Origin: a virus
Lineage: Duplodnaviria; Caudoviricetes
IMG/VR virus record: IMGVR_UViG_3300016486_001578
Length of the DNA stretch: 64,000 bases
Direction: 5' to 3' (one strand)
How positions within the stretch are numbered: position 1 is the first letter of the stretch; each line of letters starts with the position of its first letter. The position numbers were made by a program, and so were the translations under genes. Positions 1 through 64,000 of this stretch are shown here, one piece after another. Below the pieces are notes generated by a model, which was given only the letters and a program-made list of their open reading frames with translations, did not search any database and was not told the DNA's origin.

Positions 1-780
1 ATATGTGCCATATTTTGTAATAATGGTATCTAGCGACTTTAGCCTAAACTCATCAGAAAGCATATAGTTATTAACTCCATATCTCTCTATACATGTTTCT
101 TTTATTTTATCTCTAAATTCATCTGTCTTGGAGTAATTATCAACACCGTACTTTTCTAAACAAGTTTCTTTTATCTTATCTTTAAATTCATCCGTCTTTG
201 AATAACTAGTGTATCCATATTTTTCTAAGTTTTTATACTTTATTATATCCTTTATTAAAGTAGACTCAAATACGTTACCAACCCCATATTTCATTAAATT
301 ACTACTTATTAATTTATCCTTTATTTCTTTGGAAAACATTGAATTTTTAACACCATATTTACTAATTAGAGAATTTTCACTTTTCTTCTTGAAATCGACA
401 GTATTCATATAACTTATCTCATCATATCTATTTATGCAGGTATTCTTGGCCTTTTCTTTAACCGAGTCTAACATAGACGGACTCTCCACTCCATATTTTA
501 TAATAGAAATTTCCTTTTTCTTGATACTACCACACTTATTTGAACAAGAATACTTATTATTATTTGATATATTTCTATTATATTCTTTGAATCCGACTTC
601 TTTTATAGAACCACAATAGTCACACTTAGATGATATTTTTATATTAGATCCAATTGATAAGTCATCAGTAGATACTAATATTTTCTTACCACTTGGCTTT
701 TCTGGGATATCATATTTTTTTTTATAATATGATATGTTTTTTGGATTTAAAGTGACCACCACATTTTTCGTCAATATCAT
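1..780 (-). CDS. Repeat-containing putative homing endonuclease-type protein (partial, runs off the window)
   Basis: Manual translation from ATG at 780: MILTKNVVVTLNPKNISYY...CDYC...CSNKC, then several (K/R)YGV(D/E)N..K..EF.DKIKETC repeats; same repeat type as 52494..54203. Confidence 0.65.
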   Translation of the reverse strand, partial: MILTKNVVVTLNPKNISYYKKKYDIPEKPSGKKILVSTDDLSIGSNIKISSKCDYCGSIKEVGFKEYNRNISNNNKYSCSNKCGSIKKKEISIIKYGVESPSMLDSVKEKAKNTCINRYDEISYMNTVDFKKKSENSLISKYGVKNSMFSKEIKDKLISSNLMKYGVGNVFESTLIKDIIKYKNLEKYGYTSYSKTDEFKDKIKETCLEKYGVDNYSKTDEFRDKIKETCIERYGVNNYMLSDEFRLKSLDTIITKYGTY

Positions 781-917
781 TTTTTATCAAAAAATTTAAT
801 TACAAGTCTTTCTAAAAATTTAGATTTGTTTATATCATTATCATCCAAATACTTAATCATTTTGTTATACACTTTTGGGTCTATTGTATAATAGTCCTTT
901 TTTCTTCTTGTCTTCAT
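777..917 (-). CDS. Small ribbon-helix-helix-like DNA-binding protein (46 aa)
   Basis: MKTRRKKDYYTIDPKVYNKMIKYLDDNDINKSKFLERLVIKFFDKK; its TGA overlaps the next ATG (ATGA); not in the ORF track. Confidence 0.5.
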   Translation of the reverse strand: MKTRRKKDYYTIDPKVYNKMIKYLDDNDINKSKFLERLVIKFFDKK

Positions 918-1226
918 ATCATATATATTAAATAACCATTCTGTATTTTACACTTTTTACACTTTTTTATTTTTTTTTTAATTTTACTAACTTAATATAT
1001 ATTTAGTGAAAATTAACGAAAATATATCCTACGCCAAATCAATATTAAACAAAAATGGCATAAATAGTGACTCAGATGGATATGAACACCAAGAAGTTAT
1101 TTAAGTAATGACAGACTTGATGTTCTTAGATTTATAAAAAATATAAATAAACCTAAGAAGGAAGTGGTGAAGGAACCAAAAAAGAGTATTATGAAAAGAT
1201 TTGGTGATTTTTTCAAAAGGAAATAA

Positions 1227-1499
1227 ATGATTATGAAATATTTAAAAATATATGAGGAGTTCAATGATGGTGATGTAGTAAAATATAGAGGACAGCCGGC
1301 CAAGGTAGTATCAGAAGAATCCGATAAAGTTACAATTAATTTATTAAAATTTAACAGGAAATTAGAAGTAGGTAAAAATGAAATAACTAAAATAAATAAA
1401 TGCTTATCACAATGTGATAAAAAAGTCATAACAGATGAAGAAGGGAAGAGGTTTGTTAAGTGTTCTTTTTGTGGTATGGAAAAAAGGTTTAAGAGATAA
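1227..1499 (+). CDS. Hypothetical protein with MKYLKIYEEF N-terminal tag and Cys motif
   Basis: ORF; tag motif; CSFC near the C-terminus. Confidence 0.55.
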   Translation: MIMKYLKIYEEFNDGDVVKYRGQPAKVVSEESDKVTINLLKFNRKLEVGKNEITKINKCLSQCDKKVITDEEGKRFVKCSFCGMEKRFKR

Positions 1500-1682
1500 T
1501 ATCAAACTTCCTTAGTATAACTGTATCATTTTCATACCCTTCGTATAAATCCTTTTTATATAGTGTAAATTTAGAAACCCCCAAAACACCAGAAGAATGT
1601 ATTGAATATAATTTACCTAAATTAACGAATATTTCAATTCTATTTGTTAACTTCCATATAACACATATGACTGTTCGACTAT

Positions 1683-1898
1683 TCAAACCCCACTATATAC
1701 TTTGAATCTAATTCCGCCATCTTCGGTTTCTTTATTCCATTCAACCAATGGTCTAGCGAAATATGTTCCAAAAAGTACAGATTTATAAATAACTAATATA
1801 TCATCATTTTCTGTGTGTTTAGATAAAAATAAAAATTCATAAACACCACCTTTATAGTGTTCATATAATCTTCCAGGCATAGGGTATTTATTTTCCAT
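1683..1898 (-). CDS. DUF1653-family protein
   Basis: YEHYKGGVY...HTE...VIYKS...YFARP signature. Confidence 0.75.
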   Translation of the reverse strand: MENKYPMPGRLYEHYKGGVYEFLFLSKHTENDDILVIYKSVLFGTYFARPLVEWNKETEDGGIRFKVYSGV

Positions 1899-1947
1899 CC
1901 TTTTATATTATATAAATCTGATTAAGTTTTATCAGACAAAATCGATT

Positions 1948-2466
1948 CTAGGGTTTTTGATTTTTTATACCCTTTAAGTGTTTTCTAAAAGATTTCTTTG
2001 TTTTTTTATAAGAAGTAATTCTATTTTTATTTAATTTTTCTTCATGTTTTATTATATAGTCCCAAAAAAACAAAATAATATCATTACGTATTGGTGAATC
2101 ATTATCAATAGATAAATTGGCACCATTGGTTCTGAGCCTAATAAAAGGTAAATTTACTTCACCATCATTCGTTGTTCTTATTCTACATAATATTTTAATT
2201 TCTTCATTTGGTGAATTCATCGATATCTTCCAACTATCTTTATAAATAATATCATGTATAATTTCTGATTCCCAATTTTCTAATTTTATAGTTTCTAATA
2301 TCTCATAAATTATCTCATGATTTGGGTCTACATCAGTGTATATTGATTTTTTTGGTATTGGTACCAATCTTAAACTTTCTTTAGTTATATCAATAGGGCC
2401 CTTGCGAAAAAGAAAATAAAATGTTACGATTTGTGATAAAATAAGAATTATTAGAATATATTTCAT
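1948..2466 (-). CDS. Hypothetical membrane-anchored protein
   Basis: N-terminal hydrophobic helix; 172-aa ORF. Confidence 0.5.
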   Translation of the reverse strand: MKYILIILILSQIVTFYFLFRKGPIDITKESLRLVPIPKKSIYTDVDPNHEIIYEILETIKLENWESEIIHDIIYKDSWKISMNSPNEEIKILCRIRTTNDGEVNLPFIRLRTNGANLSIDNDSPIRNDIILFFWDYIIKHEEKLNKNRITSYKKTKKSFRKHLKGIKNQKP

Positions 2467-2483
2467 TTTTAATATATAGATTT

Positions 2484-3482
2484 ATGATTAACAAATATAA
2501 TGAATTTATATTAGATAATGAATTTAATTCTATAATTAATGAATCTTTATCTATTTTAGAGTCTAATACAGAGTGGATAGATGATAGGAATGTGGTTTGG
2601 GACTTAAATGATAGAGAATTTGAATGGGACTTATCTAAACCAAATTCAATAACCGAGAAACTAAAAAACTTTTTATCAAAGCTACCAAAGGAAAAAATAA
2701 AATATTATTTTTATGAATTATTAAAAAAAATAAAATTTTTACCAAAGAAAAAAAGAAAAAAGCTAGTGATGATATATTCATTAGTTTTCTTATCGTTTGT
2801 TTCTGTTAATTACTTATTACCAAATAGCACAGATTCAAATATACAAGACCAAAAAGAGCTAATTTCAACATATAGTGAAGAAATATCACAAATGAAAAAT
2901 AATAATAGAAATAGAGATTATCACAAGGAAAAAGTACAATTTGATAAAGCACAAGGCATAACAAAACAAGTAGAAGCTGGATATTCTTCTGATAAAAAAG
3001 ACACCGGTAATTATATAGGTGATTTATTCATAGGAACAAATCATGGTATATCAGCACAAGTTTTGGCTGATTATATGAAAAAAACACCAACCGTTGATGA
3101 TATGATAAACTTATCTTATGAAAAAGCACTAGATATATTAAAATCTAAATATTGGGACAGCACAAATATTGAAGAATTGACTAATCAAAATGTTACTAAT
3201 TTGATATATGATGGGTTTGTGAACCAGGGAATAGGTGGAACAAAAAAAATTCTTAGAGAAGTATACGATAGAAATGGTATAGAAATATCAGATGATGATA
3301 ATCCACTTAACAAAGAATTTATATTAAAATTAAATGAATTAGACCAGAGAAAATTATTTTGTCATATAAAAGATGCTAGAGAAAATAGATATAAATCACT
3401 AAAAACATTTAAAGTACATGGTGATGGTTGGTTATCTAGATTGAATAAATTTGAATATAATGACACAGAAATAAGAACCTAG
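2484..3482 (+). CDS. GH108-like lysozyme / peptidoglycan hydrolase with N-terminal extension
   Basis: EAGYSSDKKDTGN...TNHGIS catalytic-type motif and C-terminal GWLSR; TAATATATA at 2470-2478. Confidence 0.7.
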   Translation: MINKYNEFILDNEFNSIINESLSILESNTEWIDDRNVVWDLNDREFEWDLSKPNSITEKLKNFLSKLPKEKIKYYFYELLKKIKFLPKKKRKKLVMIYSLVFLSFVSVNYLLPNSTDSNIQDQKELISTYSEEISQMKNNNRNRDYHKEKVQFDKAQGITKQVEAGYSSDKKDTGNYIGDLFIGTNHGISAQVLADYMKKTPTVDDMINLSYEKALDILKSKYWDSTNIEELTNQNVTNLIYDGFVNQGIGGTKKILREVYDRNGIEISDDDNPLNKEFILKLNELDQRKLFCHIKDARENRYKSLKTFKVHGDGWLSRLNKFEYNDTEIRT

Positions 3483-3829
3483 TTTGGTTCGTTGTTATGG
3501 TAGCATTTGTGACATATATAGGGGTCTTCTCCGCCATCTTTTATCTTCCAAGACCAACCACATTTATCACACTTTATCTTATCACCAATTATTGATTCTC
3601 TTAATGGGTCACTTAACTTAACATCATCTACCTTATTTGTTTTCGATGGTTCTAAGTCCAACAAATCTGATACTTCAGTAGCGTCGCCTTTTTTAGACTT
3701 TTCTTTTTTTAATGGAAACCCAATATCACCAGAACCAGCAGTTCCGGTAGATCCAGGCAAAGATCCAGGTTGAGCAGAAATAACACCACCATCTTCAAAG
3801 AACTTTTTGTATTTTTTTATATAATTCAT
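3479..3829 (-). CDS. Hypothetical protein with C-terminal zinc ribbon
   Basis: CDKC...CHKC; N-terminal MNYIKKYKKFFE tag. Confidence 0.55.
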   Translation of the reverse strand: MNYIKKYKKFFEDGGVISAQPGSLPGSTGTAGSGDIGFPLKKEKSKKGDATEVSDLLDLEPSKTNKVDDVKLSDPLRESIIGDKIKCDKCGWSWKIKDGGEDPYICHKCYHNNEPN

Positions 3830-3848
3830 ATAATTCTATATATAAATT

Positions 3849-4066
3849 ATGGAAAGTATAGATTTACATGGAGTCAAACATATGGACGTTAAGAGGATAT
3901 TAGATATTTTTTTTGGAGAATGATGCAAAGAAATATAATACAATTTAGAGTAATAACAGGGTATAGCAATAATATGAAAATAATTGTAAAGGATACTTGT
4001 TCCGAATATGGGTTCTCAGTAGAAGAAGAGTTAAGAAATGGTGGTAGTCTAATAATAAATTCTTAG
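3849..4066 (+). CDS. Smr-domain protein (frameshifted, probably a sequencing error)
   Basis: MESIDLHG... then VITGYS...EELRNGGSLII in another frame; break near the T-run at about 3907-3914. Confidence 0.55.
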
Positions 4067-4104
4067 AATTATAATTTAATATATAAATAAAATATCAAAG
4101 AAAA

Positions 4105-5742
4105 ATGGTAAAAAAATATCTAGACTTTATTAATGAAGAATCCTATATAATATTAGAATCAGATGTTATTTATTCTGATAAATTCAGAAAAGCAATTAAT
4201 AAAATAGATCATCCAATATCAAAATCATTAATAGATATAGAAAATAAAGATTTAGATGTTAGAAACAACTATTTTGATATATCAATAGGAACAAATGATA
4301 GAATATCTTTTATTCCGGATTCAAAAGCACAAGAAATAATAAACGATGATAAGAAATACTATTCATTTAATGGTAGTGGTAGAGTAAGGCACTCAGATGC
4401 AAATAGTGACATTTTTAATAGATTAGGATACGAACCAGTTGGTGATTCTTCTTATTCACCAAACTCAAATGAGATAGGGGAAGAAATATCAAGAGCAGAT
4501 TCTAATATTAGTAGTAATACATATGTTTATGTTAAATTCAAAGATGGTGAGGGTGTCTATAATTTAAATGGATTGAGAGAAAGGGAACCAATAGATGGTG
4601 TTTGGACAAAAAATAGACAAGAGATAAAAATAGGAAAGGGCGTTAAATCGATATTAAAAAGCTCAGATATAGAATTTTCACCAAAAGAGTTGGAAGATTA
4701 TGTTAATTTATTTAAATCAACTATTGATATAATGAGTGATAAATTTTCAAATTTTGAAGTTGTTGATGGAGATAAAATAGCACATTGGTATAAAAGAAGA
4801 AATTACCATAAAAACGCAGGAAGTAGCACAACCGGTACTTTAGGAACATCTTGTATGGCTGGCGTACCTAGTAGTTATTTTGATATTTATGTAAAAAACC
4901 CAGAGGTTTGTAAGTTAATAATAATGAAATCACCTGATGATGATGCTGAGATAATAGCAAGGGCCCTTCTCTGGAAATTAAAGGATGGTAAAATGTTTAT
5001 GGATAGAGTTTATACAATAAATGATTCCGATGTAAATTTATTCAAAGAATACGCTAAGGAAAATGGTTGGTACGCTAAGTATTATAATAATTCCAGCGCA
5101 GACAGTGATGCAAAAAACCCACAAGGAGAAAGGGTTGACTTAGATATAGAAGTACAATTAGGAGTTTTTGGATATAATGATTATCCTTATATGGATACTC
5201 TAAAATTTTATAATGATAGCGAAGATACACTATCAATAAACTCTACCTATTCAACCGCAACATTGGAATCAACAGATGGAAATGCTATGGATTGTGAGGA
5301 TTGTGAGGGTTCTAGAGTGGTTACTTGTGGTGAATGTAATGGAAACGGTGAGTGTAGGTGTGAGGATTGTGATGGCGAGGGTGATATCGATTGTAATGAA
5401 TGTGATGGTGAGGGCGAGTCAGAATGTGGGGACTGTGATGGAACAGGGTCGGAAGAATGTGATGAGTGTATCAGAGGAAAAATAGAGTGTGTTAATTGTG
5501 ATGGATCAGGAGAATACGATGATGAGGATTGTGAGGATTGTGATGGCGAAGGCGAATCAGACTGTGAGGATTGTGATGGCGAAGGACATATAGAATGCAG
5601 AAGATGTGATGGTGAATCAACAATAAAGTGTAATGATTGTAGTGGTAGAGGATCTAAAGATTGTGAAAATTGCTATAGTGGTTATGTAGAGTGTAGTGAT
5701 TGTGGAGGTGATGGTGAAGTTTCTTGTTATGAGTGTTCATAA
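4105..5742 (+). CDS. Uncharacterised SCM/MDRVY/PYMDT-domain protein with 14 DnaJ-like CxxCxGxG repeats
   Basis: Motifs TSCM, ARALLW, FMDRVY, YPYMDT; acidic Cys-repeat tail; paralog at 8744. Confidence 0.7.
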   Translation: MVKKYLDFINEESYIILESDVIYSDKFRKAINKIDHPISKSLIDIENKDLDVRNNYFDISIGTNDRISFIPDSKAQEIINDDKKYYSFNGSGRVRHSDANSDIFNRLGYEPVGDSSYSPNSNEIGEEISRADSNISSNTYVYVKFKDGEGVYNLNGLREREPIDGVWTKNRQEIKIGKGVKSILKSSDIEFSPKELEDYVNLFKSTIDIMSDKFSNFEVVDGDKIAHWYKRRNYHKNAGSSTTGTLGTSCMAGVPSSYFDIYVKNPEVCKLIIMKSPDDDAEIIARALLWKLKDGKMFMDRVYTINDSDVNLFKEYAKENGWYAKYYNNSSADSDAKNPQGERVDLDIEVQLGVFGYNDYPYMDTLKFYNDSEDTLSINSTYSTATLESTDGNAMDCEDCEGSRVVTCGECNGNGECRCEDCDGEGDIDCNECDGEGESECGDCDGTGSEECDECIRGKIECVNCDGSGEYDDEDCEDCDGEGESDCEDCDGEGHIECRRCDGESTIKCNDCSGRGSKDCENCYSGYVECSDCGGDGEVSCYECS

Positions 5743-5779
5743 AAATTAAACTTTATATAAAATAACATATATCAATATT

Positions 5780-6115
5780 ATGATAAATAAAATAATATCT
5801 TTAATAGAAAAACACCATAATAATTCAGATAATTGGATATCCGAAGTTTCAAAAGAAATAAAAAAAATACATGACAAAGAGATAGGCTATATAGAAGAAG
5901 ATTTTTATAATTTAAAAGATGAGATTTCTGACTTAGAGAGTGAAATAGAAAATCTTGAAAATGAAATATCATCAATGAATTATAGACATTCTATTTTAGG
6001 CAAACTAACTCCAAGTAATTTATTAGAAGAACAAAAAGTTGAAATATTATCAACATTTATTGATCTAAGTTTAGGTGATTTGGAGAAAATACAAAAGGAC
6101 AAAATTAGAGATTAA
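5780..6115 (+). CDS. Hypothetical coiled-coil protein
   Basis: ORF with heptad acidic stretch. Confidence 0.5.
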   Translation: MINKIISLIEKHHNNSDNWISEVSKEIKKIHDKEIGYIEEDFYNLKDEISDLESEIENLENEISSMNYRHSILGKLTPSNLLEEQKVEILSTFIDLSLGDLEKIQKDKIRD

Positions 6116-6161
6116 TAAACTTTCTTGATATCATCTTATATCAAGATTATAAAATATAAAT

Positions 6162-6890
6162 ATGAATTTAAAAGAAGATTTTAAAAAATATGCCAAGAGT
6201 GAAGGCATTTCTACAACAATATTAGATAACCAAATAAACTCAATAGAAAATTCACTAACTCCATATATCTTAGAAGAAAGAGAGATGAGAATGACACAAA
6301 TGGATGTTTTTAGTAGATTATTAAGGGATAGAATCATATGGCTATCTGGACCAGTTAATAGTTATATGTGTGATGTTGTGCAAGCACAATTGATGTTTTT
6401 AGACTCTACCGAGAAAAAAGATATAACACTGCATATAAATACACCAGGTGGATCGGTTTTAAGTGGATTAGGGATAATTGATGTCATGAACTATATAGGT
6501 TCTGATATAAGAACGATAAACACTGGAATGGCAGCATCTATGGGTTCAGTTCTACTTTCATCCGGAACAAAGGGTAAAAGATCCTCATTATTATACTCTA
6601 AGGTAATGACTCATCAAGTATCTCATGGAACACAAGGAAATGTTCAAGATACTAGAATAAGTCAATTAGAAGCAGAAAAATATAACTTTATTTTATTTAA
6701 AATATTAGGTGAGAATTGTGGAAAAGATTATAAAGAAGTAATTGAATTTTCTAGAAGAGATAAATGGTATAATTCACAAGAAGCTTTAGACTTTGGGTTA
6801 ATTGATGAAGTTGTTAGTGAGTCAAGTATGTCAAATATATTAGAAGGATTTGATGAATATTATAAAGAAGAGGTGTTAATAAATGATTAA
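6162..6890 (+). CDS. clpP: ATP-dependent Clp protease proteolytic subunit
   Basis: MDVFSRLLRDRII, INTPGGS, AASMG (Ser), MTHQ (His), RRD (Asp), A.DFGLID. Confidence 0.95.
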   Translation: MNLKEDFKKYAKSEGISTTILDNQINSIENSLTPYILEEREMRMTQMDVFSRLLRDRIIWLSGPVNSYMCDVVQAQLMFLDSTEKKDITLHINTPGGSVLSGLGIIDVMNYIGSDIRTINTGMAASMGSVLLSSGTKGKRSSLLYSKVMTHQVSHGTQGNVQDTRISQLEAEKYNFILFKILGENCGKDYKEVIEFSRRDKWYNSQEALDFGLIDEVVSESSMSNILEGFDEYYKEEVLIND

Positions 6891-7200
6891 TAAAATAGAA
6901 TCACTTTTAAATCTAAAAGACCCAATAACTAAGCAAAATTTAGAATCTTGGGACAAAGGAGATTGCTCTGATGTTGGTATTTGTGAAATTTTATTAGATC
7001 AAATAATAAGAAATCACAAATCAGAAAATGGATCAAATTATAATACGGATTATGATTATATCAAATTAAGATATTCTAATATCGTAGATAATGATTATAT
7101 TTATAGGGTATCACACATAGGTTATAATTCAGCTACGATAAGTGGTCCCTTTACCAAAACACTAGCTGAGGAAGTTTGTTATTATTTAAATAGTAAATAA
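6883..7200 (+). CDS. Hypothetical protein
   Basis: ORF overlapping the clpP stop. Confidence 0.5.
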   Translation: MINKIESLLNLKDPITKQNLESWDKGDCSDVGICEILLDQIIRNHKSENGSNYNTDYDYIKLRYSNIVDNDYIYRVSHIGYNSATISGPFTKTLAEEVCYYLNSK

Positions 7201-7253
7201 TTAAACTATTACAAATTTTTTACCTATATTTACAATCAGTTAAAAAAAACACT

Positions 7254-8343
7254 ATGTCAAATTGGAAAGTATCTAAAGAAAATATTGAGTTATTTGTTCA
7301 CACAAATGCTGATGGTCTAGATTTGGGCAAAGTTGGATCTTATCAAGTTGTCGTTCAGAAAGGACTTTATAATGATGGTGATGAAGTTATATTCGCACCT
7401 GAAAAATCTGTATTAAGTGGTCAAATAAAATTAGAATTTGAAAATTATTTGGCCGGACCAAATTAGAGACAGAGTAAAGGGAGTTAGGCTTAGGGGAGAA
7501 ATATCTTCTGGTATAATTATACCTAAACATTTAGTTCCGGATTTTGAAGATATAGAAGTTGGTGTTGATGTTTCTGAAATCTTGGGAATTCACAAATATG
7601 AACCACCAATTCCAGAGGAACTACTTGGCGATGTTAGTATAATTGAAATGAATAACATAGGAACTCATGATTGTGAGCAAGTCGGTATTTATATAAATGA
7701 TCTTATAAAGGGAGAAAGGGTTGTAATTTCTGAGAAATTACACGGAACTCAAATAGTAATGGTTCATAATATAGAAACTGATGAAACTATTTTATCATCA
7801 AAGGGTCTTTTAAAAACCGGATTATCAATAAATGAATCAGATTCCAATAAATATTGGATAGCCGCTAACAATGTTGATTTAGTAAATCTTATTAAATCAA
7901 ATTTTAAAAGTGGAGTTGTTCAAATTTTTGCCGAGCTTATACCAATTCAACCTGGTTATGGTTATGGACAAGAAGAACCAACTATTAGAATATTTGATAT
8001 AAGGTTAAATTCCGAATCAATTCCATATGACAAAGTACCGACAGATTTTTCCAAAATCTGGGTACCGATTATTTACGATGGTACTTTAAATCTCGAAGAG
8101 AAAGAGGTAATTCTTCATGAAGATGAAGAGAAAGGAATCCGTAAAGTTAAAATCAATAATGTCCTTCCAAAAGAGATTATTAGTTTTAGCAAAGGTATGG
8201 AATTGGTTTCTGGAAAAGGATTACACATCAAAGAAGGGGTTGTAATAAGTCCTTATATTGATAGGTTTGCTATGGATGGCACTAGATTGCGATTGAAAGT
8301 AATAAATCCAAAATACAAAGAGACTGGTGATGAAATAAATTAA
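7254..8343 (+). CDS. RNA ligase, DRB0094/Rnl2-like family (frameshift near 7460)
   Basis: N-terminal HTNAD.L...VVVQKG; EKLHG adenylation motif; FAE, FDI, EGVV and KVINPKY motifs; two overlapping ORFs. Confidence 0.85.
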
Positions 8344-8372
8344 AAAAGTGTCCTTAATTGGACACTTTTTTT
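8342..8372 (+). terminator. Intrinsic terminator
   Basis: AAAAAAGTGTCC-TTAATT-GGACACTTTTTTT. Confidence 0.8.
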
Positions 8373-8744
8373 GTTTATTTTCCTTATCTTTATTCGATGA
8401 ACACCCATAAAAAACTACTAAATTTAGGCTTCAAAAAATGCGAGCCATATATAATCAATAATTATGATTATTCAAATCCAAAGGTAGTTATACAAAAGCC
8501 AACTCAAAATCTAGAAGAATATAGAAGATTGTATAAAAAATCAGAAGGATTTTATAATTTAAAATCAATGAACTATAAATTATGGATAAAAACAGACAGA
8601 GGATATATCTGTGAAATACTCATAGAGAGTAATAATAAAATAGAGAAAATTAGAAACATAAATATATCAAACGAGTCTGATATAATCAAAAAAATGCCAT
8701 TCACTATAAGAAGAGATATGAACCTAAATAAATTATTTAGTTAA
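8358..8744 (+). CDS. Hypothetical protein (likely start ATG 8397)
   Basis: ORF; C-terminal RRDMNLNKLF motif. Confidence 0.5.
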   Translation: MDTFFVYFPYLYSMNTHKKLLNLGFKKCEPYIINNYDYSNPKVVIQKPTQNLEEYRRLYKKSEGFYNLKSMNYKLWIKTDRGYICEILIESNNKIEKIRNINISNESDIIKKMPFTIRRDMNLNKLFS

Positions 8745-9886
8745 TGAGATTTTATTTAATAATATACTTATTGATATCTATTGTTAATATATACAATATG
8801 ATAAATGGTTTTGATGATTTTATTTTTGAGTCTTATTTGGCGGAATCTATATTGTGCTTTTCTCCTAGGTTTAGGAAAAAATTAAATTCAATATCCGATG
8901 ATAATAACATAGCAAAAGAATTATTAGATTTAGAACAAACGGATATAAAATCCGACCTAACATTCATTGACATAGATGAAGAAGATTTTAACTTTCTAAC
9001 TTTTATACCAATGAAAAATGCTGAATCAATTATAAAAAATCATTGGGCATATGATGATGATCATGGTCTAGAATTCTCAATAACAGATGATATTTGGTCA
9101 AATAGATTTGATGCTGATAATAAATTTCCCAGAGTATATACAAAAGGAAGAAATTCTATAAAAATAGGAAAACTAGTAAATAAAATTTCACAGGGCAAGT
9201 ATAAAAATGTCGATGTCGAAAGATTTGTCAATATGATGAAATCGACAAGATCTGATAAAAATGAGACTTTTGAATTAGTATATGGTAAAGAAATACCACA
9301 ATGGTATGATAAAGATAAATACTTTGATAAGAGTACTGGAAATATACTTGGTAATTCTTGTATGAGAGATTTAAGAAAGGACGCATTTAAAATTTATGAA
9401 GATAACCCAAATAGTGTTAGAATGTTGATACTTAAATTAGGTGATAAATTATTAGGAAGAGCACTAATTTGGAAATTAAAAAAAGTAACTAGTAAAGGAA
9501 AAGAAATACAATATGAGTATTTTATGGATAGAGTTTATGTTGGAAAAGATAGTGATTATCATAAATTTGTTAATTATGCAAACGAAAAAGGCTGGCTCAG
9601 AAAAGGACACAATGGACTAGGAAGTCCGGATTGGGCTAATTATAAGTCTATGGAATTAAATGATGTAGTTATGACTGTTAAAGTAAAGCCAATTCATTAT
9701 GAATTTTATCCATATCTAGACACATTTGGTAGATATAATAGTGACCTAGGAATTTTATACAATGATACAAATTGGAAAAAAGGCGGTCATATAATAAATT
9801 ATGTAAATGGTGAATATAGAAGGTCAATAACCAAGTCAAAAATTTTAAAGAATAAGATAAAGCGTTTTTTTGGATTTGATGATTAA
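8744..9886 (+). CDS. Paralog of the 4105 protein without the Cys repeats
   Basis: NSCM, GRALIW, FMDRVY, YPYLDT motifs. Confidence 0.7.
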   Translation: MRFYLIIYLLISIVNIYNMINGFDDFIFESYLAESILCFSPRFRKKLNSISDDNNIAKELLDLEQTDIKSDLTFIDIDEEDFNFLTFIPMKNAESIIKNHWAYDDDHGLEFSITDDIWSNRFDADNKFPRVYTKGRNSIKIGKLVNKISQGKYKNVDVERFVNMMKSTRSDKNETFELVYGKEIPQWYDKDKYFDKSTGNILGNSCMRDLRKDAFKIYEDNPNSVRMLILKLGDKLLGRALIWKLKKVTSKGKEIQYEYFMDRVYVGKDSDYHKFVNYANEKGWLRKGHNGLGSPDWANYKSMELNDVVMTVKVKPIHYEFYPYLDTFGRYNSDLGILYNDTNWKKGGHIINYVNGEYRRSITKSKILKNKIKRFFGFDD

Positions 9887-9900
9887 TTTAAGTATCTTTG
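9869..9900 (+). promoter_or_regulatory. Bacteroidota-type -33/-7 promoter
   Basis: TTTG(9869-72)-N20-TATCTTTG(9893-9900), just before ATG 9905. Confidence 0.7.
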
Positions 9901-9904
9901 TTGA

Positions 9905-10141
9905 ATGACAAATAGAAAACACTGGACAATAAAATTAAAAGAATGTCCATATTGCTGTGAGAAGATTGAAATAACACAAAGTGGTATGGATAAACAATCA
10001 CCAATTCTCAGATTAATAAAATTATCAAAAGAGCATACAAAAAATTGTAGCGATGGAAAATCAGGAGCTATAGTTAATGTTACAATAAGAGAAAGAAACG
10101 GAAATTTAATAACCTACAAAGACGGTAAAATAATAATATGA
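9905..10141 (+). CDS. Small hypothetical protein with CPYC motif
   Basis: ORF after promoter. Confidence 0.5.
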   Translation: MTNRKHWTIKLKECPYCCEKIEITQSGMDKQSPILRLIKLSKEHTKNCSDGKSGAIVNVTIRERNGNLITYKDGKIII

Positions 10142-10229
10142 AAAGAATAAATGGTTTAAAAAACAAAAAACCAGAAAAATAATATTTTGTAGAATTTTAA
10201 ACTAATTTATATTAAAAAATATAAATATT

Positions 10230-10547
10230 ATGGAACAATTCAAAATAGATAAAAACCCAAGGCTAAATAAATTTTACAAAAAAATATTAGATTTTTTTAC
10301 AAAAAAATATAAAAATACAGAAAGTCTAGTGATAGACCCAACCTCGGTTAAGTTACCAACGCCATATTGTTTGGTAATACGATATTCAGTAACAAACAAA
10401 GCCGAGAAGTATGAATTAGTTTTACAGGGAGATTGGAGAACTTGGTATGCTGAAATGGCAAATGATTCTGATTTAGAAAAACCAAAAGAATTGGATGTTG
10501 TTATGACTATAAGACACAAACATGATAAATCACTTAAATTAAATTAA
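10230..10547 (+). CDS. Hypothetical protein
   Basis: ORF followed by terminator. Confidence 0.5.
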   Translation: MEQFKIDKNPRLNKFYKKILDFFTKKYKNTESLVIDPTSVKLPTPYCLVIRYSVTNKAEKYELVLQGDWRTWYAEMANDSDLEKPKELDVVMTIRHKHDKSLKLN

Positions 10548-10584
10548 AAAAAAAAGAGGAAATATAATATTTCCTCTTTTTTTT
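10546..10584. terminator. Bidirectional intrinsic terminator
   Basis: A-run-GAGGAAATA-TAA-TATTTCCTC-T-run between convergent genes. Confidence 0.8.
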
Positions 10585-10600
10585 AATTTAAATTTTTAAT

Positions 10601-11431
10601 TTAATTTTGTTGTTCATTCATTTGTTCATTGAATCCCAATAGGAAATTTCTATAAAATTCATCAACATTTTCAGACATTGATGCCTCTTGTAAAAAGTTC
10701 TCAAAAGTTTCTAAGTAATTACTTTGACAAGTCTCAGCATCTAAAAACATTCCATAATGAACATCCTTAACAAGTGATGCTAATTGATCAGATCCTAAGG
10801 TAGTTATAACCATTTGGTTGGCCTCGAAATCACCACTGAAACCATAAGATTCTCCTAGGTTGTTCCAATATTCATCAACACAATTATTATTATTATTATT
10901 ATTATTATTATCACAACCAAATCCCATCATAGAAACTTCCTCGATTACTGGATTAGCAAAATTTGCTAAGAAATCTCCAAAATCTTCAGCTCCTTGTGAA
11001 TCTTGTAGGAATTGTTGGAAAACCTCAGGTTGTCCTATGATATCATAGTAATGTTGTAATGACCCTTGTTGAGCATTTAAATCCATGCCGAAAAATAAAT
11101 TATAATTATTCTGAACATCTGATGTAAAGTTTAGATTACAGAACCAACCATTCAATGAATTATTATCATAGTTACCACCTTGGCAATCACAATCATCAAA
11201 CTGACCATCACATGGTTCTTTACAACAATCAAATTCTGCACAATTTTCACATTCCTCTAATTTACCTAACAATATCATTGCTACGTCATTTGCTTTTTGT
11301 ATTACTGCTTCTCCCAGTATTCCTTCTTGTTTTAAATTAACTGCTGCTTCTGAGAACCTCAATATAGCCTCTGAAATTTCTGTTAAACTTGGTCCTTGAT
11401 CATTTTGATATTGGTAATTTTGATCTTCCAT
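10601..11431 (-). CDS. Acidic Cys/Asn-rich hypothetical protein
   Basis: 276-aa ORF, poly-Asn tract, Cys cluster. Confidence 0.6.
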   Translation of the reverse strand: MEDQNYQYQNDQGPSLTEISEAILRFSEAAVNLKQEGILGEAVIQKANDVAMILLGKLEECENCAEFDCCKEPCDGQFDDCDCQGGNYDNNSLNGWFCNLNFTSDVQNNYNLFFGMDLNAQQGSLQHYYDIIGQPEVFQQFLQDSQGAEDFGDFLANFANPVIEEVSMMGFGCDNNNNNNNNNCVDEYWNNLGESYGFSGDFEANQMVITTLGSDQLASLVKDVHYGMFLDAETCQSNYLETFENFLQEASMSENVDEFYRNFLLGFNEQMNEQQN

Positions 11432-11495
11432 ATAATGTTTTATTTTTTTATTCTAATAGATATATTATATATTAATAGCAATAATAGTATTTTAT

Positions 11496-12416
11496 CTAAT
11501 TTGATTCTTTTTTATCTTTTTTATCTTTTCTTTTTCTATATAACCAAGTAAAAAGAGGTATAAAAATAGTTGTTGTTATTCCTGCCATTTCTTTCCACCA
11601 TTTTAAAAACCATTCTGAGAAACTAAATACCCAATTACTCTGTACTGGTATATTCTTCTCATACACAACAATATCTCTTCCAGATATTGTTATTATCATT
11701 TTTATATAGTGATCACCTGGTTTAAGTGGTCTAATTCGCCAAACCCATTCTGTGTATCCATCTTCTGATAACGTCTGTTCAGCATTATCACCAACCATAG
11801 AAACTTCAAAGAATCCATCATCGGTGTATAAAACAGCAGACATTATACTATCCACTTTTATACTCTCGACTATTATATCATCAGAGCTTCCCTTTTTAAC
11901 TATTGGTATATTTCTATTACCAATTATTATGCTTTCTATTTTCTTTAAATAACTTATTCTAAGTTTTATAGTGGAGTATTTATTTACCTCAAAATCACTT
12001 GGTACATTATATGCTATTGTTCCATCTGATTTTTCGGAATCATTTGTTAGATCTATTATATTGAAATCTGTGGATATATCAGTAGATGTGTTATTAGTAG
12101 ACGTATTATTAGTGATTATTAGTGAATTTTGTTTTTTAGCTGATTTGGATTCCTCTATAATAATTGGATAAGATTCCACATATTCTGGATCAATATTGTA
12201 CTCTATATAATCAGGCTCTATATAATCAGGCTCTATGTATTCCACATAATCAACTATTGGTTCTATATAATCCACAACACCATTTTCGTCTTCTATAATT
12301 GGTCCAAATCTGCCTGGGTTTGATATTGTATCATTAATGTGATCATCTTCCATATAAGTAGATGTTGACTTACAAGATGATAAAAAAAACAAAGTAAAAA
12401 ATATAAAAATTCTCAT
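11496..12416 (-). CDS. Putative lipoprotein with C-terminal membrane helix
   Basis: MRIFIFFTLFFLSSC lipobox; C-terminal TM segment followed by basic tail. Confidence 0.6.
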   Translation of the reverse strand: MRIFIFFTLFFLSSCKSTSTYMEDDHINDTISNPGRFGPIIEDENGVVDYIEPIVDYVEYIEPDYIEPDYIEYNIDPEYVESYPIIIEESKSAKKQNSLIITNNTSTNNTSTDISTDFNIIDLTNDSEKSDGTIAYNVPSDFEVNKYSTIKLRISYLKKIESIIIGNRNIPIVKKGSSDDIIVESIKVDSIMSAVLYTDDGFFEVSMVGDNAEQTLSEDGYTEWVWRIRPLKPGDHYIKMIITISGRDIVVYEKNIPVQSNWVFSFSEWFLKWWKEMAGITTTIFIPLFTWLYRKRKDKKDKKESN

Positions 12417-12891
12417 ATAATATATATAAAAATATATTAATAAAAAATACTTTATAGATTATTTTATATCTACTAGATTGTTCTGTAGCTAATTCATCAC
12501 ACCTCTCGTTCTCTGGGTGCCCATTGTGTCCCTTTACCCAAAATAATTGTATATCACTGAATTTATTGTATATAGATAAAAATCTTTTCCATAGGTCTGG
12601 GTTTTTCTTACCAGCCATATTTGGTTTTTTTGACCAATTAAATAACCAACCTTTATTAACCGAATCAACAACATATTTAGAATCGCTATATATCTCTATT
12701 GGGTATTTTTTTGATTTTATGGACTCCATAGCCTCTATAACGGCGGTTAATTCCATTCTATTGTTTGTTGATTTTTTTTCACCACCGGAAATTTCTTTTA
12801 TTTTATCACGAAACTTCATAACAACACCCCAACCACCTGGTCCTGGGTTTCCCAAAGAGCTACCATCGGTATATATGTATAATTTATCCAT
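12370..12891 (-). CDS. rnhA: Ribonuclease HI
   Basis: YTDGSSLGNPGPGG, TNNRMEL, SDSKY, WVKGH, NERCDELA. Confidence 0.95.
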   Translation of the reverse strand: MDKLYIYTDGSSLGNPGPGGWGVVMKFRDKIKEISGGEKKSTNNRMELTAVIEAMESIKSKKYPIEIYSDSKYVVDSVNKGWLFNWSKKPNMAGKKNPDLWKRFLSIYNKFSDIQLFWVKGHNGHPENERCDELATEQSSRYKIIYKVFFINIFLYILYENFYIFYFVFFIIL

Positions 12892-12924
12892 ATTATTTGT
12901 AATTAAAAAATTGTAATAAGTTTA

Positions 12925-13629
12925 TTAATTAAACAAAAGGTTATAATCCTCGAATGATAAAATATTAGACTCTTTGATAAATTTTGTTTTAACTTTATTT
13001 ATTATGTCATTTATATCCTTATATCTGTTGTCTTTAAAATTCTTAACATGACCAACCATAGATTTTAATCCGTTTAGAATATCTTCTAGGAAGTGTTTTA
13101 CTGTAAAAGCACCTATACCAATTGAAGTACTTATTGTTTTCCCGCCTATATCAGTTGAGAATGCTCCAAATATATCCGAAAAAGATAGATCACCGGCTTT
13201 TATTATATTCGAAAATGTTGCAGCAAATGGAACAAACAAAGCAGTGTATGCAAATAATTCATAATAATCCTTTAGTACTTTGCCGGATTTTTTTAAGAAA
13301 AAGTCAACTATTTTTTTAAAAATTCTTATTATCTCTGTGGTGCTTTTTAAAATATAAAATAGTTCTTTTTCTTTTATCTTATCTATAATACCCTTATATT
13401 TCTCACTTGGTTCATCCAAAATCATAGCAATGGATGCTATTGTCAAATAAACGATAGAATCGGTTCCAATTTCAAGTGTTGGGTTTGAGTTAATTAATAG
13501 CCTTTCTATTATTGGATAAAAACCTCTAACTGTTGGAGCTAATATAAATACAAACTGGTATTCATACTTCAATTGTTTTAGTAGGTTATTGACCTTCTTT
13601 TCGGTTTCTTTATTTTTAAAAAATATCAT
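12925..13629 (-). CDS. Hypothetical membrane-associated protein
   Basis: 234-aa ORF with hydrophobic segments. Confidence 0.5.
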   Translation of the reverse strand: MIFFKNKETEKKVNNLLKQLKYEYQFVFILAPTVRGFYPIIERLLINSNPTLEIGTDSIVYLTIASIAMILDEPSEKYKGIIDKIKEKELFYILKSTTEIIRIFKKIVDFFLKKSGKVLKDYYELFAYTALFVPFAATFSNIIKAGDLSFSDIFGAFSTDIGGKTISTSIGIGAFTVKHFLEDILNGLKSMVGHVKNFKDNRYKDINDIINKVKTKFIKESNILSFEDYNLLFN

Positions 13630-13639
13630 GAATTATATA

Positions 13640-14116
13640 TTAATTATATATTTTACTTTTATCCAAATGCCTTAGTATTTGTTGTTGGCTTGGGTCCAAT
13701 ACCTTTTTGGCTTTATTTATAGAATAGAACTTAACATCATAAATTTCCTCATCTACCCTATTCAAGACTTTCTTTTTTATTTTATACTTGGTTCCTAACC
13801 ACTTATCTATCTCTTCTTTGGTCTTATAATAGAAGTATACGGTCATTACCTTTCTTTTATTTCCTCTTTTATAATTTATAGTTTTTTTATGAGAGTATGA
13901 TTTGTCTAGTTTTATACCAGTTTCTTCTTTTAACTCTTTTAGAGCTGATTTTAATCTACTGCTACCATCTATATGACCCTTTGGTAATGACCACATATCT
14001 GATGTTTTTTTATGTTTTTCTGAATGAACTAATAGGATTTTACCATCAACCACCAAAGATACACCAGACAATTTATCCACACTTTTATATGATTCGAATG
14101 TTTTTATAAATAACAT
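13640..14116 (-). CDS. NUDIX hydrolase
   Basis: WSLPKGH...SALKELKEETG Nudix box; N-terminal tag MLFIKTFESY. Confidence 0.85.
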   Translation of the reverse strand: MLFIKTFESYKSVDKLSGVSLVVDGKILLVHSEKHKKTSDMWSLPKGHIDGSSRLKSALKELKEETGIKLDKSYSHKKTINYKRGNKRKVMTVYFYYKTKEEIDKWLGTKYKIKKKVLNRVDEEIYDVKFYSINKAKKVLDPSQQQILRHLDKSKIYN

Positions 14117-14415
14117 AGAGTATATATAAAAAAAACAATTATTATATTTACTATATAAAATATAAATATTATGAAATTACAAAAACTCAAAAAAATTAGT
14201 GATGTGTTCAAGAAACACAACAGAAATAGGAGAATAAATGATTTATTAGGAATAAAGAATACTGAACCAAAAATAATTGATTTTGAAATAGATTATAAAT
14301 ATTCTACTATAAAAAATATTAAATAAAATATGGAAAATGGAAAAACTCCCAAAGCAAAGAAGGAATTAAAAGAAGAAGAATATGAAAAATTCACAAAAGA
14401 AGAAATAAAATCATT

Positions 14416-14976
14416 TTGGAAAAAGAAAATAAAATCAATAAAGGGGAAAAGATAGCCAGAAAAATAAAAATAAAATCACCAATAACCATAATATTTTCAT
14501 TAATTTGTGTGGTAGCTTTTTTGTTAGGTAATCCAAATATGTTTATATTAGGATCTGGTAATGTATTTGGTGTTTTTCTTTGGATATTTGGACATAATGG
14601 TATAGAACACTTAATTGGTAATCTACTACCAATATTAATAATAGGTCCGGTATTAGAATCTAGATATAGTAAAAAAACACTAATATCATTAATAACACTA
14701 ACAACACTAACAACATCAATACTTCATTTATTTTTATTTCAAGACTCAGTAACTGGTGCTAGTGGCATATTATGTATGTTTGCAATACTAACGTTAATGG
14801 GTAAAGAAGATGGTGAGATACCACTTATGGCTGTGGTATTTACATTCTTTGTAATGGTATCACAAATATTATCAGGAGCACAGATGAATGGTATTTCCGA
14901 ATTTTCACACATAATTGGTATATTAATGGGATTTTTATTCGGATTAATAATAAAGAGAGATAAAGATTATATATAA
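14416..14976 (+). CDS. Rhomboid-family intramembrane serine protease
   Basis: H....HLIGN, GASG and SHIIG motifs; multiple TM helices. Confidence 0.85.
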   Translation: MEKENKINKGEKIARKIKIKSPITIIFSLICVVAFLLGNPNMFILGSGNVFGVFLWIFGHNGIEHLIGNLLPILIIGPVLESRYSKKTLISLITLTTLTTSILHLFLFQDSVTGASGILCMFAILTLMGKEDGEIPLMAVVFTFFVMVSQILSGAQMNGISEFSHIIGILMGFLFGLIIKRDKDYI

Positions 14977-14980
14977 TGAC

Positions 14981-15574
14981 ATGATGGATAGTTTGTTAAT
15001 AATGGTGTTTAGTGGTATAATAAATTGTACCACTTGTATAGGAATAGATATGACGGAATATAGAATGTTATATGACACATTATATCAAGTACCAGTGGTT
15101 ACAGTATACTCAATAAATGAGTCAGAAAAATTAGAAGTTGTAGAAAGAGGAAATTGGTTAGAGAGTGAGAAACACTTAGGCATAAATACACCAGACTACA
15201 ATGAACATTTCTATAAAACAGGATATGATAGAGGACATCTTGTTCCACTAGATAATATGAAATACTCTAAAGAAGCAATGAATAGAGCTTGTTTGGATAT
15301 AAATATGACAAAACAAAATGCTTCTTTTAATAGAGGTGTTTGGAGAGAGATAGAAGAAGATGTAACAGAGATAATAGATACCTCTGATTTTACAATAGTA
15401 GTCACTGGGGTGGTTTATAAGAGAGGAAATGAGCTACCACCTATACCGACACACTATTATAAAATAGTTTACTCTGGTGAGTGGATATATTGGTTATGTG
15501 AAAACAAAGCAGGACTTAGTGTTAATGGAAGTAGATGTGAATATGATGATATATTAGAACTTATAGAAAAATAA
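14981..15574 (+). CDS. DNA/RNA non-specific endonuclease
   Basis: YDRGHL, NMTKQ..SFNRGVWREIE, IPTHYYK. Confidence 0.9.
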   Translation: MMDSLLIMVFSGIINCTTCIGIDMTEYRMLYDTLYQVPVVTVYSINESEKLEVVERGNWLESEKHLGINTPDYNEHFYKTGYDRGHLVPLDNMKYSKEAMNRACLDINMTKQNASFNRGVWREIEEDVTEIIDTSDFTIVVTGVVYKRGNELPPIPTHYYKIVYSGEWIYWLCENKAGLSVNGSRCEYDDILELIEK

Positions 15575-15748
15575 AAATAGATATGAAATATTTAGAAAAT
15601 TTTAAAGAATCTGGATTAAAAAGAGTAGTGGCTTTTCAAGACGAGTTTGATAATAAATGGGGAGAATATAGAACCGGTGGTGATATAAATTTAACAGAAT
15701 TATACGCAAAAATTTGAAAAATAAGATAATTAGTATTATATTTACATA

Positions 15749-16069
15749 ATGATAAAAAATATAAGCGAGTCTCCCGAAAGATGGGTCATATTGAAATTAC
15801 CAAATAATAACTATAAAGTATTTGGAACTTGGGCTGGTGGTTATTTAGGAAGTGATAGATGGAAATTAAATTCTGGTATAAAAGAAGTTAGACAAGATGA
15901 TGATTTTTATTATTTTATAGGATTCAGTGGATCAGCTTATAAATGTCATAAAAAATCATACGGAACAGCTACTTCATATGGATTAGGAGTTTTAAATGAT
16001 ATAATAGAAAGTGGTGAAGGTAAAATTGAATTACTAGAAGATAACGATAAATGGGAATCTATTTTATAA
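15749..16069 (+). CDS. Conserved phage hypothetical protein
   Basis: WAGGYLGSDRWKLNSGI...GFSGSAYKC motif, recalled from T4-like phages. Confidence 0.65.
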   Translation: MIKNISESPERWVILKLPNNNYKVFGTWAGGYLGSDRWKLNSGIKEVRQDDDFYYFIGFSGSAYKCHKKSYGTATSYGLGVLNDIIESGEGKIELLEDNDKWESIL

Positions 16070-16084
16070 AAAAATCACAAATAA

Positions 16085-16116
16085 TTTGATATTATGAAAA
16101 CTATTTCATATATTTG
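16085..16116 (+). promoter_or_regulatory. Bacteroidota-type -33/-7 promoter of the tRNA operon
   Basis: TTTG(16085-88)-N20-TATATTTG(16109-16); also TAATATATA at 16148-16156. Confidence 0.75.
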
Positions 16117-16180
16117 TGTTATAATACAAAAAGAGAGACAAACAATTTAATATATACAACAACAATAAATTAAGAATAAA

Positions 16181-16273
16181 ATGAAAACAATGACTACAAT
16201 GACAAAAAATATGAATACGGCAATTAATGCGGTGGGCGGAAATATTCGTGTCAGAGAGTTATGTATAATTTAA
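16181..16273 (+). CDS. Putative attenuator leader peptide MKTMTTMTKNMNTAINAVGGNIRVRELCII
   Basis: 30-codon ORF between promoter and terminator; codons 1-22 use only M,K,T,N,A,I,V,G. Confidence 0.75.
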   Translation: MKTMTTMTKNMNTAINAVGGNIRVRELCII

Positions 16274-16307
16274 AAATATAAAATATAAAATTATAAAAAC
16301 CCTCTGA
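16251..16307 (+). promoter_or_regulatory. Antiterminator pairing
   Basis: TCAGAGAGTTATGTATAATT (16251-70) can pair with AATTATAAAAACCCTCTGA (16289-16307), which includes the 5' arm of the terminator. Confidence 0.7.
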
Positions 16308-16327
16308 GAAATCAGAGGGTTTTTTTT
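16295..16327 (+). terminator. Attenuator terminator upstream of the first tRNA
   Basis: AAAAACCCTCTGA-GAAA-TCAGAGGG-TTTTTTTT. Confidence 0.85.
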
Positions 16328-16339
16328 GTTTATGAATAT

Positions 16340-16413
16340 AGCGATATGGTGAAATTGGTTTATCACATGCTCCTCATAAGGGTAAATTCCGAGTTCGAGT
16401 CTCGGTATCGCTA
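16340..16413 (+). tRNA. tRNA-Met(CAT) (elongator, or Ile2)
   Basis: AGCGATA/TATCGCT acceptor; CTCATAA loop; TTCGAG T-loop. Confidence 0.85.
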
Positions 16414-16419
16414 CAAAAA

Positions 16420-16492
16420 GGGACCATAGTTTAATTGGCAAAAATAGTTGGCTTGCACCCATCAGACCCGAGTTCGACTCTCGGTGGATCCA
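16420..16492 (+). tRNA. tRNA-Ala(TGC) copy 1
   Basis: GGGACCA/TGGATCC with G3-U70; loop CTTGCAC. Confidence 0.85.
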
Positions 16493-16520
16493 CAAGAAGG
16501 AATTCTATAAATTCAAAAAC

Positions 16521-16596
16521 GGGGTGACATGTTCCAAGGCTTTGGCGAGTTTGGTTTGCAACCAGACTGTGGTGGGTTCGATACCCATTCGCTCCA
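16521..16596 (+). tRNA. tRNA-Ala(TGC) copy 2, atypical D arm
   Basis: GGGGTGA/TCGCTCC with G3-U70; loop TTTGCAA; T arm GTGGG-TTCGATA-CCCAT. Confidence 0.7.
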
Positions 16597-16626
16597 CAAA
16601 AAGAAGGAATTCTATAAATTCAATAA

Positions 16627-16700
16627 TCCTTAATAACTCAGAGGTCTAGAGTGCCGTCCTGTTAAGTCGGAAGTCCTTGGTTCGAATCCAAGTTAGGGAG
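16627..16700 (+). tRNA. tRNA-Asn(GTT) copy 1
   Basis: TCCTTAA/TTAGGGA-G; loop CTGTTAA. Confidence 0.9.
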
Positions 16701-16732
16701 CAAAAAAAGAAGGAATTCTATAAATTCAACAT

Positions 16733-16804
16733 TGGTACGAATCCGAATGGTTAGGAGGCAAGCTGTTAACTTGTTATAAGAGAGTTCGATTCTCTCCGTG
16801 CCAG
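16733..16804 (+). tRNA. tRNA-Asn(GTT) copy 2, different body
   Basis: TGGTACG/CGTGCCA-G; GCAAG-CTGTTAA-CTTGT. Confidence 0.8.
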
Positions 16805-16870
16805 CTTAAAAAAGACTAATAACATTCTTTGTTAATAGACCATTATAATTAATAATAAAAAATATTAATT

Positions 16871-17329
16871 ATGATGAAAAAAATAAAGAATACTAAAAAA
16901 GTCACTGATAAAAAAATAAAAGAAATTAAAAAATTATATGAAAAACTAAAAAGTTCTAGAAAAGTAGCCGAGAAACTAAATATTTCAAAAACAACAGTAC
17001 TAAAATATACATCAACAAAAAAGATAATAGTTGATGATGAGACAAAAAAGAAAAGAGTCAAATCTGTTATAAGTTGGAGAAAAAGGAAGAAAAGAGAATT
17101 AGTAGAATACAAAGGAGGTAAATGTGAAATATGTGATTACAATAAATCACTTAGATCTCTAGATTTTCACCACAAAAATCCAAAAGAGAAGGATTTTGGA
17201 ATATCAGGAAAATCGTATTCTTTTGATAGATTAAAAAAAGAGGTGGATAAATGTGTGCTTGTTTGTAGTAATTGTCACGGAGAAATACATGATGATATAG
17301 AGCAATTTGGTTATTCAAATAAGATATAA
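16871..17329 (+). CDS. HNH homing endonuclease with N-terminal HTH
   Basis: CEIC...DFHH...LVCSNCHGEIH. Confidence 0.85.
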   Translation: MMKKIKNTKKVTDKKIKEIKKLYEKLKSSRKVAEKLNISKTTVLKYTSTKKIIVDDETKKKRVKSVISWRKRKKRELVEYKGGKCEICDYNKSLRSLDFHHKNPKEKDFGISGKSYSFDRLKKEVDKCVLVCSNCHGEIHDDIEQFGYSNKI

Positions 17330-17343
17330 GGAGGAAATTAAAA

Positions 17344-17814
17344 ATGGAAGATTTTAAAAAAGAAAGTGGAAAAGTTATTTATGATGTAAAAGAGTATATA
17401 TTGGATATTTTAAAAAACAATAAAGATACTAAAATACACATAGGAACTGATAGCCAAAAAAGGAAAGGAAAGTGGATACACTTTGCGACAGTTATATCTT
17501 TTAGATATGGAACAAGGGGAGCACATTATATTTATGCTTTCAGAAAAGAAGTAATGTTCAAAACTGTTGTACAAAGGTTGATGAGGGAAATTGAATTAAC
17601 CGTTGATTTATACCTTTGGTTAAAAGATGTGGTAGGAATAACTGCAAATGTCTTGGAAGCAGATGTTAATGAAGACAAAAAGTGGAAAAGTAATTTAGTA
17701 TATAATGCCGCTACGGGGTGGTTGATGGGAGTATCAGCACCAGAAACAGAAGTTTTGGCTAAGCCAGATCTTTTGGTAGCGGTTCGAGCAGCGAATCATT
17801 TATGTAATAGATGA
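17344..17814 (+). CDS. Ribonuclease H-like YkuK-family protein
   Basis: HIGTDSQ...FATVI...GAHYIY...RLMRE...ADVN...S...KP...AANHL. Confidence 0.8.
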   Translation: MEDFKKESGKVIYDVKEYILDILKNNKDTKIHIGTDSQKRKGKWIHFATVISFRYGTRGAHYIYAFRKEVMFKTVVQRLMREIELTVDLYLWLKDVVGITANVLEADVNEDKKWKSNLVYNAATGWLMGVSAPETEVLAKPDLLVAVRAANHLCNR

Positions 17815-17885
17815 TAGATTGGGGTCTTCGAACTTATAGTTAGAGTCTTGCGCCAAGTAAAGCAAGAAACAAAGTAAACTAAAAA

Positions 17886-17971
17886 GCGCCTTTAGCTCAG
17901 TTGGTATCCGAGAGGTGAAGAGCATCCGCCTTTTAAGCGGAGGGTCATAGGTTCGAGTCCTATAAGGCGCA
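17886..17971 (+). tRNA. tRNA-Lys(TTT) with enlarged D loop
   Basis: GCGCCTT/AAGGCGC; TCCGC-CTTTTAA-GCGGA; D loop contains extra TATCCGAGAGGTG. Confidence 0.85.
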
Positions 17972-18001
17972 CAAAATGAAAAAGAAAGAAACATTGAGTA
18001 T

Positions 18002-18082
18002 ACTCACATACCGTCCTAACCTGATAAGTTAGAGAAACGTAATTGGTTGTTGAAAATGTCGGTTCGATTCCGTCTGTGAGTA
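18002..18082 (+). tRNA. Non-canonical tRNA-Ile(GAT)-like RNA with displaced D arm
   Basis: ACTCACA/TGTGAGT-A acceptor; CTAAC-CTGATAA-GTTAG only 7 nt after the acceptor strand; D-loop-like AATTGG 3' of the anticodon arm; T loop TTCGATT. Confidence 0.6.
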
Positions 18083-18153
18083 CAAAGTCAAAAAATTAAC
18101 CATTGTGGTGAATAAAAGGCTCATAAGTTTTAATATATAAAAATAAAAAACTT

Positions 18154-18741
18154 ATGAAAACAAGAGATAAAGTAATAGAATTAAAAAAAATAGGAAAAAG
18201 TTATGACGAAATAAAAAAAGAATTAAATATATCAAAATCGACAATTAGTTATCACTGTAAGAGATATGGCCTAGATTACATAGGACCAACGAAAAAATTA
18301 GACGAATTAACTATAAAAGAAATAAAAAAATTCTGCGAAAGTAATACAATAAAGGAAGCCTCGGAAAAATTCAAGGTCTCTATAAGCTCAATAAAAAGAT
18401 ATAAAAGAAAAAAAGAAAAAATATCTTTAACAGATATAGAGAAGAAAAATAAACAAGTAACAAGAATAAGTAATTGGAGAAGAAAAATAAAACTTAAAGC
18501 ACTCGAATATAAGGGAGGTAAGTGTGAAAAATGTGGATATAATAGGTGTGTATCATCTATGGATTTTCATCATTTAGATCCAAATGAAAAAGATTTTGGA
18601 TTAAGCGGTAGTATAAAAAGTTGGGAAATAACAAAAAAGGAATTGGATAAGTGTATTTTGGTTTGTAAAAATTGTCACGGAGAAATACATAATAAAATTG
18701 AAGAAGAAAAGAGAGAAAAAAGATTAAAAAAATATAAATAA
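18154..18741 (+). CDS. HNH homing endonuclease with HTH domains (paralog of 16871)
   Basis: YKGGKCEKC...DFHH...LVCKNCHGEIH. Confidence 0.85.
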   Translation: MKTRDKVIELKKIGKSYDEIKKELNISKSTISYHCKRYGLDYIGPTKKLDELTIKEIKKFCESNTIKEASEKFKVSISSIKRYKRKKEKISLTDIEKKNKQVTRISNWRRKIKLKALEYKGGKCEKCGYNRCVSSMDFHHLDPNEKDFGLSGSIKSWEITKKELDKCILVCKNCHGEIHNKIEEEKREKRLKKYK

Positions 18742-18743
18742 AT

Positions 18744-18816
18744 GCTGGTGAAGCTCAATAGGAAGGGCGTCTGTTTTGTAATCAGAAAGCTGTGGGTTCG
18801 ACTCCCATCACTAGCT
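18744..18816 (+). tRNA. tRNA-Thr(TGT) copy 1
   Basis: GCTGGTG/CACTAGC; loop TTTGTAA. Confidence 0.8.
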
Positions 18817-18821
18817 CAAAT

Positions 18822-18905
18822 GCTCCCGTGGTGTAATTGGTAACATCCTTCCCTTACATGGAAGAGACGAGAAGTAAAACATAGGTTCGAATCCTATCGG
18901 GAGTA
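18822..18905 (+). tRNA. tRNA-Val(TAC) copy 1 with 16-nt variable region
   Basis: GCTCCCG/CGGGAGT; CTTCC-CTTACAT-GGAAG; variable region AGACGAGAAGTAAAAC. Confidence 0.8.
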
Positions 18906-18918
18906 CAAAAATAAAAAT

Positions 18919-18992
18919 GCTAGTGTAGCTCAGTTGGTCAGAGCAGGGATCTTGTAAGTCTCAGGTCGTAGGTTCGAATCCTATCACTAGCT
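18919..18992 (+). tRNA. tRNA-Thr(TGT) copy 2
   Basis: Canonical cloverleaf; loop CTTGTAA. Confidence 0.9.
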
Positions 18993-18998
18993 CAAAAT

Positions 18999-19073
18999 GG
19001 GAGTATATCTCAGTTGGTTTAGAGCAATTGTTTTACACACAATAGGTCGGGGATTCGAATTCCTCTAGTCCTA
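18999..19073 (+). tRNA. tRNA-Val(TAC) copy 2
   Basis: ATTGT-TTTACAC-ACAAT; canonical length. Confidence 0.85.
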
Positions 19074-19084
19074 CAACACCATAA

Positions 19085-19171
19085 GCGGGTGTAGCTCAGT
19101 TGGTTATCCGAGAGGTGTAGAGCGTCAGTCTTCCAAACTGAGGGCCGTGGGTTCGAGTCCCACCATCCGCT
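19085..19171 (+). tRNA. tRNA-Gly(TCC) copy 1 with enlarged D loop
   Basis: GCGGGTG/CATCCGC-T; TCAGT-CTTCCAA-ACTGA; same TATCCGAGAGGTG insertion as tRNA-Lys. Confidence 0.85.
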
Positions 19172-19231
19172 CAAAAAATATAAGCCATAGGAGAATCTCG
19201 GATTTAATATATAATAAAATTAATGACGTAA

Positions 19232-19896
19232 ATGAAGTGGCAAAAAGGAGAAGAAATAGAATTATTAGAATTATTAAAAGAAGGTAAAAATTATATTGAA
19301 ATAGAAGAAATACTAAACAGGAGTAAGAACTCCATAAGGAATAAATCTCAAAAAATGGGATATTCCTTACAATCATTTAAGATACAAAATAAAAAGTGTA
19401 TATTTTGTAAGAAAAATTTTAATTATAATTGTAGAGACGAAAAAGAAAGGAGTAAAATATTTTGTAATAGCTCATGTTCCGCTAGTTATAATAACAAATT
19501 AAGAAATAAGAAAGGGAAAAGTGTGAGATATGTGATAAGAAAACTAATAATATAAAAACATGTAGTATGATTTGTTATCAAGAATTATTATTCTTGGAAG
19601 GGTTGGAAAAATTTAATAAGGGTTATTTAATAAATAACCGAGCAATTAAAAAATATCTAATATATTTATATGAAGAAAAGTGCTCTAATTGTGGATTAGG
19701 AAATTATTGGGATAACAAATTCTTATCAATACAGGTTGATCATATTGATGGTAATTCCGATAATAACTCAAAAGATAATGTTAGGCTATTATGTCCAAAT
19801 TGCCATTCACAAACACCAACATTTGGTATAAAGGGAGGAAACAAAAACAAAAAAGATAATAGAAATATATATCGAAAAAAATATAGACAAAAATGA
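19232..19896 (+). CDS. HNH endonuclease (split into two ORFs by frameshift)
   Basis: N-terminal HTH and FCNSSC; C-terminal CSNC...VDHIDGNSDNN...LCPNCHSQT. Confidence 0.75.
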
Positions 19897-20201
19897 TTAA
19901 ATGGATAAAAAAATATTTAATTCCGAAGAAAAAAGAAGAATACATTCCCTATGGAATGTGTCCAGGATTTTATATTAAGGTAAATGATAGTTCTTGGATA
20001 CAAGGACATATGGTTATTAAAAAATCAGACAACGAAGCCGAGATAAGAAAGAAATTTAATGATTTGATAGTTAAATTTTGCAAAGAAAGAAACCTAAGCA
20101 AAGAAGAGACAGAAAAAAATCTAAAAAATAATAACCTAGATTCATATTTTGGAGCCGATGATATACCGGATTGGTATATCCCACCCAAGGCGAAGGGGTA
20201 A
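19893..20201 (+). CDS. Hypothetical protein
   Basis: ORF overlapping the HNH stop. Confidence 0.45.
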   Translation: MIKWIKKYLIPKKKEEYIPYGMCPGFYIKVNDSSWIQGHMVIKKSDNEAEIRKKFNDLIVKFCKERNLSKEETEKNLKNNNLDSYFGADDIPDWYIPPKAKG

Positions 20202-20209
20202 TTAATAAT

Positions 20210-20283
20210 GCGGATGTAGCTCAGTTGGTCAGAGCGTTAGTTTTCCAAACTAAGAGTCGTGAGTTCGATTCTCTCTACTCGCT
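20210..20283 (+). tRNA. tRNA-Gly(TCC) copy 2
   Basis: TTAGT-TTTCCAA-ACTAA; normal D loop; one acceptor-stem mismatch. Confidence 0.8.
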
Positions 20284-20288
20284 CTTAT

Positions 20289-20377
20289 GTAGTATATTCT
20301 CAGTTGGTACAGAGATAAAAAACAGGCAGAAAAATTATTGAAGTTTTGTCATAGTTTGGTTCGATTCCAAAATCTAC
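20289..20377 (+). ncRNA. tRNA-like element without a recognisable anticodon arm
   Basis: D arm TCTC-AGTTGGTACA-GAGA and T arm TTTGG-TTCGATT-CCAAA; ends GTAG.../...CTAC. Confidence 0.45.
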
Positions 20378-20400
20378 TTTAATTTATTAATACATACATT

Positions 20401-20838
20401 ATGAATTATATTAAATTATTTGAAAACTTCGATAACATAGAATATTTTGATATGGAAGATATATTTCTAACCATAATAGATAAGGGGTTGATAATTGAAG
20501 ATGCTATGGTATGTAACATAATAGATATTGGTGATAATGATGTAGTATTTGGTAATAGTAATACCGAATCTACTAGTGGGTTATTGTTGGAGTTTTCTAC
20601 TGAGACTGGTTTATATTTTAATAGTGAGTTTTATAATGAATTAGACTTAGCCATTAAACATGCGGAAAGTAGGTATGATATTAAATTAAATAATATACAC
20701 ATAGATAGCTCTAGATTTGAATTGGTTCATGATGAGGATAAATTTAATATATATTGCTCAACGGTACATAAAATGAAAGAGATGTATTCTACCAGATTTG
20801 ATAAAAAATGTTGTATGGGTTTATCGTTCAAAAAATAA
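20401..20838 (+). CDS. Hypothetical protein with MNYIKLFENF tag
   Basis: ORF; tag. Confidence 0.55.
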   Translation: MNYIKLFENFDNIEYFDMEDIFLTIIDKGLIIEDAMVCNIIDIGDNDVVFGNSNTESTSGLLLEFSTETGLYFNSEFYNELDLAIKHAESRYDIKLNNIHIDSSRFELVHDEDKFNIYCSTVHKMKEMYSTRFDKKCCMGLSFKK

Positions 20839-21480
20839 TTATACCTTTCTCCATTTAAAGAAAATGTCTTTATCTTCTTGGTTCTCAACATATCCCTCTT
20901 CTTTATATTGTTCATCATTTATAATAACCAAATAAGAATAACCAGTATGAAAAGATTCTAATCCTGGATAATCACTATTTTCTGGAAAATATAATTTGTT
21001 AAAAAAGGTAGATTGATCATCTGATATATTAATGCCTAACTCTTCTTGCATTCCTCTTTTTATTGCCTCTTTGTGATCTTCTCCATATTTAAACTTTTCC
21101 GCCATTGAATACCAGATATCAGACCTTATCCTTTCCCTACCACCTTTAAATATGGCCTTTTCTTCAAATAAAATAAACTTATCATTGCCATTTATATACA
21201 TAATCCTAGCCCCAACAAAATTAACTTCCCTTCTTAGTTTTCCATTAATTGAATATAATTCGGTTTCTTCCTCTTTGATTTCATTCCAAAGGTGGTTGAT
21301 TTTTTTATATTTCTTCTTACCCCAATCAGAAAGATCTATTTTATGACTCTTTAATAAATTATCCAATCCTTCTCTTGATTTAGGAGTTACGATATATTTA
21401 TCATCTAGTGGTTCTTTTTTGCTTATTATATTATTATACTCATTTATTATATAACTTTCAAATTTTTTTATATTATCCAT
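20839..21480 (-). CDS. NUDIX-like protein with N-terminal tag
   Basis: E....AIKRGMQEELGI degenerate Nudix box; MDNIKKFESY. Confidence 0.5.
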   Translation of the reverse strand: MDNIKKFESYIINEYNNIISKKEPLDDKYIVTPKSREGLDNLLKSHKIDLSDWGKKKYKKINHLWNEIKEEETELYSINGKLRREVNFVGARIMYINGNDKFILFEEKAIFKGGRERIRSDIWYSMAEKFKYGEDHKEAIKRGMQEELGINISDDQSTFFNKLYFPENSDYPGLESFHTGYSYLVIINDEQYKEEGYVENQEDKDIFFKWRKV

Positions 21481-21546
21481 TTATTATATATTAATATGGA
21501 AAATTATTTTTAATAATTTAATATATAAAGAAAATAAAAACCAACA

Positions 21547-21822
21547 ATGGCAAATTTTGACAAATATTTAGTAAACATATCACATGTTCCATCAAGACCA
21601 AATGGACAAGAATTAATTAGTGCTGGTGGAGTAACACACTCAGTTCATACTTACTCAGAAGAATACTGGGTAGCTTCTGCTCCTGAAATTAGATTATACG
21701 CAACTGGATCATCACAAGGAGATGCTTATACTAATTTAGTTAGTGCTGGGACAGATGGATCAGCATCTAATTATGCGGGACCTTTCGGTCAAGAACCTTT
21801 AAGTAATATAAGAACTTATTAA
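21547..21822 (+). CDS. Small hypothetical protein, possibly structural
   Basis: Gly/Ser/Ala-rich; TAATATATA at 21519-27. Confidence 0.55.
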   Translation: MANFDKYLVNISHVPSRPNGQELISAGGVTHSVHTYSEEYWVASAPEIRLYATGSSQGDAYTNLVSAGTDGSASNYAGPFGQEPLSNIRTY

Positions 21823-21828
21823 GATATT

Positions 21829-22323
21829 TTACTTTTCACTATTTGGTAGTTGTGCCTTTCTGTGTATATCTGAGCCCACGAAAGTCTCAACACTAGCAAT
21901 ACAAGACTCTCCCCAGCCCTCGTCTTGTGAACTTTCTGCTTCTTCTGCTTCTTCGGAGCTTAAATACCATGTTAGACCAACAGAACCATCACCGTTATTC
22001 ATACAAGCATACCAAACAACGACCTTTTCTAGTTTAGAAGTTTCTTCTTTTTCAGAATCAAATTCATCATACTCATCCAATATTATTTTAACTAAACCAT
22101 CCACATCATTTTTTATCTTATCACTAGATACTACTTTCTCCATATCTCCTTTGGTCATTTCTAAATCATTTGATAATTCTCCCAATTCGGATAATAAATC
22201 AACATTACTTGGTTCATCACCTTGTTCGAATTCTTCGTCATAATTTAGAATATCATTTGCTTTTCTTATATATGAATCTATTTTATTTTCATTAGATTCA
22301 TTAAATCTCATTAAGTGTTTCAT
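21829..22323 (-). CDS. Acidic hypothetical protein with tag
   Basis: MKHLMRFNES. Confidence 0.55.
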   Translation of the reverse strand: MKHLMRFNESNENKIDSYIRKANDILNYDEEFEQGDEPSNVDLLSELGELSNDLEMTKGDMEKVVSSDKIKNDVDGLVKIILDEYDEFDSEKEETSKLEKVVVWYACMNNGDGSVGLTWYLSSEEAEEAESSQDEGWGESCIASVETFVGSDIHRKAQLPNSEK

Positions 22324-22759
22324 ATTAATTCATTATTTTAGTTGTGATAATATATTTTTTACCTCTTTTATTGTTTTCCAATCATTTGGAACAAATTCAT
22401 GTAAAGAAGCCTTTGGGTATTTATTATATTCTTTTTTCTCTTTATCTCTTATTTGTTTTCTAGATAGCTCTCTATTATCTGGCTGTGTTCTAATTGAATT
22501 GAATCCAAATTTCATATCATTCATATCATCCTTTATAATTATTGAAAATCTATTTTAGATTTTCTTCCCAATTTTCTCTATTCGGTAATTTATCCTTTTT
22601 TCTACCAAATGAAAAAATTCATACATCTTTAAGTGTTTCATAAGACTATATATTATTTTCTAAAACAAACTATCTATCCACCTTTTTATATCTGGTGGCA
22701 TGTCATCAAATGATACTTTGATATTAAGTAATTTATCATTTATGTTAAATTTCTCAATA

Positions 22760-23173
22760 TCAGAAGTGCTCAATTTGATGAGCATTCTTTATCTTTGATA
22801 TAAAACTATGGTGCTCTTTATTTTGTATAACCAATTTAGATGTTGAATTGGATGAATATTTTAAAAATAAACCCTTTCTATATGTTATTTCAATTTTTAT
22901 TAACCTATTTTTCATATAATCAACAAGCCTAATTATAGTATCCTTGACATCGGTATAATAAAATGGTTCTCCGCCATTACTTATTGTAATATCACCTCTA
23001 GTATGTGAAGTAATTTGTAGATTATTATCTTCGAGCTCTAATAAGATGTCTTTTATATTTCTTACTAATTCTTTTTGACTATCACCATTTTCATCAATAT
23101 ATTTTTTGGGTTCCTCGGTTGTTTTCTTATTTTTCCAAAAATTGAAAAACTCATATACCTTTAAATATTTCAT
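22760..23173 (-). CDS. Hypothetical protein with tag
   Basis: MKYLKVYEFF; IKDILLEL.D motif similar to those in 35824, 46004 and 46675. Confidence 0.55.
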   Translation of the reverse strand: MKYLKVYEFFNFWKNKKTTEEPKKYIDENGDSQKELVRNIKDILLELEDNNLQITSHTRGDITISNGGEPFYYTDVKDTIIRLVDYMKNRLIKIEITYRKGLFLKYSSNSTSKLVIQNKEHHSFISKIKNAHQIEHF

Positions 23174-23188
23174 AAAGTTATATATAAA

Positions 23189-23578
23189 TTATAAAATTTT
23201 ATTTAATGTATATTCCCTAAACCTGAATATAAAATCATCAAATGTTTCCGAATTGCTTAATAGTTCAAACCTATCTTCTATTACCTTTATTAGAGTAGAA
23301 TCATCCAACCCCTTTTTATAAATACAACTAATATCATTTTTATCCGATGCTATTATCCAAACTGTTATATTAGAATAAATATCAAAAGCCTCCCTATATT
23401 TATTCAAAGTTTCTTCAGCCCTTTGTCTGGATAAACCAGAGCAATTTATCTCAAATTTAAAAATAGGATTATCTAAATTTAATTCTTCTTTATCTTTTGG
23501 TTTATTGTAGATATTGCTAAATATTTTACTATTATATGTGTTATTATTACTAGGCATATATAATATATTATTATTCAT
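23189..23578 (-). CDS. Hypothetical protein
   Basis: ORF; C-terminal FREYTLNKIL. Confidence 0.5.
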   Translation of the reverse strand: MNNNILYMPSNNNTYNSKIFSNIYNKPKDKEELNLDNPIFKFEINCSGLSRQRAEETLNKYREAFDIYSNITVWIIASDKNDISCIYKKGLDDSTLIKVIEDRFELLSNSETFDDFIFRFREYTLNKIL

Positions 23579-23642
23579 ATAATTTGTTGAAAATAAAACA
23601 TTTTTAATTATATTTGTTATAAATAAAAAAAAAAAGATTTAA

Positions 23643-23984
23643 ATGGAATTATTTATAATTAAATACGGATTAGGCGGTGGCTTTGGTGGTGCCGATAAAT
23701 ACGAAGTTGTTGAAGCTATGACTCAACAAAAAGCAGAAACAATGGCTTATTATCTTGCTTGTGAAGAATATGATAGTTTTGCTGGTATGCACGGACTAAG
23801 AGATAGAGATGAAATAATGGATGAAGATGAGTGTGATGAGGAAGAAGCAGATCAAATCTATAGAGAAGATAGAGAAAGTTGGTTAGATTATGATGCGATG
23901 CCTTATTCTAAAGAGTTAGAAAAAATGGCTAGAGGATATCACTTTGAAAACCCATACAAAGCAAAAACAGATCTTATTAAATAA
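23643..23984 (+). CDS. Acidic hypothetical protein
   Basis: ORF preceded by TATATTTG at 23609-16. Confidence 0.6.
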   Translation: MELFIIKYGLGGGFGGADKYEVVEAMTQQKAETMAYYLACEEYDSFAGMHGLRDRDEIMDEDECDEEEADQIYREDRESWLDYDAMPYSKELEKMARGYHFENPYKAKTDLIK

Positions 23985-24879
23985 GATGATAATAGAAAAT
24001 AATAATATCTATTTAGGTGATTGTTTATCACTGATGCCATATATGAAGGATAATAGCATAGATGTTATATTTGCTGATTTACCTTATGGCACAACGAATT
24101 GTTCTTGGGACACAATAATACCATTAAATGATTATATGTTAGTCGATGTTGGTAAAAAAACTAAGCCTATGTACGAAGGTGATTATATTCTATATAATTC
24201 ATTAAATAATGGAGAAACGGCCAATTATTGGAAGGATAAATTTAAATCTGAGAAGGAAATAGGTCTTTGGTCAAATTATAAGAGAATAATAAAGGAAAAT
24301 GGTGTTATTTTATTATATGCACAAACACCCTTTGATAAAATATTAGGAAATAGTAACAAAGAAATGCTTAGATATGAGTGGATATGGGAAAAATCACAAG
24401 CAACTGGTCACCTAAATGCTAAGAGAATGCCAATGAAATCACATGAGAATATTTTAGTTTTTTATAAAAAATTACCAAAATATACACCACAAAAAACATC
24501 AGGACATGTCAGAAAAGTTTCATCTGCTAAAAATAGATCAGCTTGTATAGAGCGTAGGAATGATACGGATAACATATATAATAACGAATATCCAGATAGG
24601 GTAAATGATTATGATAGTACAGAAAGATATCCAAGAAGTGTCATAAAATTTGCATCCGATAAACAAAAATCTAGCTTACACAAAACACAAAAACCATTAG
24701 CATTAACCGAGTATATGCTAAAAACATATGGATTTGAAGGATGTAATGTTCTAGATAATGTATCTGGTAGTGGTACTGTCGGAGAAGCTTGTATTAATTT
24801 AAATATGAATTATATACTAATGGAGAAAGATGAAGATAATTATAATATCTCATTAAAAAGGATAAGTGGAATATTATAG
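23944..24879 (+). CDS. DNA N6-adenine/N4-cytosine methyltransferase (beta class); likely start 23986
   Basis: GDC, DLPY, YEWIWEK, HKTQKP, LDNVSGSGT. Confidence 0.9.
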   Translation: MKTHTKQKQILLNKMIIENNNIYLGDCLSLMPYMKDNSIDVIFADLPYGTTNCSWDTIIPLNDYMLVDVGKKTKPMYEGDYILYNSLNNGETANYWKDKFKSEKEIGLWSNYKRIIKENGVILLYAQTPFDKILGNSNKEMLRYEWIWEKSQATGHLNAKRMPMKSHENILVFYKKLPKYTPQKTSGHVRKVSSAKNRSACIERRNDTDNIYNNEYPDRVNDYDSTERYPRSVIKFASDKQKSSLHKTQKPLALTEYMLKTYGFEGCNVLDNVSGSGTVGEACINLNMNYILMEKDEDNYNISLKRISGIL

Positions 24880-24929
24880 AAATAAAATTATTTTCCTTAT
24901 ATTTAAAAATATATAAAAATAAACTAAAA

Positions 24930-25331
24930 ATGAAAAAAACAATATTAATATTCGAAAAGGTAAGAGCATATGCTTATAGTAATAAGTTAAGTTATGAATT
25001 TTATTTTCAACCAGAATCACTTATGTTTAGAATACAGGGCTGGGGTGAAATAAAAGACACTAATTTTATAAATTTCTTGGTATCATTGGGATTTTATATT
25101 GATATAGATAATGGTGATGAAGATAGATTACCTATGTTTAGTTATATTTTTAAAGAAACTAAGAAAAAAATATTATATGATGCTAGAACAATAAGTGGTA
25201 ACGATGTTATTGTTTGGCTACATAGGGTACCCGAGTTAGACGAACAACATGGCGATGATATCATTATGATAGACTCAAATGGAGTCGAATATCCAACACA
25301 ATCACTAAAATATATAAAGGAAATAAAATAA
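24930..25331 (+). CDS. Hypothetical protein
   Basis: ORF. Confidence 0.5.
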   Translation: MKKTILIFEKVRAYAYSNKLSYEFYFQPESLMFRIQGWGEIKDTNFINFLVSLGFYIDIDNGDEDRLPMFSYIFKETKKKILYDARTISGNDVIVWLHRVPELDEQHGDDIIMIDSNGVEYPTQSLKYIKEIK

Positions 25332-25406
25332 TTACTATAAATCCGAAAAAATGGATAAACCAACTTTAGTAAAAATACTGAATATAATAGAAAACATATA
25401 AATATA

Positions 25407-25889
25407 ATGAAAAGTAATAAAACACACATATTTTTTTGGAGTGGCATTTATTCAAATTGGCACCCTGCTAAATTTGAATACAAAGGCGAAAAATTTGAAA
25501 ATTCAGAGCAAGCATTTATGTGGGAAAAGGCAAACTTTTTCTCTGATAAAAAAATAGCTAATATGGTATTAGACACACCAGATCCATCGGATAATAAAAA
25601 ATTAGGTAGACAAATAAGAAATTTCAATAAATATAAATGGGACAACGCCTGTAAAGAAATAATGTATGACGTAAACAAGGCAAAATTTGAACAAAACCCA
25701 AAACTAAAGAGATAACTGATAGAAACAGAAGGAAAATCATTAGTAGAAGCATCACCATATGATACTATATGGGGAATAGGAATGTCAGAAGATGAAGCAA
25801 TGAACTCAGAACCTAGTATGTGGAGAGGAAAAAACTATCTAGGAGAAGTTTTGGATGAGCTAAGATTAGATTTTATTAATGGGATATAA
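25407..25889 (+). CDS. NADAR (YbiA-like) family protein, frameshift near 25710
   Basis: FFW...SNW...SEQAFMWEKA...KKLGRQI...KFEQN, then in another frame LVEASPYDTIWGIG...WRGKNYLG. Confidence 0.85.
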
Positions 25890-25996
25890 TAAATTTATAT
25901 ACATAATATCTGGTGTTATAATTTTAATAACATTTATTAATTTAATATCAGGAATGTTTGATTTGATAAAAATCGATAAAATATTTAATAAAAATT

Positions 25997-26422
25997 TTGA
26001 AAATAGGAAAAAACGACATAAGAATAGGAAACCTTTTAAGAACAAAGGATGGGGAAGAAATTAGAGTTGAGAGTATAAACAACGATGGTATTAACCTAAA
26101 AATAACTAGTATAATAAATCCATCTAATAGAAAATTAAGCGGATTGGTCTCTATACCAAAGTATAAATTTGATGATTTATGTGGAATAGATATAACAAAA
26201 GATCATTTAGTTGATTATGGGTTTATCCATCGAGAGTGTGGAATATCCGGTGCTGATATGTGGCAAGGAATGGACTTTTGGACACTACTAAATACATCAT
26301 TCTCATTAAGAGGAAATCCAGGTGGTTTAAAATTAACCGGTCACATAAATAGTGAGATATTATATCTACATCAATTACAAAACTCTTATCATTCAACACA
26401 AAACAAAGAATTAAGTGATTAA
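25997..26422 (+). CDS. Hypothetical phage protein
   Basis: DIRIGN...YLHQLQN motif. Confidence 0.55.
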   Translation: MKIGKNDIRIGNLLRTKDGEEIRVESINNDGINLKITSIINPSNRKLSGLVSIPKYKFDDLCGIDITKDHLVDYGFIHRECGISGADMWQGMDFWTLLNTSFSLRGNPGGLKLTGHINSEILYLHQLQNSYHSTQNKELSD

Positions 26423-26460
26423 TTTCTATTAATATATAGATTATAAATTTAATTTAAAAA

Positions 26461-26913
26461 ATGAAACACCTTAAGGTATTTGAAGAATTCGATATTAGTA
26501 ATATATTTAGAAGAAAAAAGAAATTCATTATGGATGAAACACCAGAAGAGGATACAGAAAAAGAAGTCTATGTGAGTCAAGGTGAAGAGATAATGATAGA
26601 TAGGTTCCCATATAAAAAAAATGAATATGGACAAGATGAATTTGGAGTTTATATAAATAAAGAAGAAAAAACCTATTATATAGGTGATTTAAGGTCTTTT
26701 GGTAAAAACTCAAGATATTATATAAATTATCTAAAAATAGATAATTATAAAGAAAAAGATCCAACCGGGCAATTAGTTATACCAAATGAAGAACAAATGA
26801 AAGTTATTAATAATGAATTAAATGAGCCTTATATATCATCAAAATTATTAGATAAGCCAATAACACTTAGGGAGTTTTTAGAAGAAGAGGGTGTTCTAAA
26901 TCCTACTAATTGA
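26461..26913 (+). CDS. Hypothetical protein with MKHLKVFEEF tag
   Basis: Tag; TAATATATA at 26430-38. Confidence 0.6.
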   Translation: MKHLKVFEEFDISNIFRRKKKFIMDETPEEDTEKEVYVSQGEEIMIDRFPYKKNEYGQDEFGVYINKEEKTYYIGDLRSFGKNSRYYINYLKIDNYKEKDPTGQLVIPNEEQMKVINNELNEPYISSKLLDKPITLREFLEEEGVLNPTN

Positions 26914-27210
26914 TACTATTTTATCAACCAATAATCAAATATATACAAAAAATAGGATTTTTTATTTTATATATAAAAAAAAGTATAAATTTAAAAAAAT
27001 AACCTATGGGAAATTTAGAAAGTGTTTTATCAAAAGAGCTATGTAAATTTATAAAAGCAGGACACACACAATCAGAGTGTGTAGCATTTATAGAAGGATT
27101 CAAATTAGCATTCAATAAAAGTGAGGAAGTACCACTAAGTAAAATCACATTAGCTAAGAAAGTAATAGATTAAATTTTTTATACCAAAAATTTTAACTAT
27201 ATTTGTTACT

Positions 27211-27717
27211 ATGAAAATAACAAAAGAAGAATTCGAAAGATTCGTCATAAAAACGGGTCCAGAATTAGGAATGAAGATGGGTGATTTTTGGTATGAATTT
27301 TTCACATCAAGTAGTGATGAAAACAACTACACAATACACTTTAATTGCAACACACCCAATATACTAAATGAGGTAAAATCTAAGATAGAAGATAATTTCA
27401 AATGTACTTTTTTTAATGATTGTAGATTTTTTAGGATTGCTGATAGATTTGTTGAAAAATTCAAATACCAATATTATATACATTTTAAAATGCATAATGG
27501 TTTTCCAAAATTAGTCAAAATGAGTGATGATTTAATAAAAAATCTTAATGAAAGTAGCAAAGAACACACTGAGGAGTTCTCAGGATGTGTTGGTTCTGTT
27601 GTTGGTCACCCAGACTTAGGATCGGGACCAGAATTAGATACACTTGATATTAAATGGCAACCAAGTGGTTTAAAATATATGTATCCAATTGATGGACTGG
27701 AGGTTATTTTGAGATAA
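27211..27717 (+). CDS. Hypothetical protein
   Basis: ORF preceded by TATATTTG at 27198-27205. Confidence 0.55.
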   Translation: MKITKEEFERFVIKTGPELGMKMGDFWYEFFTSSSDENNYTIHFNCNTPNILNEVKSKIEDNFKCTFFNDCRFFRIADRFVEKFKYQYYIHFKMHNGFPKLVKMSDDLIKNLNESSKEHTEEFSGCVGSVVGHPDLGSGPELDTLDIKWQPSGLKYMYPIDGLEVILR

Positions 27718-27793
27718 AAAAATTACTAATAATATCTATTATATTAATATCCATTAAGTATCAACAACATCTGTTATTAACTATATAATTATA

Positions 27794-28084
27794 GTGGATG
27801 TGTTTTCTTATATTTTTGTCTTTTTGTTATCAACCATCAAGTTCCTTGCTGGTATCTTATTATCTGTTTGTTTACAACCAGGTTTTGTATTTAGTTATTT
27901 AACCACTGTTGGTGGTGGTGTTTTTGGTTCAATGTTTTTCTTATTAACAGATAGTTTGTTAATTAAAGTAACCAATAGATTATTTCCAAATAGAAAAAGA
28001 AAGATTTTCTCAAAAAAAAGTAGACTATTAGTTAAACTAAGAAAAAACTTTGGATTGATGGTAATCCCCTTTTTTAATAAATAG
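27794..28084 (+). CDS. Small membrane protein (possibly truncated)
   Basis: Hydrophobic helices, STIKFL motif, basic C-terminus. Confidence 0.4.
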   Translation: MDVFSYIFVFLLSTIKFLAGILLSVCLQPGFVFSYLTTVGGGVFGSMFFLLTDSLLIKVTNRLFPNRKRKIFSKKSRLLVKLRKNFGLMVIPFFNK

Positions 28085-28087
28085 GCT

Positions 28088-28387
28088 ATGTGGAATAAAC
28101 CAAAATATAAAAGATTATTAGAATCAGTGATAAAATCTGATTATTGTCAAATATGTGGCAACTTAGATTGTTATGAATGTGATTTGGAATGTTGGTATTG
28201 TGATTATGAGTGTGATTGTTACTATGTTTGTGATATAGACTATAGTGGGGAATGGGTAGAAGAGAGTGTAAAAATAAGAGGAACAGAGAGAGTAAATAGG
28301 TATTACCTAATTGATATAGAATCATCCTATCCAGAAGAGAAAAAGAGAAATATAAAAATTAATAAAATCTTAGGATTGGATTTTTGA
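28088..28387 (+). CDS. Cys-rich hypothetical protein
   Basis: Multiple Cys; C-terminal RNIKINKIL. Confidence 0.5.
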   Translation: MWNKPKYKRLLESVIKSDYCQICGNLDCYECDLECWYCDYECDCYYVCDIDYSGEWVEESVKIRGTERVNRYYLIDIESSYPEEKKRNIKINKILGLDF

Positions 28388-28834
28388 AACTAGATTCCCT
28401 GTACCTGGTTCCTTTCTTTAAGAAAAAGAAGGATCCATTTTCTAATCCCGATTTGGAATATATTGTAGAAGAATCTCTATTAGAGTGATTCTGGATTTGA
28501 AGTTGCAGTTGATCATAAGATTTTTTCCAAAAAGGTGGAGCTCAATTATATTGGGGGTTCTAAAAAAACAGACGAGATCTTGATTAAGGTATCCAAAAAT
28601 AATGAAGCATTTTGGACATATGATGTTAAAGAAGTCCTTGAATTTGCACTAACATTTTTAAGAAAAGAATATGGATTAAAGCTTTTTGAACTATCATATA
28701 GAGATACAAACTGGACTTATGGGGGTAACTCAGGCACAAGAAATAAACACACACATTATAAATTAAAAAGACTAAAGGATATAGAAACTAAAAGTATATC
28801 AATAACACTATCATACTTGGGATGATAAGTGGTT

Positions 28835-29104
28835 TTAAATATTATCTGGTTTTATATTGTATGATTTTTGAATTTCTGGGTATAATCCCTTATATGAGAA
28901 CCTTTGGTCAAGATGTTGTGTTATTTTTAGACCACGAACTCGTATACTAACTAAGCAAATTACTCTATATAGTTCATCATCATTTATATCCCAATGATAA
29001 ACAAGGTCTTGTGCTAGTTCTATACCAGCTATCTCCCAGGTATTCCAGATGGTATGGATTTTCTAATCAGAATTAAAGTTTTCAAATATTTTTAGGTGTT
29101 TCAT
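28835..29104 (-). pseudogene. Tagged ORF interrupted by an in-frame TAG at codon 14
   Basis: MKHLKIFENFNSD*KIHTIW...; otherwise open for 89 codons; 5' part 48/49 nt identical to gene 61934..62632. Confidence 0.55.
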
Positions 29105-29105
29105 T

Positions 29106-29372
29106 TCATTTATTCTTAGATTTCTCTTTCTTTTTCTCTTCTCTACGAATTCTAGAAATCTCCTTTATGAATTCTTTTATTTCGGAATCACAATCTGGTG
29201 TTGGTAAAAATCCATAACCACGCAATCTACTATACCACTTAATCTGGCCTATTGTATTTCCATCCTTAACAACATTATATACATCTGTCTTAGCTCCCTT
29301 TTTTCTAGGAAGTTTATTAAATTTTACATTTGATTTTTTCTCAAATATCTTATATGTTGTTAAATAGTTCAT
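29106..29372 (-). CDS. Hypothetical basic protein with tag
   Basis: MNYLTTYKIFE. Confidence 0.55.
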   Translation of the reverse strand: MNYLTTYKIFEKKSNVKFNKLPRKKGAKTDVYNVVKDGNTIGQIKWYSRLRGYGFLPTPDCDSEIKEFIKEISRIRREEKKKEKSKNK

Positions 29373-29377
29373 AATAT

Positions 29378-30082
29378 TTATTTTTCACCAATGAATATAA
29401 AATGATCCAAAGATTCTCCTTTAAATTTAGCATTTAATAATTCACATAATATCTCTTTTAATAACTTATCTGTTATGTTACCTGATATCTCATCACCAAA
29501 TGGTTCCTTATCTACAATTTTTGATAAATCAACCGATATTTTATCAATTAATTCTATTTTCTTATTAGAAAACTCATGATATAAATAATCTAATATGTTA
29601 TCTTTTATTAGATCAATATCTTCCTTTGAAAATATTATAACATTTTTTACCTCAGACCAAGTATCTATACTAAAGGTGTGTTTTTTCGAATCAACAACTG
29701 TAACATCGCTTAAATTTGTATCAAAATAATCAGCTAATATTTTTTCCATTTTTATATCAGCTCTTTCTATGCCATTAAAACAATCTTCTAATGAAGAAAC
29801 ACCAAAATTGTTTGATTCTAATATATTAAAAGATTCGAATTTCAATATTCCATCTTTCTCCATAGATGCTCTATCATCTATTATATCACTAAGTACAACA
29901 GATATTCCATTTATATCAGATAAATTATTTCTTAATAAAAAGTTCTCGAATCTTTTTGTTCCTTTTTTTAAATATTTTTTTAACCTAGTTGGTCTTATTT
30001 TCCATTTTTCAACATAAACATCTATTAGCTCATTTAATAAGCCATAATATTTATTTAGATCTTCTCTGTTATTAATTGACAT
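29378..30082 (-). CDS. Hypothetical protein
   Basis: 234-aa ORF; internal ILKFESF motif. Confidence 0.55.
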   Translation of the reverse strand: MSINNREDLNKYYGLLNELIDVYVEKWKIRPTRLKKYLKKGTKRFENFLLRNNLSDINGISVVLSDIIDDRASMEKDGILKFESFNILESNNFGVSSLEDCFNGIERADIKMEKILADYFDTNLSDVTVVDSKKHTFSIDTWSEVKNVIIFSKEDIDLIKDNILDYLYHEFSNKKIELIDKISVDLSKIVDKEPFGDEISGNITDKLLKEILCELLNAKFKGESLDHFIFIGEK

Positions 30083-30401
30083 TATATCTATTGTTATTTT
30101 TTCCTAATGAAAACATATCTAGAAGATTTTCTGATTCTTTTTTTCTCTCATCCCTTAGTACTTCTATTTCACCTTCTTCTAACCCATCTTCTACCATAGA
30201 ATAGTACTCTGATTCACTCAACTCTTCGATTTTACTTGATTTACAAAAATTACAACCACTTAGGTTCTCATTAAATGACTTCCACAAAGCATTACAATCA
30301 TCACAACTATAAAACATAGTTAAATCATTTTGGCTAACTATCGGTATGGGTGAGTTTTTTTTACTGAAGTCAAATTCTTCAAACATTTTAATTATTTTCA
30401 T
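30072..30401 (-). CDS. Zinc-ribbon hypothetical protein with tag (start reassigned to MKIIKMFEEF)
   Basis: CDDC...CNFC; tag at internal ATG 30401. Confidence 0.55.
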   Translation of the reverse strand: MKIIKMFEEFDFSKKNSPIPIVSQNDLTMFYSCDDCNALWKSFNENLSGCNFCKSSKIEELSESEYYSMVEDGLEEGEIEVLRDERKKESENLLDMFSLGKNNNRYNVN

Positions 30402-30483
30402 ATTCTTATATATTATTATAAACAAGTGTGTTATTTTAATATATAAAACATTCCAATTATGGATAAAAAAAATTAATTTTAAA

Positions 30484-30657
30484 ATGAAAAAAATGTTAAA
30501 AACAACAATTGTTGTTTTTGCTCTATCACTAGCTTTATATTCTTGTGATACAACAAGTGCTGATGAAGTAGTAGTAACAGATACAGTTGACACTACTTGT
30601 GTAGATGTTGATACTGTTTGTGTAACTACAGATTCACTAGTGGTAGATTCTTTATAG
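30484..30657 (+). CDS. Small lipoprotein
   Basis: MKKMLKTTIVVFALSLALYSC lipobox; D/T/V-rich tail. Confidence 0.6.
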   Translation: MKKMLKTTIVVFALSLALYSCDTTSADEVVVTDTVDTTCVDVDTVCVTTDSLVVDSL

Positions 30658-30682
30658 TAGAGAATATTATTTACTAATAAAT

Positions 30683-30720
30683 AAAAAAGTGTTATGGTTA
30701 ATAAATCATAACACTTTTTT
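30683..30720 (+). terminator. Intrinsic terminator
   Basis: AAAAAAGTGTTATG...CATAACACTTTTTT. Confidence 0.75.
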
Positions 30721-30758
30721 ATTTTTAGGTATTATTGTAATTTAATATATAAAATACA

Positions 30759-31667
30759 ATGAATTTACACCAAACTAGAACATATTATAACAATAAACCT
30801 GTTGAATTTGTCATTAAAGAAAATTATAATCTATTAGAAGACAGAGAATATGTTCCTAGGTTCTCATTAAAGAATATTAAGGAGATAGGTAATATACCAA
30901 TAAATGAGCCAATAAAATACTCTGATGCCATAATGACAAAGGCTATAAAATATGGTATGATATTTCTTTTAAATTATAAAGGAGAAAAGGATAAGCACTT
31001 TGCTGGTCACGAAAGAGTAATATACCCAATGGTATTAGGAAGATCTTCAAAAGGAAAGACGCTATTAAGAGGTTGGCATCTAAATGGTTGGTCTGTTTCA
31101 CAAAAAAGACACATTAATAAAATATGGAGACTATTCAGAACGGATAGAATATTATCAATGACATTTACTGGTTCATTTTATAGATTGCCTCCATCAGGAT
31201 ATAAAGCTGATGATAAAGGAATGAGAGGTGGTATAATAGCCAAAGCAGATTTTAATCAAATAAGAAGAAATCAACAAAATTTAGTAAAACAAAATAAAAT
31301 ACAAAATAGAGAAGAAGTGACAATGGGTGATGATAACCGAAAGTTCGCAACTATTAAAATAAAAGAAACCGATACTAAGATAGATTTGACAAAACCATTA
31401 GATAATTCATATTTTGGCAACTCAAAAGACCTAGCTTCTGTCAGAATATCATTCTGTAAGAGTGTTTATGGTACAAAATATGTTGCTATATTAGGAGCTA
31501 TGGGTCAACCAGGAAATACAATAAAAATATTAAACGAAAAAGGTGATAACCTGGGAGTATATAAGGTGTTGGATTCCACCACAGGAAATGTGTTAAAAAA
31601 TATAAAATCAGTTAAGGGAAATAAAATATATGACCTTTATGTGTTTGATGAAAAAATTCAGTTTTAA
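30759..31667 (+). CDS. WYL-like domain protein
   Basis: Y.G......ERVIYPMVLG......LRGW.......WRLFRTDRI pattern. Confidence 0.5.
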   Translation: MNLHQTRTYYNNKPVEFVIKENYNLLEDREYVPRFSLKNIKEIGNIPINEPIKYSDAIMTKAIKYGMIFLLNYKGEKDKHFAGHERVIYPMVLGRSSKGKTLLRGWHLNGWSVSQKRHINKIWRLFRTDRILSMTFTGSFYRLPPSGYKADDKGMRGGIIAKADFNQIRRNQQNLVKQNKIQNREEVTMGDDNRKFATIKIKETDTKIDLTKPLDNSYFGNSKDLASVRISFCKSVYGTKYVAILGAMGQPGNTIKILNEKGDNLGVYKVLDSTTGNVLKNIKSVKGNKIYDLYVFDEKIQF

Positions 31668-31684
31668 AAATTAATAAATAGTTT

Positions 31685-32842
31685 ATGCTTAAATATATTA
31701 AATCGATAAGAGAGGAGCTCAGGATATCAGAAACCGATGAAAAGACATTGGAGATGATGAAAAAAAACCTACTTTTTAGATTAAGTGAATATAAAGGGTC
31801 TATATTAGACAATATACACTATAACCTAAAAACGAATAAAGTAGAATATAAACACTTTAACAAGCTTGATCTAAAAGTTATGTTTAGAGAGCTATATAAT
31901 GAATTAACAGAAGATTTTGTTAAAGACTTAAATATAGAAACCTTTCTTAGAAAAGTCAATCAAGTCATGTTACTGCAAAAAAGAAACACCAAAAGTAAAG
32001 TTAGGAGGATATTCGATGATTACATAAAATCAATTGATTCTAGGATAGAACAAATAAGAACCTCACCTAAACATGATGTTTATTTTGACGAATATGATGA
32101 TGATGGGGAGAAGTCCTTACTTGGTAGAAAGAAATATGAAATTGAAAAGTATAAAATACAAGTAGAATTATTAAAACTACAAGAGTGGGTTAAGAAAAAT
32201 AATAAAAAAGTGGCTATTGTTTTTGAAGGAAGAGATGCTGCCGGCAAAGGGTCAACCATTAAAAGATTCACAGAGTATCTTAATCCAAATGGATTTAATA
32301 TCGTAGCAATGGGCATCCCAACAGAAGAAGAAAAGAATAATTGGTTTGGTAGATACGAAAAACACCTACCAAAAGAAGGTGAAATAGTTTTCTTTGATAG
32401 AAGTTGGTATAACCGAGCAGTTGTTGAACCGGCTATGGGATATTGTACAGAAGAACAATATGAAGATTTTATGAATAATGTTATTAAATGGGAAGAAGAT
32501 CTAATAAGAAAGGATGTTATTTTAATTAAATTCTGGTTCTCTATAACAAAAGATAAGCAACTACAAAGATTTAATCTTAGAAAACAATCACCATTAAAAT
32601 ATTGGAAATTCTCACCAAATGATGCTAAGGTGTTAGACAAGTGGGAAGTTATTGGAAATTTTAAATTACAGATGTTTAACAAAACTTCTAGTAAGATGTC
32701 ACCTTGGGTTATAATAAATTCAAATGATAAGAAAATAGGAAGGTTAAACGCCATGAGGTATGTTATATCTAAGATAAATTATGAAGGTAGAGATGCAGAA
32801 GTAGGTAAATTCTACAAAGAAGTTGTTAATATTTTAAGCTAA
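31685..32842 (+). CDS. ppk2: Polyphosphate kinase 2 with N-terminal extension
   Basis: FEGRDAAGKGSTIKR Walker A, FFDRSWYNRAVVE, WKFSPND. Confidence 0.92.
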   Translation: MLKYIKSIREELRISETDEKTLEMMKKNLLFRLSEYKGSILDNIHYNLKTNKVEYKHFNKLDLKVMFRELYNELTEDFVKDLNIETFLRKVNQVMLLQKRNTKSKVRRIFDDYIKSIDSRIEQIRTSPKHDVYFDEYDDDGEKSLLGRKKYEIEKYKIQVELLKLQEWVKKNNKKVAIVFEGRDAAGKGSTIKRFTEYLNPNGFNIVAMGIPTEEEKNNWFGRYEKHLPKEGEIVFFDRSWYNRAVVEPAMGYCTEEQYEDFMNNVIKWEEDLIRKDVILIKFWFSITKDKQLQRFNLRKQSPLKYWKFSPNDAKVLDKWEVIGNFKLQMFNKTSSKMSPWVIINSNDKKIGRLNAMRYVISKINYEGRDAEVGKFYKEVVNILS

Positions 32843-33371
32843 TGAAATTACATAGATATAATAAATTCATAAAAGAATCAATTGATATTGATGAGGATAA
32901 AGTTCTGGATATGATGAAAAAATCTGGATGGGGAGATTCTGTTGTTAATAACATAGAGGATTTTGAAAATAGTGATTATCATAACTCACCAAACGACACC
33001 GATGATTATTTTGTTCAATTTTCCGAATATATGGATAATTTATCAACAGGAAATATATAAAAATATATATAAAAATAAAAAGAATTATGACGAATCTAAT
33101 TAAAATAATGACACCTATATGTTTATTGCTTGTTCCTGGTTTATGGATAACACAAGGATGGACTGGTGAGCCAAACACAAAAGTTGGATTGCCTATTTTG
33201 TTTACAACACTATCATTGATAACAATATTTATGGCCATCGCTATAATAGGAACATCACCTAGACCAAAAACAAATAAAGAACCTATTAGAAATAAAATTA
33301 GGGATATGGTTGATGCTATCAGATCTAAGTTCAATATATAAACATTTTTTATATTTTAAATATAATAATAT

Positions 33372-33866
33372 ATGAACGTATATAACCAAGAGGAAATAAA
33401 TCGAATAGAAAAGGCTAGAGAAACTAATGATAGATTAGAAGATTTCTTTAAAGATAAAAGGACAAAATGGCATGATGATATACTTCCGTTATTTAAAGTT
33501 TTGGCATTAGAGTTGGATAATCCATCAAATGCTAAAAAGTTATTAGAATCACAAGCATATTCACTTACATTTAGACAAAATATAAATGATGAAATAAGCC
33601 TTTTTCTTACAAAAAGAAGCAAAGAGACAACCAAAATTAAGAAGCTAAGACAAGATAAGTTTATTTTTTACGCAACTGGTTTTGGAATTAAAACAAATCT
33701 TGGGGAAAAGGGAATTTTAATAGATGGTCATCTATCAGAGAACGATAGAGCTGTGGAATTAATTGAGTCTTATATAGAATTTTTAAGAGATACTGTTAGA
33801 AATTTAGAATCATTTGGATATTCAATTAAAAATATGATTGAGTTGATGAATTACTTAGGTAGGTAA
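33372..33866 (+). CDS. UvsY-like recombination mediator
   Basis: Helical 164-aa protein ending ..ESFGYSIKNMIEL.., similar to UvsY C-termini. Confidence 0.5.
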   Translation: MNVYNQEEINRIEKARETNDRLEDFFKDKRTKWHDDILPLFKVLALELDNPSNAKKLLESQAYSLTFRQNINDEISLFLTKRSKETTKIKKLRQDKFIFYATGFGIKTNLGEKGILIDGHLSENDRAVELIESYIEFLRDTVRNLESFGYSIKNMIELMNYLGR

Positions 33867-34168
33867 TAATTTATTCAATGCCACATATCTGTTAAATTCT
33901 TTAGTACCGGTGAATAAATTTTCATATTCTTGTGCGAAATATTCTATCGAACCAAGCGTCTTTATTTCATTTATCTTCCAATTTTCGTCTCTTCTTGGTA
34001 TATCACACTACTTAGTGCTTCATTATAGAAAGAAACCCTTGATTTAGAATTTAGTGCTTCTTCAAATTTTTCATATATAGACTTCATCATCATTTCTGAG
34101 TAATAGGCCTTATCCTTAACTACTTCTCCTGATTCATTGAATTTTTTATAATTAATTATTCTCATATG

Positions 34169-34954
34169 TTATATCAAATCTTTTGTTTTTTCAACATATA
34201 TTTCTTTAAATTCCTCATCAGGCATATCTTTATACTTTTCTCTTTTATTCATTATTGATGCCCAACCAAATCCCGTGACATATTCGGGTTCTATTCCATA
34301 TTCCAAAAGAAATGGATCTATTGTTAATTTAGATTCGTCTCCGGTTTCCCTTACTTTGTTTTCGAATTCTACTGCTAATAATTCTTCCAATTCTTCTAAC
34401 GTTTCTTGATCATCATCATCGAGTTCACCCCCCTCTAGATTTTCTCTATCTTCTTCAAAATCATCATCAAAGTTATCACCATCACCAAAGTCTTCAAAAT
34501 CATCTTCGCCAAAATTATCATCTTCATCATTAGAAATTTCAAAATCGTCCATAAATTTACCTACCTTCTGAAACTCTTCGAATAGTTTTATGTTTTTCTT
34601 CTCTGATATACCAACAACTAAATGAATATCTTTTTCGATTATATCCATTGCCTCATCGGTATCCGAAACTTTATTTTGAAAATATATTTCCTCATTTATT
34701 ACCTTAGTTAGTTCTAAGTTCTTGATATCCAACTCATATCTAATAGAATCACCATTAAATAAAAAATTAACTACTAATTCCTCATCTTTTTTATTTTCCC
34801 ACTTATACATAATATCATTACCCTCTGATGAGTTTGATATTAAATCACTCAATTCGTTCATTTTAGCATCTATGCTATCGGATGTTTCTAAGAACTCCAA
34901 TATAAACTTTTCATATCTTTTAATCATATAATATATATTAATTTCAGATGTCAA
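34169..34954 (-). CDS. Acidic hypothetical protein (likely start MIKRYEKFILE)
   Basis: ORF; tag-like motifs at the N-terminus and internally (NIKLFEEF). Confidence 0.55.
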   Translation of the reverse strand: MTSEINIYYMIKRYEKFILEFLETSDSIDAKMNELSDLISNSSEGNDIMYKWENKKDEELVVNFLFNGDSIRYELDIKNLELTKVINEEIYFQNKVSDTDEAMDIIEKDIHLVVGISEKKNIKLFEEFQKVGKFMDDFEISNDEDDNFGEDDFEDFGDGDNFDDDFEEDRENLEGGELDDDDQETLEELEELLAVEFENKVRETGDESKLTIDPFLLEYGIEPEYVTGFGWASIMNKREKYKDMPDEEFKEIYVEKTKDLI

Positions 34955-34998
34955 CTATTTGTGTTTTAATTATATCAATATTAACAATTAATTAATTT

Positions 34999-35787
34999 AT
35001 GGCAGATAAAATAAAATTCAAATTTGTTAAGGAAAATTTCGAAGATTTCACTAACAAAATAAAAGACTTAACAAGTATTAGTGATACTATAAATATGAAA
35101 ATAGATAATGATCATATTTTACTATATTCAATGATGAATGTAGGAGATAGTATTATGTTAGCCTTCAAGAACTATTTAATAAAAACATCCGATTACCTAG
35201 AGTATAAGGAAGATATAGACGTATTATATGATGTTGTTATACCAAATGCTGGTAAATTTGTTAAAAATTTAGATTTCTTAAAAAGTGAGAAAAATATATC
35301 AATGAATATAACATACAAAGCATCAAATGATGATGATTCTATTATGTCTGCTAGATATGTACAAGTTACTGGTGGTAGATTAAGGGTTAATTGGACTGGT
35401 GGAGAAAGGTATGAAGTTAGAGACATAAACAAGGGTATATTAAACCAAAGATTAGATCTAAAAAATAAGAAATGGAGTTTCGCACTAAGCAATTCACAAT
35501 TTTCGGATGTTAAGAAACTATCAAATATAAATTCAGAAAGAATAATAAATATAAATGTGGTGGATAGCGTGGTTTCATTATCAGAATCATCTGCTTGGGA
35601 TTTAGAAATTGGAGAAATAGAAACCAAATCAGCTAATTTTATTTTTAACAAAAGATTTCTTAAGTGTATAAATGCTGATGTTGAAGAAATAGAATTTAAT
35701 TTATTCGAATCCTTTATATTAATAAAAGACAAAGATAGTAATTTGATGCTCTCGTACGAACAAGACTTCGATCAGGAAGACCTATAG
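34999..35787 (+). CDS. Putative sliding clamp (gp45/PCNA-like)
   Basis: 262 aa; two-domain alternating beta/alpha pattern; near polB and uvsY-like genes. Confidence 0.45.
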   Translation: MADKIKFKFVKENFEDFTNKIKDLTSISDTINMKIDNDHILLYSMMNVGDSIMLAFKNYLIKTSDYLEYKEDIDVLYDVVIPNAGKFVKNLDFLKSEKNISMNITYKASNDDDSIMSARYVQVTGGRLRVNWTGGERYEVRDINKGILNQRLDLKNKKWSFALSNSQFSDVKKLSNINSERIININVVDSVVSLSESSAWDLEIGEIETKSANFIFNKRFLKCINADVEEIEFNLFESFILIKDKDSNLMLSYEQDFDQEDL

Positions 35788-35823
35788 ATAGGATATTTAA
35801 TTTTATTTATTAATATATATTTA

Positions 35824-36213
35824 ATGAAATATCTAACTTCTTATAAAGTATTCGAATCATATAACCTATCAACGACCAATGTTGAAAATGTTATTAGAGA
35901 GGTCGAAGATATATTATATGAGTTATCCGATTCTTCTTTTACCACAAATGTAATTGGTGATTCTGGTAATTATATAATTGGATCATTAACTAGGGAATTT
36001 ATAGAAATCCACATAAGTTGTTCAGAAGAAATAAAAACTGATATAATGCATGTTTATAAAAGGATTTGCGAATACATAGAATCGGAGGGTTATGAAAAAT
36101 CATATCACTCAGAAAATGGCCGTAAAGTGAGCAATCATATAACATCATTTAATTTTATGGAAATGAAATTAGTATCATTTAACTTCGAGAGATTAATAAA
36201 AAATAGTCACTAA
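35824..36213 (+). CDS. Hypothetical protein with tag
   Basis: MKYLTSYKVFES; TAATATATA at 35811-19. Confidence 0.55.
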   Translation: MKYLTSYKVFESYNLSTTNVENVIREVEDILYELSDSSFTTNVIGDSGNYIIGSLTREFIEIHISCSEEIKTDIMHVYKRICEYIESEGYEKSYHSENGRKVSNHITSFNFMEMKLVSFNFERLIKNSH

Positions 36214-36393
36214 TAAATAAATTACATATGAATTATAACAATATTAAACCAAGAATAATTGATGTTAAGTGTGATGAAGAAAATAATCCACCAGATTCAA
36301 TTGGAATAAATGTTTGTTTTAACCAAAGTAAGATGGTTACGTCAAATGGAGTAATAGCAAGCCATGGAACAAAAATAGATATAACTTTTTAAA

Positions 36394-36813
36394 ATGAAGA
36401 AATACAGCATATACTTACCAACATTATCTATGAGAATATCATCTATAATCAATGAATTAGATACATTGCCAGATTTGGTTTGGATTGATATAGAATTTAC
36501 TAATAAATTATATATGAGTTCAGACGCAAATGGAAAAATTTATAATCATGCTAGATCAGTAAGAATAAAATTAGATGAGAGAAAAAATGAGCTGATAATA
36601 CCAAGTAGTGAATATCTTTCAAATGAAGAAAACATAGCTATTTGTTATATAAAATCACAATTCGATGAATTGAAAAAATCTAACTTTTTATTTGGAACTG
36701 ATGATGAATATACTGGCTATATAGAGCCAAGTGAGACTATGTATACGAAAGACTTCTTAAAATATTTAAAAAAATCTAACAGAGATTTAATAATAGACGA
36801 AATTATTAATTAA
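36394..36813 (+). CDS. Hypothetical protein
   Basis: C-terminal RDLIIDEII. Confidence 0.5.
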   Translation: MKKYSIYLPTLSMRISSIINELDTLPDLVWIDIEFTNKLYMSSDANGKIYNHARSVRIKLDERKNELIIPSSEYLSNEENIAICYIKSQFDELKKSNFLFGTDDEYTGYIEPSETMYTKDFLKYLKKSNRDLIIDEIIN

Positions 36814-36831
36814 ATTTCCTTATATTTACAT

Positions 36832-37059
36832 ATGGATTATAAAAAAGGAGACAGAGTAATTTTTACAAAAATGGACAACGAAGAATATAATGGTATTTTT
36901 GGTCATGAATTTCAACTTATTAATACTGTATATGTTGTTATAGGCTCTGATAACGCTGAGTATTTCACAAATGATGTTAGATTAGATATCGAGTGGTATA
37001 GAAATGAAAGGATTAATGACTTGTTTAAGTTTATAAAAATACCAAAGTCAAGTAAATAA
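36832..37059 (+). CDS. Hypothetical protein
   Basis: RNERINDLF motif. Confidence 0.45.
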   Translation: MDYKKGDRVIFTKMDNEEYNGIFGHEFQLINTVYVVIGSDNAEYFTNDVRLDIEWYRNERINDLFKFIKIPKSSK

Positions 37060-37391
37060 TGTTAGATAAAATACTTAAAGTAAAGTTTTTAAAAAAAGAT
37101 GAGAACATTTCTCCTTTTGGAAAAGTGGTGGATGTAAAAGAGATAAATATTGAATTTGAAGGTTTGATAAAGTTAATTTTTGACGTTGAGGAAAAACACG
37201 GATTAGGAAAACTTCTACACAAAGAAGCCTTCACCGGAATTGATTATTTAGGAAATACTATTAAATTTAATTCTTATGTTCTCTGGACAGAAGAAGAAAT
37301 AATCAAATATAATTTTGATGAAAATTTAGTTCCTTTTGATACCGAGATTTTGAGAAGAAAAAGAGAAAATTATATTAATCGTATTTTATAA
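37059..37391 (+). CDS. Hypothetical protein
   Basis: C-terminal RENYINRIL. Confidence 0.5.
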   Translation: MLDKILKVKFLKKDENISPFGKVVDVKEINIEFEGLIKLIFDVEEKHGLGKLLHKEAFTGIDYLGNTIKFNSYVLWTEEEIIKYNFDENLVPFDTEILRRKRENYINRIL

Positions 37392-38034
37392 TACTGTCAG
37401 TCACATGGTTTACTTCCTTTATAAAACGAATTATAGACTCAAAGGGAATAGATTTTATGTATAAATTTAACTTAGACCACGATAGGTATTTAAGAGTTGT
37501 TTACAGGATTAAAACTATTTTTTCTCCATATTTATAAACTTCATATAGTCCACTTATTTTATTTAATTTATATTTAAATCCATTATCTTTTAATTCTTTT
37601 AAGTAGCCTTTTAACATTTTCATAAATACAAAGATATGGAATTTTTTTAATATAATTTAAATTAATACATATCTTCGTAGTATTAAAATAAAAACATGAG
37701 AAAACAAATAGAAGGTGCAAAGATAAGCAAAAAACTATTTATTTTTATCATATTCCCAATAATAATCCTTTGATTCTCCTTTTTTGAAATATATCATAAT
37801 CATTCTATGTGTTTTTTTAACGAATTCCATGACCTCTTTTGTGTTATTAAATTTGAAAATTTCACCAGTTTCTTTTGATTTAGCTTTTATATTTCTATAT
37901 TTTATCTTTTTTTCTCTTAATTTTTTAATAACTTCTTGTCTTTTTCTCTTTTTCCTTTATTCCAAGGTTCTCTTCCTAAGTTTTTTGTCTAACTTTCTCT
38001 GAGACCTCCGGATTATGCATTGGATTATTTAACT

Positions 38035-38460
38035 TTAATCTTTCTGATATTTTTTCTTTGTGGATTCCTTTAAATGCTTCCCCCAATTTGGGTGTTCTTT
38101 GCCACAAAGAGTTACACCATCACCACCATCTGATATATTAGAGAGTGTTCCTTTATTAATAGAGCTTTTCCCAATTTTTTTAATTAGATATATCTCTTTA
38201 TCATAAGCGTCTTTTTCTTTCAAATTTTCATATAGCTTAATAGCTATCGGTTCTCTATTTTCTGATATAATTTTATTTATTTTTCGATAGAAATATGTTT
38301 GCTTTTTTAGATTTGATGGATACATATGGCTCTTTATTCGATTATTTTTGCCTTTTCCTATATAAAATGGTTCGTATAAAAAACAAAATCCTAATCCATC
38401 ATAAGAGTACGAGCCTCTTTTTTCTGGATCCATAAAAACATATACATAAAATTCCTCCAT
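38035..38460 (-). CDS. GIY-YIG homing endonuclease (C-terminus probably frameshifted)
   Basis: FYVY...PFYIGKGK..RI..H...E...I.......L.N...GG.G; NUMOD3-like HPNWGKH. Confidence 0.8.
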   Translation of the reverse strand: MEEFYVYVFMDPEKRGSYSYDGLGFCFLYEPFYIGKGKNNRIKSHMYPSNLKKQTYFYRKINKIISENREPIAIKLYENLKEKDAYDKEIYLIKKIGKSSINKGTLSNISDGGDGVTLCGKEHPNWGKHLKESTKKKYQKD

Positions 38461-38536
38461 AAATTTATATATTAAATTATCATAACGCCCTACGATAAAA
38501 TATGTGAACTTTTAATAAAATTAATATATAAATCAT

Positions 38537-40009
38537 ATGACAAAAGAAGATATTAAAAAAAGAATAGCTTCATTAAGGCACAAAGCATCACAGCTAAAAA
38601 AAGACGTTGACTATTATGACGCTCTCCAAAAAGCTCTGAAATTGGTACTTAATGGAAGCTATTTTTCGCCCCCACTCTTTTATTAGGGTGGGGGCAAAAT
38701 TTACGGAGCATTTGCAACGAAATACTTTATACTATTCAATAACCATGTGGCTGGTACAATAACTGCTGAGGGTAGGGAATTAACCAGAACCATGGATAAA
38801 GATAATGAAGATTATTGGTATGACCAATGGCACTTAGATTATGAAATTCATAAAAAGCTACATATAAAAAATGTAACGGAGATAGATAAGAAAGAACCAG
38901 TTAGTATTTATGGTGATACTGATTCTATTTTTGTATCATTCAAACCTGCTATGGATCATTGTGATTGGAAAGATCAAATATTTAATACTGATTATTTATC
39001 TTCAATTGATAAGAAATTTATAATTTTAAGCAAAAGAGATGATATAGACCAAATCGCATCTAATAAATCAAATTTAATAAAAATAGTTTCTGATATTTCT
39101 AAACTAAAAGAATCATTGTCATTAGAGCATGATATTATTTTAATAGATGGTAATTTTGTTAAAAATAGAGAGTTAAATACACTAATTGATGCTGGAGAAA
39201 TAAAATCCGAAATTATTTGGAATTGGTCATATGAAGCCGATTTCATACAAGGGGTTGATAAATTTAGATTCTCTGGCTTCTTTAAAAAGATGTTAGATGA
39301 ACATGCTGCTAAATATGGTGTAGAAAATAAAGAAGATTTCGAGCTTGAAAGAATATCCGAATCTATTATAAATATAGCAAAAAAGAAATATATTCAAAAT
39401 ATAGTACATGAAGATGGCATCGATTATGATAGACTTAGTTATATTTTCCCAAAGGGAGTTGAATTAGTTAGATCATCTACGCCACCATTTGCTCGTGAAA
39501 AAATTGTTGATATTGTTAAGTATTTATTCTCTCATCCAGATACCTTTAATACAAAAGACTTATTGAAATTAGTTAAGAATCTTAGAAAAGAATTCGAATT
39601 ATCAGATGTTGATGATATAGCTTTACAATCTTCTGTTTCTAACTATAATATAAAAGTATTAAATGATAAAAAGCTACCATTAGGTTTTGTTTCTGGTGCT
39701 CACTTTGCGGTTAAATCTGCGGCACATTATAACTATCTATTGGGATTAAACAACGAGTACCAACAAAAGTATGAGTTTATAAAGTCAGGTACTAAAATTA
39801 AATACTTTGTTTGTAAAGATAAATCAATAACTGATATGTTTGCTTATATACGTGGGTCCTTTCCAATTGAGTTTGCTCCAGAGATAGATTATGATATACA
39901 ATTTGATAAATCTATTTTATCACCAATAAACTCAATTATTGAGCCTCTTGGTCTTCCTAAGATAACTGCTAGATTAAAGGTTGTTATGGATATATGGTCT
40001 GGGTTTTAG
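38537..40009 (+). CDS. Family B DNA polymerase, C-terminal subunit of a split polymerase, interrupted by a 42-nt insert
   Basis: ATG 38537 is in frame with ORF 38747; QKALKLVLNGS|YGAF motif B, YGDTDS motif C, KKKY, KGVELVRSSTP. Confidence 0.85.
38660..38701 (+). other. 42-nt hairpin insert with in-frame TAG inside polymerase motif B
   Basis: GCCCCCACTCT(38668-78)-TTTATT-AGGGTGGGGGC(38685-95); flanked by TAT and TAC Tyr codons. Confidence 0.8.
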
Positions 40010-40779
40010 GAAACAAACAATAAGTCACCCTTTGGAATTTTATAATAAAAAACTCTCGATTCATCCAACTCTTTTATTGCATTAACTCCTTTAAAGATAT
40101 ATTTCTTATTAGTTGAGCTTTTTGCATCAGGAATAGCCACAAAATAATGTGTCTTTATTTCTGTGTAATATCCGCTTATATAAACTATATAAAATTCACC
40201 TATTAATTCAACGCTACGCAACGTTTTTGTTTGTATGGTATATTTCCTACCCTTACTAATAAAATAAGCGTCAACGCCCTTTATATCTTCTTTATAAGAG
40301 TCTGGTGCTTTGAGTTCGATTTCAAATCCCTTACTTTTTGTAAATTCTTTAAATAATAAATCAGATTCGTTTTCTTTCACTTTGCCGGATTTGGTAGCTT
40401 TATCCAATCTACCATAAATCCTACTAAAGAATTTTCCCTTTGGTGAAAATAAATCATACTTATTTTCTCTTATAAAGGATATTAAATCATCAGCAGTTCT
40501 TATTACTGAAGTAGACTTTGATATTTCTACTATCTCACACAAAATAGCTATATTTTTTTGTGCTTTATTTAATAATTCACCGCTTACCACAACACCATCA
40601 AATTCGAAACTATTGTTCCCATCAAATTTTGGATAAATTTCATTTATTATGGACCTGACTAGTAATTCCTTTTCTCTTGATTTGCTCTTATCTAGAAATA
40701 TAGGAGAAACTCCCTTCACATAAATTTTTATAGGCGCATAGCTTGCTTTATATTGACTATATTCTAATAGTAATTTCAT
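40006..40779 (-). CDS. Hypothetical protein, possible PD-(D/E)XK nuclease
   Basis: E...EDIKGVDAYF......YTIQTK pattern. Confidence 0.4.
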   Translation of the reverse strand: MKLLLEYSQYKASYAPIKIYVKGVSPIFLDKSKSREKELLVRSIINEIYPKFDGNNSFEFDGVVVSGELLNKAQKNIAILCEIVEISKSTSVIRTADDLISFIRENKYDLFSPKGKFFSRIYGRLDKATKSGKVKENESDLLFKEFTKSKGFEIELKAPDSYKEDIKGVDAYFISKGRKYTIQTKTLRSVELIGEFYIVYISGYYTEIKTHYFVAIPDAKSSTNKKYIFKGVNAIKELDESRVFYYKIPKGDLLFVS

Positions 40780-40938
40780 ATTGGTATATATTAACTTTTT
40801 ATATTGGTATATATTAACTTTTTATATTGGTATATATTAACTTTTTATATTGGTATATATTAACTTTTTATATTGGTATATATTAACTTTTTATATTGGT
40901 ATATATTAACTTTTTATATTGGTATATATTAACTTTTT
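40778..40938. repeat. Seven perfect tandem copies of 23-bp ATATTGGTATATATTAACTTTTT
   Basis: Units start at 40778, 40801, 40824, 40847, 40870, 40893 and 40916. Confidence 0.95.
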
Positions 40939-40949
40939 ATATATAATTT

Positions 40950-41222
40950 ATGAAAGAATTAGAATTTTATAAAGAGTATGAAGATTATTTAAATTGGAGG
41001 TTAGATGAGAATAAAATAAATAAGGGTAAATATTGTCTTTTAAAGATATCGAAGTCCGAGTATAATAAATTCGTAAATAGACTAGAAAATGATATCGAGT
41101 TTAATAATAAAATAATTGAAATAATAAAGATAAACAAGAGAAATGATGATATATCTGAAATATTATCCAAAGATATAGTAGAGGATGTTGATGATGATTT
41201 TTTTGATGATTTGTATATTTAA
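40950..41222 (+). CDS. Hypothetical protein
   Basis: RNDDISEIL motif. Confidence 0.5.
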   Translation: MKELEFYKEYEDYLNWRLDENKINKGKYCLLKISKSEYNKFVNRLENDIEFNNKIIEIIKINKRNDDISEILSKDIVEDVDDDFFDDLYI

Positions 41223-41243
41223 TATATATTGTATTAATGAGAT

Positions 41244-41723
41244 ATGAGACACTTAATGAGATATGAGGGATATTCGACCAAAGAAAGGGTCGATGATGTT
41301 TTGGACAAAATATCCAAATATGGTATATCTACATTAACTAAGTTAGAAAAAGAGTTTTTAGATGCTCACACACTAGGCAACGAATCCGAAGTACACAAAA
41401 GAATAACAAAAGAAGAATTTGAAAATGTATTTGAGGATGATTCGGGTTATTTTAAATTTGAATATGAATCAATGAAAGATTTTGGTGATGAGAAACACTT
41501 TATAGGTATATTATATGTTCCAGATTTAGAATTAACAAAGACTCGTAGATTGGATGGTAGATTGGAGGGTAAGATAATTAAATACAAAAATGGGCAAATT
41601 ATTCCTGAGTTCGATTCGCCAATTAAAAACGGGGAGTCTTATGATGTTTTAGAATTTTGTAATGGATTAGAACATGAATTAGACTCGTTTTTAGATTATA
41701 TAATATCCGAGATTGATAATTAA
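41244..41723 (+). CDS. Hypothetical protein with DUF6576-like N-terminal segment
   Basis: VDDVLDKISKYGISTLTKLEKEFL. Confidence 0.55.
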   Translation: MRHLMRYEGYSTKERVDDVLDKISKYGISTLTKLEKEFLDAHTLGNESEVHKRITKEEFENVFEDDSGYFKFEYESMKDFGDEKHFIGILYVPDLELTKTRRLDGRLEGKIIKYKNGQIIPEFDSPIKNGESYDVLEFCNGLEHELDSFLDYIISEIDN

Positions 41724-41762
41724 ATATATAACTTAATATATAATAAAAATAAATATAAAATA

Positions 41763-42122
41763 ATGGTAAAAAAGTATAACCAATTTATAAAAGAATTAAA
41801 CACAACAGATGAAGACGCATTTAATTATGATGAGATGGATTCTGATGCTGATATAGAAGAAACGATGATTGATGGTGGTGTTGATGTTCTTGCAGTTAAA
41901 GACGAGGAAGATAAAATCCAACAAGAAGAAGAAGAAGGATTGGATGTTTATTTATCGAAATTACAAGAACTTGCCGATAAATTAGAGGTTGAAGTAGTAG
42001 ACGGTAAAGTAGAATATAAAGGAAAAGAAATAATATTTCCTTCTGAAACAAACAAATACCATGTAGATAGAAAGAAATTTAATACCCCAGAAGAAGTTAT
42101 TTCTTACTTAGGCAATCTTTAA
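41763..42122 (+). CDS. Acidic hypothetical protein with tag
   Basis: MVKKYNQFIKE. Confidence 0.55.
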   Translation: MVKKYNQFIKELNTTDEDAFNYDEMDSDADIEETMIDGGVDVLAVKDEEDKIQQEEEEGLDVYLSKLQELADKLEVEVVDGKVEYKGKEIIFPSETNKYHVDRKKFNTPEEVISYLGNL

Positions 42123-42213
42123 ACAAAGATCTGCAACACCATGATATATACTAATATAACTTTTCTAATTAATTAAATTTTAGAATTAATATATAATAGA
42201 AAATAAATATTAT

Positions 42214-43191
42214 ATGGCAATAATAGGATCATTTAGTAATGGTAGTGCTTCCGCAGTTGAATATTCAACAATTGAAGAACTATTATCACAATTACCAGAC
42301 AATACTAATAATATAATAGGAGCCCAAGATATAAGGGATTCTATTTATACATTATGGGAAAAGGTCAATGTTGTTATATCAACACAATCAGTTTATTTTG
42401 ATAATTCAACACCCACACCAATTGATGTAGGTGGTATTCCAGCAGGAAGTACATTTAGTTCAACTGATGTTTTGGATATGTGGCAACAATTATTATATCC
42501 ATATATAGCACCCTCTTGTTCATTGGGTCCAAATTATAGTAGAGAATATGGGGACCCGGATGGACTAACAACCGATAGTATTACACTAAATTGGTCCGTA
42601 ACAAAGAACACAAATAATATAACATCAATAACAGTTGATGGTGATAGTTTTGTACCAACCGGTAATTCACAAGCTGGTACAAAAGATGTTACTGGAACAC
42701 ACAGTGTTACTCCAGGAACAAGTCAAACTAATACATTTTCTATGACAACCACTGATGGCACACAAGTGGATAACGATAATTCTACAATAACTTGGAGTAA
42801 TAGAATATACTGGGGTAGTGTAGATTTAGGTGGAGTTAATTTAACAACCACACCTGGTGCTATTCCTGGTGTTGCTATAACCTGTGATGATACACTAATA
42901 TTGAATTTAACGGGAGCTGGTGTTGGATCTGGTAGCCAATTATCCACAACTAAAAATAAATCATATAATAATATAGATGGTGGTGGTGATCATTTAATTT
43001 TCGCTTGGCCTAGTTCAGTTAGTGGGTCTACATCACCAATATTCACCGTAAATGGTTTACCTAATTCATCATTTACACAAATAAGAACTGCATCTACTTT
43101 TGTTAATCAATATGGAGTTAGTGTAGATTATGAAGTATGGGTATCTAATACATTACAGAACTCACCAATATCATTATTTACTATAAGTTAA
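42214..43191 (+). CDS. Virion structural protein (fibre/collar-associated)
   Basis: T/S/G-rich beta composition; TAATATATA at 42187-95. Confidence 0.55.
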   Translation: MAIIGSFSNGSASAVEYSTIEELLSQLPDNTNNIIGAQDIRDSIYTLWEKVNVVISTQSVYFDNSTPTPIDVGGIPAGSTFSSTDVLDMWQQLLYPYIAPSCSLGPNYSREYGDPDGLTTDSITLNWSVTKNTNNITSITVDGDSFVPTGNSQAGTKDVTGTHSVTPGTSQTNTFSMTTTDGTQVDNDNSTITWSNRIYWGSVDLGGVNLTTTPGAIPGVAITCDDTLILNLTGAGVGSGSQLSTTKNKSYNNIDGGGDHLIFAWPSSVSGSTSPIFTVNGLPNSSFTQIRTASTFVNQYGVSVDYEVWVSNTLQNSPISLFTIS

Positions 43192-43205
43192 AAAAATAAA
43201 ATAAA

Positions 43206-44498
43206 ATGGCTAAAAATACAGGAACATTAATAACATCATCGATTAGACCAAATGACTCTAATGACCCAATAGCATCCGCTTTTTCTAATGAAATAAAGGG
43301 TGGTTTGCATAGTGGCACACAGAGCATATATAGAGACTCTATTATATCTGAGCGTAGAGAATGGGGTATGTTATGTTATGTAACTGATGAAGATAAATCA
43401 TATCAATTAAGATATAATGAATCATCAACCGATATAGATGATAATGGAAATTGGGTGGAATTTACTGCCTCTAGTTTGGCACAACAGTTATATCTTGAAA
43501 ATTATACTAGTTATAATCCAAATAATGTCGATGGTGATAATTCATTCGCAATTGGTAGCTATCAAACAACAGAGGGTGATTATGCTGCTGCTATTGGAGG
43601 AGCACAAAATGGAGCATTTGGTGATTATTCAATATCTTTGGGTGGAATTTTAAATAACGCAAATGACGAATATTCAATTGCGGTTGGTGGTATAGGAAAT
43701 GAATCACATGGTTATCTTTCAACAACTTTAGGTGGCATTGATAATACCACCGGTGCTACAACTAGTGCTGTTATTTCTGGTGACAATTGCCATGTTTATG
43801 GTAGAAGTAGTATAACACTAGGTGGTCGTGATTTACATGCATTCTCTACCGCTGAGGTGGTAATCGGTCAATATAATAGTTTTTACACAGCATCAAATAA
43901 TAACCTTTTTGTTACGGAAGATAGATTGTTTGTTATAGGAAACGGAACCTCATCAGGTGGTGTTTTTAGATCTGATGCTTTTACTGTTCTTAAAAATTCA
44001 CAAGTTGGTATTAATATTTCAAATTTTGAAGCAAATAATCCAAATGGTGCTATTTTAAATTTAAACGGAGATTTAGAAATACAAGGTGGTATATTTGATT
44101 CAAATGGAGATAAGGGAACATTAAACCAAATATTATCAACAAATGCTTCTGGTGATGTTGAGTGGGTAAATACATCAGAGGTTCAATTTATGGCAGGTGG
44201 AGGTGGTACAACTAGAAATATTAATGTAAATAAAGAAACACATTATCTATACATCACTTCCATAGATAATGGAGATGAAATAAGAATACCAGATGCTGTG
44301 GATGTTACTCCTAGTACTACTATATACATAATTGACCAAGATGGTAATGCTGGAGCTACTAGTAGTGTTATAATAGAGCCACTTAATGGTAATATGAATG
44401 GTGCTAATGGTACTAATTTACAAGAACCATATCAAGTTATAAAACTCATAAATAATGGTATTAATTGGTTTATAGCTTTTGGTGGAACTGCTAATTAA
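43206..44498 (+). CDS. Tail fibre / adhesin-like protein
   Basis: 14-aa YadA-head-like repeats (S.A.GG..N.A.G.Y); LFVIGNG...RSDAFTVLKN. Confidence 0.65.
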   Translation: MAKNTGTLITSSIRPNDSNDPIASAFSNEIKGGLHSGTQSIYRDSIISERREWGMLCYVTDEDKSYQLRYNESSTDIDDNGNWVEFTASSLAQQLYLENYTSYNPNNVDGDNSFAIGSYQTTEGDYAAAIGGAQNGAFGDYSISLGGILNNANDEYSIAVGGIGNESHGYLSTTLGGIDNTTGATTSAVISGDNCHVYGRSSITLGGRDLHAFSTAEVVIGQYNSFYTASNNNLFVTEDRLFVIGNGTSSGGVFRSDAFTVLKNSQVGINISNFEANNPNGAILNLNGDLEIQGGIFDSNGDKGTLNQILSTNASGDVEWVNTSEVQFMAGGGGTTRNINVNKETHYLYITSIDNGDEIRIPDAVDVTPSTTIYIIDQDGNAGATSSVIIEPLNGNMNGANGTNLQEPYQVIKLINNGINWFIAFGGTAN

Positions 44499-44559
44499 CT
44501 AACTAATTAATTAGTTAATATTTTCTTATTATTTGGTATAATTTTTTAATATATAAACT

Positions 44560-45306
44560 ATGAAATATATTAAGCAATTCGAATTTGTTCAAAATGATTT
44601 TGAGCCTATATCATCTTTTAAATTAAAAGATGATTTAAACCCAAAAGTATGGGAGGAAGAAACCATGAGACCAGAAGTTAGAGAGCAACTATTAACTATT
44701 GCTCAAGATTTCTTTAATACAACAGATCTTAGTGTTAAAATAAAAGATATAATTCTAACTGGTTCTTTATCAAATTATAATTGGTCAGAGAGATATTCTG
44801 ATTATGATTTACACATACTAATTGATTTCAAAGAAGTTAATGAAGATTCTGTCTTAGTTAAAAGATTTGTTGATGCTGTTAAGAATGTTTGGAACAAACA
44901 ATATGATATAAAAATAGAAGGATACGAGGTTGAGGTTTATATACAAAGTATAGAAGAACCACACAGAGCATCAGGAGTTTACTCCGTATTGAATGATAAA
45001 TGGAATGTTAAACCAACTAGAGTTGATTTTGAACCGGATGATGAATCTATAAAAGAGAAATCAAAAACCGTTATGATGTTAGTTGATGATTTATATGATG
45101 AGTTCGAAAGTTATAACTATGATGATTTTGTAAAAGAGGTCAGAAAGGTTTGGGATAAGATAAAAAGATATAGACAGTCTGGGTTAGAAAGTGAGGGTGG
45201 TGAATTCTCAACAGGAAATTTAGTTTTTAAATTACTAAGACGTAATGGATATATAGGAAAAATATTAGATATGAGGAAAAAATCATACCAAAACCAATTT
45301 AAATAA
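44560..45306 (+). CDS. Pol-beta-superfamily nucleotidyltransferase with tag
   Basis: LTGSLSNYNW...SDYDLH and EVEVY motifs; MKYIKQFEF. Confidence 0.7.
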   Translation: MKYIKQFEFVQNDFEPISSFKLKDDLNPKVWEEETMRPEVREQLLTIAQDFFNTTDLSVKIKDIILTGSLSNYNWSERYSDYDLHILIDFKEVNEDSVLVKRFVDAVKNVWNKQYDIKIEGYEVEVYIQSIEEPHRASGVYSVLNDKWNVKPTRVDFEPDDESIKEKSKTVMMLVDDLYDEFESYNYDDFVKEVRKVWDKIKRYRQSGLESEGGEFSTGNLVFKLLRRNGYIGKILDMRKKSYQNQFK

Positions 45307-46001
45307 TGATAAAGATATCAGAAATAGAACAAACATTTAAGGATATATTCAGCGAAGAAGATGGATATGTTAAATCAATAGAGACTTTATATGAAAAGCC
45401 AAAAACTGGTGATAATTTTTTAAAATTAATAATATCACTACATGGATTATCGGTTGAGGATATTAGTATTATACACACTAAGTTTATATTTAAAGTAGAT
45501 TTAAATAAAAGTAAATTAGAATCTAATTCCTTTATTTATCTTTATAATATAAATTGTGATTACCATAAGGTTGAGTTTGATAGTATATTTGATATGAAGA
45601 AAAAGATAGAAGATATAATTGACTCAAATGATTTTGGAAAAGATTTGCAGATTTTATCTGATTTTATCGAAGCACCCGCTATGTTTTTGAATTATTATAT
45701 GAGGAGAAGTGATATAACAGAGTATTCTATATTTAGTGTTGTTTATGATCCGAAATTCAAAACAACACCTTGTGCGGAAACCACATTTGATTTTGATATA
45801 AATATAAACAATAATTATAATATGGATTTGTCTATTAGAAAATTAGAACCGGTAGACGATAAAGAAGAAAATTCATATAAATTTCAATTTAAGTTTATGG
45901 ATGACATTGAAACGGTTGAGACAGACACAATAAAAAATATACACTTCTTCATAGGGTCCAACATAGCAAAAGTATTAGATAGAAAATTAAAGAATAAATA
46001 G
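45306..46001 (+). CDS. Hypothetical protein
   Basis: 231-aa ORF. Confidence 0.55.
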   Translation: MIKISEIEQTFKDIFSEEDGYVKSIETLYEKPKTGDNFLKLIISLHGLSVEDISIIHTKFIFKVDLNKSKLESNSFIYLYNINCDYHKVEFDSIFDMKKKIEDIIDSNDFGKDLQILSDFIEAPAMFLNYYMRRSDITEYSIFSVVYDPKFKTTPCAETTFDFDININNNYNMDLSIRKLEPVDDKEENSYKFQFKFMDDIETVETDTIKNIHFFIGSNIAKVLDRKLKNK

Positions 46002-46003
46002 AT

Positions 46004-46678
46004 ATGAAATATATCAATAAATTTAATTTTTATATCAAGGAGTCTAAAAATATAGATATAGATGAGATAAAAACTATACTACTAAGTATTGGTGATATGG
46101 GAATTGATACATCTAATATAACAGAAGGCGTTATAGTTTGTTCTGATAAATCAGATGATAACAACGGCAGAGACTTCATAAGCATAAACATGAATTTGAG
46201 TGATTTTGATGTAACAAATGCTATCCTAGGTGGTGTTGAAAAGGTATATATCAATGATGATTTGATTTGGGAATTTATGGATGAGTTGATTTCTATAAAA
46301 AATAAAGTCATTGGTGTTGGTGCACATAATTGTATTATTGATTTTCATAATAACGGAGGAGGATGGGTTGTATTTAATTTAATAGTCATTGGTCAAAAAA
46401 GAGATATAGAATCAAATGAGTATAAAATTCTAGAGCTTTATAAAAAAATAAAATCTATAATTTTTCCAATGAAAACAGACTTTGCTTATGATACAATCGT
46501 GAAATTAGAAGATAATATAATAAAAATCTCAACAAATAGTTGGTCATATACCGATAGAAAGTTTAATAATATTTTAAGAAATGCTTTGGTCTCTTGTGGA
46601 TTAACTGGGAAAGACATAGAAGTATCAAAAAGTCAAAAATCAGGAATTGGTACCATAAATAAAATTGAGATGAAATGA
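46004..46678 (+). CDS. Hypothetical protein with tag
   Basis: MKYINKFNFYIKES. Confidence 0.55.
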   Translation: MKYINKFNFYIKESKNIDIDEIKTILLSIGDMGIDTSNITEGVIVCSDKSDDNNGRDFISINMNLSDFDVTNAILGGVEKVYINDDLIWEFMDELISIKNKVIGVGAHNCIIDFHNNGGGWVVFNLIVIGQKRDIESNEYKILELYKKIKSIIFPMKTDFAYDTIVKLEDNIIKISTNSWSYTDRKFNNILRNALVSCGLTGKDIEVSKSQKSGIGTINKIEMK

Positions 46679-47106
46679 GATATATAAAGAAATTTTACAA
46701 AACTAACGAAGATATTAATAAAAATACCGACTTATATAATAAGTATCAGGGTATAAAAAAAGAGCGTGTTGGTCCTTGTGATTTTGACACATTTAAAGAT
46801 ATATTGATTGAGTTATGTGATGACTATGGTGATTATAAATTTGATAAATTTGTAACTGACGTTGATGATGATGAAAATTATTATTCTTGTGTTATAGATT
46901 TGGAATTTTTAAATTTAGATTATGGATATGTTGAGAATGTAGAAGTTAATACTAATGTTTTGGTTGATTCATTTGGAAGCTATGATGATCCATATGATTT
47001 TGAATATTCATTAGATGGTAATATGGTATATAACAGAATGGATATAGAAAAGGATAAATTAAAAAAAAACACTAAAGGTTATAGAAAAAATGATGGACTC
47101 ATATGA
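46675..47106 (+). CDS. Hypothetical protein with tag (C-terminus probably frameshifted at the A-run near 47061)
   Basis: MRYIKKFYKTNE. Confidence 0.5.
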   Translation: MRYIKKFYKTNEDINKNTDLYNKYQGIKKERVGPCDFDTFKDILIELCDDYGDYKFDKFVTDVDDDENYYSCVIDLEFLNLDYGYVENVEVNTNVLVDSFGSYDDPYDFEYSLDGNMVYNRMDIEKDKLKKNTKGYRKNDGLI

Positions 47107-47210
47107 TAAGTCAAAAAATCTTATTAAGAAAATAGAGAATAATATTTATAATAGATTAAAGGCTTTTGAAAACTTCAAATCACTAACTATTGGTTTTGAG
47201 GAACATAGGC

Positions 47211-47453
47211 TTAGTATTTACTTTGATATAATTGAAAAATAACAACTTCGTTATATCCAATATCATGGTTAAATCTATATTTAATAAAGTTTGATATCTC
47301 TAAACACTTTTCATATTCCTCATCTTCTTTCAATAAATCAATAACACATTCCAATATTTCTTTTGAATAAGGTATTAAATTTTTACCATAAGGTTTACCA
47401 GATAAAATTCTATTATAGATTTCTAGACCATTTAATGTTTCTGTATTTTTCAT
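47211..47453 (-). CDS. Hypothetical protein
   Basis: ORF coupled to the gp47-like gene; EEYEKC motif. Confidence 0.5.
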   Translation of the reverse strand: MKNTETLNGLEIYNRILSGKPYGKNLIPYSKEILECVIDLLKEDEEYEKCLEISNFIKYRFNHDIGYNEVVIFQLYQSKY

Positions 47454-48568
47454 TAATCTAAATTTGAATAGCTCTCTTTATAAATCTTTATTATATCACC
47501 ATACTCATCGAGTATTCCCTCTTTGAATTTATCATTATCATATTTTTGTTTTAAAATGAATTCTTTAACATAATCCTCATAATCTAATTTTATAGATATG
47601 TCTATTGAGTCCTCATCTATTTCTTCAATAATCTCATCATCTTCTAATTCGTTTGTTATATCATCTATGTAGTCAATGGATGTGAAGTTTCCCTTTTCTA
47701 ATAAGATTTCTAATTTTCTTCTTAGTTTTCTATTAGATATTAATAAATTATTTGATATTGTTATATCAATATAATCCTTGGTATCTTTTAACTCTTCGAG
47801 TAATTCTATATCATCTTCTTCGGCTATTCTAACTTTTTTAAAAACAGGAGATATATTATTTTTTATAAATTCCTCTTCCCCAGTAACAACATCAATAACA
47901 AAAATGCCTTTTTGGTCACCATAATCATTTCTATCCATCTGGAAATTTGAACCAACAAAAACAAAATTCTTACTTTTTTGAACTAAATGGATGTGACCAG
48001 AATAAACACCTTTGAACCCACTAAATTCATCAACATCAATCTTATCTAGGTTTTTATGACCAATGGATGTTAAGTGCATCTTAGCACCATTTAAATCTGA
48101 ATGACAAAATAGATAATCACAATCTTTGTTATTATTTATGTGAAATATCTGGTCTTTCTTTTTCATTAGATAAGGCATCAATAATAACTTATTTCCTTTA
48201 TATTCTATTTTTGTGGTTTTATCATAAATATGAACATTCGGTATGTATTTAAATGGTCTTATCGTGTTTATTTCATCCGAACTCCTTGACCAACAATCAT
48301 GATTTCCCACTATTATGTGCAGTGGTGCTATTTTTGATATAGCTTCAACTTGATCCATAGCAAAGTTCAATAAATTAATAGGAATAACATTTCTATTATC
48401 AAATAGATCACCTAAGTGTATTATTATGTCACCTGGTTCTATTCTCTCTTTTAGTGTGGGTATTAGGAAGTCATTGAAGTATTCTTGGTGTATCCTTAAC
48501 CACTTATCTGTTTTGTTGGGATATCCCAAACCTATGTGGGAATCACCAACTAGGTAAATTTTACTCAT
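47453..48568 (-). CDS. Mre11/SbcD-like recombination endonuclease (T4 gp47-like)
   Basis: GDSHIG, HLGDLFDNR, VGNHD, CH, SGHIH metallophosphoesterase motifs. Confidence 0.9.
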   Translation of the reverse strand: MSKIYLVGDSHIGLGYPNKTDKWLRIHQEYFNDFLIPTLKERIEPGDIIIHLGDLFDNRNVIPINLLNFAMDQVEAISKIAPLHIIVGNHDCWSRSSDEINTIRPFKYIPNVHIYDKTTKIEYKGNKLLLMPYLMKKKDQIFHINNNKDCDYLFCHSDLNGAKMHLTSIGHKNLDKIDVDEFSGFKGVYSGHIHLVQKSKNFVFVGSNFQMDRNDYGDQKGIFVIDVVTGEEEFIKNNISPVFKKVRIAEEDDIELLEELKDTKDYIDITISNNLLISNRKLRRKLEILLEKGNFTSIDYIDDITNELEDDEIIEEIDEDSIDISIKLDYEDYVKEFILKQKYDNDKFKEGILDEYGDIIKIYKESYSNLD

Positions 48569-48638
48569 ATATATTCTATTATTTTTTATTTATATTAAAA
48601 TATCTTTTATTGTTCTTTTTTAATTAATATATATTACT

Positions 48639-49316
48639 ATGAATCACTTAAAGTTATTTGAATCTTTTAATAATTATATTGATTTCTGTGATATTTTTGG
48701 TGAATCATTAATTAGAGGCGTTGATATTGATATAGATGAGTATATAGATGATCCTAAATTAAGAAAAATATCATCTGGGTCATCTAAGGAAGAAGATTAT
48801 GTTTCTTTTCTTAAAAATTATAAAAATATAGGATTACAAGATCCACTTAAATCAATTCACTTCTACTTAAATCCAACTAATGACCAAATAAAATACCTAG
48901 ATTGGTATGGTAATTCATATAAACCAATTCCTCACAAAGATGCCGTATTTTCATTTAATAAGGAGTTACGAAATGGTGGTCTTGGTTCTACGTGGTTTTT
49001 CTTAGAAAGAACATTAGAAGATTTTTTAGGTATGTCAGAAGATGATATAGGTAAATTATTTATTAACGAATATGGATATCATTTAGGTCCACCATCACCA
49101 TCCTTTTCAACAGTTAAGTTATTATTAAAGGAACTCTATAATGAAAATAAATTAGATTTTTTTAAAAAGTGCTCTGAATATCAGAATCTTTTAGTCGAAG
49201 GTGGTGTCTTGGGTAATCTTACTTATAATGAGCTTTTGGAACTATCAAAGGATGGAAAATTAAATTTACAAATATGGACGGAAAGCCCGGTGCTTCACCA
49301 GAGGATAAGATATTAG
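48639..49316 (+). CDS. Hypothetical protein with MNHLKLFESF tag
   Basis: Tag; TAATATATA at 48625-33. Confidence 0.6.
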   Translation: MNHLKLFESFNNYIDFCDIFGESLIRGVDIDIDEYIDDPKLRKISSGSSKEEDYVSFLKNYKNIGLQDPLKSIHFYLNPTNDQIKYLDWYGNSYKPIPHKDAVFSFNKELRNGGLGSTWFFLERTLEDFLGMSEDDIGKLFINEYGYHLGPPSPSFSTVKLLLKELYNENKLDFFKKCSEYQNLLVEGGVLGNLTYNELLELSKDGKLNLQIWTESPVLHQRIRY

Positions 49317-49403
49317 AAAAATGGGTTTTCTAAAATAATATATATGATAGAGAAATACTATAAGTTAATATATATTTTAAGATAAAAAATAACAAATAAA
49401 GAT

Positions 49404-50027
49404 ATGCCGTTACCGCACTTTACTCAAATTTCAAACGTAGGCTCTCCTGGTGGACCAGGAACCTTACCAGATGAGGTTGTATATTTAAATCTCTTTGAGG
49501 TTACATTTATATTACCTGTAATCCTACAAGCACAAGGAAGAGACCCTATTCTATTATTAGAAAATGCTACAAAAATTAGCTTAGGTGCATTAACTAGCTT
49601 TGATATACAGAATGTTAAACAACGTTTCAAGTATTCAACTAGAGAGTTCTTAACAACACCAACCATAACATCTGGTGAGATAATGATACCATTTCAAGTA
49701 AATGTTAACCAACAAGGATCTATGGAAAATTGGACAACAATGAAAGCTTGGTATGATTTGGTATTTAATTCACAAAATGGTTCTCTACACTATAAAAGTG
49801 ATATAATAGGAACAATAATAGTAAATCAACACGATAAAAAAGGAGTCGTTCTTAGAAGAGTAACTTTTCAGAACTGTCAGTTAAAGATACTAACAGGATG
49901 GGAGTTAGATTGGTCATCAAACAATATTGTTGATAGCGTTGATGCAACATTTGTTTATGATTATTTCATAGATGAATATATAGATCAAAACTTCACAATA
50001 TCACCACCTATTATTTCTGGATATTAA
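49404..50027 (+). CDS. Tail tube protein (gp19-like)
   Basis: NLFEVTF...MKAWYDLVFN..NG...YK...G.I...D..G...R...F.NC......LDW.......ATFVYDY. Confidence 0.75.
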   Translation: MPLPHFTQISNVGSPGGPGTLPDEVVYLNLFEVTFILPVILQAQGRDPILLLENATKISLGALTSFDIQNVKQRFKYSTREFLTTPTITSGEIMIPFQVNVNQQGSMENWTTMKAWYDLVFNSQNGSLHYKSDIIGTIIVNQHDKKGVVLRRVTFQNCQLKILTGWELDWSSNNIVDSVDATFVYDYFIDEYIDQNFTISPPIISGY

Positions 50028-50043
50028 TAAATGAATAAATAAT

Positions 50044-50081
50044 AAAAAAAAAGACGAACAATTTTGTTCGTCTTTTTTTTT
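50044..50081. terminator. Bidirectional terminator
   Basis: A-run-GACGAACA-ATTT-TGTTCGTC-T-run between convergent genes. Confidence 0.8.
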
Positions 50082-50331
50082 ATTTAAGTTTAGATGTCAT
50101 ATTTTTAGCATCTCTCATCATAGAGCCAGTATCAAAATTATTCATACCAGATAAATCACTTTGTTGTTGTTCTTGTGTTTTTCTATTATCTTCTTCCTCT
50201 TCGAGTATATCATTGACTAATTTTATGTTTTCTTCAAACATCCAATATGGCCAATTATCTATAGATACTTCTTGTAAATTAAAATTCTTTTGTAGTAATA
50301 ATTTATTCTTCAATAAATGCGTCAAAGGCAT
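50080..50331 (-). CDS. Small baseplate-hub-associated protein (start reassigned to MPLTHLL)
   Basis: LLQKNFN...IDNWPYW..E..I motif; directly downstream of the gp26-like gene. Confidence 0.5.
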   Translation of the reverse strand: MPLTHLLKNKLLLQKNFNLQEVSIDNWPYWMFEENIKLVNDILEEEEDNRKTQEQQQSDLSGMNNFDTGSMMRDAKNMTSKLK

Positions 50332-51244
50332 CTTGAATAACGAAAATTCCTGAGGCACCGTTGGGAAATTGCATTTCTGCGTGTACCTCCGAGCCACAAT
50401 CACATTTTTTCATAAGACCTTTTATTCCAAAAGTCATTTTACTTATTGCTGAATTTAAAAATTGAAATGATTCATCATCCATTTCTTCAAATTCCACTAA
50501 TTTTGATTTAATACCATCATAACTAATTGATGTTCTACCAGATAACATAAATGGTACTATTTTTAAAAATGAAAGATTTGGTGTTTTTTTATCCACATTT
50601 TCTCTTATTATATAATCAGAGAAAGATTTTTGTAAACCAATATTAGGTGGTGATACTTCATATTCCTTTCTATTTTTTAATTTGAACTTAAATGAATTAG
50701 TTGATGTGCTAAAAAACCTTTCTAACTTTTCATCCAATTCGTGGAAAACAAAATGTTTTGTCTTAAGTTCTATATTTACCTGTTTATTATCTACTTCACA
50801 AATTTCTTTTATAGATAACTCATTTCCTTGTTGGAATGTTAATTCCCTTATTAGGAATACTAAGAATAATCTATCTTGGTCCTTCACATCTAAGTAAGAC
50901 GATACTGAGCCATCTGGGTATTTTATTCTCACACAAGATTGTAGTATATTGTTCATTTTCTCAACTATATCATAGAAATTATTATCATCCACCATTGAGT
51001 ATGCTTGTATTTCTTTAACTTGTGCTGGTCTAACCATCATAAGTGTTCCTATTGGATAAAATTTACCACAAGGTAATGAATCAGCACTAAAATTGAAATA
51101 TTGTAATTCATTTACTCTAGTTGATTCGACTTGTATTGGTTCATTTAGATTACTATTCATTTCTTCTTTTCCTTTATCTAAGTTAGATAAATGGTTTTTT
51201 AGATAGTCTTCTTCTGATAATTCCTTTTTTTCTTTATCGGCCAT
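50303..51244 (-). CDS. Baseplate hub subunit (T4 gp26-like)
   Basis: LPC.KFYP...VRP..VKE...DRLFL.FLIRELT...C..D and C-terminal CDCG. Confidence 0.65.
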   Translation of the reverse strand: MADKEKKELSEEDYLKNHLSNLDKGKEEMNSNLNEPIQVESTRVNELQYFNFSADSLPCGKFYPIGTLMMVRPAQVKEIQAYSMVDDNNFYDIVEKMNNILQSCVRIKYPDGSVSSYLDVKDQDRLFLVFLIRELTFQQGNELSIKEICEVDNKQVNIELKTKHFVFHELDEKLERFFSTSTNSFKFKLKNRKEYEVSPPNIGLQKSFSDYIIRENVDKKTPNLSFLKIVPFMLSGRTSISYDGIKSKLVEFEEMDDESFQFLNSAISKMTFGIKGLMKKCDCGSEVHAEMQFPNGASGIFVIQDAFDAFIEE

Positions 51245-51330
51245 TGTTCTATTGTTATTTTTAATTATATATTTATTACTAATATATTCCCCTTTATACC
51301 AAAAAAGGTGATATTAGTTTAAATATTAAC

Positions 51331-51849
51331 TTAAATAATAATAAATTCTATTTTAGCAAAAATAAAATCACTTGTTTTATAACTTCCTCCTATTGAAGAT
51401 AAATGATCTCCAATAACATAGTGGAAATTACCACCACCGATTCCGGTAAATTTATAGATAGGTAATGAATAGTCTTCGGGGTTTGTAACTTGCTGTGATC
51501 TATCATTGAAAAATATAATAAATTTAGATTTGAATCCCTCATCAACCAATCTATCTCTAATTTCCGACATTGTATCCAATATGGTATTGAACTCTAATTC
51601 AAGACCTTCTTTTTTTATACACTTTCTTATTTCTATTCTGGTGTAGAAATCAGCATCATTATTTATACTTAATGACCAATCATCATCAATTAGGTCATAA
51701 AAATAAATACTAAATTCGTCTGATATTTCATTCTTGTTAGTTGGTTTATCGGTTTGATATCTACTGCTTATTCTTTTCCTATTATTAAATTGTGCGTAGG
51801 AATTTAATCTATTTAGATTATCGCTTATTTCTTTTAATGACTTAGCCAA
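51331..51849 (-). CDS. Hypothetical protein
   Basis: ORF. Confidence 0.5.
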   Translation of the reverse strand: MAKSLKEISDNLNRLNSYAQFNNRKRISSRYQTDKPTNKNEISDEFSIYFYDLIDDDWSLSINNDADFYTRIEIRKCIKKEGLELEFNTILDTMSEIRDRLVDEGFKSKFIIFFNDRSQQVTNPEDYSLPIYKFTGIGGGNFHYVIGDHLSSIGGSYKTSDFIFAKIEFIII

Positions 51850-51873
51850 TTTTTCATCATTTGACTCATTTTT

Positions 51874-52458
51874 TTAAATAATTTCATAATTTTCAAATTT
51901 AAGGTTTTTACCAATATCAAAATCAAATAGGTAAGATACTTCTTTTAGTCTATCTAATATAATATTATTACCTTGTATAACATCTAATTCATTTATTAAA
52001 TTCACCAATTCTAATAGACTACTAGTATCAAATAATGATGTCTCTTTGAATAGATTAATTACTTCGCTAACTGGGTTATTTGTTATATCTACATCTCCTC
52101 CTATTGATATTGGTATATCAACTAGTGTTTTTATTTCATTAAAACTACAATGAAAGTTACCAATTATTTTTGTTGGTGAGTATTCTAATGTTTTTAATTC
52201 ATTACTACTACAATCAAAATATTCACCCACATATATGGGTGATCCTTTTAGTGATTCTAATTCATTCCCATAGCAAAAAAATGATCCACTGACATTCCTA
52301 AAATTTATTGGAAATCCAATTAGTTTTTTATATGATATATCCACGGTTCCATCAACATCGATTGATTTATCCGAATTTATAGTATAGTTTCCTATTTGGT
52401 ATTTTTCACATAGAAACTTTATATTCCTATTAAAATCTTTATACCTCATTACTTCCAT
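51874..52458 (-). CDS. LRR-like repeat protein (22-aa L.SL.G.P..VGG.F.C..N)
   Basis: Repeats; paralog of 61934. Confidence 0.7.
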   Translation of the reverse strand: MEVMRYKDFNRNIKFLCEKYQIGNYTINSDKSIDVDGTVDISYKKLIGFPINFRNVSGSFFCYGNELESLKGSPIYVGEYFDCSSNELKTLEYSPTKIIGNFHCSFNEIKTLVDIPISIGGDVDITNNPVSEVINLFKETSLFDTSSLLELVNLINELDVIQGNNIILDRLKEVSYLFDFDIGKNLKFENYEII

Positions 52459-52493
52459 TCATTATATATTTAAACAAAAAAGCCTATATTTTT

Positions 52494-54203
52494 TTAACCA
52501 ACCCATTCCCATTTCTTTAAACCACAATCCCATATTCTATAAGAATTTATTTCATTGTACATTATCTCTCTTTCTGATTTGTTTTTATCATAGCCCATTT
52601 TTATTAGTCTAGATTTTCTATATTTAGATTTATGAACACGCTCATTACCAATGACCCATTTATAGTTTACATCTGATATACCAACCATATTAAATCCTAA
52701 TTTTTCATATAGTCCACCATTAAATAATGATAAATCCGAATAGGAAATTATTTTAGATGTGTTGTTATTTCTTATGAAATGTTTTAGAAGCCTAGATGAT
52801 CCACCAATTACACTAGTATTTAAAATATTTGAAAACCTCGAAAGCTCATATGAATCACACCCCACCTCTTCTCTATTCTTACCAAAGCACATCAAGCTAA
52901 CCAATTCATTATTATAATATAAGCCAATTTTTATTTTAGACTTATTATCACCTTGTATATGATTTTTATTTAAAAATTTACTGGATTCCTCTTTCTTAAC
53001 TTCTCTAATCTCGCACTTTCTAGCGTATATTTTGTTTTCGATTTTATGTAGTTTGTTTTTTATTATTGATTTTACTATATCATTTTTTAACTTCCAATCA
53101 TCCTCCCATATATGTATTAGTTCAATTCCAATCGATTCACATAATTTTGTCTTTTTTATATGGTAATTTTTGTCTTTATTTAACTCTGAGTGCCAATATA
53201 ACCCATTGAATTCAAATGCTAGATTAATATCAGGTAAATAAATATCTAATTCTTTACCATTTAATAATTTTCTATCCGATCTTATTATCTCATCATTATA
53301 TATCTCATTTATAAAATTAAACAAGGAAACTTCTTGACCAGATATGTGTTTTTTTAATGGGTTACAATTTGTGCATATAATAGTTTCTTGTTTGTGTCTT
53401 ATTTGTAGATGCTCTCTATGTATTTTGAATTCACTTTGACAATCATTACATTTAAATTTAATTTTCCTATTTTCATAATTTATATCAATTAAATCTATAT
53501 TAATATTATCTATTTTTAGAAGAACACTCTCATATAATGAATTTTCTTTTGATATTTTTGTTTTAATTGTGCCCTTTTTATGTATTTCTTTGTTGCTCCA
53601 AGGGTGGTGATATCCATACCTTTCAAGTGAAGTTTTTTTATAACTTTTATTCCATGATTCTATATTCATCTTAAATGATTCTATTCTTTTATTTATTATT
53701 TCATCAACCTGATTAACATTATCCACTCCATATTTCTCCTTTACAGTATTTAATCTTTTATCCTTTATCTTCTGTTTTTCTACCTTTGTCCTATTTTGAT
53801 ATTTTTTTGATATTTTTTTCTTTATATCCTTATTCATGGAAGCATGTTTATCTCCATATTTTAATATATTTGAATCTTCTTTCTTTTTCTTTATTTTAGG
53901 ATCTAAACCAACACACCTATTTGAGCAGTAATTAAGATAGCCAATTTTTGAGTTCTTAAATTTGACTTTTTTTTCACAAAAGTCATTTTTACACAAAACG
54001 ATACTATTTATATTACTATAACATAGATATACTTTTTCTTTGAATGTCAGTTCGTCTATTAATGAATAACCATCTATTATATACTTATAATCATTTTTAA
54101 AATTATTTAACACATATTTTTCGGAAGACATTTTTCCGGATTTATTATTGAACTTATATTCTTCTATAAATTTATCACTTAACATAGTTTGATATTTTAA
54201 CAT
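52494..54203 (-). CDS. Putative Hef-like homing endonuclease with KYG repeats
   Basis: YCSNRC; KYG..N repeats; ELDIYLPDINLAFEFNGLYWH nuclease motif; IHIWEDDW; ARKC; WDCG. Confidence 0.75.
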   Translation of the reverse strand: MLKYQTMLSDKFIEEYKFNNKSGKMSSEKYVLNNFKNDYKYIIDGYSLIDELTFKEKVYLCYSNINSIVLCKNDFCEKKVKFKNSKIGYLNYCSNRCVGLDPKIKKKKEDSNILKYGDKHASMNKDIKKKISKKYQNRTKVEKQKIKDKRLNTVKEKYGVDNVNQVDEIINKRIESFKMNIESWNKSYKKTSLERYGYHHPWSNKEIHKKGTIKTKISKENSLYESVLLKIDNINIDLIDINYENRKIKFKCNDCQSEFKIHREHLQIRHKQETIICTNCNPLKKHISGQEVSLFNFINEIYNDEIIRSDRKLLNGKELDIYLPDINLAFEFNGLYWHSELNKDKNYHIKKTKLCESIGIELIHIWEDDWKLKNDIVKSIIKNKLHKIENKIYARKCEIREVKKEESSKFLNKNHIQGDNKSKIKIGLYYNNELVSLMCFGKNREEVGCDSYELSRFSNILNTSVIGGSSRLLKHFIRNNNTSKIISYSDLSLFNGGLYEKLGFNMVGISDVNYKWVIGNERVHKSKYRKSRLIKMGYDKNKSEREIMYNEINSYRIWDCGLKKWEWVG

Positions 54204-54235
54204 ATATATTAAATACCCCTATGTTTGTTTGTATA

Positions 54236-54268
54236 AAAAAACCTATATTTTTAAGATATAGGCTTTTT
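54236..54268 (-). terminator. Terminator after the tail sheath gene
   Basis: AAAAAACCTATAT...ATATAGGCTTTTTT. Confidence 0.55.
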
Positions 54269-54277
54269 TAATATATT

Positions 54278-57200
54278 TTATCCGTTTATAAATCCACCGG
54301 CTGATATAGCCCCAGTTCTAAGTATTGTGATATTATTAACGATAATACCCATACCGCGTATGGGTTCAACATAAGTATCAAGAACACCAATTTGGTTATC
54401 TATAATCTCAGATGTATTATTTTCATCATCCATTTTATTGAAGTAATTATATAATCCATTTTTACTTACATATGTTTCACAAATAACATCAGCTCTAAGT
54501 TTTATCTCAGCTCTAACATCAGGTGTGTTAAATTTCCATTGATAATCTAACAACATTCTTGATAATTCTCTTTCTAGTTCAATAAGAACTTCTCTTACGT
54601 GAATATAAGAAAGTGCTGATGAATAAAGAACTTGTCCAGTATTCTCTGTTTCGATTATATATCCTCTATTTCTTTTGAATACAATAGGATTCATTTGAGC
54701 TAGATTTAAATTCTCTATATCAGATGGTGAATAATCCATTTCCAATCCAGCGATATTAGTAATTCTACCATTTGTAACACCCGCTGCAATAGTCCAAGGA
54801 GTAATTGCAGTAACATTTGAGATATGTTTTCTCATGTATGTTGTAGCGGCATAAGACGCTGGCGGCATATCCAATGGTCTTCCATTATCATTCACTGTTA
54901 AGTAAGGTGTGAAATATCCAACTGTTGTTGTTCCGGCTCCCTCTCCAAATGAGTAAAGGAAAGCTGGGTTACTTTCTGGGTCACCACCTTGGCCTATGAA
55001 TGAAGTTTGTAATGTTCCCTCACTATCTACAAAAGATGGTGATGATGAATTTTTGAAACTTCTCAACGAAGGCATATTTATGAACCCAAAGGCATCTAAT
55101 CTATCTCCACAGATATCTACCAATTGTTGTTTAGATCTTTCAACCAAACCAAGTCCAAATGAATCAATTAAGTATCTGAAATCAATGGCTTCTTTGTTAG
55201 TAAGAGCTTTGAACATTGGTGTTCCTTTAGCTACTAAGTTTAAGATTTGATTTTGTCTATCTTCTGTACCATCTGGTAATGAATTTCCTCTTACTTTAAA
55301 ACCTTTAAGTGATAGAGCCTTGTATGTAGTAGCATAATTATCTATTCCAACATATCTCATTGATTGTAAATCATCTGTACCATAAGTATAAACTTTTATT
55401 CTTGAATCACAAGTTATCTCAGATAATGATGTGTCTCCTGAATATTGTCTTTTGCTTAGTATTCTAGTAAGTTTCCTCGCAACTTGACCAGCTTCTAAAA
55501 CAACATCTGTATCAACATATGCTTCAAGGAAGTCACCGATTTTTACTTCAGTATATCTATCAGCTTTTACTAAAACTTTGTTGTTTTCTCTAACATAACC
55601 ACTTGGCACTTCTATCTCAAGTGATTGTTTAAGGTTAGATTTTGATGATTGTATAAATATTGTATTATTCGCTGTTGTGTTTATAGAATTTGTGGCTTCT
55701 AGTAATTCATCAGTGAAGTTTACTATCATATCACCATCATTTTCTATATACATTTTAAGGTATATTAAATCAGAATAATCATATACTAAATCAACATCAA
55801 ATAAATCTTCTGCAACTACTTCTTCGTTAACTTGGTAGGCATAAAAATCACCACCCGTATATCCAAGTGCAATAGCTAATAATGAAGGACTTAATGATGT
55901 TACCTCATCTGTCATTATTGTGAATGTTCCTGGGTTATTTAATGAACTAGGAACTAAAATTTGTTCTCCCGTTTGTAGAGCCATCTCTGAACTAACTGTA
56001 TCGGTTGATCCAAAAACTACATAGTCATACCCAGCATAAGAGAAAGTTGGACTACCATTTGGTGAGTCTTCGCCATCTACAAATGTTATTGTAACTGTTT
56101 CTCCTAATAAGGCATTAGTGGTTCCAGTTGAATCAACATATAGTCTATTTGTATTAAATGTATCTTTTGTATTTATTATTCCATCATAGAACCTACTATA
56201 TAATAAGGAGTCTTTGGCAACAACCCCCATACCACTTAGATCAGCAGTATTATTTGTTGTTTCTAATCCATCTTCTCCGAATATTATTTCATTATCAACT
56301 GTATATATAACTAAGTAACCATCAACAACATCTACTAAATCCGATGATGTTAATGTTGTTTGTAATTCGAATGATTTATTTTCGAATGTAGAAGTTACTA
56401 TGTTTGATATAGAAGCATCTTCTAATCTATATTTTATAGAATAATTTGTTGGTCCTAAGTTCATAGCCATTTTATCTAAGTTGGCACTATCTAATAAATT
56501 AACTAATCTATTAAAAAGTTTAAATCTTCTATATTGTTTATAATTCTTAACATCAGGTGTTGTGTTTGTTCCTAAGAATTCAAATGTTAGTTTACCACTA
56601 CTATTATCTGATATCCTTAAATCAGTTCCTAATACCAAATCCACATAACCAATATCACTCATTGATACTTCTACTGGTGTAACACTAGATGTTGCGAAAT
56701 AACCAGCTGGCGTAACATCAAAATCTACGTAACTCAAAACGATATCCGTTGATAATACACTAGGTGAATCACCAGCGGTGAATGATTTATTTAACTTTAT
56801 CTCACCATCATCTCCTAATATAAGAGCCACTTTATAAGAAGCGGTTGCTGATGTTGTTGGATAATCTGTATTATTAATAGATACTGAAACAGTACCAGGA
56901 GCTATATCTATTTTTTCATCACCAATTATGGTAAAAGAACCCTCATCTACGACATGGCTAACACCTATTGTTGTTCCACTTATTATAACAGACCCAACAT
57001 CTAAATTAACTCCATATATAGAGTTCTCAGAGAACCAAGCCGTTCTATTGTCAAAAAGTACAACTCCATCATCATCAAGTGTGCTAGTAGTTAAATCACC
57101 ACCATAAGCGTGTTTTTCTTGTCCTGTATATGAAAATCCGGAAGATGTGTTACCAAGAAATGATGTAACATTACCAGGCAAATCTAAAGGAGTTGCTGTT

Positions 57201-58209
57201 ATTTCTATTTCTTCTGAAATAGTCTCTTTATATGATAAAAATTCTATATCTTTTTCATTTACACCAACTACTGTGTTTCCTAGTAAATCTATTTTACCAT
57301 TGTAAAATTCTTCTTCGATTAAATCGTTGTTGAATGCACAAATAAACCAGTTGTATCTGTATCTCTATTTATTGTTGTTTCAATAAATATATTTGTTCCA
57401 TTAAGATCTCTGAAATAAGGTATCAATGATACTCCTTCATAATAAGATAATAATGTTATATTTCTATCATTTGCAAAATTTCTAACTTGTTCTTTTAATA
57501 AACCAGACGGGTTAAAATATTCACTCCATCTTGGATCCACTGACAATTCTTGGTAATTTGACCAATCACCACCAACCACTATTACGTCTAATAAATAATC
57601 AGATGCGTAATCTTGTGCGTTAACATAAGGAGGCATTTTCTCAACTGATCCATACCATTCTAATAGTGTTCTATCAAATCCACTTCTTGATGATTTGAAA
57701 ACAAATGCCGTTATTGGTCTATCGGATAAATTTGTTAAATTAAATGCTCTTTCAGAATAACCTGTGTTACCTGATGTTAAATTTATAAAAGATTCTGTGT
57801 CTCTTTTCCAAAATCCAGTTGTATCGAATAACCTTCTATAAGGTCCTTCTCTTTTTATATCATTATCATATACAGCAGCTGATGAAAGTGATTTGTACTC
57901 AACCGTGTCTAATTCATCATCTGTTAATAATAAGTTCATAACGAAGACCGGGGCCGTTTCTAACATTTTAGAAACTGTTCTATGAAAGAAAGATCCTTTT
58001 CTTTCTAACCCTCTGTCTAATTGACCAAAGATAGATTCAAGTGATTGAATAGATGTTAATCTTATAGGAGCATTGAATGGGCCTTTTTTAGAAACACCTA
58101 TAACAAGATTAGTTAAACCCTCGACAATAGGTGAGGAAGTTAATGATTCGTCATATTCTTCTATGAATATACCTGGTCTATTATATTTTCCAATTTGAAT
58201 ATTTGCCAT
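54278..58209 (-). CDS. Contractile tail sheath protein (gp18-like, about 1300 aa; frameshift near 57340)
   Basis: N-terminal RPGIFIEEYD...GVSKKGPFN; C-terminal PWTIAAG..NG, MNPI, IHVREVL, FNTPDVR, MDDENNT.EIID; reading continues across a 1-nt shift. Confidence 0.9.
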
Positions 58210-58280
58210 ATTTCTGTATTAATTTTTATTTAAAGTATATATAAAAACTTGAAAACGACATTTTTTCTATTTTATAGATA

Positions 58281-58805
58281 TTATTGAATCTTCTCTATCC
58301 AGTTTTCCATGTCGGACTTTATCTTAATCATCCTTTCTTCGTGTTCTTTCTCTAATTCTGGTAATCCCTTTTTCTTATCGTTTGTTTTCGATTTTATATC
58401 ATTTATTTGATCTTTTACTTTAGATATTCGATCATTTATTGATGGTTTTGACTCATCACTAGCGTCTGATAATCTATCATTCAACTCTTTTACCTCTAGG
58501 TATTTCTCACTTTCTTTTACCTTTAAATCTTCTATTGATTTTTTCATAGAGGCTATTCCAGAGTAACTGACAAGAAATTCATTCCTATCACCATCTTTGC
58601 CTACTATTTTTTCTAATTCTCCTTGTGGAACATCATCGGATTTATATAAATTATCAATCGCTGATTTTTTAGAATTAAAATCTGATAATTTAATTTTTAA
58701 ATCATTTAATTTTTCTTTAGACATCTTCACTGATGCTTCGTCAGTATCTGTTATCTCAAATTCATCAGATTCAATGAATAATTTGTATTTTTTTATAATC
58801 TTCAT
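58281..58805 (-). CDS. Coiled-coil protein with tag
   Basis: MKIIKKYKLFIES. Confidence 0.6.
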   Translation of the reverse strand: MKIIKKYKLFIESDEFEITDTDEASVKMSKEKLNDLKIKLSDFNSKKSAIDNLYKSDDVPQGELEKIVGKDGDRNEFLVSYSGIASMKKSIEDLKVKESEKYLEVKELNDRLSDASDESKPSINDRISKVKDQINDIKSKTNDKKKGLPELEKEHEERMIKIKSDMENWIEKIQ

Positions 58806-58808
58806 TTT

Positions 58809-61800
58809 TTAATATTTCTTTAATATTTCTATCATACCACCATAATTACTACTATCTCCATTTTCTTTACCTATGCTTGTTGGTGTTTCTGATGGTACCT
58901 TAATAATATCACCACCACCATCTTTAAGAGAATAGAATTCCTTTATATCAAATGAATCACTAATCAGTTCTACTTCATTAATTTTTGTCGCAAATTTGGA
59001 TACATCTATAGACTTTATATCAAATGAGGTTACTTGTGTATCATCAAATGTTTTTTTATCTATTTTTCCAAAAAACATTTCAGATTTTTGGAAATTCATA
59101 CCTTTTATAGCACCTTCTACTATTTTGAAATCCTCTTTGCAATATTTTGCAATATTTTGAAAAGATTTAGAATATTTCAGATATACGCTATCTTCATTCT
59201 CTTTTATGAAAATTATATAGTAGATATTATCATCTGATAATTTAATAGAATGTATTGATCTATGTTTATTTTCTATACTTTTAACAGACTCAAATTTAGC
59301 AGTTACTCTTTCACTAGGCTTTATTTCCACTTCTTCCACATCATCAACAGGTTTCTTACCATCAGTAGGTTTATTATCACCAGGGTTTTTATCTCCATCT
59401 TTAATACCAAAATATTTTTCTATGAATATTTTCTGAGCACCTTTTTTATATAATTTGGTATCACCATCTAATAAATCATTAATAAACTTTAATAAAACCT
59501 TTCCGCCTCCTTTTAGTTTTCTACCATCACCCATATTTATAGATGTGTCTTTGTCGAATATTTTTTTATATTCATCATCCTTTATTATATCTAATATAGC
59601 CCCTTCGAATTTATCAAACATCTTATTATTTCTCCAAGGCCCACTACCAGGAGTATCAGGAGATGAATTACCACTACCCATGTTTGTATATTCTCTAAAC
59701 ACACTATTTGATACTTTTCCACCGGTTCTTCCTGATGGTATAACTGGTGTTGTGTATATTTTATATGCTTGGTTGAATAATTTAACAATTTCGAGTATGT
59801 GACCGAATGGTATTTCTTTTATCTTATTTTTTGATTCCTCAGCAGTTTTCTTTATATCTTCAACATCAGATTTCTCTATTATCCATCTATCATAATCCAT
59901 TTCTCTTGAGAAATATTCTTTTATTTCAGTAGATGTTCTATCAACCTTTGCTTTTACAAACTCATTCATCTTCATGAAAGATTTGTAATTTGATAACTTT
60001 TCATTCTTCTCAAAATCTGTATTTATTAATTTAGTAAATAATTTATTGAATGTCTCTAGTGGTTTTCCAATTATTCCTAAACCACCATACATATATTGTC
60101 CTTCAAATTGTAGTGAAAATTTAGCGAATCTTGAAATTTTATCAGAATATACTTGTCTTTTTCTTATATCTGATATTTCGGCCATTCCTTCAAATAACTC
60201 ACCAATATCACCCATTCTATTGAACGTTTCTTTTATATCAATCATAAATAACTTTATAGCCTTCGAGTTTACGGATTTACCAGAAATATCCAGTTCTTTT
60301 GCTTTTGTTATTATGTCACCTAAAAACTCTCCATCTACTCCATTATCACTAAGAACTTTTATTTGTTTTTTTATCTTAGATAATGCTTTATTAAGTTGTT
60401 CTTCTTCCACTGAAAGTTCGGTTCTTTTTTCTAAAATAGATTCTGAACTGAAAAAACTAAAAGATTCTTTTACTGTTGTCATACTAGGCTCACTAATTTT
60501 GACCTTTGATTTTTCTCCCTTTTTCGGTAGTTTAGGAGTTGGTGATTTTATAGAAACCACTTTCCCTTGGTTTGTTATAACATCTTCTTCAGATTGGTAT
60601 TTTTTACCATAATATTCGATAGCTTCCTTTTTTGTATCAAGGATTATTGCTTTGCTAAGTATTGTATTTATATTTGTTGGTATTTGATTCTTTACCGGTG
60701 GTGTCAAAAACTCAACCCTACTACTAACATCACAACTTCCTATCTGCGTTTTGTAAAAATTATAATTTCTAGATGGCATAACTAACCACTTTCCCTTTAT
60801 ATTAGCATTAAACCAAGCTACTTCTTTTTCATTTAATTTAAAATCTTTGTTACTATTTATTACACTTTCTATATCTTTTAATTGAGCAAAGATATATTTA
60901 GATATTCTAACTATTATTTCTTTATTAAATGGTAAAATCTTTGGTGTTGATTTCCCTACATATCTTTTATTTGTAGTATCATATTTTGGTATATTAACTA
61001 CCAATTCACCACTTTCATTTAATTCTATTAATTTTTTAGTTTTTCTATACATTATACTATTTCCAGATATTTCCAAAATAGGCCATTTTGATACTTTACT
61101 ATCCGATAATAAATTATTTGTGAATTTTTTATCACTTGGTCTGAATTCATTTATAGATTTTATTATATTACTAAGAACATAATTTATACTTTTATTAGTC
61201 TTCTTATCATCCGCATCCTTTTCGGCCGTAGTTATAACATTATTTTTATTATCTATTACTAATTTTAGATTTTTTAGAATAGATATCATTTCAGAATATT
61301 TTATTTTTGGCATTTCCACAAGGCCAGGATCTTTATCAGATCCTTCTTCATCTCCCTCATCTTCTTTTTCTTCATCTTCTTCCTCATCAAATTCGGTTTC
61401 ACCATCTTCTTCATTGAAGGTTTTAAGGAATTTTAAGAAATCTTCCAATTGTTTTATAAGTTCTAATTTAGCTTCTTCTGATATATCATATTTTCCATCT
61501 TTTAATGATGTTTTTGATATTTTATATTCTTTAACCCAAGTTATTAAATTCTTTGTTTGTATAATTAAGTATTTTACTTTTCTACCTTCAAAAACAGAAT
61601 CTCTTAAATCACCCAATAGTTGTGATAATGTGACAAATCCAATCACTTCGGTCTCTTCTGAGGCATTTTTTATAGAATCTAATAGAATAGCATTAAATTC
61701 AGCTTTTATAGCTCTAGACTTTGATCCTATCTTTATTGTATTTGCGCCAATTTGCATTTTTCTTGATATCGAATTCAATAACCTACCAACCAGAGAGTCT

Positions 61801-61913
61801 CCCCAGTTTATATCATTACCCATTGGGCCACTACCCTCACCAGACATATCAAATTTTTCAAAAATTTTATTTTCTTTGTTTAAAAATTTATCTCTACCTT
61901 TTAAAAACTTCAT
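58809..61913 (-). CDS. Large hypothetical protein, likely virion-associated (1034 aa)
   Basis: Long ORF; tag-like motifs; upstream of the sheath gene. Confidence 0.65.
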   Translation of the reverse strand: MKFLKGRDKFLNKENKIFEKFDMSGEGSGPMGNDINWGDSLVGRLLNSISRKMQIGANTIKIGSKSRAIKAEFNAILLDSIKNASEETEVIGFVTLSQLLGDLRDSVFEGRKVKYLIIQTKNLITWVKEYKISKTSLKDGKYDISEEAKLELIKQLEDFLKFLKTFNEEDGETEFDEEEDEEKEDEGDEEGSDKDPGLVEMPKIKYSEMISILKNLKLVIDNKNNVITTAEKDADDKKTNKSINYVLSNIIKSINEFRPSDKKFTNNLLSDSKVSKWPILEISGNSIMYRKTKKLIELNESGELVVNIPKYDTTNKRYVGKSTPKILPFNKEIIVRISKYIFAQLKDIESVINSNKDFKLNEKEVAWFNANIKGKWLVMPSRNYNFYKTQIGSCDVSSRVEFLTPPVKNQIPTNINTILSKAIILDTKKEAIEYYGKKYQSEEDVITNQGKVVSIKSPTPKLPKKGEKSKVKISEPSMTTVKESFSFFSSESILEKRTELSVEEEQLNKALSKIKKQIKVLSDNGVDGEFLGDIITKAKELDISGKSVNSKAIKLFMIDIKETFNRMGDIGELFEGMAEISDIRKRQVYSDKISRFAKFSLQFEGQYMYGGLGIIGKPLETFNKLFTKLINTDFEKNEKLSNYKSFMKMNEFVKAKVDRTSTEIKEYFSREMDYDRWIIEKSDVEDIKKTAEESKNKIKEIPFGHILEIVKLFNQAYKIYTTPVIPSGRTGGKVSNSVFREYTNMGSGNSSPDTPGSGPWRNNKMFDKFEGAILDIIKDDEYKKIFDKDTSINMGDGRKLKGGGKVLLKFINDLLDGDTKLYKKGAQKIFIEKYFGIKDGDKNPGDNKPTDGKKPVDDVEEVEIKPSERVTAKFESVKSIENKHRSIHSIKLSDDNIYYIIFIKENEDSVYLKYSKSFQNIAKYCKEDFKIVEGAIKGMNFQKSEMFFGKIDKKTFDDTQVTSFDIKSIDVSKFATKINEVELISDSFDIKEFYSLKDGGGDIIKVPSETPTSIGKENGDSSNYGGMIEILKKY

Positions 61914-61933
61914 ACTATTACTTTATATTTTGT

Positions 61934-62632
61934 TTATATATTAATATATCCTTCGACTTTATTAACCGATTCTTTTCCTATGTCTTCTAGGAATGAATTT
62001 AGTCTATCTAAAATAATAGCTGGGTTTCCATCAACCTTTCTAAAGATGTCATAATCACTTAGAATTTCTATTTTATCCAAATCTTTAAATAATTTCCAGA
62101 CTTCATAGACTGGATTATCATTACAATCAAAACCACCACCGACTGAAGTTGGAGAGCCCTCTAATGAAGTTAATTTGTTATTATGGCAATAAAAATCACC
62201 ACCGACTGAAGTTGGAGCACCTTCTAATGAAGTTAATTTGTTATTATGACAATAAAAATCACCACCGATCGACTTTGGAGCAAACTCTAGTGAAGTTAGT
62301 TTATTATCACTACAATAAAAACCTCCACCAACTGAAGTTGGGGAACCTTCTAATGAAGTTAAATTATTATTATGACAATAAAAATTACCACCGACTGAAG
62401 TTGGAGCACCTTCTAATGAAGTTATTTGATTATCATAACAACTAAAATCACCACTAACTTTTCTAAACTTCAGTGGAATTTTAGTTAATTCCTTCTTATA
62501 TAAATAAACATCACCATCAACATCAATTGAATGGTCTTTATTTATAGTATAATTTTCGATATTATGCTTTTTACAGATGGTATGGATTTTCTCATCAGAA
62601 TTAAAGTTTTCAAATATTTTTAAGTAATTCAT
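61934..62632 (-). CDS. LRR-like repeat protein with MNYLKIFENF tag
   Basis: Five near-identical 22-aa repeats LTSLEG(A/S)PTSVGG.FYC.NN (66-bp DNA repeats, about 62120-62440). Confidence 0.75.
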   Translation of the reverse strand: MNYLKIFENFNSDEKIHTICKKHNIENYTINKDHSIDVDGDVYLYKKELTKIPLKFRKVSGDFSCYDNQITSLEGAPTSVGGNFYCHNNNLTSLEGSPTSVGGGFYCSDNKLTSLEFAPKSIGGDFYCHNNKLTSLEGAPTSVGGDFYCHNNKLTSLEGSPTSVGGGFDCNDNPVYEVWKLFKDLDKIEILSDYDIFRKVDGNPAIILDRLNSFLEDIGKESVNKVEGYINI

Positions 62633-62696
62633 AAATATATTTATATATTAACCTCAAATACTTTGCTTTTTATATAATTTTCCGTATATTTATATT

Positions 62697-63095
62697 ATGA
62701 AAAAATATATAAAAATAAACTTACATAGAACGAACAAAAATGATGTTAAATCATTTTGTGATGAATTCGGATTAGACATTGAAGTAGTTCTTACTGATAA
62801 AAAAAGAGGACATGCTACACTTTGGTATGTAATCACAGATGATACGGTTTGGGTAGTTGCTTATACTAGAAGCTCAAATGAAAATAAAGTTTTATTTATA
62901 TATGACTCTTTCAAAGGAAAATTAGGAGAATTTGTTGATTTCAACAAGAGAAAAAAAGTTATAGTATCTAATTCTCCTACAAATAAATCTAAAAAAATAG
63001 AAATTAATCTAAATGTTGATTCAATCTTAGATAAAATTAACTCAAAAGGACTAAGTTCTTTGTCAAAAGAAGAGTTAAATTTTCTAGAATCATAA
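62697..63095 (+). CDS. Hypothetical protein with C-terminal DUF6576-like segment
   Basis: VDSILDKINSKGLSSLSKEELNFL. Confidence 0.55.
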   Translation: MKKYIKINLHRTNKNDVKSFCDEFGLDIEVVLTDKKRGHATLWYVITDDTVWVVAYTRSSNENKVLFIYDSFKGKLGEFVDFNKRKKVIVSNSPTNKSKKIEINLNVDSILDKINSKGLSSLSKEELNFLES

Positions 63096-63116
63096 TAAAA
63101 TAAAAATATATATCTT

Positions 63117-63145
63117 AAAAAACCGAGTTTAATACTCGGTTTTTT
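63117..63145 (+). terminator. Intrinsic terminator
   Basis: AAAAAACCGAGT-TTAAT-ACTCGGTTTTTT. Confidence 0.8.
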
Positions 63146-63238
63146 ATTTTATTTCCTAAATTTTTAAAAAATCCAACTTATTGAATAAAATTATAATTAT
63201 TTTGTAATATATAAAATTATAAATTAATAAGTTGAATC

Positions 63239-63535
63239 ATGAATACTATCTTAGAACTTAAATACAAAGGAAAGACTTATACTTCAGACTCTCAAATTTT
63301 TTCAATATTAAAAGAAAACGAATTTTATTGGTTAATAGATTCGGAAGTATCAGACTCTAAAATAGAGATATCAAATAATACTATAATATGGCATGATGGA
63401 AAATTCCTATCCGGATATTGGGAATATGGAATTTTTAAAAATGGTGAATTTCACGGCAATTGGCAAAATGGAATTTTCGAAAACGGACTGTTTAAAGGAG
63501 AATGGGTTAGTGGAATAAACCTAATAAAAAAATAA
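63239..63535 (+). CDS. Hypothetical protein with G-x-F/W-x-N pentapeptide repeats
   Basis: WHDGKFLSGYWEYGIFKNGEFHGNWQNGIFENG. Confidence 0.55.
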   Translation: MNTILELKYKGKTYTSDSQIFSILKENEFYWLIDSEVSDSKIEISNNTIIWHDGKFLSGYWEYGIFKNGEFHGNWQNGIFENGLFKGEWVSGINLIKK

Positions 63536-63543
63536 TCAATACT

Positions 63544-63990
63544 ATGAGAAGGAAAAAGATGTTATTAAAGAAGGAAGAATTATATGCTACCAACAAAATA
63601 ATTATCAGTGAGCTAAATGGTGGCTTATACTTTGAAATAGGACAAGAGACAACTGATGATATTGCGGAGGCGGTTTCTATACTTATGTCCAAGCAAATTG
63701 ACGAAGATGATCCAATATGGAAAAAAGAAATAAAAAACTTAGATATTGTTATAGCTCCAGAGAAATGCTTATTTTGGTTATCTGGTGGATATAAAGAATG
63801 GAACAGCTTAGCTAATTATAATAGCCCCTGGGGTGAGTGTTTTTTAGACTTTCAAGAAGAATTTGGTCTATCAGTATTAAATTGTGTTAGGGGTTCAAAG
63901 AACCTAAAAGAAATAAGAGACTTTTTTATTAAATATCTTAACCTAGCAACAATGTATGATTTTGCACTTAGTAGAAACCTAGTATATTAG
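63544..63990 (+). CDS. Hypothetical protein
   Basis: ORF. Confidence 0.55.
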   Translation: MRRKKMLLKKEELYATNKIIISELNGGLYFEIGQETTDDIAEAVSILMSKQIDEDDPIWKKEIKNLDIVIAPEKCLFWLSGGYKEWNSLANYNSPWGECFLDFQEEFGLSVLNCVRGSKNLKEIRDFFIKYLNLATMYDFALSRNLVY

Positions 63991-64000
63991 ATTTTAATAT

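Follow-up and report, generated by a model that had tools for sequence, protein, structure and literature searches.

How a phage controls the supply of its own tRNAs is the question raised by an operon lying between positions 16085 and 20377 of the 64,000-nt stretch of giant-phage DNA analysed here (hereafter the window), in which a promoter, a short ORF and an intrinsic terminator precede an array of tRNA genes. The role of phage tRNAs has been debated for decades, with codon compensation, the replacement of host tRNAs lost to degradation and escape from anticodon nucleases as the proposals, and we know of no account of how their expression levels are controlled. We consider it likely that a ribosome-mediated leader-peptide transcription attenuator gates this operon, a proposal built on sequence alone, with neither RNA nor bench evidence behind it. 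Since the leader uses the codons of the array, the phage would probably make the array tRNAs only when ribosomes slow down on those codons. The initial annotation had read the locus as trp/thr/ilv-type attenuation, and comparison with relatives supports this reading through the leader-array match, the reading frame and covariation, regulated read-through remaining inferred.

Anatomy of the leader region and the tRNA array

All features described below lie on the plus strand. The host-type promoter annotated at 16085-16116 corresponds to an exact match to the Bacteroidota-type sigma-A pattern TTTG-N20-TAnnTTTG, and in relatives, alignment of those cassettes that have a promoter showed an identical element, equally far from the leader. 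Further downstream (16132-16156), an AGAGA...TTTAATATATA element, matched with zero mismatches and conserved across cassettes, is probably a phage promoter or an initiation context; its TAATATATA part also occurs upstream of other start codons within the window. The leader itself (16181-16273), taken from the ORF list, has 30 codons from the ATG at 16181 to the TAA at 16271-16273, and codons 1-22 encode M4, T5, N4, K2, A2, I2, G2 and V1 and nothing else, both as originally described. Every one of the sensor codons 2-22 (16184-16246) thus specifies M, T, N, K, A, I, G or V, a 21/21 amino-acid match to the array, whose anticodons read 20 of codons 1-22 under strict wobble with the start ATG included, ACT and GGC requiring extended wobble. 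These eight residues make up 47% of the residues in the 51 long ORFs of the window, none of the 12,954 spans of 21 residues in its long ORFs is wholly in-set, and among 278 ATG-initiated ORFs with 25 codons or more, the leader stays in-set for 21 residues beyond its start and no other for more than 11. An N-terminal prefix of M, then K/R/T, then T/N... is common to all leaders irrespective of the array, so the match of K, T and M in codons 2-6 may be partly generic; codons 7-22 taken alone are still entirely in-set. The terminator (16295-16327) was likewise confirmed where it had been claimed, with a 13-bp stem (16295-16324; 5 G-C pairs), a GAAA loop and a run of eight T up to 16327 (hairpin -18.6 to -20.6 kcal/mol, z -6.4), and 12 nt separate it from the first tRNA, which begins at 16340.

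The array demanded manual correction, as ARAGORN and Rfam initially yielded 11 genes only, two of them labelled Leu. The first gene (16340-16414; ARAGORN/Rfam and our own check) has a CAU anticodon and is of elongator type, with 1:72 paired. It is followed by tRNA-Ala UGC (16420-16493; ARAGORN/Rfam) and by a second tRNA-Ala UGC (about 16521-16597), both with G3:U70; the latter has an unusual D region and was missed by both programs, our own cloverleaf scan recovering it with 17/17 stem pairs, and ARAGORN calls its homologue in contig L098 as Ala. Two bodies of tRNA-Asn GUU (16627-16701 and 16733-16805; ARAGORN/Rfam) precede a block of ORFs with Pfam matches (16871-17814) to an HTH-HNH endonuclease (16871-17329) and an RNase H-like protein (17344-17814). 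The gene at 17886-17972, Leu according to ARAGORN, is a tRNA-Lys UUU with a 13-14-nt D-loop insertion, its anticodon loop in the Rfam alignment (60.2 bits) being CUUUUAA. An Ile-GAU-like gene with a rearranged D region (18002-18083) received no Rfam score in the window and came from the same cloverleaf scan; its acceptor, T and anticodon arms each form a paired stem, and homologues in relatives score 30-37 bits. Downstream of an HTH-domain ORF (18154-18741; Pfam) lie tRNA-Thr UGU (18744-18817), tRNA-Val UAC (18822-18906; 16-nt variable region, also checked by us), a second tRNA-Thr UGU (18919-18993) and a second tRNA-Val UAC (18999-19074), all found by ARAGORN/Rfam. The other supposed tRNA-Leu (19085-19172) is a tRNA-Gly UCC by our own check (Rfam 64 bits), with a 13-14-nt D-loop insertion like that of tRNA-Lys. 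Three small ORFs (19232-20201; ORF list, Pfam), one an HNH endonuclease (19567-19896), separate it from a further tRNA-Gly UCC (20210-20284; ARAGORN/Rfam), which is followed by a degenerate tRNA-like remnant (20290-20377) recognised by eye from its D and T arms, with no clear anticodon arm and passing no model.

The corrected set therefore comprises CAU, Ala x2, Asn x2, Lys, Ile-like, Thr x2, Val x2 and Gly x2, and the tRNA list originally proposed stands: it covers exactly the eight amino acids of the leader. Both genes recovered by the cloverleaf scan (the second tRNA-Ala and the Ile-like gene) have homologues in relatives; they are non-canonical and may be inactive. The Lys, Ile, Thr, Val and Gly tRNAs are distal, behind homing-endonuclease-type ORF blocks of 0.6-1.1 kb, and since at least one such block has a promoter-like motif, the TAATATATA motif at 18115-18139 belonging to the HTH-domain ORF, these tRNAs may not rely on the attenuator alone.

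Leaders and arrays in related phages

Cassettes of the same type, i.e. promoter, short ORF and terminator ahead of a tRNA array, with promoter and 5' region in common, number 32 in nine genomes (the window and eight related giant-phage contigs), and two further ones lie in published genomes of 634 and 642 kb. A close relative of the exact cassette of the window was looked for and not found. The closest public genomes are the 'Mahaphage' records LR745206.1 and LR756502.1 (tail sheath 65% and 59% identical), which both contain this cassette type and stand in GenBank without annotation. The report on these huge 'Mahaphage' genomes counted tRNAs, and the words attenuat-, leader and terminator are absent from it (Al-Shayeb et al. 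2020, PMC7162821). Among published phage genomes, the largest contain these cassettes without annotation. We found no published account of leader-peptide attenuation of phage tRNA genes.

Failure of homologous leaders to persist as ORFs had been put forward as a refutation of the model. This is not what we observed: the frame is open in 32 of 32 cassettes and in the two GenBank genomes, and indels are multiples of three. Leader composition follows the array, with YYYEE ahead of Tyr/Glu, QQQQQ ahead of Gln and SSSSRSS ahead of Ser/Arg tRNAs. The comparison of composition with anticodon set that the initial annotation had called for was positive, the match of leaders to their own arrays being 0.43 as against 0.155 to other arrays of the same genome (permutation z 7.2; none of 200,000 permutations equalled the observed match). 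The true pairing ranked first in all eight genomes (8/8), being the best of 5,040 arrangements in G002 and of 120 in G001. For 20 of 20 amino acids, leaders preceding the cognate tRNA are enriched in that residue (Gln 20x, His 15x, Trp 7.5x); no such trend appeared in frames +1 and +2, the signal being confined to the leader's frame. At codon level the match for multi-codon residues was 82%, with 66% expected. Arrays whose first tRNA is initiator-like, a species not sensed by elongation stalling, have no leader. Homologous cassettes are not independent, and about eight leader classes constitute the independent units of this co-variation. The leader of the window follows the same rule: relative to its N-class homologues, the sensor part has lost the former Leu, Arg and Cys and gained Lys, Ala and Gly, which fits an array where the lost residues are absent and the gained ones present.

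The same attenuator might instead report amino-acid starvation through uncharged tRNA, as in the trp and his operons, and so monitor host nutrition rather than tRNA supply. A ribosome stalls alike on a missing and on an uncharged tRNA, and classical starvation sensors have the same geometry. Nonetheless, we regard this as improbable: leaders fit their downstream tRNA genes class by class, and partly by anticodon, as a supply sensor predicts, and tRNA output would not suit a starvation signal because more tRNA leaves amino-acid starvation unrelieved.

Alternative helices and the proposed switch

The attenuator acting on tRNA supply requires two mutually exclusive structures, and the window folds into both. 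Segment 2 (16249-16271), spanning codons 23-30 and ending at the stop codon, forms the 5' strand of an antiterminator in the fold made without the 3' arm, and segment 3 (16288-16309), defined by folding, is common to the antiterminator and the terminator (5' arm 16295-16307), so that the two helices compete for it. The complementarity noted beforehand between 16251-16270 and 16289-16307 holds, the helix scoring -11.9 kcal/mol (z -4.9) with none of 200 shuffles as good in a fold of 16245-16311. Segment 1 (16190-16204) pairs with segment 2 in the full-length MFE fold, i.e. if the leader is untranslated (duplex -8.6 kcal/mol, z -2.5), a helix without conservation among relatives (mean z -0.5). 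Segment 2 abuts the stop codon in the window and lies 0-32 nt upstream of it in relatives. Across the cassettes, its pairing with the terminator arm of the same cassette exceeds that of shuffled sequences (mean z -2.5; p<=0.05 in 15 of 32 cassettes) and that of leaders from other classes (Wilcoxon p 8e-5). The covariation anticipated for the antiterminator was also found; in G007, for instance, the terminator core and the leader segment are both altered, with double changes in three antiterminator and four terminator pairs.

Transcription would start at the host-type promoter, and a ribosome would translate the 30-codon leader while RNA polymerase advances. Fast decoding would bring the ribosome over segment 2, leaving segments 3 and 4 to pair, and the terminator thus formed would end transcription at about 16327. 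Scarcity of any array tRNA is predicted to stall the ribosome within the sensor codons, whereupon segment 2 would be free to pair with segment 3 and, as a proposed consequence, polymerase would continue into the tRNA genes. The tRNAs so produced would relieve the stall, and we therefore propose that the circuit works as a negative-feedback supply sensor of decoding capacity. Translation of the leader and ribosome stalling are inferred, as is the natural cause of tRNA depletion, for which codon demand of the phage, host tRNA decay and anticodon nucleases are candidates; anticodon-nuclease defence or starvation as the trigger has the same inferred status.

It is conceivable, at very low probability, that the translated leader acts instead on how the precursor is processed or how stable it is (e.g. 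through RNase access), with the hairpin serving to protect the 3' end or as a leaky terminator that works constitutively. Some cassettes immediately follow a tRNA within longer transcripts, which would suit such a role, as would the antiterminator support where it is weak (QDP, Q and some YE and SR classes), but a canonical U-tailed terminator is present in all cassettes, and the intra-ORF segment of the window cassette and of those of the N, FHKW and IAG classes matches the 5' arm of the terminator, with which it covaries. A chance ORF in A-rich DNA ahead of an ordinary terminator merely ending upstream transcription finds some footing in an identical hairpin that closes unrelated genes in other contigs and in a sigma-70 scan which by itself gave promoter matches at chance level, but is scarcely tenable against a composition unique within the window, an ORF conserved with frame-preserving indels, and a frame-specific signal with the true pairing first in all genomes. 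Equally hard to credit are functional small peptides of composition unrelated to regulation, as the ORFs are indeed conserved but in composition, not in sequence, with a composition that differs between classes as the array does, and their 3' parts follow RNA pairing needs.

Implications and known attenuators

Should the attenuation model be correct, the phage would measure decoding speed per codon set and supplement only the scarce tRNAs, and leader-peptide attenuation, familiar from amino-acid metabolism, would then reach the tRNA pool as well. We lean towards regarding the lineage as carrying a modular homeostat of decoding capacity, in which about eight leaders sample all 20 amino acids, each gating tRNAs for its own codons, and are rewritten as tRNA genes change arrays; the hybrid M/T/N/K/A/I/V/G unit of the window would be one example of such rewriting. 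Such a homeostat would place the transcription of tRNA genes under feedback from the speed at which ribosomes read the cognate codons, for the first time in any known system, and could also counteract tRNA-cleaving host defences automatically. From each leader one can predict the set of co-regulated tRNAs and the depletion that should open the switch, and the cassettes would constitute compact natural sensors of codon-specific translation speed, possibly reusable in reporters.

Known regulators offer partial parallels. T-box riboswitches also sense tRNA status through a terminator/antiterminator switch ahead of translation genes, but bind tRNA directly and have no ORF, whereas the phage signal is frame-specific and no T-box was matched in Rfam at E<=1 in 15500-21500. 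The Rfam Phe_leader model (RF01859) gave 25.9 bits (E 0.45), below its gathering threshold of 55 bits, and covered only the terminator (16277-16328). The pheM leader of the E. coli pheST operon, encoding Phe-tRNA synthetase, likewise places a translation-apparatus gene under a leader of its own cognate codons, but is a cellular leader that uses one amino acid only and has a protein as its regulated product. The enterobacterial trpL, hisL, leuL and pheL leaders, attenuators of amino-acid operons, share with the phage cassette a promoter, a short ORF rich in regulatory codons and, immediately ahead of the first gene under control, a hairpin with a U tail, with mutually exclusive antiterminator and terminator, and the helix energies of the trp leader are presumably of similar size. 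Unlike them, the phage cassette is viral, has a Bacteroidota-type promoter, does not conserve the 1:2 helix and regulates tRNAs rather than enzymes, probably sensing tRNA supply. Multivalent attenuators exist in the ilvGMEDA leader (Ile/Leu/Val) and the thr leader (Thr/Ile), where several amino acids are sampled by one leader as in the phage, but the leader of the window samples eight and the approximately eight classes of its relatives jointly cover all 20.

The cassette and the tRNA genes behind it

The promoter, short open reading frame (ORF) and terminator that precede the tRNA genes of the window most probably form a real and conserved leader-peptide attenuator of these genes, a judgement made from sequence and without RNA or bench data. 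The region is phage DNA of 26-32% G+C, and tail-sheath, family-B DNA polymerase and homing-endonuclease genes are among those of the window. On re-inspection, the coordinates and codon counts that the initial annotation had given for the three elements proved exact: a Bacteroidota sigma-A promoter at 16085-16116 (exact match to the pattern TTTG-N20-TAnnTTTG), a leader ORF of 30 codons from ATG to TAA at 16181-16273, and an intrinsic terminator with a 13-bp stem (16295-16324, five G-C pairs, GAAA loop) and eight T to 16327, downstream of which the first tRNA starts at 16340. The promoter pattern alone is not significant in the window (2 matches against 0.66 expected) and the evidence for it is therefore its conservation across cassettes; in the alignment of those bearing a promoter, the TTTG / TAnnTTTG promoter recurs together with an AGAGA element and, only a few nucleotides 5' of the ATG, TTTAATATATA. 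A sigma-70 promoter scan performed at chance level (50 matches, 48.5 expected) and was not used, and Rfam Phe_leader and sRNA matches at the terminator were discarded as being under threshold. The exact 30-nt terminator hairpin is also found in IMG/VR contigs (L001 1451-1480; L002 9562-9591; L003 8959-8988 (-); L numbers denote DNA stretches from relatives or other viral contigs), only in unrelated contexts where it ends unrelated genes, including an HU-like gene of G001, a related giant-phage genome.

Rhomboid-domain and non-specific DNA/RNA endonuclease genes (14416-14976 and 14981-15574) lie directly upstream of the cassette, as does the gene for a 106-aa protein (15749-16069) whose homologues, 75-77% identical, are encoded by unrelated viral contigs of higher GC without tRNA array (L004-L011); this protein appears to move between phages. 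Another motif, TAATATATA, occurs 5-25 nt 5' of several start codons (18115-18139, 21485-21509 (-), 26414-26438 and 30727-30751); its longer pattern has 11 matches against 3.2 expected, and it is probably a phage promoter yielding very short 5' leaders.

The array itself comprises a CAU tRNA, two Ala, two Asn, one Lys, one Ile-like, two Thr, two Val and two Gly genes, so that the list of eight amino acids in the initial annotation is correct once miscalled and missed genes are resolved by a cloverleaf scan. ARAGORN and Rfam identified 11 tRNA genes, two of them labelled Leu; at face value these calls, which include two Leu genes but only one each for Gly and Ala and none for Lys, would contradict that list, and they were rejected after the cloverleaf check. 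When both genes labelled Leu are read from the 3' end on the assumption of a normal variable loop, each shows a fully paired anticodon stem, with the anticodon UUU (17886-17972) or UCC (19085-19172); the calls are artefacts, and the additional 13-14 nt belong to the D loop. The Rfam alignment of 17886-17971 (60.2 bits) likewise places a 14-nt insertion in the D loop, and its anticodon loop reads CUUUUAA. The scan, from which matches scoring <16 and a few within coding DNA were left out, also retrieved a second Ala-UGC gene at about 16521-16597, with G3:U70 and a homologue in a relative called Ala by ARAGORN, and an Ile-GAU-like gene (18002-18083) in which just 7 nt stand where the D arm would be. 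Two members of the set are non-canonical tRNAs. Homing-endonuclease-type ORFs (HNH and HTH) and one RNase H-like ORF interrupt the array (16871-17329, 17344-17814, 18154-18741 and 19567-19896); the distal tRNAs sit downstream of these blocks, and one block carries a promoter-like motif of its own.

Several unusual tRNA forms recur in these phages. Otherwise normal tRNAs for Lys, Gly, Cys, Pro and His carry a 12-19-nt D-loop insertion and are miscalled Leu or Ser by ARAGORN (window 17886-17972 and 19085-19172; L095 3552-3633 and 9252-9333; L096 1171-1256; L094 9317-9406); the insertion looks like a small GNRA-tetraloop hairpin, and a pattern search for it in IMG/VR gave no match. A rearranged family of Ile-GAU, Ile-UAU and Arg-UCU tRNA-like genes has ~7 nt at the D-arm position and a 21-26-nt region 3' of the anticodon arm (window 18002-18083; L095 8666-8743; L099 2304-2379; L118 2587-2666 and 10337-10417; L125 1046-1123). 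The same anticodon is often present twice per array, on a normal body and on one with a 12-20-nt variable arm, the long-arm copies serving normally short-loop amino acids (Val, Lys, Glu, Asn, Thr, Ile and Gln; window 18822-18906 and many in L092, L094, L095, L099 and L118). The relative G002 encodes a solitary CUA-anticodon tRNA (amber suppressor) distant from the arrays (L097 1133-1205), and the short motif AAGAGTTACTTCG, absent from the window, recurs in or beside odd over-long tRNA-like genes of relatives (L092 12829-12841 (-); L094 10179-10191; L095 9668-9680; L117, L126 and L131).

Leader composition and array content

Codons 1-22 of the leader had been claimed to match the eight amino acids of the array (M, T, N, K, A, I, G and V), a claim borne out by a run that is unique among the ORFs of the window. 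In the 51 long ORFs of the window, 47% of residues belong to this set, and no stretch of 21 residues, out of 12,954, consists of it entirely. Of the 278 ATG-ORFs with 25 codons or more, the leader has an uninterrupted run of 21 following the start codon, and no other exceeds 11. By strict wobble, 20 of these 22 codons can be read by the array. Part of the match in codons 2-6 may come from a generic N-terminal prefix common to all leaders.

No close DNA relative of the window region was found in INPHARED, nor any close relative of its cassette in metagenome scans; the tail sheath, on the other hand, has many IMG/VR matches at 54-68% identity. Eight records of such sheath relatives were scanned for tRNAs and their arrays searched by a single rule, which required a terminator preceded by an ATG-ORF (15-50 codons, its end ≤110 nt away) and followed by a tRNA at ≤260 nt. 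The longest of several candidate ORFs at one terminator was chosen, with two Q-class exceptions, where preference went to an ORF whose start lies outside the tRNA gene or to one homologous with the second Q leader. This yielded 32 cassettes including that of the window, and in two records rated 95% complete 27/29 and 37/41 Rfam-scored tRNAs lie behind a cassette. Leader cores, after whose amino acids the classes are named, go with their arrays as follows: YYYEE-type cores with Tyr and Glu tRNAs, QQQQQ with two Gln tRNAs, SSSSRSS with Arg-ACG and Ser, NPQPQDQD-type with Gln, Asp and Pro, H/K/F/W-rich with Phe, His, Lys and Trp, I/A/G-rich with Ile-UAU, Ala and Gly, and N/L/T/V/I/C/R-rich with tRNAs for these seven. 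The 3' part of the window leader aligns with the N class, and its sensor part (codons 2-22) lacks the Leu, Arg and Cys codons of that class and has gained Lys, Ala and Gly, which is the exact difference between the window array and N-class arrays. The closest public genomes, LR745206.1 (634 kb; sheath 65% identical) and LR756502.1 (642 kb), each have an N-class cassette before Asn/Arg/Leu/Val/Ile/Thr arrays. Their source is Al-Shayeb et al. 2020 (PMC7162821), where genomes >634 kb were all assigned to the Mahaphage clade with Bacteroidetes as predicted hosts.

Arrays headed by an initiator-like CAU tRNA are without leader, which fits a sensor based on elongation stalling. These tRNAs have a 1:72 mismatch (L095 908-1003; L092 7437-7510 (-); L098 8615-8687 (-)), and the G002 copy an insert of ~23 nt in the anticodon loop.

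The check proposed in the initial annotation, that leader composition should track the anticodon set of each array in related jumbo phages, gave a positive and frame-specific result. At the amino-acid level, the fraction of leader codons served was 0.43 for the own array versus 0.155 for the remaining arrays in that genome, and none of 200,000 within-genome shuffles of arrays among leaders attained the observed sum (z 7.2). The true assignment was the best of all permutations in 8/8 genomes (1/5,040 in G002; 1/120 in G001), unchanged at the codon level. All 20 amino acids were commoner in leaders with a cognate tRNA in the array than in those without (ratios 1.1 to 20), and the +1 and +2 frames of leader DNA showed no cognate-enrichment trend. 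Homology makes the cassettes dependent on one another; counted fairly, they amount to about eight classes, and the cleanest figure is that of the single genome whose seven cassettes gave rank 1/5,040.

Alternative pairing of the leader RNA

Folding supports the mutually exclusive antiterminator and terminator previously inferred, as 16288-16309 (segment 3) pairs with either partner. With the terminator 3' arm omitted, 16249-16271 (segment 2) pairs with segment 3 at -11.9 kcal/mol (z -4.9; 0/200 shuffles as good), and the terminator folded alone reaches about -20 kcal/mol (z -6.4). Segment 2 falls within codons 23-30, with its 3' end at the stop codon; a ribosome terminating there would cover it, and one stalled earlier would leave it uncovered. 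The full-length fold contains an extra helix between segment 1 (16190-16204) and 16249-16262, which was rejected as a general feature because it is not general across the relatives' cassettes. As predicted from the sequences compared, the conserved design is that of three segments plus ribosome occlusion.

In relatives, the best partner of the terminator 5' arm is always in the last third of the leader ORF and beats shuffles with a mean z of -2.5 (p<=0.05 in 15/32 cassettes), and the arm pairs better with its own leader than with leaders of other classes (Wilcoxon p 8e-5). Support for the antiterminator is strong in the N, FHKW and IAG classes and the window, and weak in the QDP and Q classes and some YE and SR cassettes. 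In an alignment of the window with six N-class cassettes, 95% of cells are paired for the antiterminator and 100% for the terminator. In the related genome G007 the terminator core is altered and the leader segment altered in step, with changes on both sides at three antiterminator and four terminator pairs; being confined to one lineage, this covariation counts as one event.

Full-text literature searches found no account of attenuation or attenuators of phage tRNA genes, and the words attenuat-, leader and terminator are absent from Al-Shayeb et al. 2020 (PMC7162821). The inferred mechanism is of a known kind; its target, the tRNA genes, and its logic are new.

What the first reader, a model, noticed from the sequence alone, without database searches (positions are those of the whole stretch)
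18002..18082. Topologically rewired tRNA-Ile(GAT): D-loop-like element lies 3' of the anticodon arm
Seen: perfect 7-bp acceptor stem, T arm, and a perfect anticodon arm (CTAAC-CTGATAA-GTTAG). Only TACCGTC lies where the D arm should be, while a 25-nt region after the anticodon arm carries AACG-TAATTGGT-TGTT with the D-loop consensus AATTGG. TACCGT can alternatively pair with ACGTA to form a D-stem equivalent enclosing the anticodon arm. Inference: an alternative connectivity that rebuilds the L-shape and could evade tRNA-targeting nucleases. The leader's ATT Ile codons have no other GAT reader in the array, which argues that it is functional rather than a pseudogene.
Basis: partly seen in the sequence, partly recalled or inferred. 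Interest (0 to 1): 0.75.

Follow-up and report, generated by a model that had tools for sequence, protein, structure and literature searches.

The report
Rewired-core isoleucine tRNA of phages
An unannotated 81-base gene in a giant phage's tRNA cluster is a conserved isoleucine tRNA whose D-arm pieces are threaded in a different order around the anticodon arm, so the cloverleaf is probably not the only tRNA layout used in bacterial cells.

Summary
Window 18002-18082 (+) has a perfect 7-bp acceptor stem, a T arm, a perfect GAU anticodon arm, only 7 nt where the D arm belongs, and a 25-nt 3' connector that carries a D-loop motif. ARAGORN and Rfam both miss it. It is not a pseudogene. A relative whose neighbouring protein is 59% identical keeps it, with compensatory changes in the anticodon and T stems. 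I collected 27 distinct members from metagenomes, huge phages and cultured phages. The D-like hairpin is rejected (40.6% paired). The D-loop module follows the helix. U8, A14 and G18G19 are invariant, and the 15-48 pair covaries. The base after GG is A in Arg(UCU/UCG) members and U in all Ile members except one UAU copy with C. Best reading, probability about 0.75: a working tRNA-Ile(GAU) with an internally permuted D/anticodon core. It belongs to a phage-restricted Ile/Arg family that includes an unannotated Felix O1 gene. Nuclease evasion is untested. I found no paper describing this. Earlier reports of this scan found the same family on other DNA.

The parts
18002..18008 (+). Acceptor stem, 5' strand (positions 1-7)
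   Evidence: Pairs 7/7 with 18075-18081. All 7 pairs covary across the family.
18009..18010 (+). U8 and A9 equivalents
   Evidence: Invariant in all 28 aligned members.
18011..18011 (+). Variable base that can pair with the U at 18040 (13-22-like position)
   Evidence: A-U in 9 and G-U in 1 of 16 members; unpaired here (C).
18012..18014 (+). D-stem equivalent, 5' strand (takes the place of canonical 23-25)
   Evidence: Pairs with 18037-18039. 100% paired in 27 distinct sequences, with three and five pair types at the two variable pairs.
18015..18015 (+). Single junction base (position-26-like)
   Evidence: C, U or G across the family.
18016..18032 (+). Anticodon arm: 5-bp stem, 7-nt loop, anticodon GAU at 18023-18025
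   Evidence: Perfect stem. Two double compensatory changes in L017. All 5 pairs covary.
18033..18036 (+). Four-base junction between the anticodon stem and the 3' strand of the D-stem equivalent
   Evidence: Third base A is invariant in A1. The base at 18036 covaries A-U/C-G with 18050. Only two clades, so this is weak evidence.
18037..18039 (+). D-stem equivalent, 3' strand (takes the place of canonical 10-12)
   Evidence: Partner of 18012-18014.
18040..18047 (+). D-loop module: U13, A14, A15, two U, G18 G19, U20 equivalents
   Evidence: Invariant in the 16 Ile-type members. A14 and GG are invariant in all 28. The base after GG is U in the 20 Ile-type members of A3, and A in 5 of 6 Arg UCU/UCG members (in the sixth, ventosus, A follows a GGG run). 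One further Ile(UAU) member outside A3 (L088) has C.
18048..18057 (+). Tail from the D-loop module to the T stem; its last base (18057) is the 48 equivalent
   Evidence: Last tail base with the base two after U13: A-U in 26 members, G-C in 2, plus a third G-C case in L088. Tail length varies from 12 to 18 nt across the family.
18058..18074 (+). T arm with canonical T loop
   Evidence: One U-U mismatch here, repaired in L017. Four of 5 pairs covary.
18075..18082 (+). Acceptor stem 3' strand and discriminator A (18082); no encoded CCA
   Evidence: A73 is present in all Ile-type members. The 3' trailer starts CAAA, like most of the neighbouring tRNAs.

Best explanation
Window 18002-18082 encodes a working tRNA-Ile(GAU) whose core is threaded differently from the cloverleaf.

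Proposed layout:
- After U8-A9 the chain goes straight into what is normally the 3' strand of the D stem (18012-18014).
- It then forms the anticodon arm.
- It then supplies the other D-stem strand (18037-18039), which is followed at once by a complete D-loop module (A14, R15, G18G19, U20) and a tail that ends in the 48 equivalent just before the T stem.
- The short helix therefore encloses the anticodon arm and stacks on it. This gives a limb about as long as the usual D stem plus anticodon stem, while the D-loop module can still meet U8, position 48 and the T loop.
- In effect, segment 10-21 has been moved to the 3' side of segment 22-47. The three new joins (9 to 23, 45 to 10, 21 to 48) link residues that already touch in canonical tRNA.

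Proposed function: the RNA is made as part of the phage tRNA array, processed like its neighbours, given CCA, charged by IleRS, and reads AUU/AUC.

Shown here: the secondary structure, the conserved tertiary-pair nucleotides, the identity nucleotides and the family distribution.

Inferred: the 3D fold, processing, charging and decoding.
For: 1. Conservation with compensation. L017, whose neighbouring DUF458 protein is only 59% identical, keeps the element. It has two double changes in the anticodon stem and one double change plus a repaired mismatch in the T stem. The linker and the 25-nt connector are identical.
2. Sixteen distinct 81-nt Ile-type members and 27 distinct members overall. The D-stem equivalent is 100% paired. 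95.7-96.8% of all cells are paired, against 59-65% in shuffles and 30-42% when partners are slid.
3. RNAalifold on the ungapped alignment returns exactly this structure.
4. Tertiary-pair nucleotides. U8, A9, A14 and GG are invariant. The 15-48 equivalent covaries: A-U 26, G-C 2, with a third G-C case.
5. Identity nucleotides track the anticodon. All Ile-type members have A73, and all but one (L088, C) have U after GG. All Arg UCU/UCG members have A after the GG or GGG run. This matches bacterial ArgRS (A20) and IleRS (A73, U20) determinants (PMC9976931).
6. The element sits 29 nt after tRNA-Lys on the array strand, with no terminator between them, and has the same CAAA trailer as most neighbours.
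7. Family members score 38-102 bits with the family model, against 30 bits or less for canonical tRNAs.
Against: - There are no expression, processing or charging data.
The shuffle z-score is only -0.9.
- The helix is only 3 bp, and the T stem has a U-U mismatch here.
- Many related arrays also carry a canonical tRNA-Ile(GAU), so the rewired copy is not needed simply to read AUU/AUC.
- The 3D argument rests on textbook tRNA contacts, not on a model.
- One member (L051, anticodon ACG) has U rather than A after GG.
Confidence: 0.75

Rival explanations
1. A conserved tRNA-like RNA with this fold that is not used in translation. It could be a decoy or sponge for a host tRNA-targeting nuclease, a synthetase or a modification enzyme, or a processing or regulatory element of the array.
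For: A canonical tRNA-Ile(GAU) often sits beside it, so decoding alone does not explain its retention. The phage carries an RNA ligase of the tRNA-repair type. That hints that tRNA cleavage by the host matters to this phage.
Against: The full set of aminoacylation determinants tracks the anticodon (A73 and, in all but one copy, U20 with Ile; A20 with Arg UCU/UCG). The anticodon loops keep U33 and a purine at 37. The T loop is canonical. Family members together cover GAU, UAU and CAU, as a decoding set would.
Confidence: 0.15
2. One reading: a D-armless tRNA whose long variable region folds into a D-arm-like hairpin (18036-18039 with 18048-18051) that replaces the D arm from the variable-arm position.
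For: In this copy and in L017 the hairpin can form, and nearest-neighbour energy slightly prefers it (-17.0 against -15.1 kcal/mol).
Against: Only 40.6% of cells pair across 16 members. It cannot form at all in the largest subgroup. The bases it needs are the ones that covary with the 5' linker.
Confidence: 0.04
3. A decaying tRNA pseudogene left by rearrangement in an array full of homing endonucleases.
For: tRNA finders miss it. HNH genes flank it. The T stem has a mismatch.
Against: The length is identical (81 nt) in all 16 distinct Ile-type sequences from many samples. Eighteen of 20 pairs show compensatory changes. The single-stranded core bases are invariant.
Confidence: 0.02
4. A permuted gene whose transcript is cut and rejoined into a canonical cloverleaf tRNA.
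For: Permuted tRNA genes exist in a red alga (own knowledge), and the phage encodes an RNA ligase.
Against: The acceptor halves are in the normal order, so circularisation cannot restore the canonical order. That would need two internal cuts and two joins. No conserved processing motif is seen at the junctions, and the helix that covaries only makes sense in the unrearranged chain.
Confidence: 0.01

Closest known systems
Canonical bacterial and phage tRNA-Ile(GAU) (class I cloverleaf, Rfam RF00005), e.g. the co-resident genes at L034:387-461 and L025:606-680
   Same: 7-bp acceptor stem, A73, GAU anticodon loop, canonical T arm, U8, A14, R15-Y48, G18G19, U20. Located in phage tRNA arrays.
   Different: There is no D hairpin between positions 9 and 26. 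The D-stem strands lie on either side of the anticodon arm and the D loop follows it. RF00005 and ARAGORN do not detect it. The stem sequences are unrelated to those of the co-resident canonical copy.
Unannotated rewired tRNA-Arg(UCU) of Salmonella phage Felix O1 (NC_005282:25951-26029) and its copies in 256 cultured-phage records; also Pseudomonas phage ventosus MG018930:11272-11348
   Same: Same architecture: U8-A9, a 3-bp helix around the anticodon arm, then the D-loop module, tail and T arm. Scores 41-61 bits with the family model.
   Different: Arg anticodon with A after GG, a shorter tail, an encoded CCA, and hosts that are cultured enterobacteria and Pseudomonas. BLASTN searches with two Ile-type members found this type in no cultured-phage record. 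The family model finds Ile-type copies in the uncultured huge-phage records LR745206 and LR756502.
D-armless human mitochondrial tRNA-Ser(GCU) (cryo-EM, PMC9427863)
   Same: The D arm is replaced by a short linker. The linker pairs with the 3' connector and stacks on, and so extends, the anticodon stem.
   Different: The mitochondrial tRNA has lost the D loop, the tertiary core and the canonical T loop. The phage family keeps a full D-loop module, the 8-14 and 15-48 partners and a canonical T loop. It would work with bacterial-type machinery.
Class II tRNAs (Leu, Ser, Tyr) with a long variable arm
   Same: A long stretch lies between the anticodon arm and the T arm. ARAGORN sometimes forces family members into this shape (L030, L046, L051).
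   Different: Class II tRNAs keep a D arm, and their variable region is a hairpin. Here there is no D hairpin, and the region is not a conserved hairpin.
Allo-tRNAs and other tRNAs with novel cloverleaves (8/4, 9/3; PMC5389517) and the tRNAs reviewed in PMC7609411
   Same: Non-standard tRNAs found mainly in metagenomes.
   Different: Those change stem lengths within the cloverleaf nesting. Here the nesting itself changes. The review has no mention of phages or of permutation.

Membership tests
Canonical tRNA (Rfam RF00005 cloverleaf) | 7-bp acceptor stem plus discriminator, 5-bp T stem with T loop, 5-bp anticodon stem with 7-nt loop (U33, R37) | tested here: met
Canonical tRNA (Rfam RF00005 cloverleaf) | D hairpin between position 9 and the anticodon arm | tested here: not met
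   Only 7 nt lie there. They pair with bases 3' of the anticodon arm.
Canonical tRNA (Rfam RF00005 cloverleaf) | Score at or above the RF00005 gathering threshold (29 bits); call by ARAGORN | tested here: not met
   No RF00005 hit at E<=10. No + strand ARAGORN call with any setting.
Canonical tRNA (Rfam RF00005 cloverleaf) | Universal core nucleotides U8, A14, R15-Y48, G18G19 | tested here: met
   Invariant, or covarying A-U/G-C, in 28 members. That they form the contacts is inferred.
Canonical tRNA (Rfam RF00005 cloverleaf) | Aminoacylation and decoding | not testable with these tools
   Only identity nucleotides can be read.
   100% paired, up to five pair types per pair. Further types seen: CUC/GAG in Felix O1 and L085.
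   Arrays of up to 15 tRNAs surround most members (L051 has none). The window has phage hallmark genes. The pattern scan of 185,579 species genomes gave one true hit, on a MAG contig with a tRNA array. 0 of 151 genomes of one phylum matched, and 4 control genomes were negative.
D-armless mitochondrial tRNA | D arm replaced by a linker that extends the anticodon stem | tested here: met
D-armless mitochondrial tRNA | Loss of D-loop/T-loop tertiary core; remodelled T loop; organellar origin | tested here: not met
   The D-loop module and canonical T loop are conserved. The source is a phage genome.
Class II tRNA (long variable arm) | Conserved hairpin in the variable region together with a D arm | tested here: not met
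   The hairpin is 40.6% paired. There is no D hairpin.
Permuted tRNA gene (Cyanidioschyzon type) | 3' half encoded upstream of the 5' half, with acceptor strands in reversed order | tested here: not met
   The acceptor 5' strand precedes the 3' strand in the normal order.

The most novel reading that the evidence does not exclude
These RNAs are fully working tRNAs of a distinct, non-cloverleaf fold that bacterial IleRS/ArgRS, EF-Tu and ribosomes accept. On this reading the re-threading is an adaptation: it makes phage copies of Ile and Arg tRNAs invisible to host enzymes that recognise the D arm or the core when they cleave or disable tRNA. That would explain why the rewired copies are kept beside canonical copies in the same arrays.
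Probability: 0.2. Interest if true: 0.95.

Novelty: new variant of a known kind. Interest (0 to 1): 0.85.

Why it matters
Outside organelles, tRNAs are taken to share one cloverleaf nesting, and gene finders, Rfam and annotation pipelines all build it in. Here the nesting itself differs while every universal core nucleotide is kept.

- Chain order in the tRNA core would not be essential for bacterial-type translation.
- Phage tRNA repertoires are being under-counted. The Felix O1 copy is unannotated in nearly all of the 256 records that carry it.
- This would be a natural test case for what synthetases, RNase P, the CCA-adding enzyme, EF-Tu and the ribosome really read in a tRNA.
- The restriction to Ile and Arg is suggestive. 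Both are charged by class Ia enzymes that read the D loop.
- Cultured carriers (Felix O1, Pseudomonas phage ventosus) make the question directly testable.

Tried and rejected
- ARAGORN with permissive, intron and mitochondrial settings. No + strand call; only a spurious minus-strand call.
- Rfam at E<=10. Nothing at the locus.
- Single-sequence folding. The MFE is not tRNA-like and the z-score is -0.9, so it is uninformative.
- IMG/VR. Three pattern scans and two protein-anchored scans gave no homologue; the six 18-mer hits were chance.
- megablast and blastn of the locus against cultured phages. No Ile-type copy. The L025 copy hit only the T-arm end of the ventosus Arg gene, which led to that member.
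- blastn of the locus against the two related huge phages. Only tRNA-Lys matched; the covariance model was needed.
- The window's whole genome is not held, so I cannot say whether the 560-kb phage has a canonical tRNA-Ile elsewhere.
- Identical copies from other samples show no variation.
- A reading with the GAU hairpin inside an oversized D loop was rejected, because the following 17 nt cannot form an anticodon arm (by eye).
- Promoter scan at chance level.
- Six literature searches and two reviews found no description.

Full report
OBSERVATION.
- The acceptor stem is 7/7 paired (18002-18008 with 18075-18081), followed by discriminator A.
- The anticodon arm (18016-18032) is perfect, with U33, GAU, A37 and A38.
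- The T arm (18058-18074) has a consensus T loop. One U-U mismatch sits in its stem.
- Only 7 nt (18009-18015) lie where a D arm belongs.
- The 25-nt 3' connector (18033-18057) contains an 8-mer identical to the D loop of the neighbouring tRNA-Val.
- ARAGORN finds 11 tRNAs in the window but not this one, under any setting. Rfam's tRNA model gives no hit here even at E<=10.
- Single-sequence folding says nothing useful: the MFE is not tRNA-like and z = -0.9.

CONTEXT.
- The window has 28% G+C. It encodes a tail sheath, a DNA polymerase and several HNH homing endonucleases.
- It is part of a 560,843-bp metagenomic contig, FUWD013429777.1. Its nearest relatives in the phage collection are 630-735 kb uncultured huge phages.
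- The element lies 29 nt after a tRNA-Lys, on the strand of a tRNA array that starts after a strong terminator at 16295-16324. No terminator lies in between.
- Its 3' trailer begins CAAA, like most tRNAs of the array.

HOMOLOGUES.
- Identical copies occur in several samples.
- The only relative of the upstream DUF458 protein (59% identity) lies on a 1.8-kb contig, L017, which carries the element at 1400-1480. Compared with the window copy, two pairs of the anticodon stem are swapped on both sides, one T-stem pair is swapped and the U-U mismatch is repaired. The acceptor stem, the 7-nt linker and the whole 25-nt connector are unchanged.
- A pattern built to tolerate stem changes found 32 metagenome loci, of which 20 are true members. 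All are exactly 81 nt. Together with the window and L017 they give 16 distinct sequences with widely different acceptor stems.

STRUCTURE.
- On the ungapped alignment A1, the linker triplet (columns 11-13) pairs with the triplet just 5' of the D-loop motif (columns 36-38) in every sequence. Pair counts are C-G 16/16; then CG 8, AU 6, GC 2; then CG 8, GC 6, UA 2.
- RNAalifold predicts exactly this structure de novo, with a covariation term of -7.3 kcal/mol.
- The whole structure is 95.7% paired, against 65% in shuffles and 30-40% when partners are slid.
- Nearest-neighbour energies do not decide for the window copy: -15.1 rewired, -17.0 hairpin, -17.1 MFE. In the most common subgroup (L025, L050, L055) the MFE is the rewired fold with a fourth pair.

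MAPPING ON THE CANONICAL tRNA (inference from the sequence data and from textbook tRNA contacts).
- The 3' strand of the helix runs straight into U, A, R, one to three bases, GG, N. That is the 5' D-stem strand followed by positions 13-20. The 5' strand of the helix therefore stands for positions 23-25, and the single base after it for position 26.
- U8, A9, A14 and GG are invariant in all 28 aligned members.
- The base in the place of 15 and the last tail base before the T stem covary as the 15-48 pair does: A-U 26, G-C 2. A third G-C case is in L088. The orthologous pair L006/L005 differs by exactly this double change.
- So segment 10-21 has been moved to the 3' side of segment 22-47.
- The three new joins link residues that touch in canonical tRNA: the 9-[12-23] triple, the 45-[10-25] triple, and A21 next to the 8-14 and 15-48 layer. 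The helix plus the anticodon stem give a limb of about the usual length.
- The shortest tails have only three or four bases between position 20 and position 48 (L038:697-772 and L033:3750-3826). This fits the idea that those points are close in space.

BREADTH OF THE FAMILY.
- A covariance model, R1, scores family members at 38-102 bits and canonical tRNAs at 30 bits or less.
- It found further members with these anticodons:
  - UAU: LR756502:390979-391058, L038:697-772 and L088.
  - CAU: L033:3750-3826.
  - UCU: L044, L030, L005, L006, L085, L087 and Pseudomonas phage ventosus.
  - UCG: LR745206:344211-344291.
  - ACG: L051 and L086.
- New helix types appear (CGA/UCG, CGC/GCG, CGU/GCG with U-G, CUC/GAG). 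All are paired in the 27 distinct sequences of A3. The one exception is L087, outside A3, where I could not draw a clean 3-bp helix by eye.
- Every Ile-type member has A73. All have U after GG except one UAU copy (L088), which has C. Every Arg UCU/UCG member has A after the GG or GGG run. These are the bacterial determinants A73 and U20 for IleRS and A20 for ArgRS (PMC9976931).
- L051 (anticodon ACG, U after GG, U73, CCA encoded) is the one misfit.
- Felix O1 carries an unannotated Arg(UCU) member at 25951-26029, which overlaps the annotated start of an HNH gene. BLASTN finds it in 256 cultured-phage records, almost always unannotated and rarely labelled tRNA-Undet or tRNA-OTHER.
- Cellular genomes: the Ile-type pattern hit 8 places in 185,579 species genomes. 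Only one is real, on a MAG contig with a phage-like tRNA array, in a bin that has five R1 hits in all. Four control genomes and 151 genomes of one phylum gave nothing. That means not found in those searched, not absent.

FUNCTION. The most likely reading (about 0.75) is a working tRNA-Ile(GAU) that reads AUU/AUC.
- The window's long ORFs use about 26 ATT and 5 ATC per 1000 codons. This is a rough count.
- No canonical tRNA-Ile is seen in the 64 kb, but the rest of the 560-kb genome could not be read.
- Many related arrays hold a canonical tRNA-Ile(GAU) next to the rewired one, and its stem sequences are unrelated. So the rewired lineage is kept for something beyond simple supply.
- Escape from host enzymes that read the D arm or the core is a fair guess. 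The phage also encodes an RNA ligase of the tRNA-repair kind. Nothing here tests that guess.
- A non-translating decoy (about 0.15) is not excluded.
- A pseudogene, the hairpin model and post-transcriptional re-ordering are each unlikely, for the reasons given under rivals.

COMPARISON WITH WHAT IS KNOWN.
- The nearest structural analogue is the D-armless human mitochondrial tRNA-Ser(GCU). Its replacement linker pairs with the vestigial variable loop and extends the anticodon stem, but it has lost the D loop, the core and the standard T loop (PMC9427863).
- The non-canonical tRNAs in a 2020 review (PMC7609411) and the allo-tRNA paper (PMC5389517) alter stem lengths, not nesting. The review mentions neither phages nor permutation.
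- Six full-text searches found no description of this layout.
- Earlier follow-up reports of this scan describe the same family on other DNA, mostly the Arg members, with one noting Arg and Ile. I reached the reading before seeing them. I re-tested two of their claims here: the Felix O1 member, and the family being widespread, largely unannotated and rare in cells.

LIMITS.
- The secondary structure, the core nucleotides and the distribution are shown. The 3D fold, processing, charging and decoding are inferred.
- Alignment A3 was fitted to the model, so the unfitted A1 counts are the cleaner evidence.
- The 35-49 covariation (A-U 7, C-G 9) rests on two clades and may be a single event.

Noticed in passing
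window 17886-17972 and 19085-19172: tRNA-Lys(UUU) and tRNA-Gly(UCC) are otherwise perfect cloverleaves but carry the same insertion of about 13 nt in the D loop, with a possible 2-bp stem capped by GAGA. ARAGORN miscalls both as tRNA-Leu. Rfam scores the Lys copy just under threshold (28.1 bits). The L017 relative has a plain tRNA-Lys at the same place. Earlier first-stage notes e1-5650174 and e1-5656237 flag the same thing.
   Followed up: partly
window 18822-18906: tRNA-Val(UAC) with an unpaired, A/G-rich variable region of about 17 nt. Val(UAC) genes of 85-87 nt recur in related arrays (L028, L030, L043, L050), and a 91-nt tRNA-Pro with a long variable region is in L054.
   Followed up: no
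window 16523-16598; L017:300-374: tRNA-Ala(UGC)-like gene with an odd D region (a 4-bp stem with a 4-nt loop). Rfam gives only 19.7 bits, and ARAGORN calls it only in permissive mode. It is conserved in L017 with a U-G to G-U change in the acceptor stem.
   Followed up: no
window 16495-16520, 16600-16625, 16707-16730; L017:377-400: The same spacer of about 23 nt is repeated between successive tRNA genes and is shared with the L017 relative.
   Followed up: no
window 17344-17814; L017:443-1054: A DUF458 / RNase H-like (PF04308) gene sits inside the tRNA array in both relatives. Homologues occur in tRNA-rich Vibrio and cyanobacterial phages, where one is annotated as a putative ribonuclease. It is a possible tRNA-processing enzyme.
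   Followed up: no
window 16871-17329, 18154-18741, 19567-19896, 52494-54203: Four HNH-type homing endonuclease genes, three of them inside the tRNA array. An inverted repeat at about 18121-18156 includes the start codon of the HNH gene directly downstream of the rewired tRNA.
   Followed up: no
window 7438-8343: RNA ligase (PF09414) gene about 10 kb upstream of the array. In T4 such ligases repair tRNA cut by host anticodon nucleases (the T4 role is own knowledge).
   Followed up: no
L033:3750-3914; L038:222-772; L044:37-1223; L030:778-1030: Several arrays carry two rewired tRNAs: CAU+GAU side by side, GAU+UAU, GAU+Arg UCU and Arg UCU+GAU. Across phages the rewired form covers all three Ile anticodons.
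   Followed up: partly
G005 (MAG labelled Deltaproteobacteria, contigs C445, C24, C230, C196, C251): One 'bacterial' bin holds five rewired tRNAs on five contigs. It probably contains contigs of one or more large phages.
   Followed up: partly
L082:552-630 (Felix O1 25951-26029): The rewired tRNA-Arg overlaps the first 27 nt of the annotated HNH endonuclease ORF45, so that start codon is probably mis-set.
   Followed up: no

What the first reader, a model, noticed from the sequence alone, without database searches (positions are those of the whole stretch)
38537..38750. DNA polymerase motif B interrupted by a 42-nt hairpin with in-frame stop: candidate translational bypass or mini-intron
Seen: ATG 38537 is in frame with the polB ORF and reads ...QKALKLVLNGS-Y(TAT)-[FSPPLFY*GGGKI]-Y(TAC)-GAF. 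Removing exactly 42 nt restores KxxxNxxYG. The insert is an 11-bp GC-rich hairpin in a very AT-rich genome, with TAG at the loop edge, bracketed by two Tyr codons read by the same tRNA. Established: motif B is essential, and T4 gene 60 bypassing uses matched take-off/landing codons, a stop and a hairpin. Here the stop is 8 codons after the first TAT, but a second TAT directly precedes the TAG. Inference: ribosome hopping, or RNA-level excision (the phage encodes an RNA ligase), is needed to make active polymerase. Alternatives are a degenerate intron remnant or a collapsed assembly of a larger intron.
Basis: partly seen in the sequence, partly recalled or inferred. Interest (0 to 1): 0.85.

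Follow-up and report, generated by a model that had tools for sequence, protein, structure and literature searches.

The report
Ribosome-hop hairpin in megaphage DNA polymerase
The DNA polymerase gene of this giant phage is interrupted inside its nucleotide-binding motif by 42 untranslatable bases that form a hairpin; over 80 related phages carry varied versions next to a selfish nuclease gene, so ribosomes most likely hop over the gap, as in phage T4 gene 60.

Summary
A 42-nt insert (38663-38704) with an 11-bp G+C hairpin and an in-frame TAG sits between the Tyr and Gly codons of polymerase motif B. The two nearest database relatives lack exactly these 42 nt.

It is not a one-off. Pattern scans recovered 82 distinct inserts of 36-48 nt in the same gene of related huge phages, at five codons within a 10-codon stretch.
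- Their lengths fall equally in all three frames.
- 79 of 82 have exactly 6 nt between a codon boundary and a C5 run.
- 69 of 82 have an in-frame stop inside those 6 nt.
- 70 of 82 end in a codon that matches the codon before the insert.
- The stem co-varies.

The interrupted genes are under purifying selection and are single-copy. No other hairpin of this kind interrupts a gene in the DNA I could search.

A homing-endonuclease gene lies directly upstream in 55 of 80 interrupted loci and in 0 of 11 intact ones. In the window it is a GIY-YIG gene broken by two frameshifts.

Best reading, at about 0.7: a translational bypass carried by a mobile nuclease cassette. It works like T4 gene 60 but is not homologous to it. 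RNA excision is not excluded.

I found no paper describing it. This scan noted the same family earlier on another genome (e1-5653710).

The parts
38537..38662 (+). First coding segment of the polymerase C-terminal gene (42 codons, fingers helix up to the motif B Tyr)
   Evidence: Intact relatives start at the same Met. dN/dS is 0.12 among interrupted genes.
38660..38662 (+). Proposed take-off codon TAT (Tyr of motif B)
   Evidence: It lies 6 nt before the C-run, as in 79 of 82 relatives. A Tyr codon holds this place in all 40 inserts at this site.
38663..38704 (+). 42-nt insert that is not translated into the polymerase (the coding gap plus the landing codon)
   Evidence: Absent from LR745206 and LR756502. 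Homologous inserts of 36-48 nt occur in all three frames.
38668..38695 (+). Hairpin: 11-bp stem around a C5/G5 core, with a 6-nt loop
   Evidence: Across 82 inserts 94.3% of cells are paired against 74.8% in shuffles, and 7 of 11 pairs show compensatory changes.
38684..38686 (+). First in-frame stop (TAG) for ribosomes that read into the insert
   Evidence: Before it come the rare codons TCG (2.95 per 1000) and CCC (1.1 per 1000).
38696..38701 (+). A/U-only spacer between the G-run and the landing codon
   Evidence: In 67 of 82 relatives the spacer is 5-8 nt, and it is 53% A overall.
38702..38704 (+). Proposed landing codon TAC (synonymous with the take-off codon)
   Evidence: The landing codon matches the take-off codon in at least its first two bases in 70 of 82 inserts, against at most 2 of 82 at shifted positions.
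38705..40009 (+). Second coding segment of the polymerase C-terminal gene (rest of motif B, motif C, thumb)
   Evidence: PF00136. 70-81% identical to hundreds of relatives. The 14 codons directly after the insert have dN/dS 0.087.
37735..38460 (-). GIY-YIG homing-endonuclease gene, divergent from the polymerase gene and broken by two frameshifts
   Evidence: PF22945 and the phrog_314 homing endonuclease family. Relatives have 254-264 aa. The window aligns over its whole length but with stops and a shifted middle part.

Best explanation
The 42 nt are a translational bypass element.

Proposed mechanism (inferred, not shown):
- A ribosome translating the polymerase C-terminal gene pauses with peptidyl-tRNA-Tyr on TAT 38660-38662.
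- The stable hairpin that starts two codons downstream blocks normal decoding.
- The ribosome then moves over the folded hairpin without making peptide bonds.
- The tRNA re-pairs with TAC 38702-38704, and decoding resumes at GGA 38705. This restores an uninterrupted motif B.
- The G-run of the 3' arm, followed by an A/U spacer of about 6 nt, may help to place the landing, as the mini Shine-Dalgarno does in T4.
- Ribosomes that fail to take off meet rare codons and then a stop.

Proposed origin and purpose (also inferred):
- The element belongs to a mobile cassette made of a homing-endonuclease gene, the first 126 nt of the polymerase gene and the hairpin.
- The insert probably breaks the nuclease's own target in the conserved motif B DNA, which would protect genomes that carry the cassette.

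What the data show directly is the anatomy, its conservation, the need to skip the insert, the link to the nuclease gene and the mobility.
For: 1. Removing one insert restores motif B in every one of 82 distinct relatives.
2. Insert lengths fall 26/28/28 across the three frames, so the inserts are not read through.
3. The features are locked to the reading frame at five separate sites:
   - The spacer is exactly 6 nt in 79 of 82.
   - A stop lies inside the spacer in frame 0 in 69 of 82, against 0 and 7 in the other two frames. TAG, TAA and TGA are all used.
4. The last codon of the insert matches the codon before it in 70 of 82, against at most 2 of 82 at shifted positions. One lineage in which Leu became Phe has TTT/TTC at both places.
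5. The hairpin co-varies: score 0.476 against 0.137 in shuffles, reached by 0 of 500 shuffles. G-U pairs (about 44 cells) far outnumber A-C (about 5), so it is selected as sense-strand RNA.
6. 30 of 54 tetraloops are GNRA or UNCG.
7. The genes are functional and have no back-up:
   - dN/dS is 0.126 for interrupted genes against 0.101 for intact ones.
   - dN/dS is 0.087 for the 14 codons after the insert, which in the sequences read hold no standard start codon.
   - There is one gene copy in two 98%-complete genomes.
8. A nuclease gene lies directly upstream in 55 of 80 interrupted loci and 0 of 11 intact loci. Nuclease lineage tracks insert site.
9. Near-identical polymerase genes differ in insert state, with the breakpoint at the insert: 75% identity upstream against 97-98% downstream.
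10. The same set of features is described for gene 60 cassettes (Manning and Atkins, bioRxiv 10.1101/2022.08.31.505936).
Against: - No experiment, protein or RNA data exist for any member, and reads could not be examined.
- In the window the stop two codons after take-off is lost, and the A-site codon after take-off (TTT) is common.
- In the family the stop is usually one codon later than in gene 60.
- 11 of 40 inserts at the Tyr site have a poorly matching landing codon such as AAC or AAA, and 13 have TAA.
- The matched codons could in principle be a 3-nt target duplication.
- The counts are not corrected for shared ancestry.
- If the host is a Bacteroidota-type organism that does not use Shine-Dalgarno pairing, the G-run would not work as proposed.
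Confidence: 0.72

Rival explanations
1. RNA-level excision. The hairpin defines a mini-intron of about 40 nt that a nuclease cuts out and an RNA ligase (for example the phage enzyme at 7438-8343) reseals, so the mRNA itself is continuous.
For: - The insert must be removed somehow, and the structure is conserved as sense RNA.
- The phage encodes an RNA ligase.
- In-frame stops also occur early in phage group I introns (my own knowledge).
- Some landing codons do not match the take-off codon.
Against: - No sequence is conserved at either junction.
- The distance from the G-run to the 3' junction varies from 6 to 17 nt, while the junction itself follows the matched codon.
- All five sites are at codon boundaries, and the stops are frame-specific.
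- Rfam finds no known RNA family.
- No such splicing is known in bacteria or phages (my own knowledge).
Confidence: 0.13
2. A further gene split. Translation ends in the insert and starts again downstream, giving a small peptide plus a truncated polymerase fragment that assemble.
For: - The polymerase is already split into distant genes in this clade.
- Gene callers start the downstream ORF at Val/Met after motif B.
- In the window an in-frame ATT precedes TAC.
Against: - The relatives read have TAA directly before the Gly codon and no standard start codon before the conserved 14 codons.
- Those 14 codons are nonetheless under strong purifying selection (dN/dS 0.087).
- The split would cut the essential motif B between its Tyr and Gly.
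Confidence: 0.05
3. A dead or dispensable gene copy, or a tolerated 14-residue in-frame insertion with TAG read through.
For: In the window alone the insert is a multiple of three with a single TAG.
Against: - Relatives have 3n+1 and 3n+2 lengths, and TAA or TGA stops.
- TAG ends 7 of 32 long ORFs in the window, and no suppressor tRNA was found.
- dN/dS is like that of intact genes.
- There is a single copy in near-complete genomes.
Confidence: 0.04
4. A dispersed mobile repeat (MITE, REP or yeast-mitochondrial GC-cluster type) or a transcription terminator that landed in the gene by chance.
For: It is a G+C hairpin in an A+T-rich genome, flanked by a 2-3-nt repeat.
Against: - No second copy occurs in 887 kb of loci.
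- Whole genomes of 483 and 465 kb hold no other, except one ordinary terminator between convergent genes.
- No T-run follows the stem on either strand.
Confidence: 0.02

Closest known systems
Phage T4 gene 60 50-nt translational bypass within the MobA homing-endonuclease element (Huang 1988; Bonocora 2011; Manning and Atkins 2022, bioRxiv 10.1101/2022.08.31.505936)
   Same: - An untranslated gap about 40-46 codons into an ORF of a split replication gene.
- Matched or synonymous take-off and landing codons.
- A stop at the start of the gap.
- A stable stem-loop, often capped by UUCG or GNRA.
- A G-rich triplet 5-8 nt before landing, with an A/U-rich spacer.
- A homing-endonuclease gene next door that is often decayed, lost or replaced by another family.
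- Repeated insertion and loss.
   Different: - Another gene: family B polymerase motif B, not topoisomerase.
- No sequence similarity to the gene 60 cassette.
- Different nucleases: DUF7487-type and GIY-YIG instead of HNH MobA.
- The gap is 36-48 nt and almost wholly one 10-16-bp C5/G5 hairpin.
- The stop usually sits two codons after take-off, and the hairpin core starts exactly 6 nt after it.
- Five insertion sites instead of one (plus or minus one codon).
- The gene split is older than the cassette.
- Bypassing here is untested.
Byp elements of Magnusiomyces capitatus mitochondria (Lang 2014; Nosek 2015; cited from memory)
   Same: Short (27-55 nt) G+C-rich hairpin inserts in coding regions of an A+T-rich genome, thought to be skipped by ribosomes, often with matching take-off and landing codons.
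   Different: Byps are many per genome and spread over many genes. Here there is one site region per genome, in one gene, and the insert is tied to a homing-endonuclease gene.
Free-standing homing endonucleases that split phage genes (T4 mobE/nrdB, Aeh1 gp43A/B; cited from memory and)
   Same: A nuclease gene next to a conserved replication gene, co-conversion of flanking DNA, and a split polymerase.
   Different: Those cases need no recoding. Here a stop-containing insert lies inside the ORF.

Membership tests
Programmed translational bypass (functional class defined by T4 gene 60) | Take-off and landing codons read by the same tRNA | tested here: met
   The window has TAT and TAC. 70 of 82 relatives match in at least the first two bases, against at most 2 of 82 at shifted positions.
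Programmed translational bypass (functional class defined by T4 gene 60) | [quoted passage not shown] | tested here: inconclusive
   In the family, 69 of 82 have a frame-0 stop within two codons. The window has TTT, then the rare TCG and CCC, and a stop only at the eighth codon.
Programmed translational bypass (functional class defined by T4 gene 60) | [quoted passage not shown] | tested here: met
   for the window. Covariation across 82 inserts.
Programmed translational bypass (functional class defined by T4 gene 60) | G-rich mini Shine-Dalgarno 5-7 nt before landing, with an A/U-rich spacer | tested here: met
   In the window the G-run ends 7 nt before TAC, and 6 nt of that spacer are A/U only. 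67 of 82 relatives have 5-8 nt. Whether it pairs with 16S rRNA was not tested.
Programmed translational bypass (functional class defined by T4 gene 60) | One polypeptide made across the gap; nascent-peptide signal | not testable with these tools
   Needs a reporter assay or mass spectrometry.
MobA/gene 60 mobile element (homologous family of Manning and Atkins 2022) | Inserted in the topoisomerase II large-subunit gene, with an HNH MobA nuclease | tested here: not met
   The host gene is a family B polymerase. The nucleases are GIY-YIG or DUF7487-type. That paper never mentions a polymerase.
Self-splicing group I or II intron | Catalytic RNA core of hundreds of nucleotides | tested here: not met
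   The insert is 42 nt. Rfam gives nothing better than E 0.33.
Dispersed hairpin repeats (MITE, REP, mitochondrial GC clusters and byps) | Many copies per genome at many sites | tested here: not met
   One copy in the window. None elsewhere in 887 kb or inside another gene in two near-complete genomes.
Intrinsic terminator | G+C stem followed by a T-run | tested here: not met
   The stem is followed by A-rich sequence on the + strand and by GAAAAATA on the - strand.

The most novel reading that the evidence does not exclude
The hairpin is not hopped over but cut out of the mRNA and the ends rejoined. That would make it a structure-defined mini-intron of about 40 nt processed by protein enzymes, such as the phage's RNA ligase at 7438-8343. 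No such mRNA splicing is known in a bacterial virus.
Probability: 0.12. Interest if true: 0.95.

Novelty: new variant of a known kind. Interest (0 to 1): 0.8.

Why it matters
For three decades, translational bypassing in phages rested on one element, T4 gene 60, and its homologues in topoisomerase genes. This would be an independent family, not homologous to gene 60.

- **A natural mutagenesis series.** The family has more than 80 natural variants at five positions. Their spacer length, stop position, loop type, landing codon and gap length all vary, which lets the rules of take-off and landing be tested.
- **A general strategy.** The family suggests that pairing a nuclease gene with a bypass insert recurs in mobile elements that invade the most conserved DNA of essential genes.
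- **Annotation.** Gene callers truncate these polymerase genes, starting them at a Val or Met after motif B. That affects annotation of huge phages and the use of polB as a marker gene.

Tried and rejected
- **megablast against phage records.** No match.
- **Scan of IMG/VR for the exact stem.** It gave 12 hits in contigs not recovered by the later polymerase scans; I did not inspect them.
- **First related-loci run.** It returned only 33-44% identical relatives.
- **Search with the 49-residue peptide.** It found only 3 proteins.
- **G+C-island scan.** It missed the hairpin because the loop is A+T-rich, so I replaced it with a C-run/G-run scan.
- **Whole-genome search for the window.** Not possible, because no genome is held. 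A second polymerase copy was therefore tested only in relatives.
- **Take-off at the codon just before the stop.** Considered and rejected: that codon varies freely and has no matching partner downstream.
- **Take-off at the window's second TAT.** Rejected because relatives lack it.
- **TAG reassignment.** Rejected.
- **One scan hit, L115.** It was a chance match in G+C-rich DNA.

Full report
**What is in the window**

The window is A+T-rich (26-33% G+C). It comes from a huge phage whose nearest database relatives are the 635-kb and 642-kb uncultured phages LR745206 and LR756502.

Its family B polymerase is split. The gene at 38537-40009 starts in the fingers helix and carries motifs B and C and the thumb. 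In LR745206 the exonuclease part lies about 100 kb away.

Forty-two codons into this gene, between the Tyr and Gly codons of motif B, lie 42 extra bases (38663-38704). The two relatives lack exactly these bases.

The insert folds into an 11-bp stem built on a C5/G5 core and holds an in-frame TAG. It is the only hairpin of this kind in the window.

**The survey of relatives**

Among the 120 best protein relatives, about 35 had N-termini cut at or just before motif B. Fetching nine of their contigs showed hairpin inserts of different sequence, length and frame at three nearby codons.

A pattern scan asked for a C5...G5 hairpin followed by the conserved downstream codons.
- It found 110 metagenome contigs and 38 IMG/VR contigs.
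- One hit was a chance match (L115).
- After removing duplicates, 82 distinct inserts remained.
- In every case, deleting a single stretch of 36-48 nt restores the uninterrupted motif.
- Three contigs carry two inserts five or six codons apart.

**Architecture of the inserts**

The inserts occupy five sites within ten codons: after Ala, Leu, Val, Ser and Tyr. The plan is constant:
- a codon, then 6 nt (exactly 6 in 79 of 82);
- then the C5 run, 10-16 bp of stem, and a loop that is GNRA or UNCG in 30 of 54 tetraloops;
- then the G5 run and an A-rich spacer (5-8 nt in 67 of 82);
- then a last codon that repeats the codon before the insert.

Three counts bear on how the insert is handled:

| Feature | Result | Control |
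|---|---|---|
| Last codon matches the codon before the insert (first two bases or better) | 70 of 82 | at most 2 of 82 at positions shifted by 1-6 nt |
| Stop inside the 6-nt spacer, upstream frame | 69 of 82 (TAG 30, TAA 28, TGA 11) | 0 and 7 of 82 in the other two frames |
| Insert length modulo three | 26 / 28 / 28 | – |

In one lineage the Leu has become Phe, and both codons are Phe codons.

These features are tied to the reading frame, which is what a translational mechanism predicts. The even spread of lengths rules out reading through the insert.

**The interrupted genes work**

- With the insert removed in silico, all 65 complete genes give open frames of 438-502 codons.
- dN/dS among interrupted genes is 0.126, against 0.101 among intact ones.
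- dN/dS is 0.12 for the segment before the insert.
- It is 0.087 for the 14 codons directly after the insert. In the sequences I read these hold no standard start codon, so they can only be reached by ribosomes coming from upstream.
- Two interrupted genomes that are 98% complete hold a single copy of the gene.

**The hairpin is selected as RNA**

On the alignment of 82 inserts, 94.3% of cells are paired against 74.8% in shuffles. Seven of 11 pairs show compensatory changes. The covariation score is 0.476 against 0.137, reached by 0 of 500 shuffles and by none of the slid controls.

G-U pairs (about 44 cells) far outnumber A-C (about 5). So the sense strand is what is selected, not a DNA cruciform or an antisense RNA.

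**The insert is specific to this site**

No other C5...G5 hairpin occurs in 887 kb of fetched loci. The 483-kb interrupted genome has only the polymerase one. The 465-kb genome has that one plus an ordinary terminator between convergent genes. Two genomes with an intact gene have none.

**A mobile cassette**

Directly upstream of the polymerase gene, and divergent from it, lies a homing-endonuclease-like gene. It is DUF7487-type (PHROG families annotated as homing endonuclease), GIY-YIG, or phrog_3339-type.
- It is present in 55 of 80 interrupted loci and 0 of 11 intact loci (Fisher 1.3e-5, not corrected for ancestry).
- Nuclease lineage follows insert site.
- On the polymerase tree the insert states need at least 25 changes, and near-identical genes differ in state.
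- In such pairs the DNA before the insert is far more diverged than the DNA after it. For example, it is 75% against 97-98% identical for L118 and L269. That is the mark of co-conversion during homing.

In the window the nuclease is a GIY-YIG gene (37735-38460, minus strand). It aligns over the whole length of its 254-264-residue relatives but is broken by two frameshifts. This resembles the decayed mobA of T4.

**How it most likely works**

The feature set matches what Manning and Atkins list for gene 60 cassettes:
- paired take-off and landing codons;
- a stem-loop with a stable tetraloop;
- a G-rich triplet 5-7 nt before landing, with an A/U-rich spacer;
- a linked nuclease gene that may be decayed, lost or swapped.

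From this I infer the following.
- The ribosome takes off from TAT 38660, passes the folded hairpin and lands on TAC 38702.
- The insert protects the carrier genome by splitting the nuclease's target in motif B DNA.

Both steps are inference.

The family differs from gene 60 in several ways.
- The stop is usually one codon later.
- The gap is nearly all hairpin.
- There are five sites.
- At the Tyr site 11 of 40 landing codons match poorly and 13 are TAA. Landing may therefore depend less on re-pairing than in T4.

The window's copy belongs to a minority without the early stop. A ribosome reading on would meet TCG (2.95 per 1000 codons) and CCC (1.1 per 1000) before the TAG.

**Rivals**

- **RNA excision** remains possible, and the phage has an RNA ligase. 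It does not explain the frame-locked stops, the matched codons, or the variable distance to the 3' junction. Rfam finds nothing.
- **A further gene split** fails because the codons after the insert are conserved while relatives have no start codon there.
- **A dead gene** fails on dN/dS and on copy number.
- **TAG read-through** fails because relatives' inserts fall in all three frames and use all three stop codons.
- **A dispersed repeat or terminator** fails on copy number and flanks.

**Novelty**

Four literature searches found no description. The gene 60 survey reports cassettes only in topoisomerase genes and never mentions a polymerase.

This scan had already noted the same family on another genome (e1-5653710). 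I reached the same reading before seeing that note and tested it here.

**Limits**

There are no reads, RNA or protein data. The counts are not phylogenetically independent. The window's full genome is not available.

Noticed in passing
window 37735-38460 (-): The GIY-YIG homing-endonuclease gene upstream of the polymerase gene is broken by two frameshifts around 37961-38092. Its C-terminal DNA-binding part is still 57% identical to intact 254-264-residue relatives. It looks like a recently decayed copy.
   Followed up: yes
window 38537-40009; L103 (LR745206 233286-233612): The family B polymerase of this clade is split into distant genes. The exonuclease part is not in the window and lies about 100 kb from the C-terminal gene in LR745206.
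   Followed up: partly
L134; L166 and L216: Some relatives carry two hairpin inserts five or six codons apart in the same motif B region (Val plus Tyr sites; Leu plus Tyr sites). Two successive skips would be needed. In L166 the first insert ends in ATG, which could instead serve as a restart.
   Followed up: partly
L110, L120, L127 and other Leu-site loci: The 3' spacer of most Leu-site inserts ends in ATGA. Together with the landing codons this reads like the first nine bases of the gene itself (Met-Thr-Lys), but out of frame. In 14 of 28 it puts a TGA directly before the landing codon. Unexplained.
   Followed up: partly
window 52494-54203 (-) and 1-780 (-): Two more homing-endonuclease-like genes (phrog_3339/HNH type and DUF7487). 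One lies next to the tail sheath gene (54278-57181).
   Followed up: no
window 6162-6890, 7438-8343, 14416-14976, 14981-15574, 31685-32842: A ClpP protease, an RNA ligase (PF09414), a rhomboid protease, a non-specific endonuclease and a polyphosphate kinase 2 are encoded in the window.
   Followed up: no
G002 (IMG/VR contig of L276) 365417-366436: In this relative the polymerase C-terminal match is in two pieces (query residues 1-78 and 160-420), so the variable region after motif C differs strongly or holds a further insertion.
   Followed up: no
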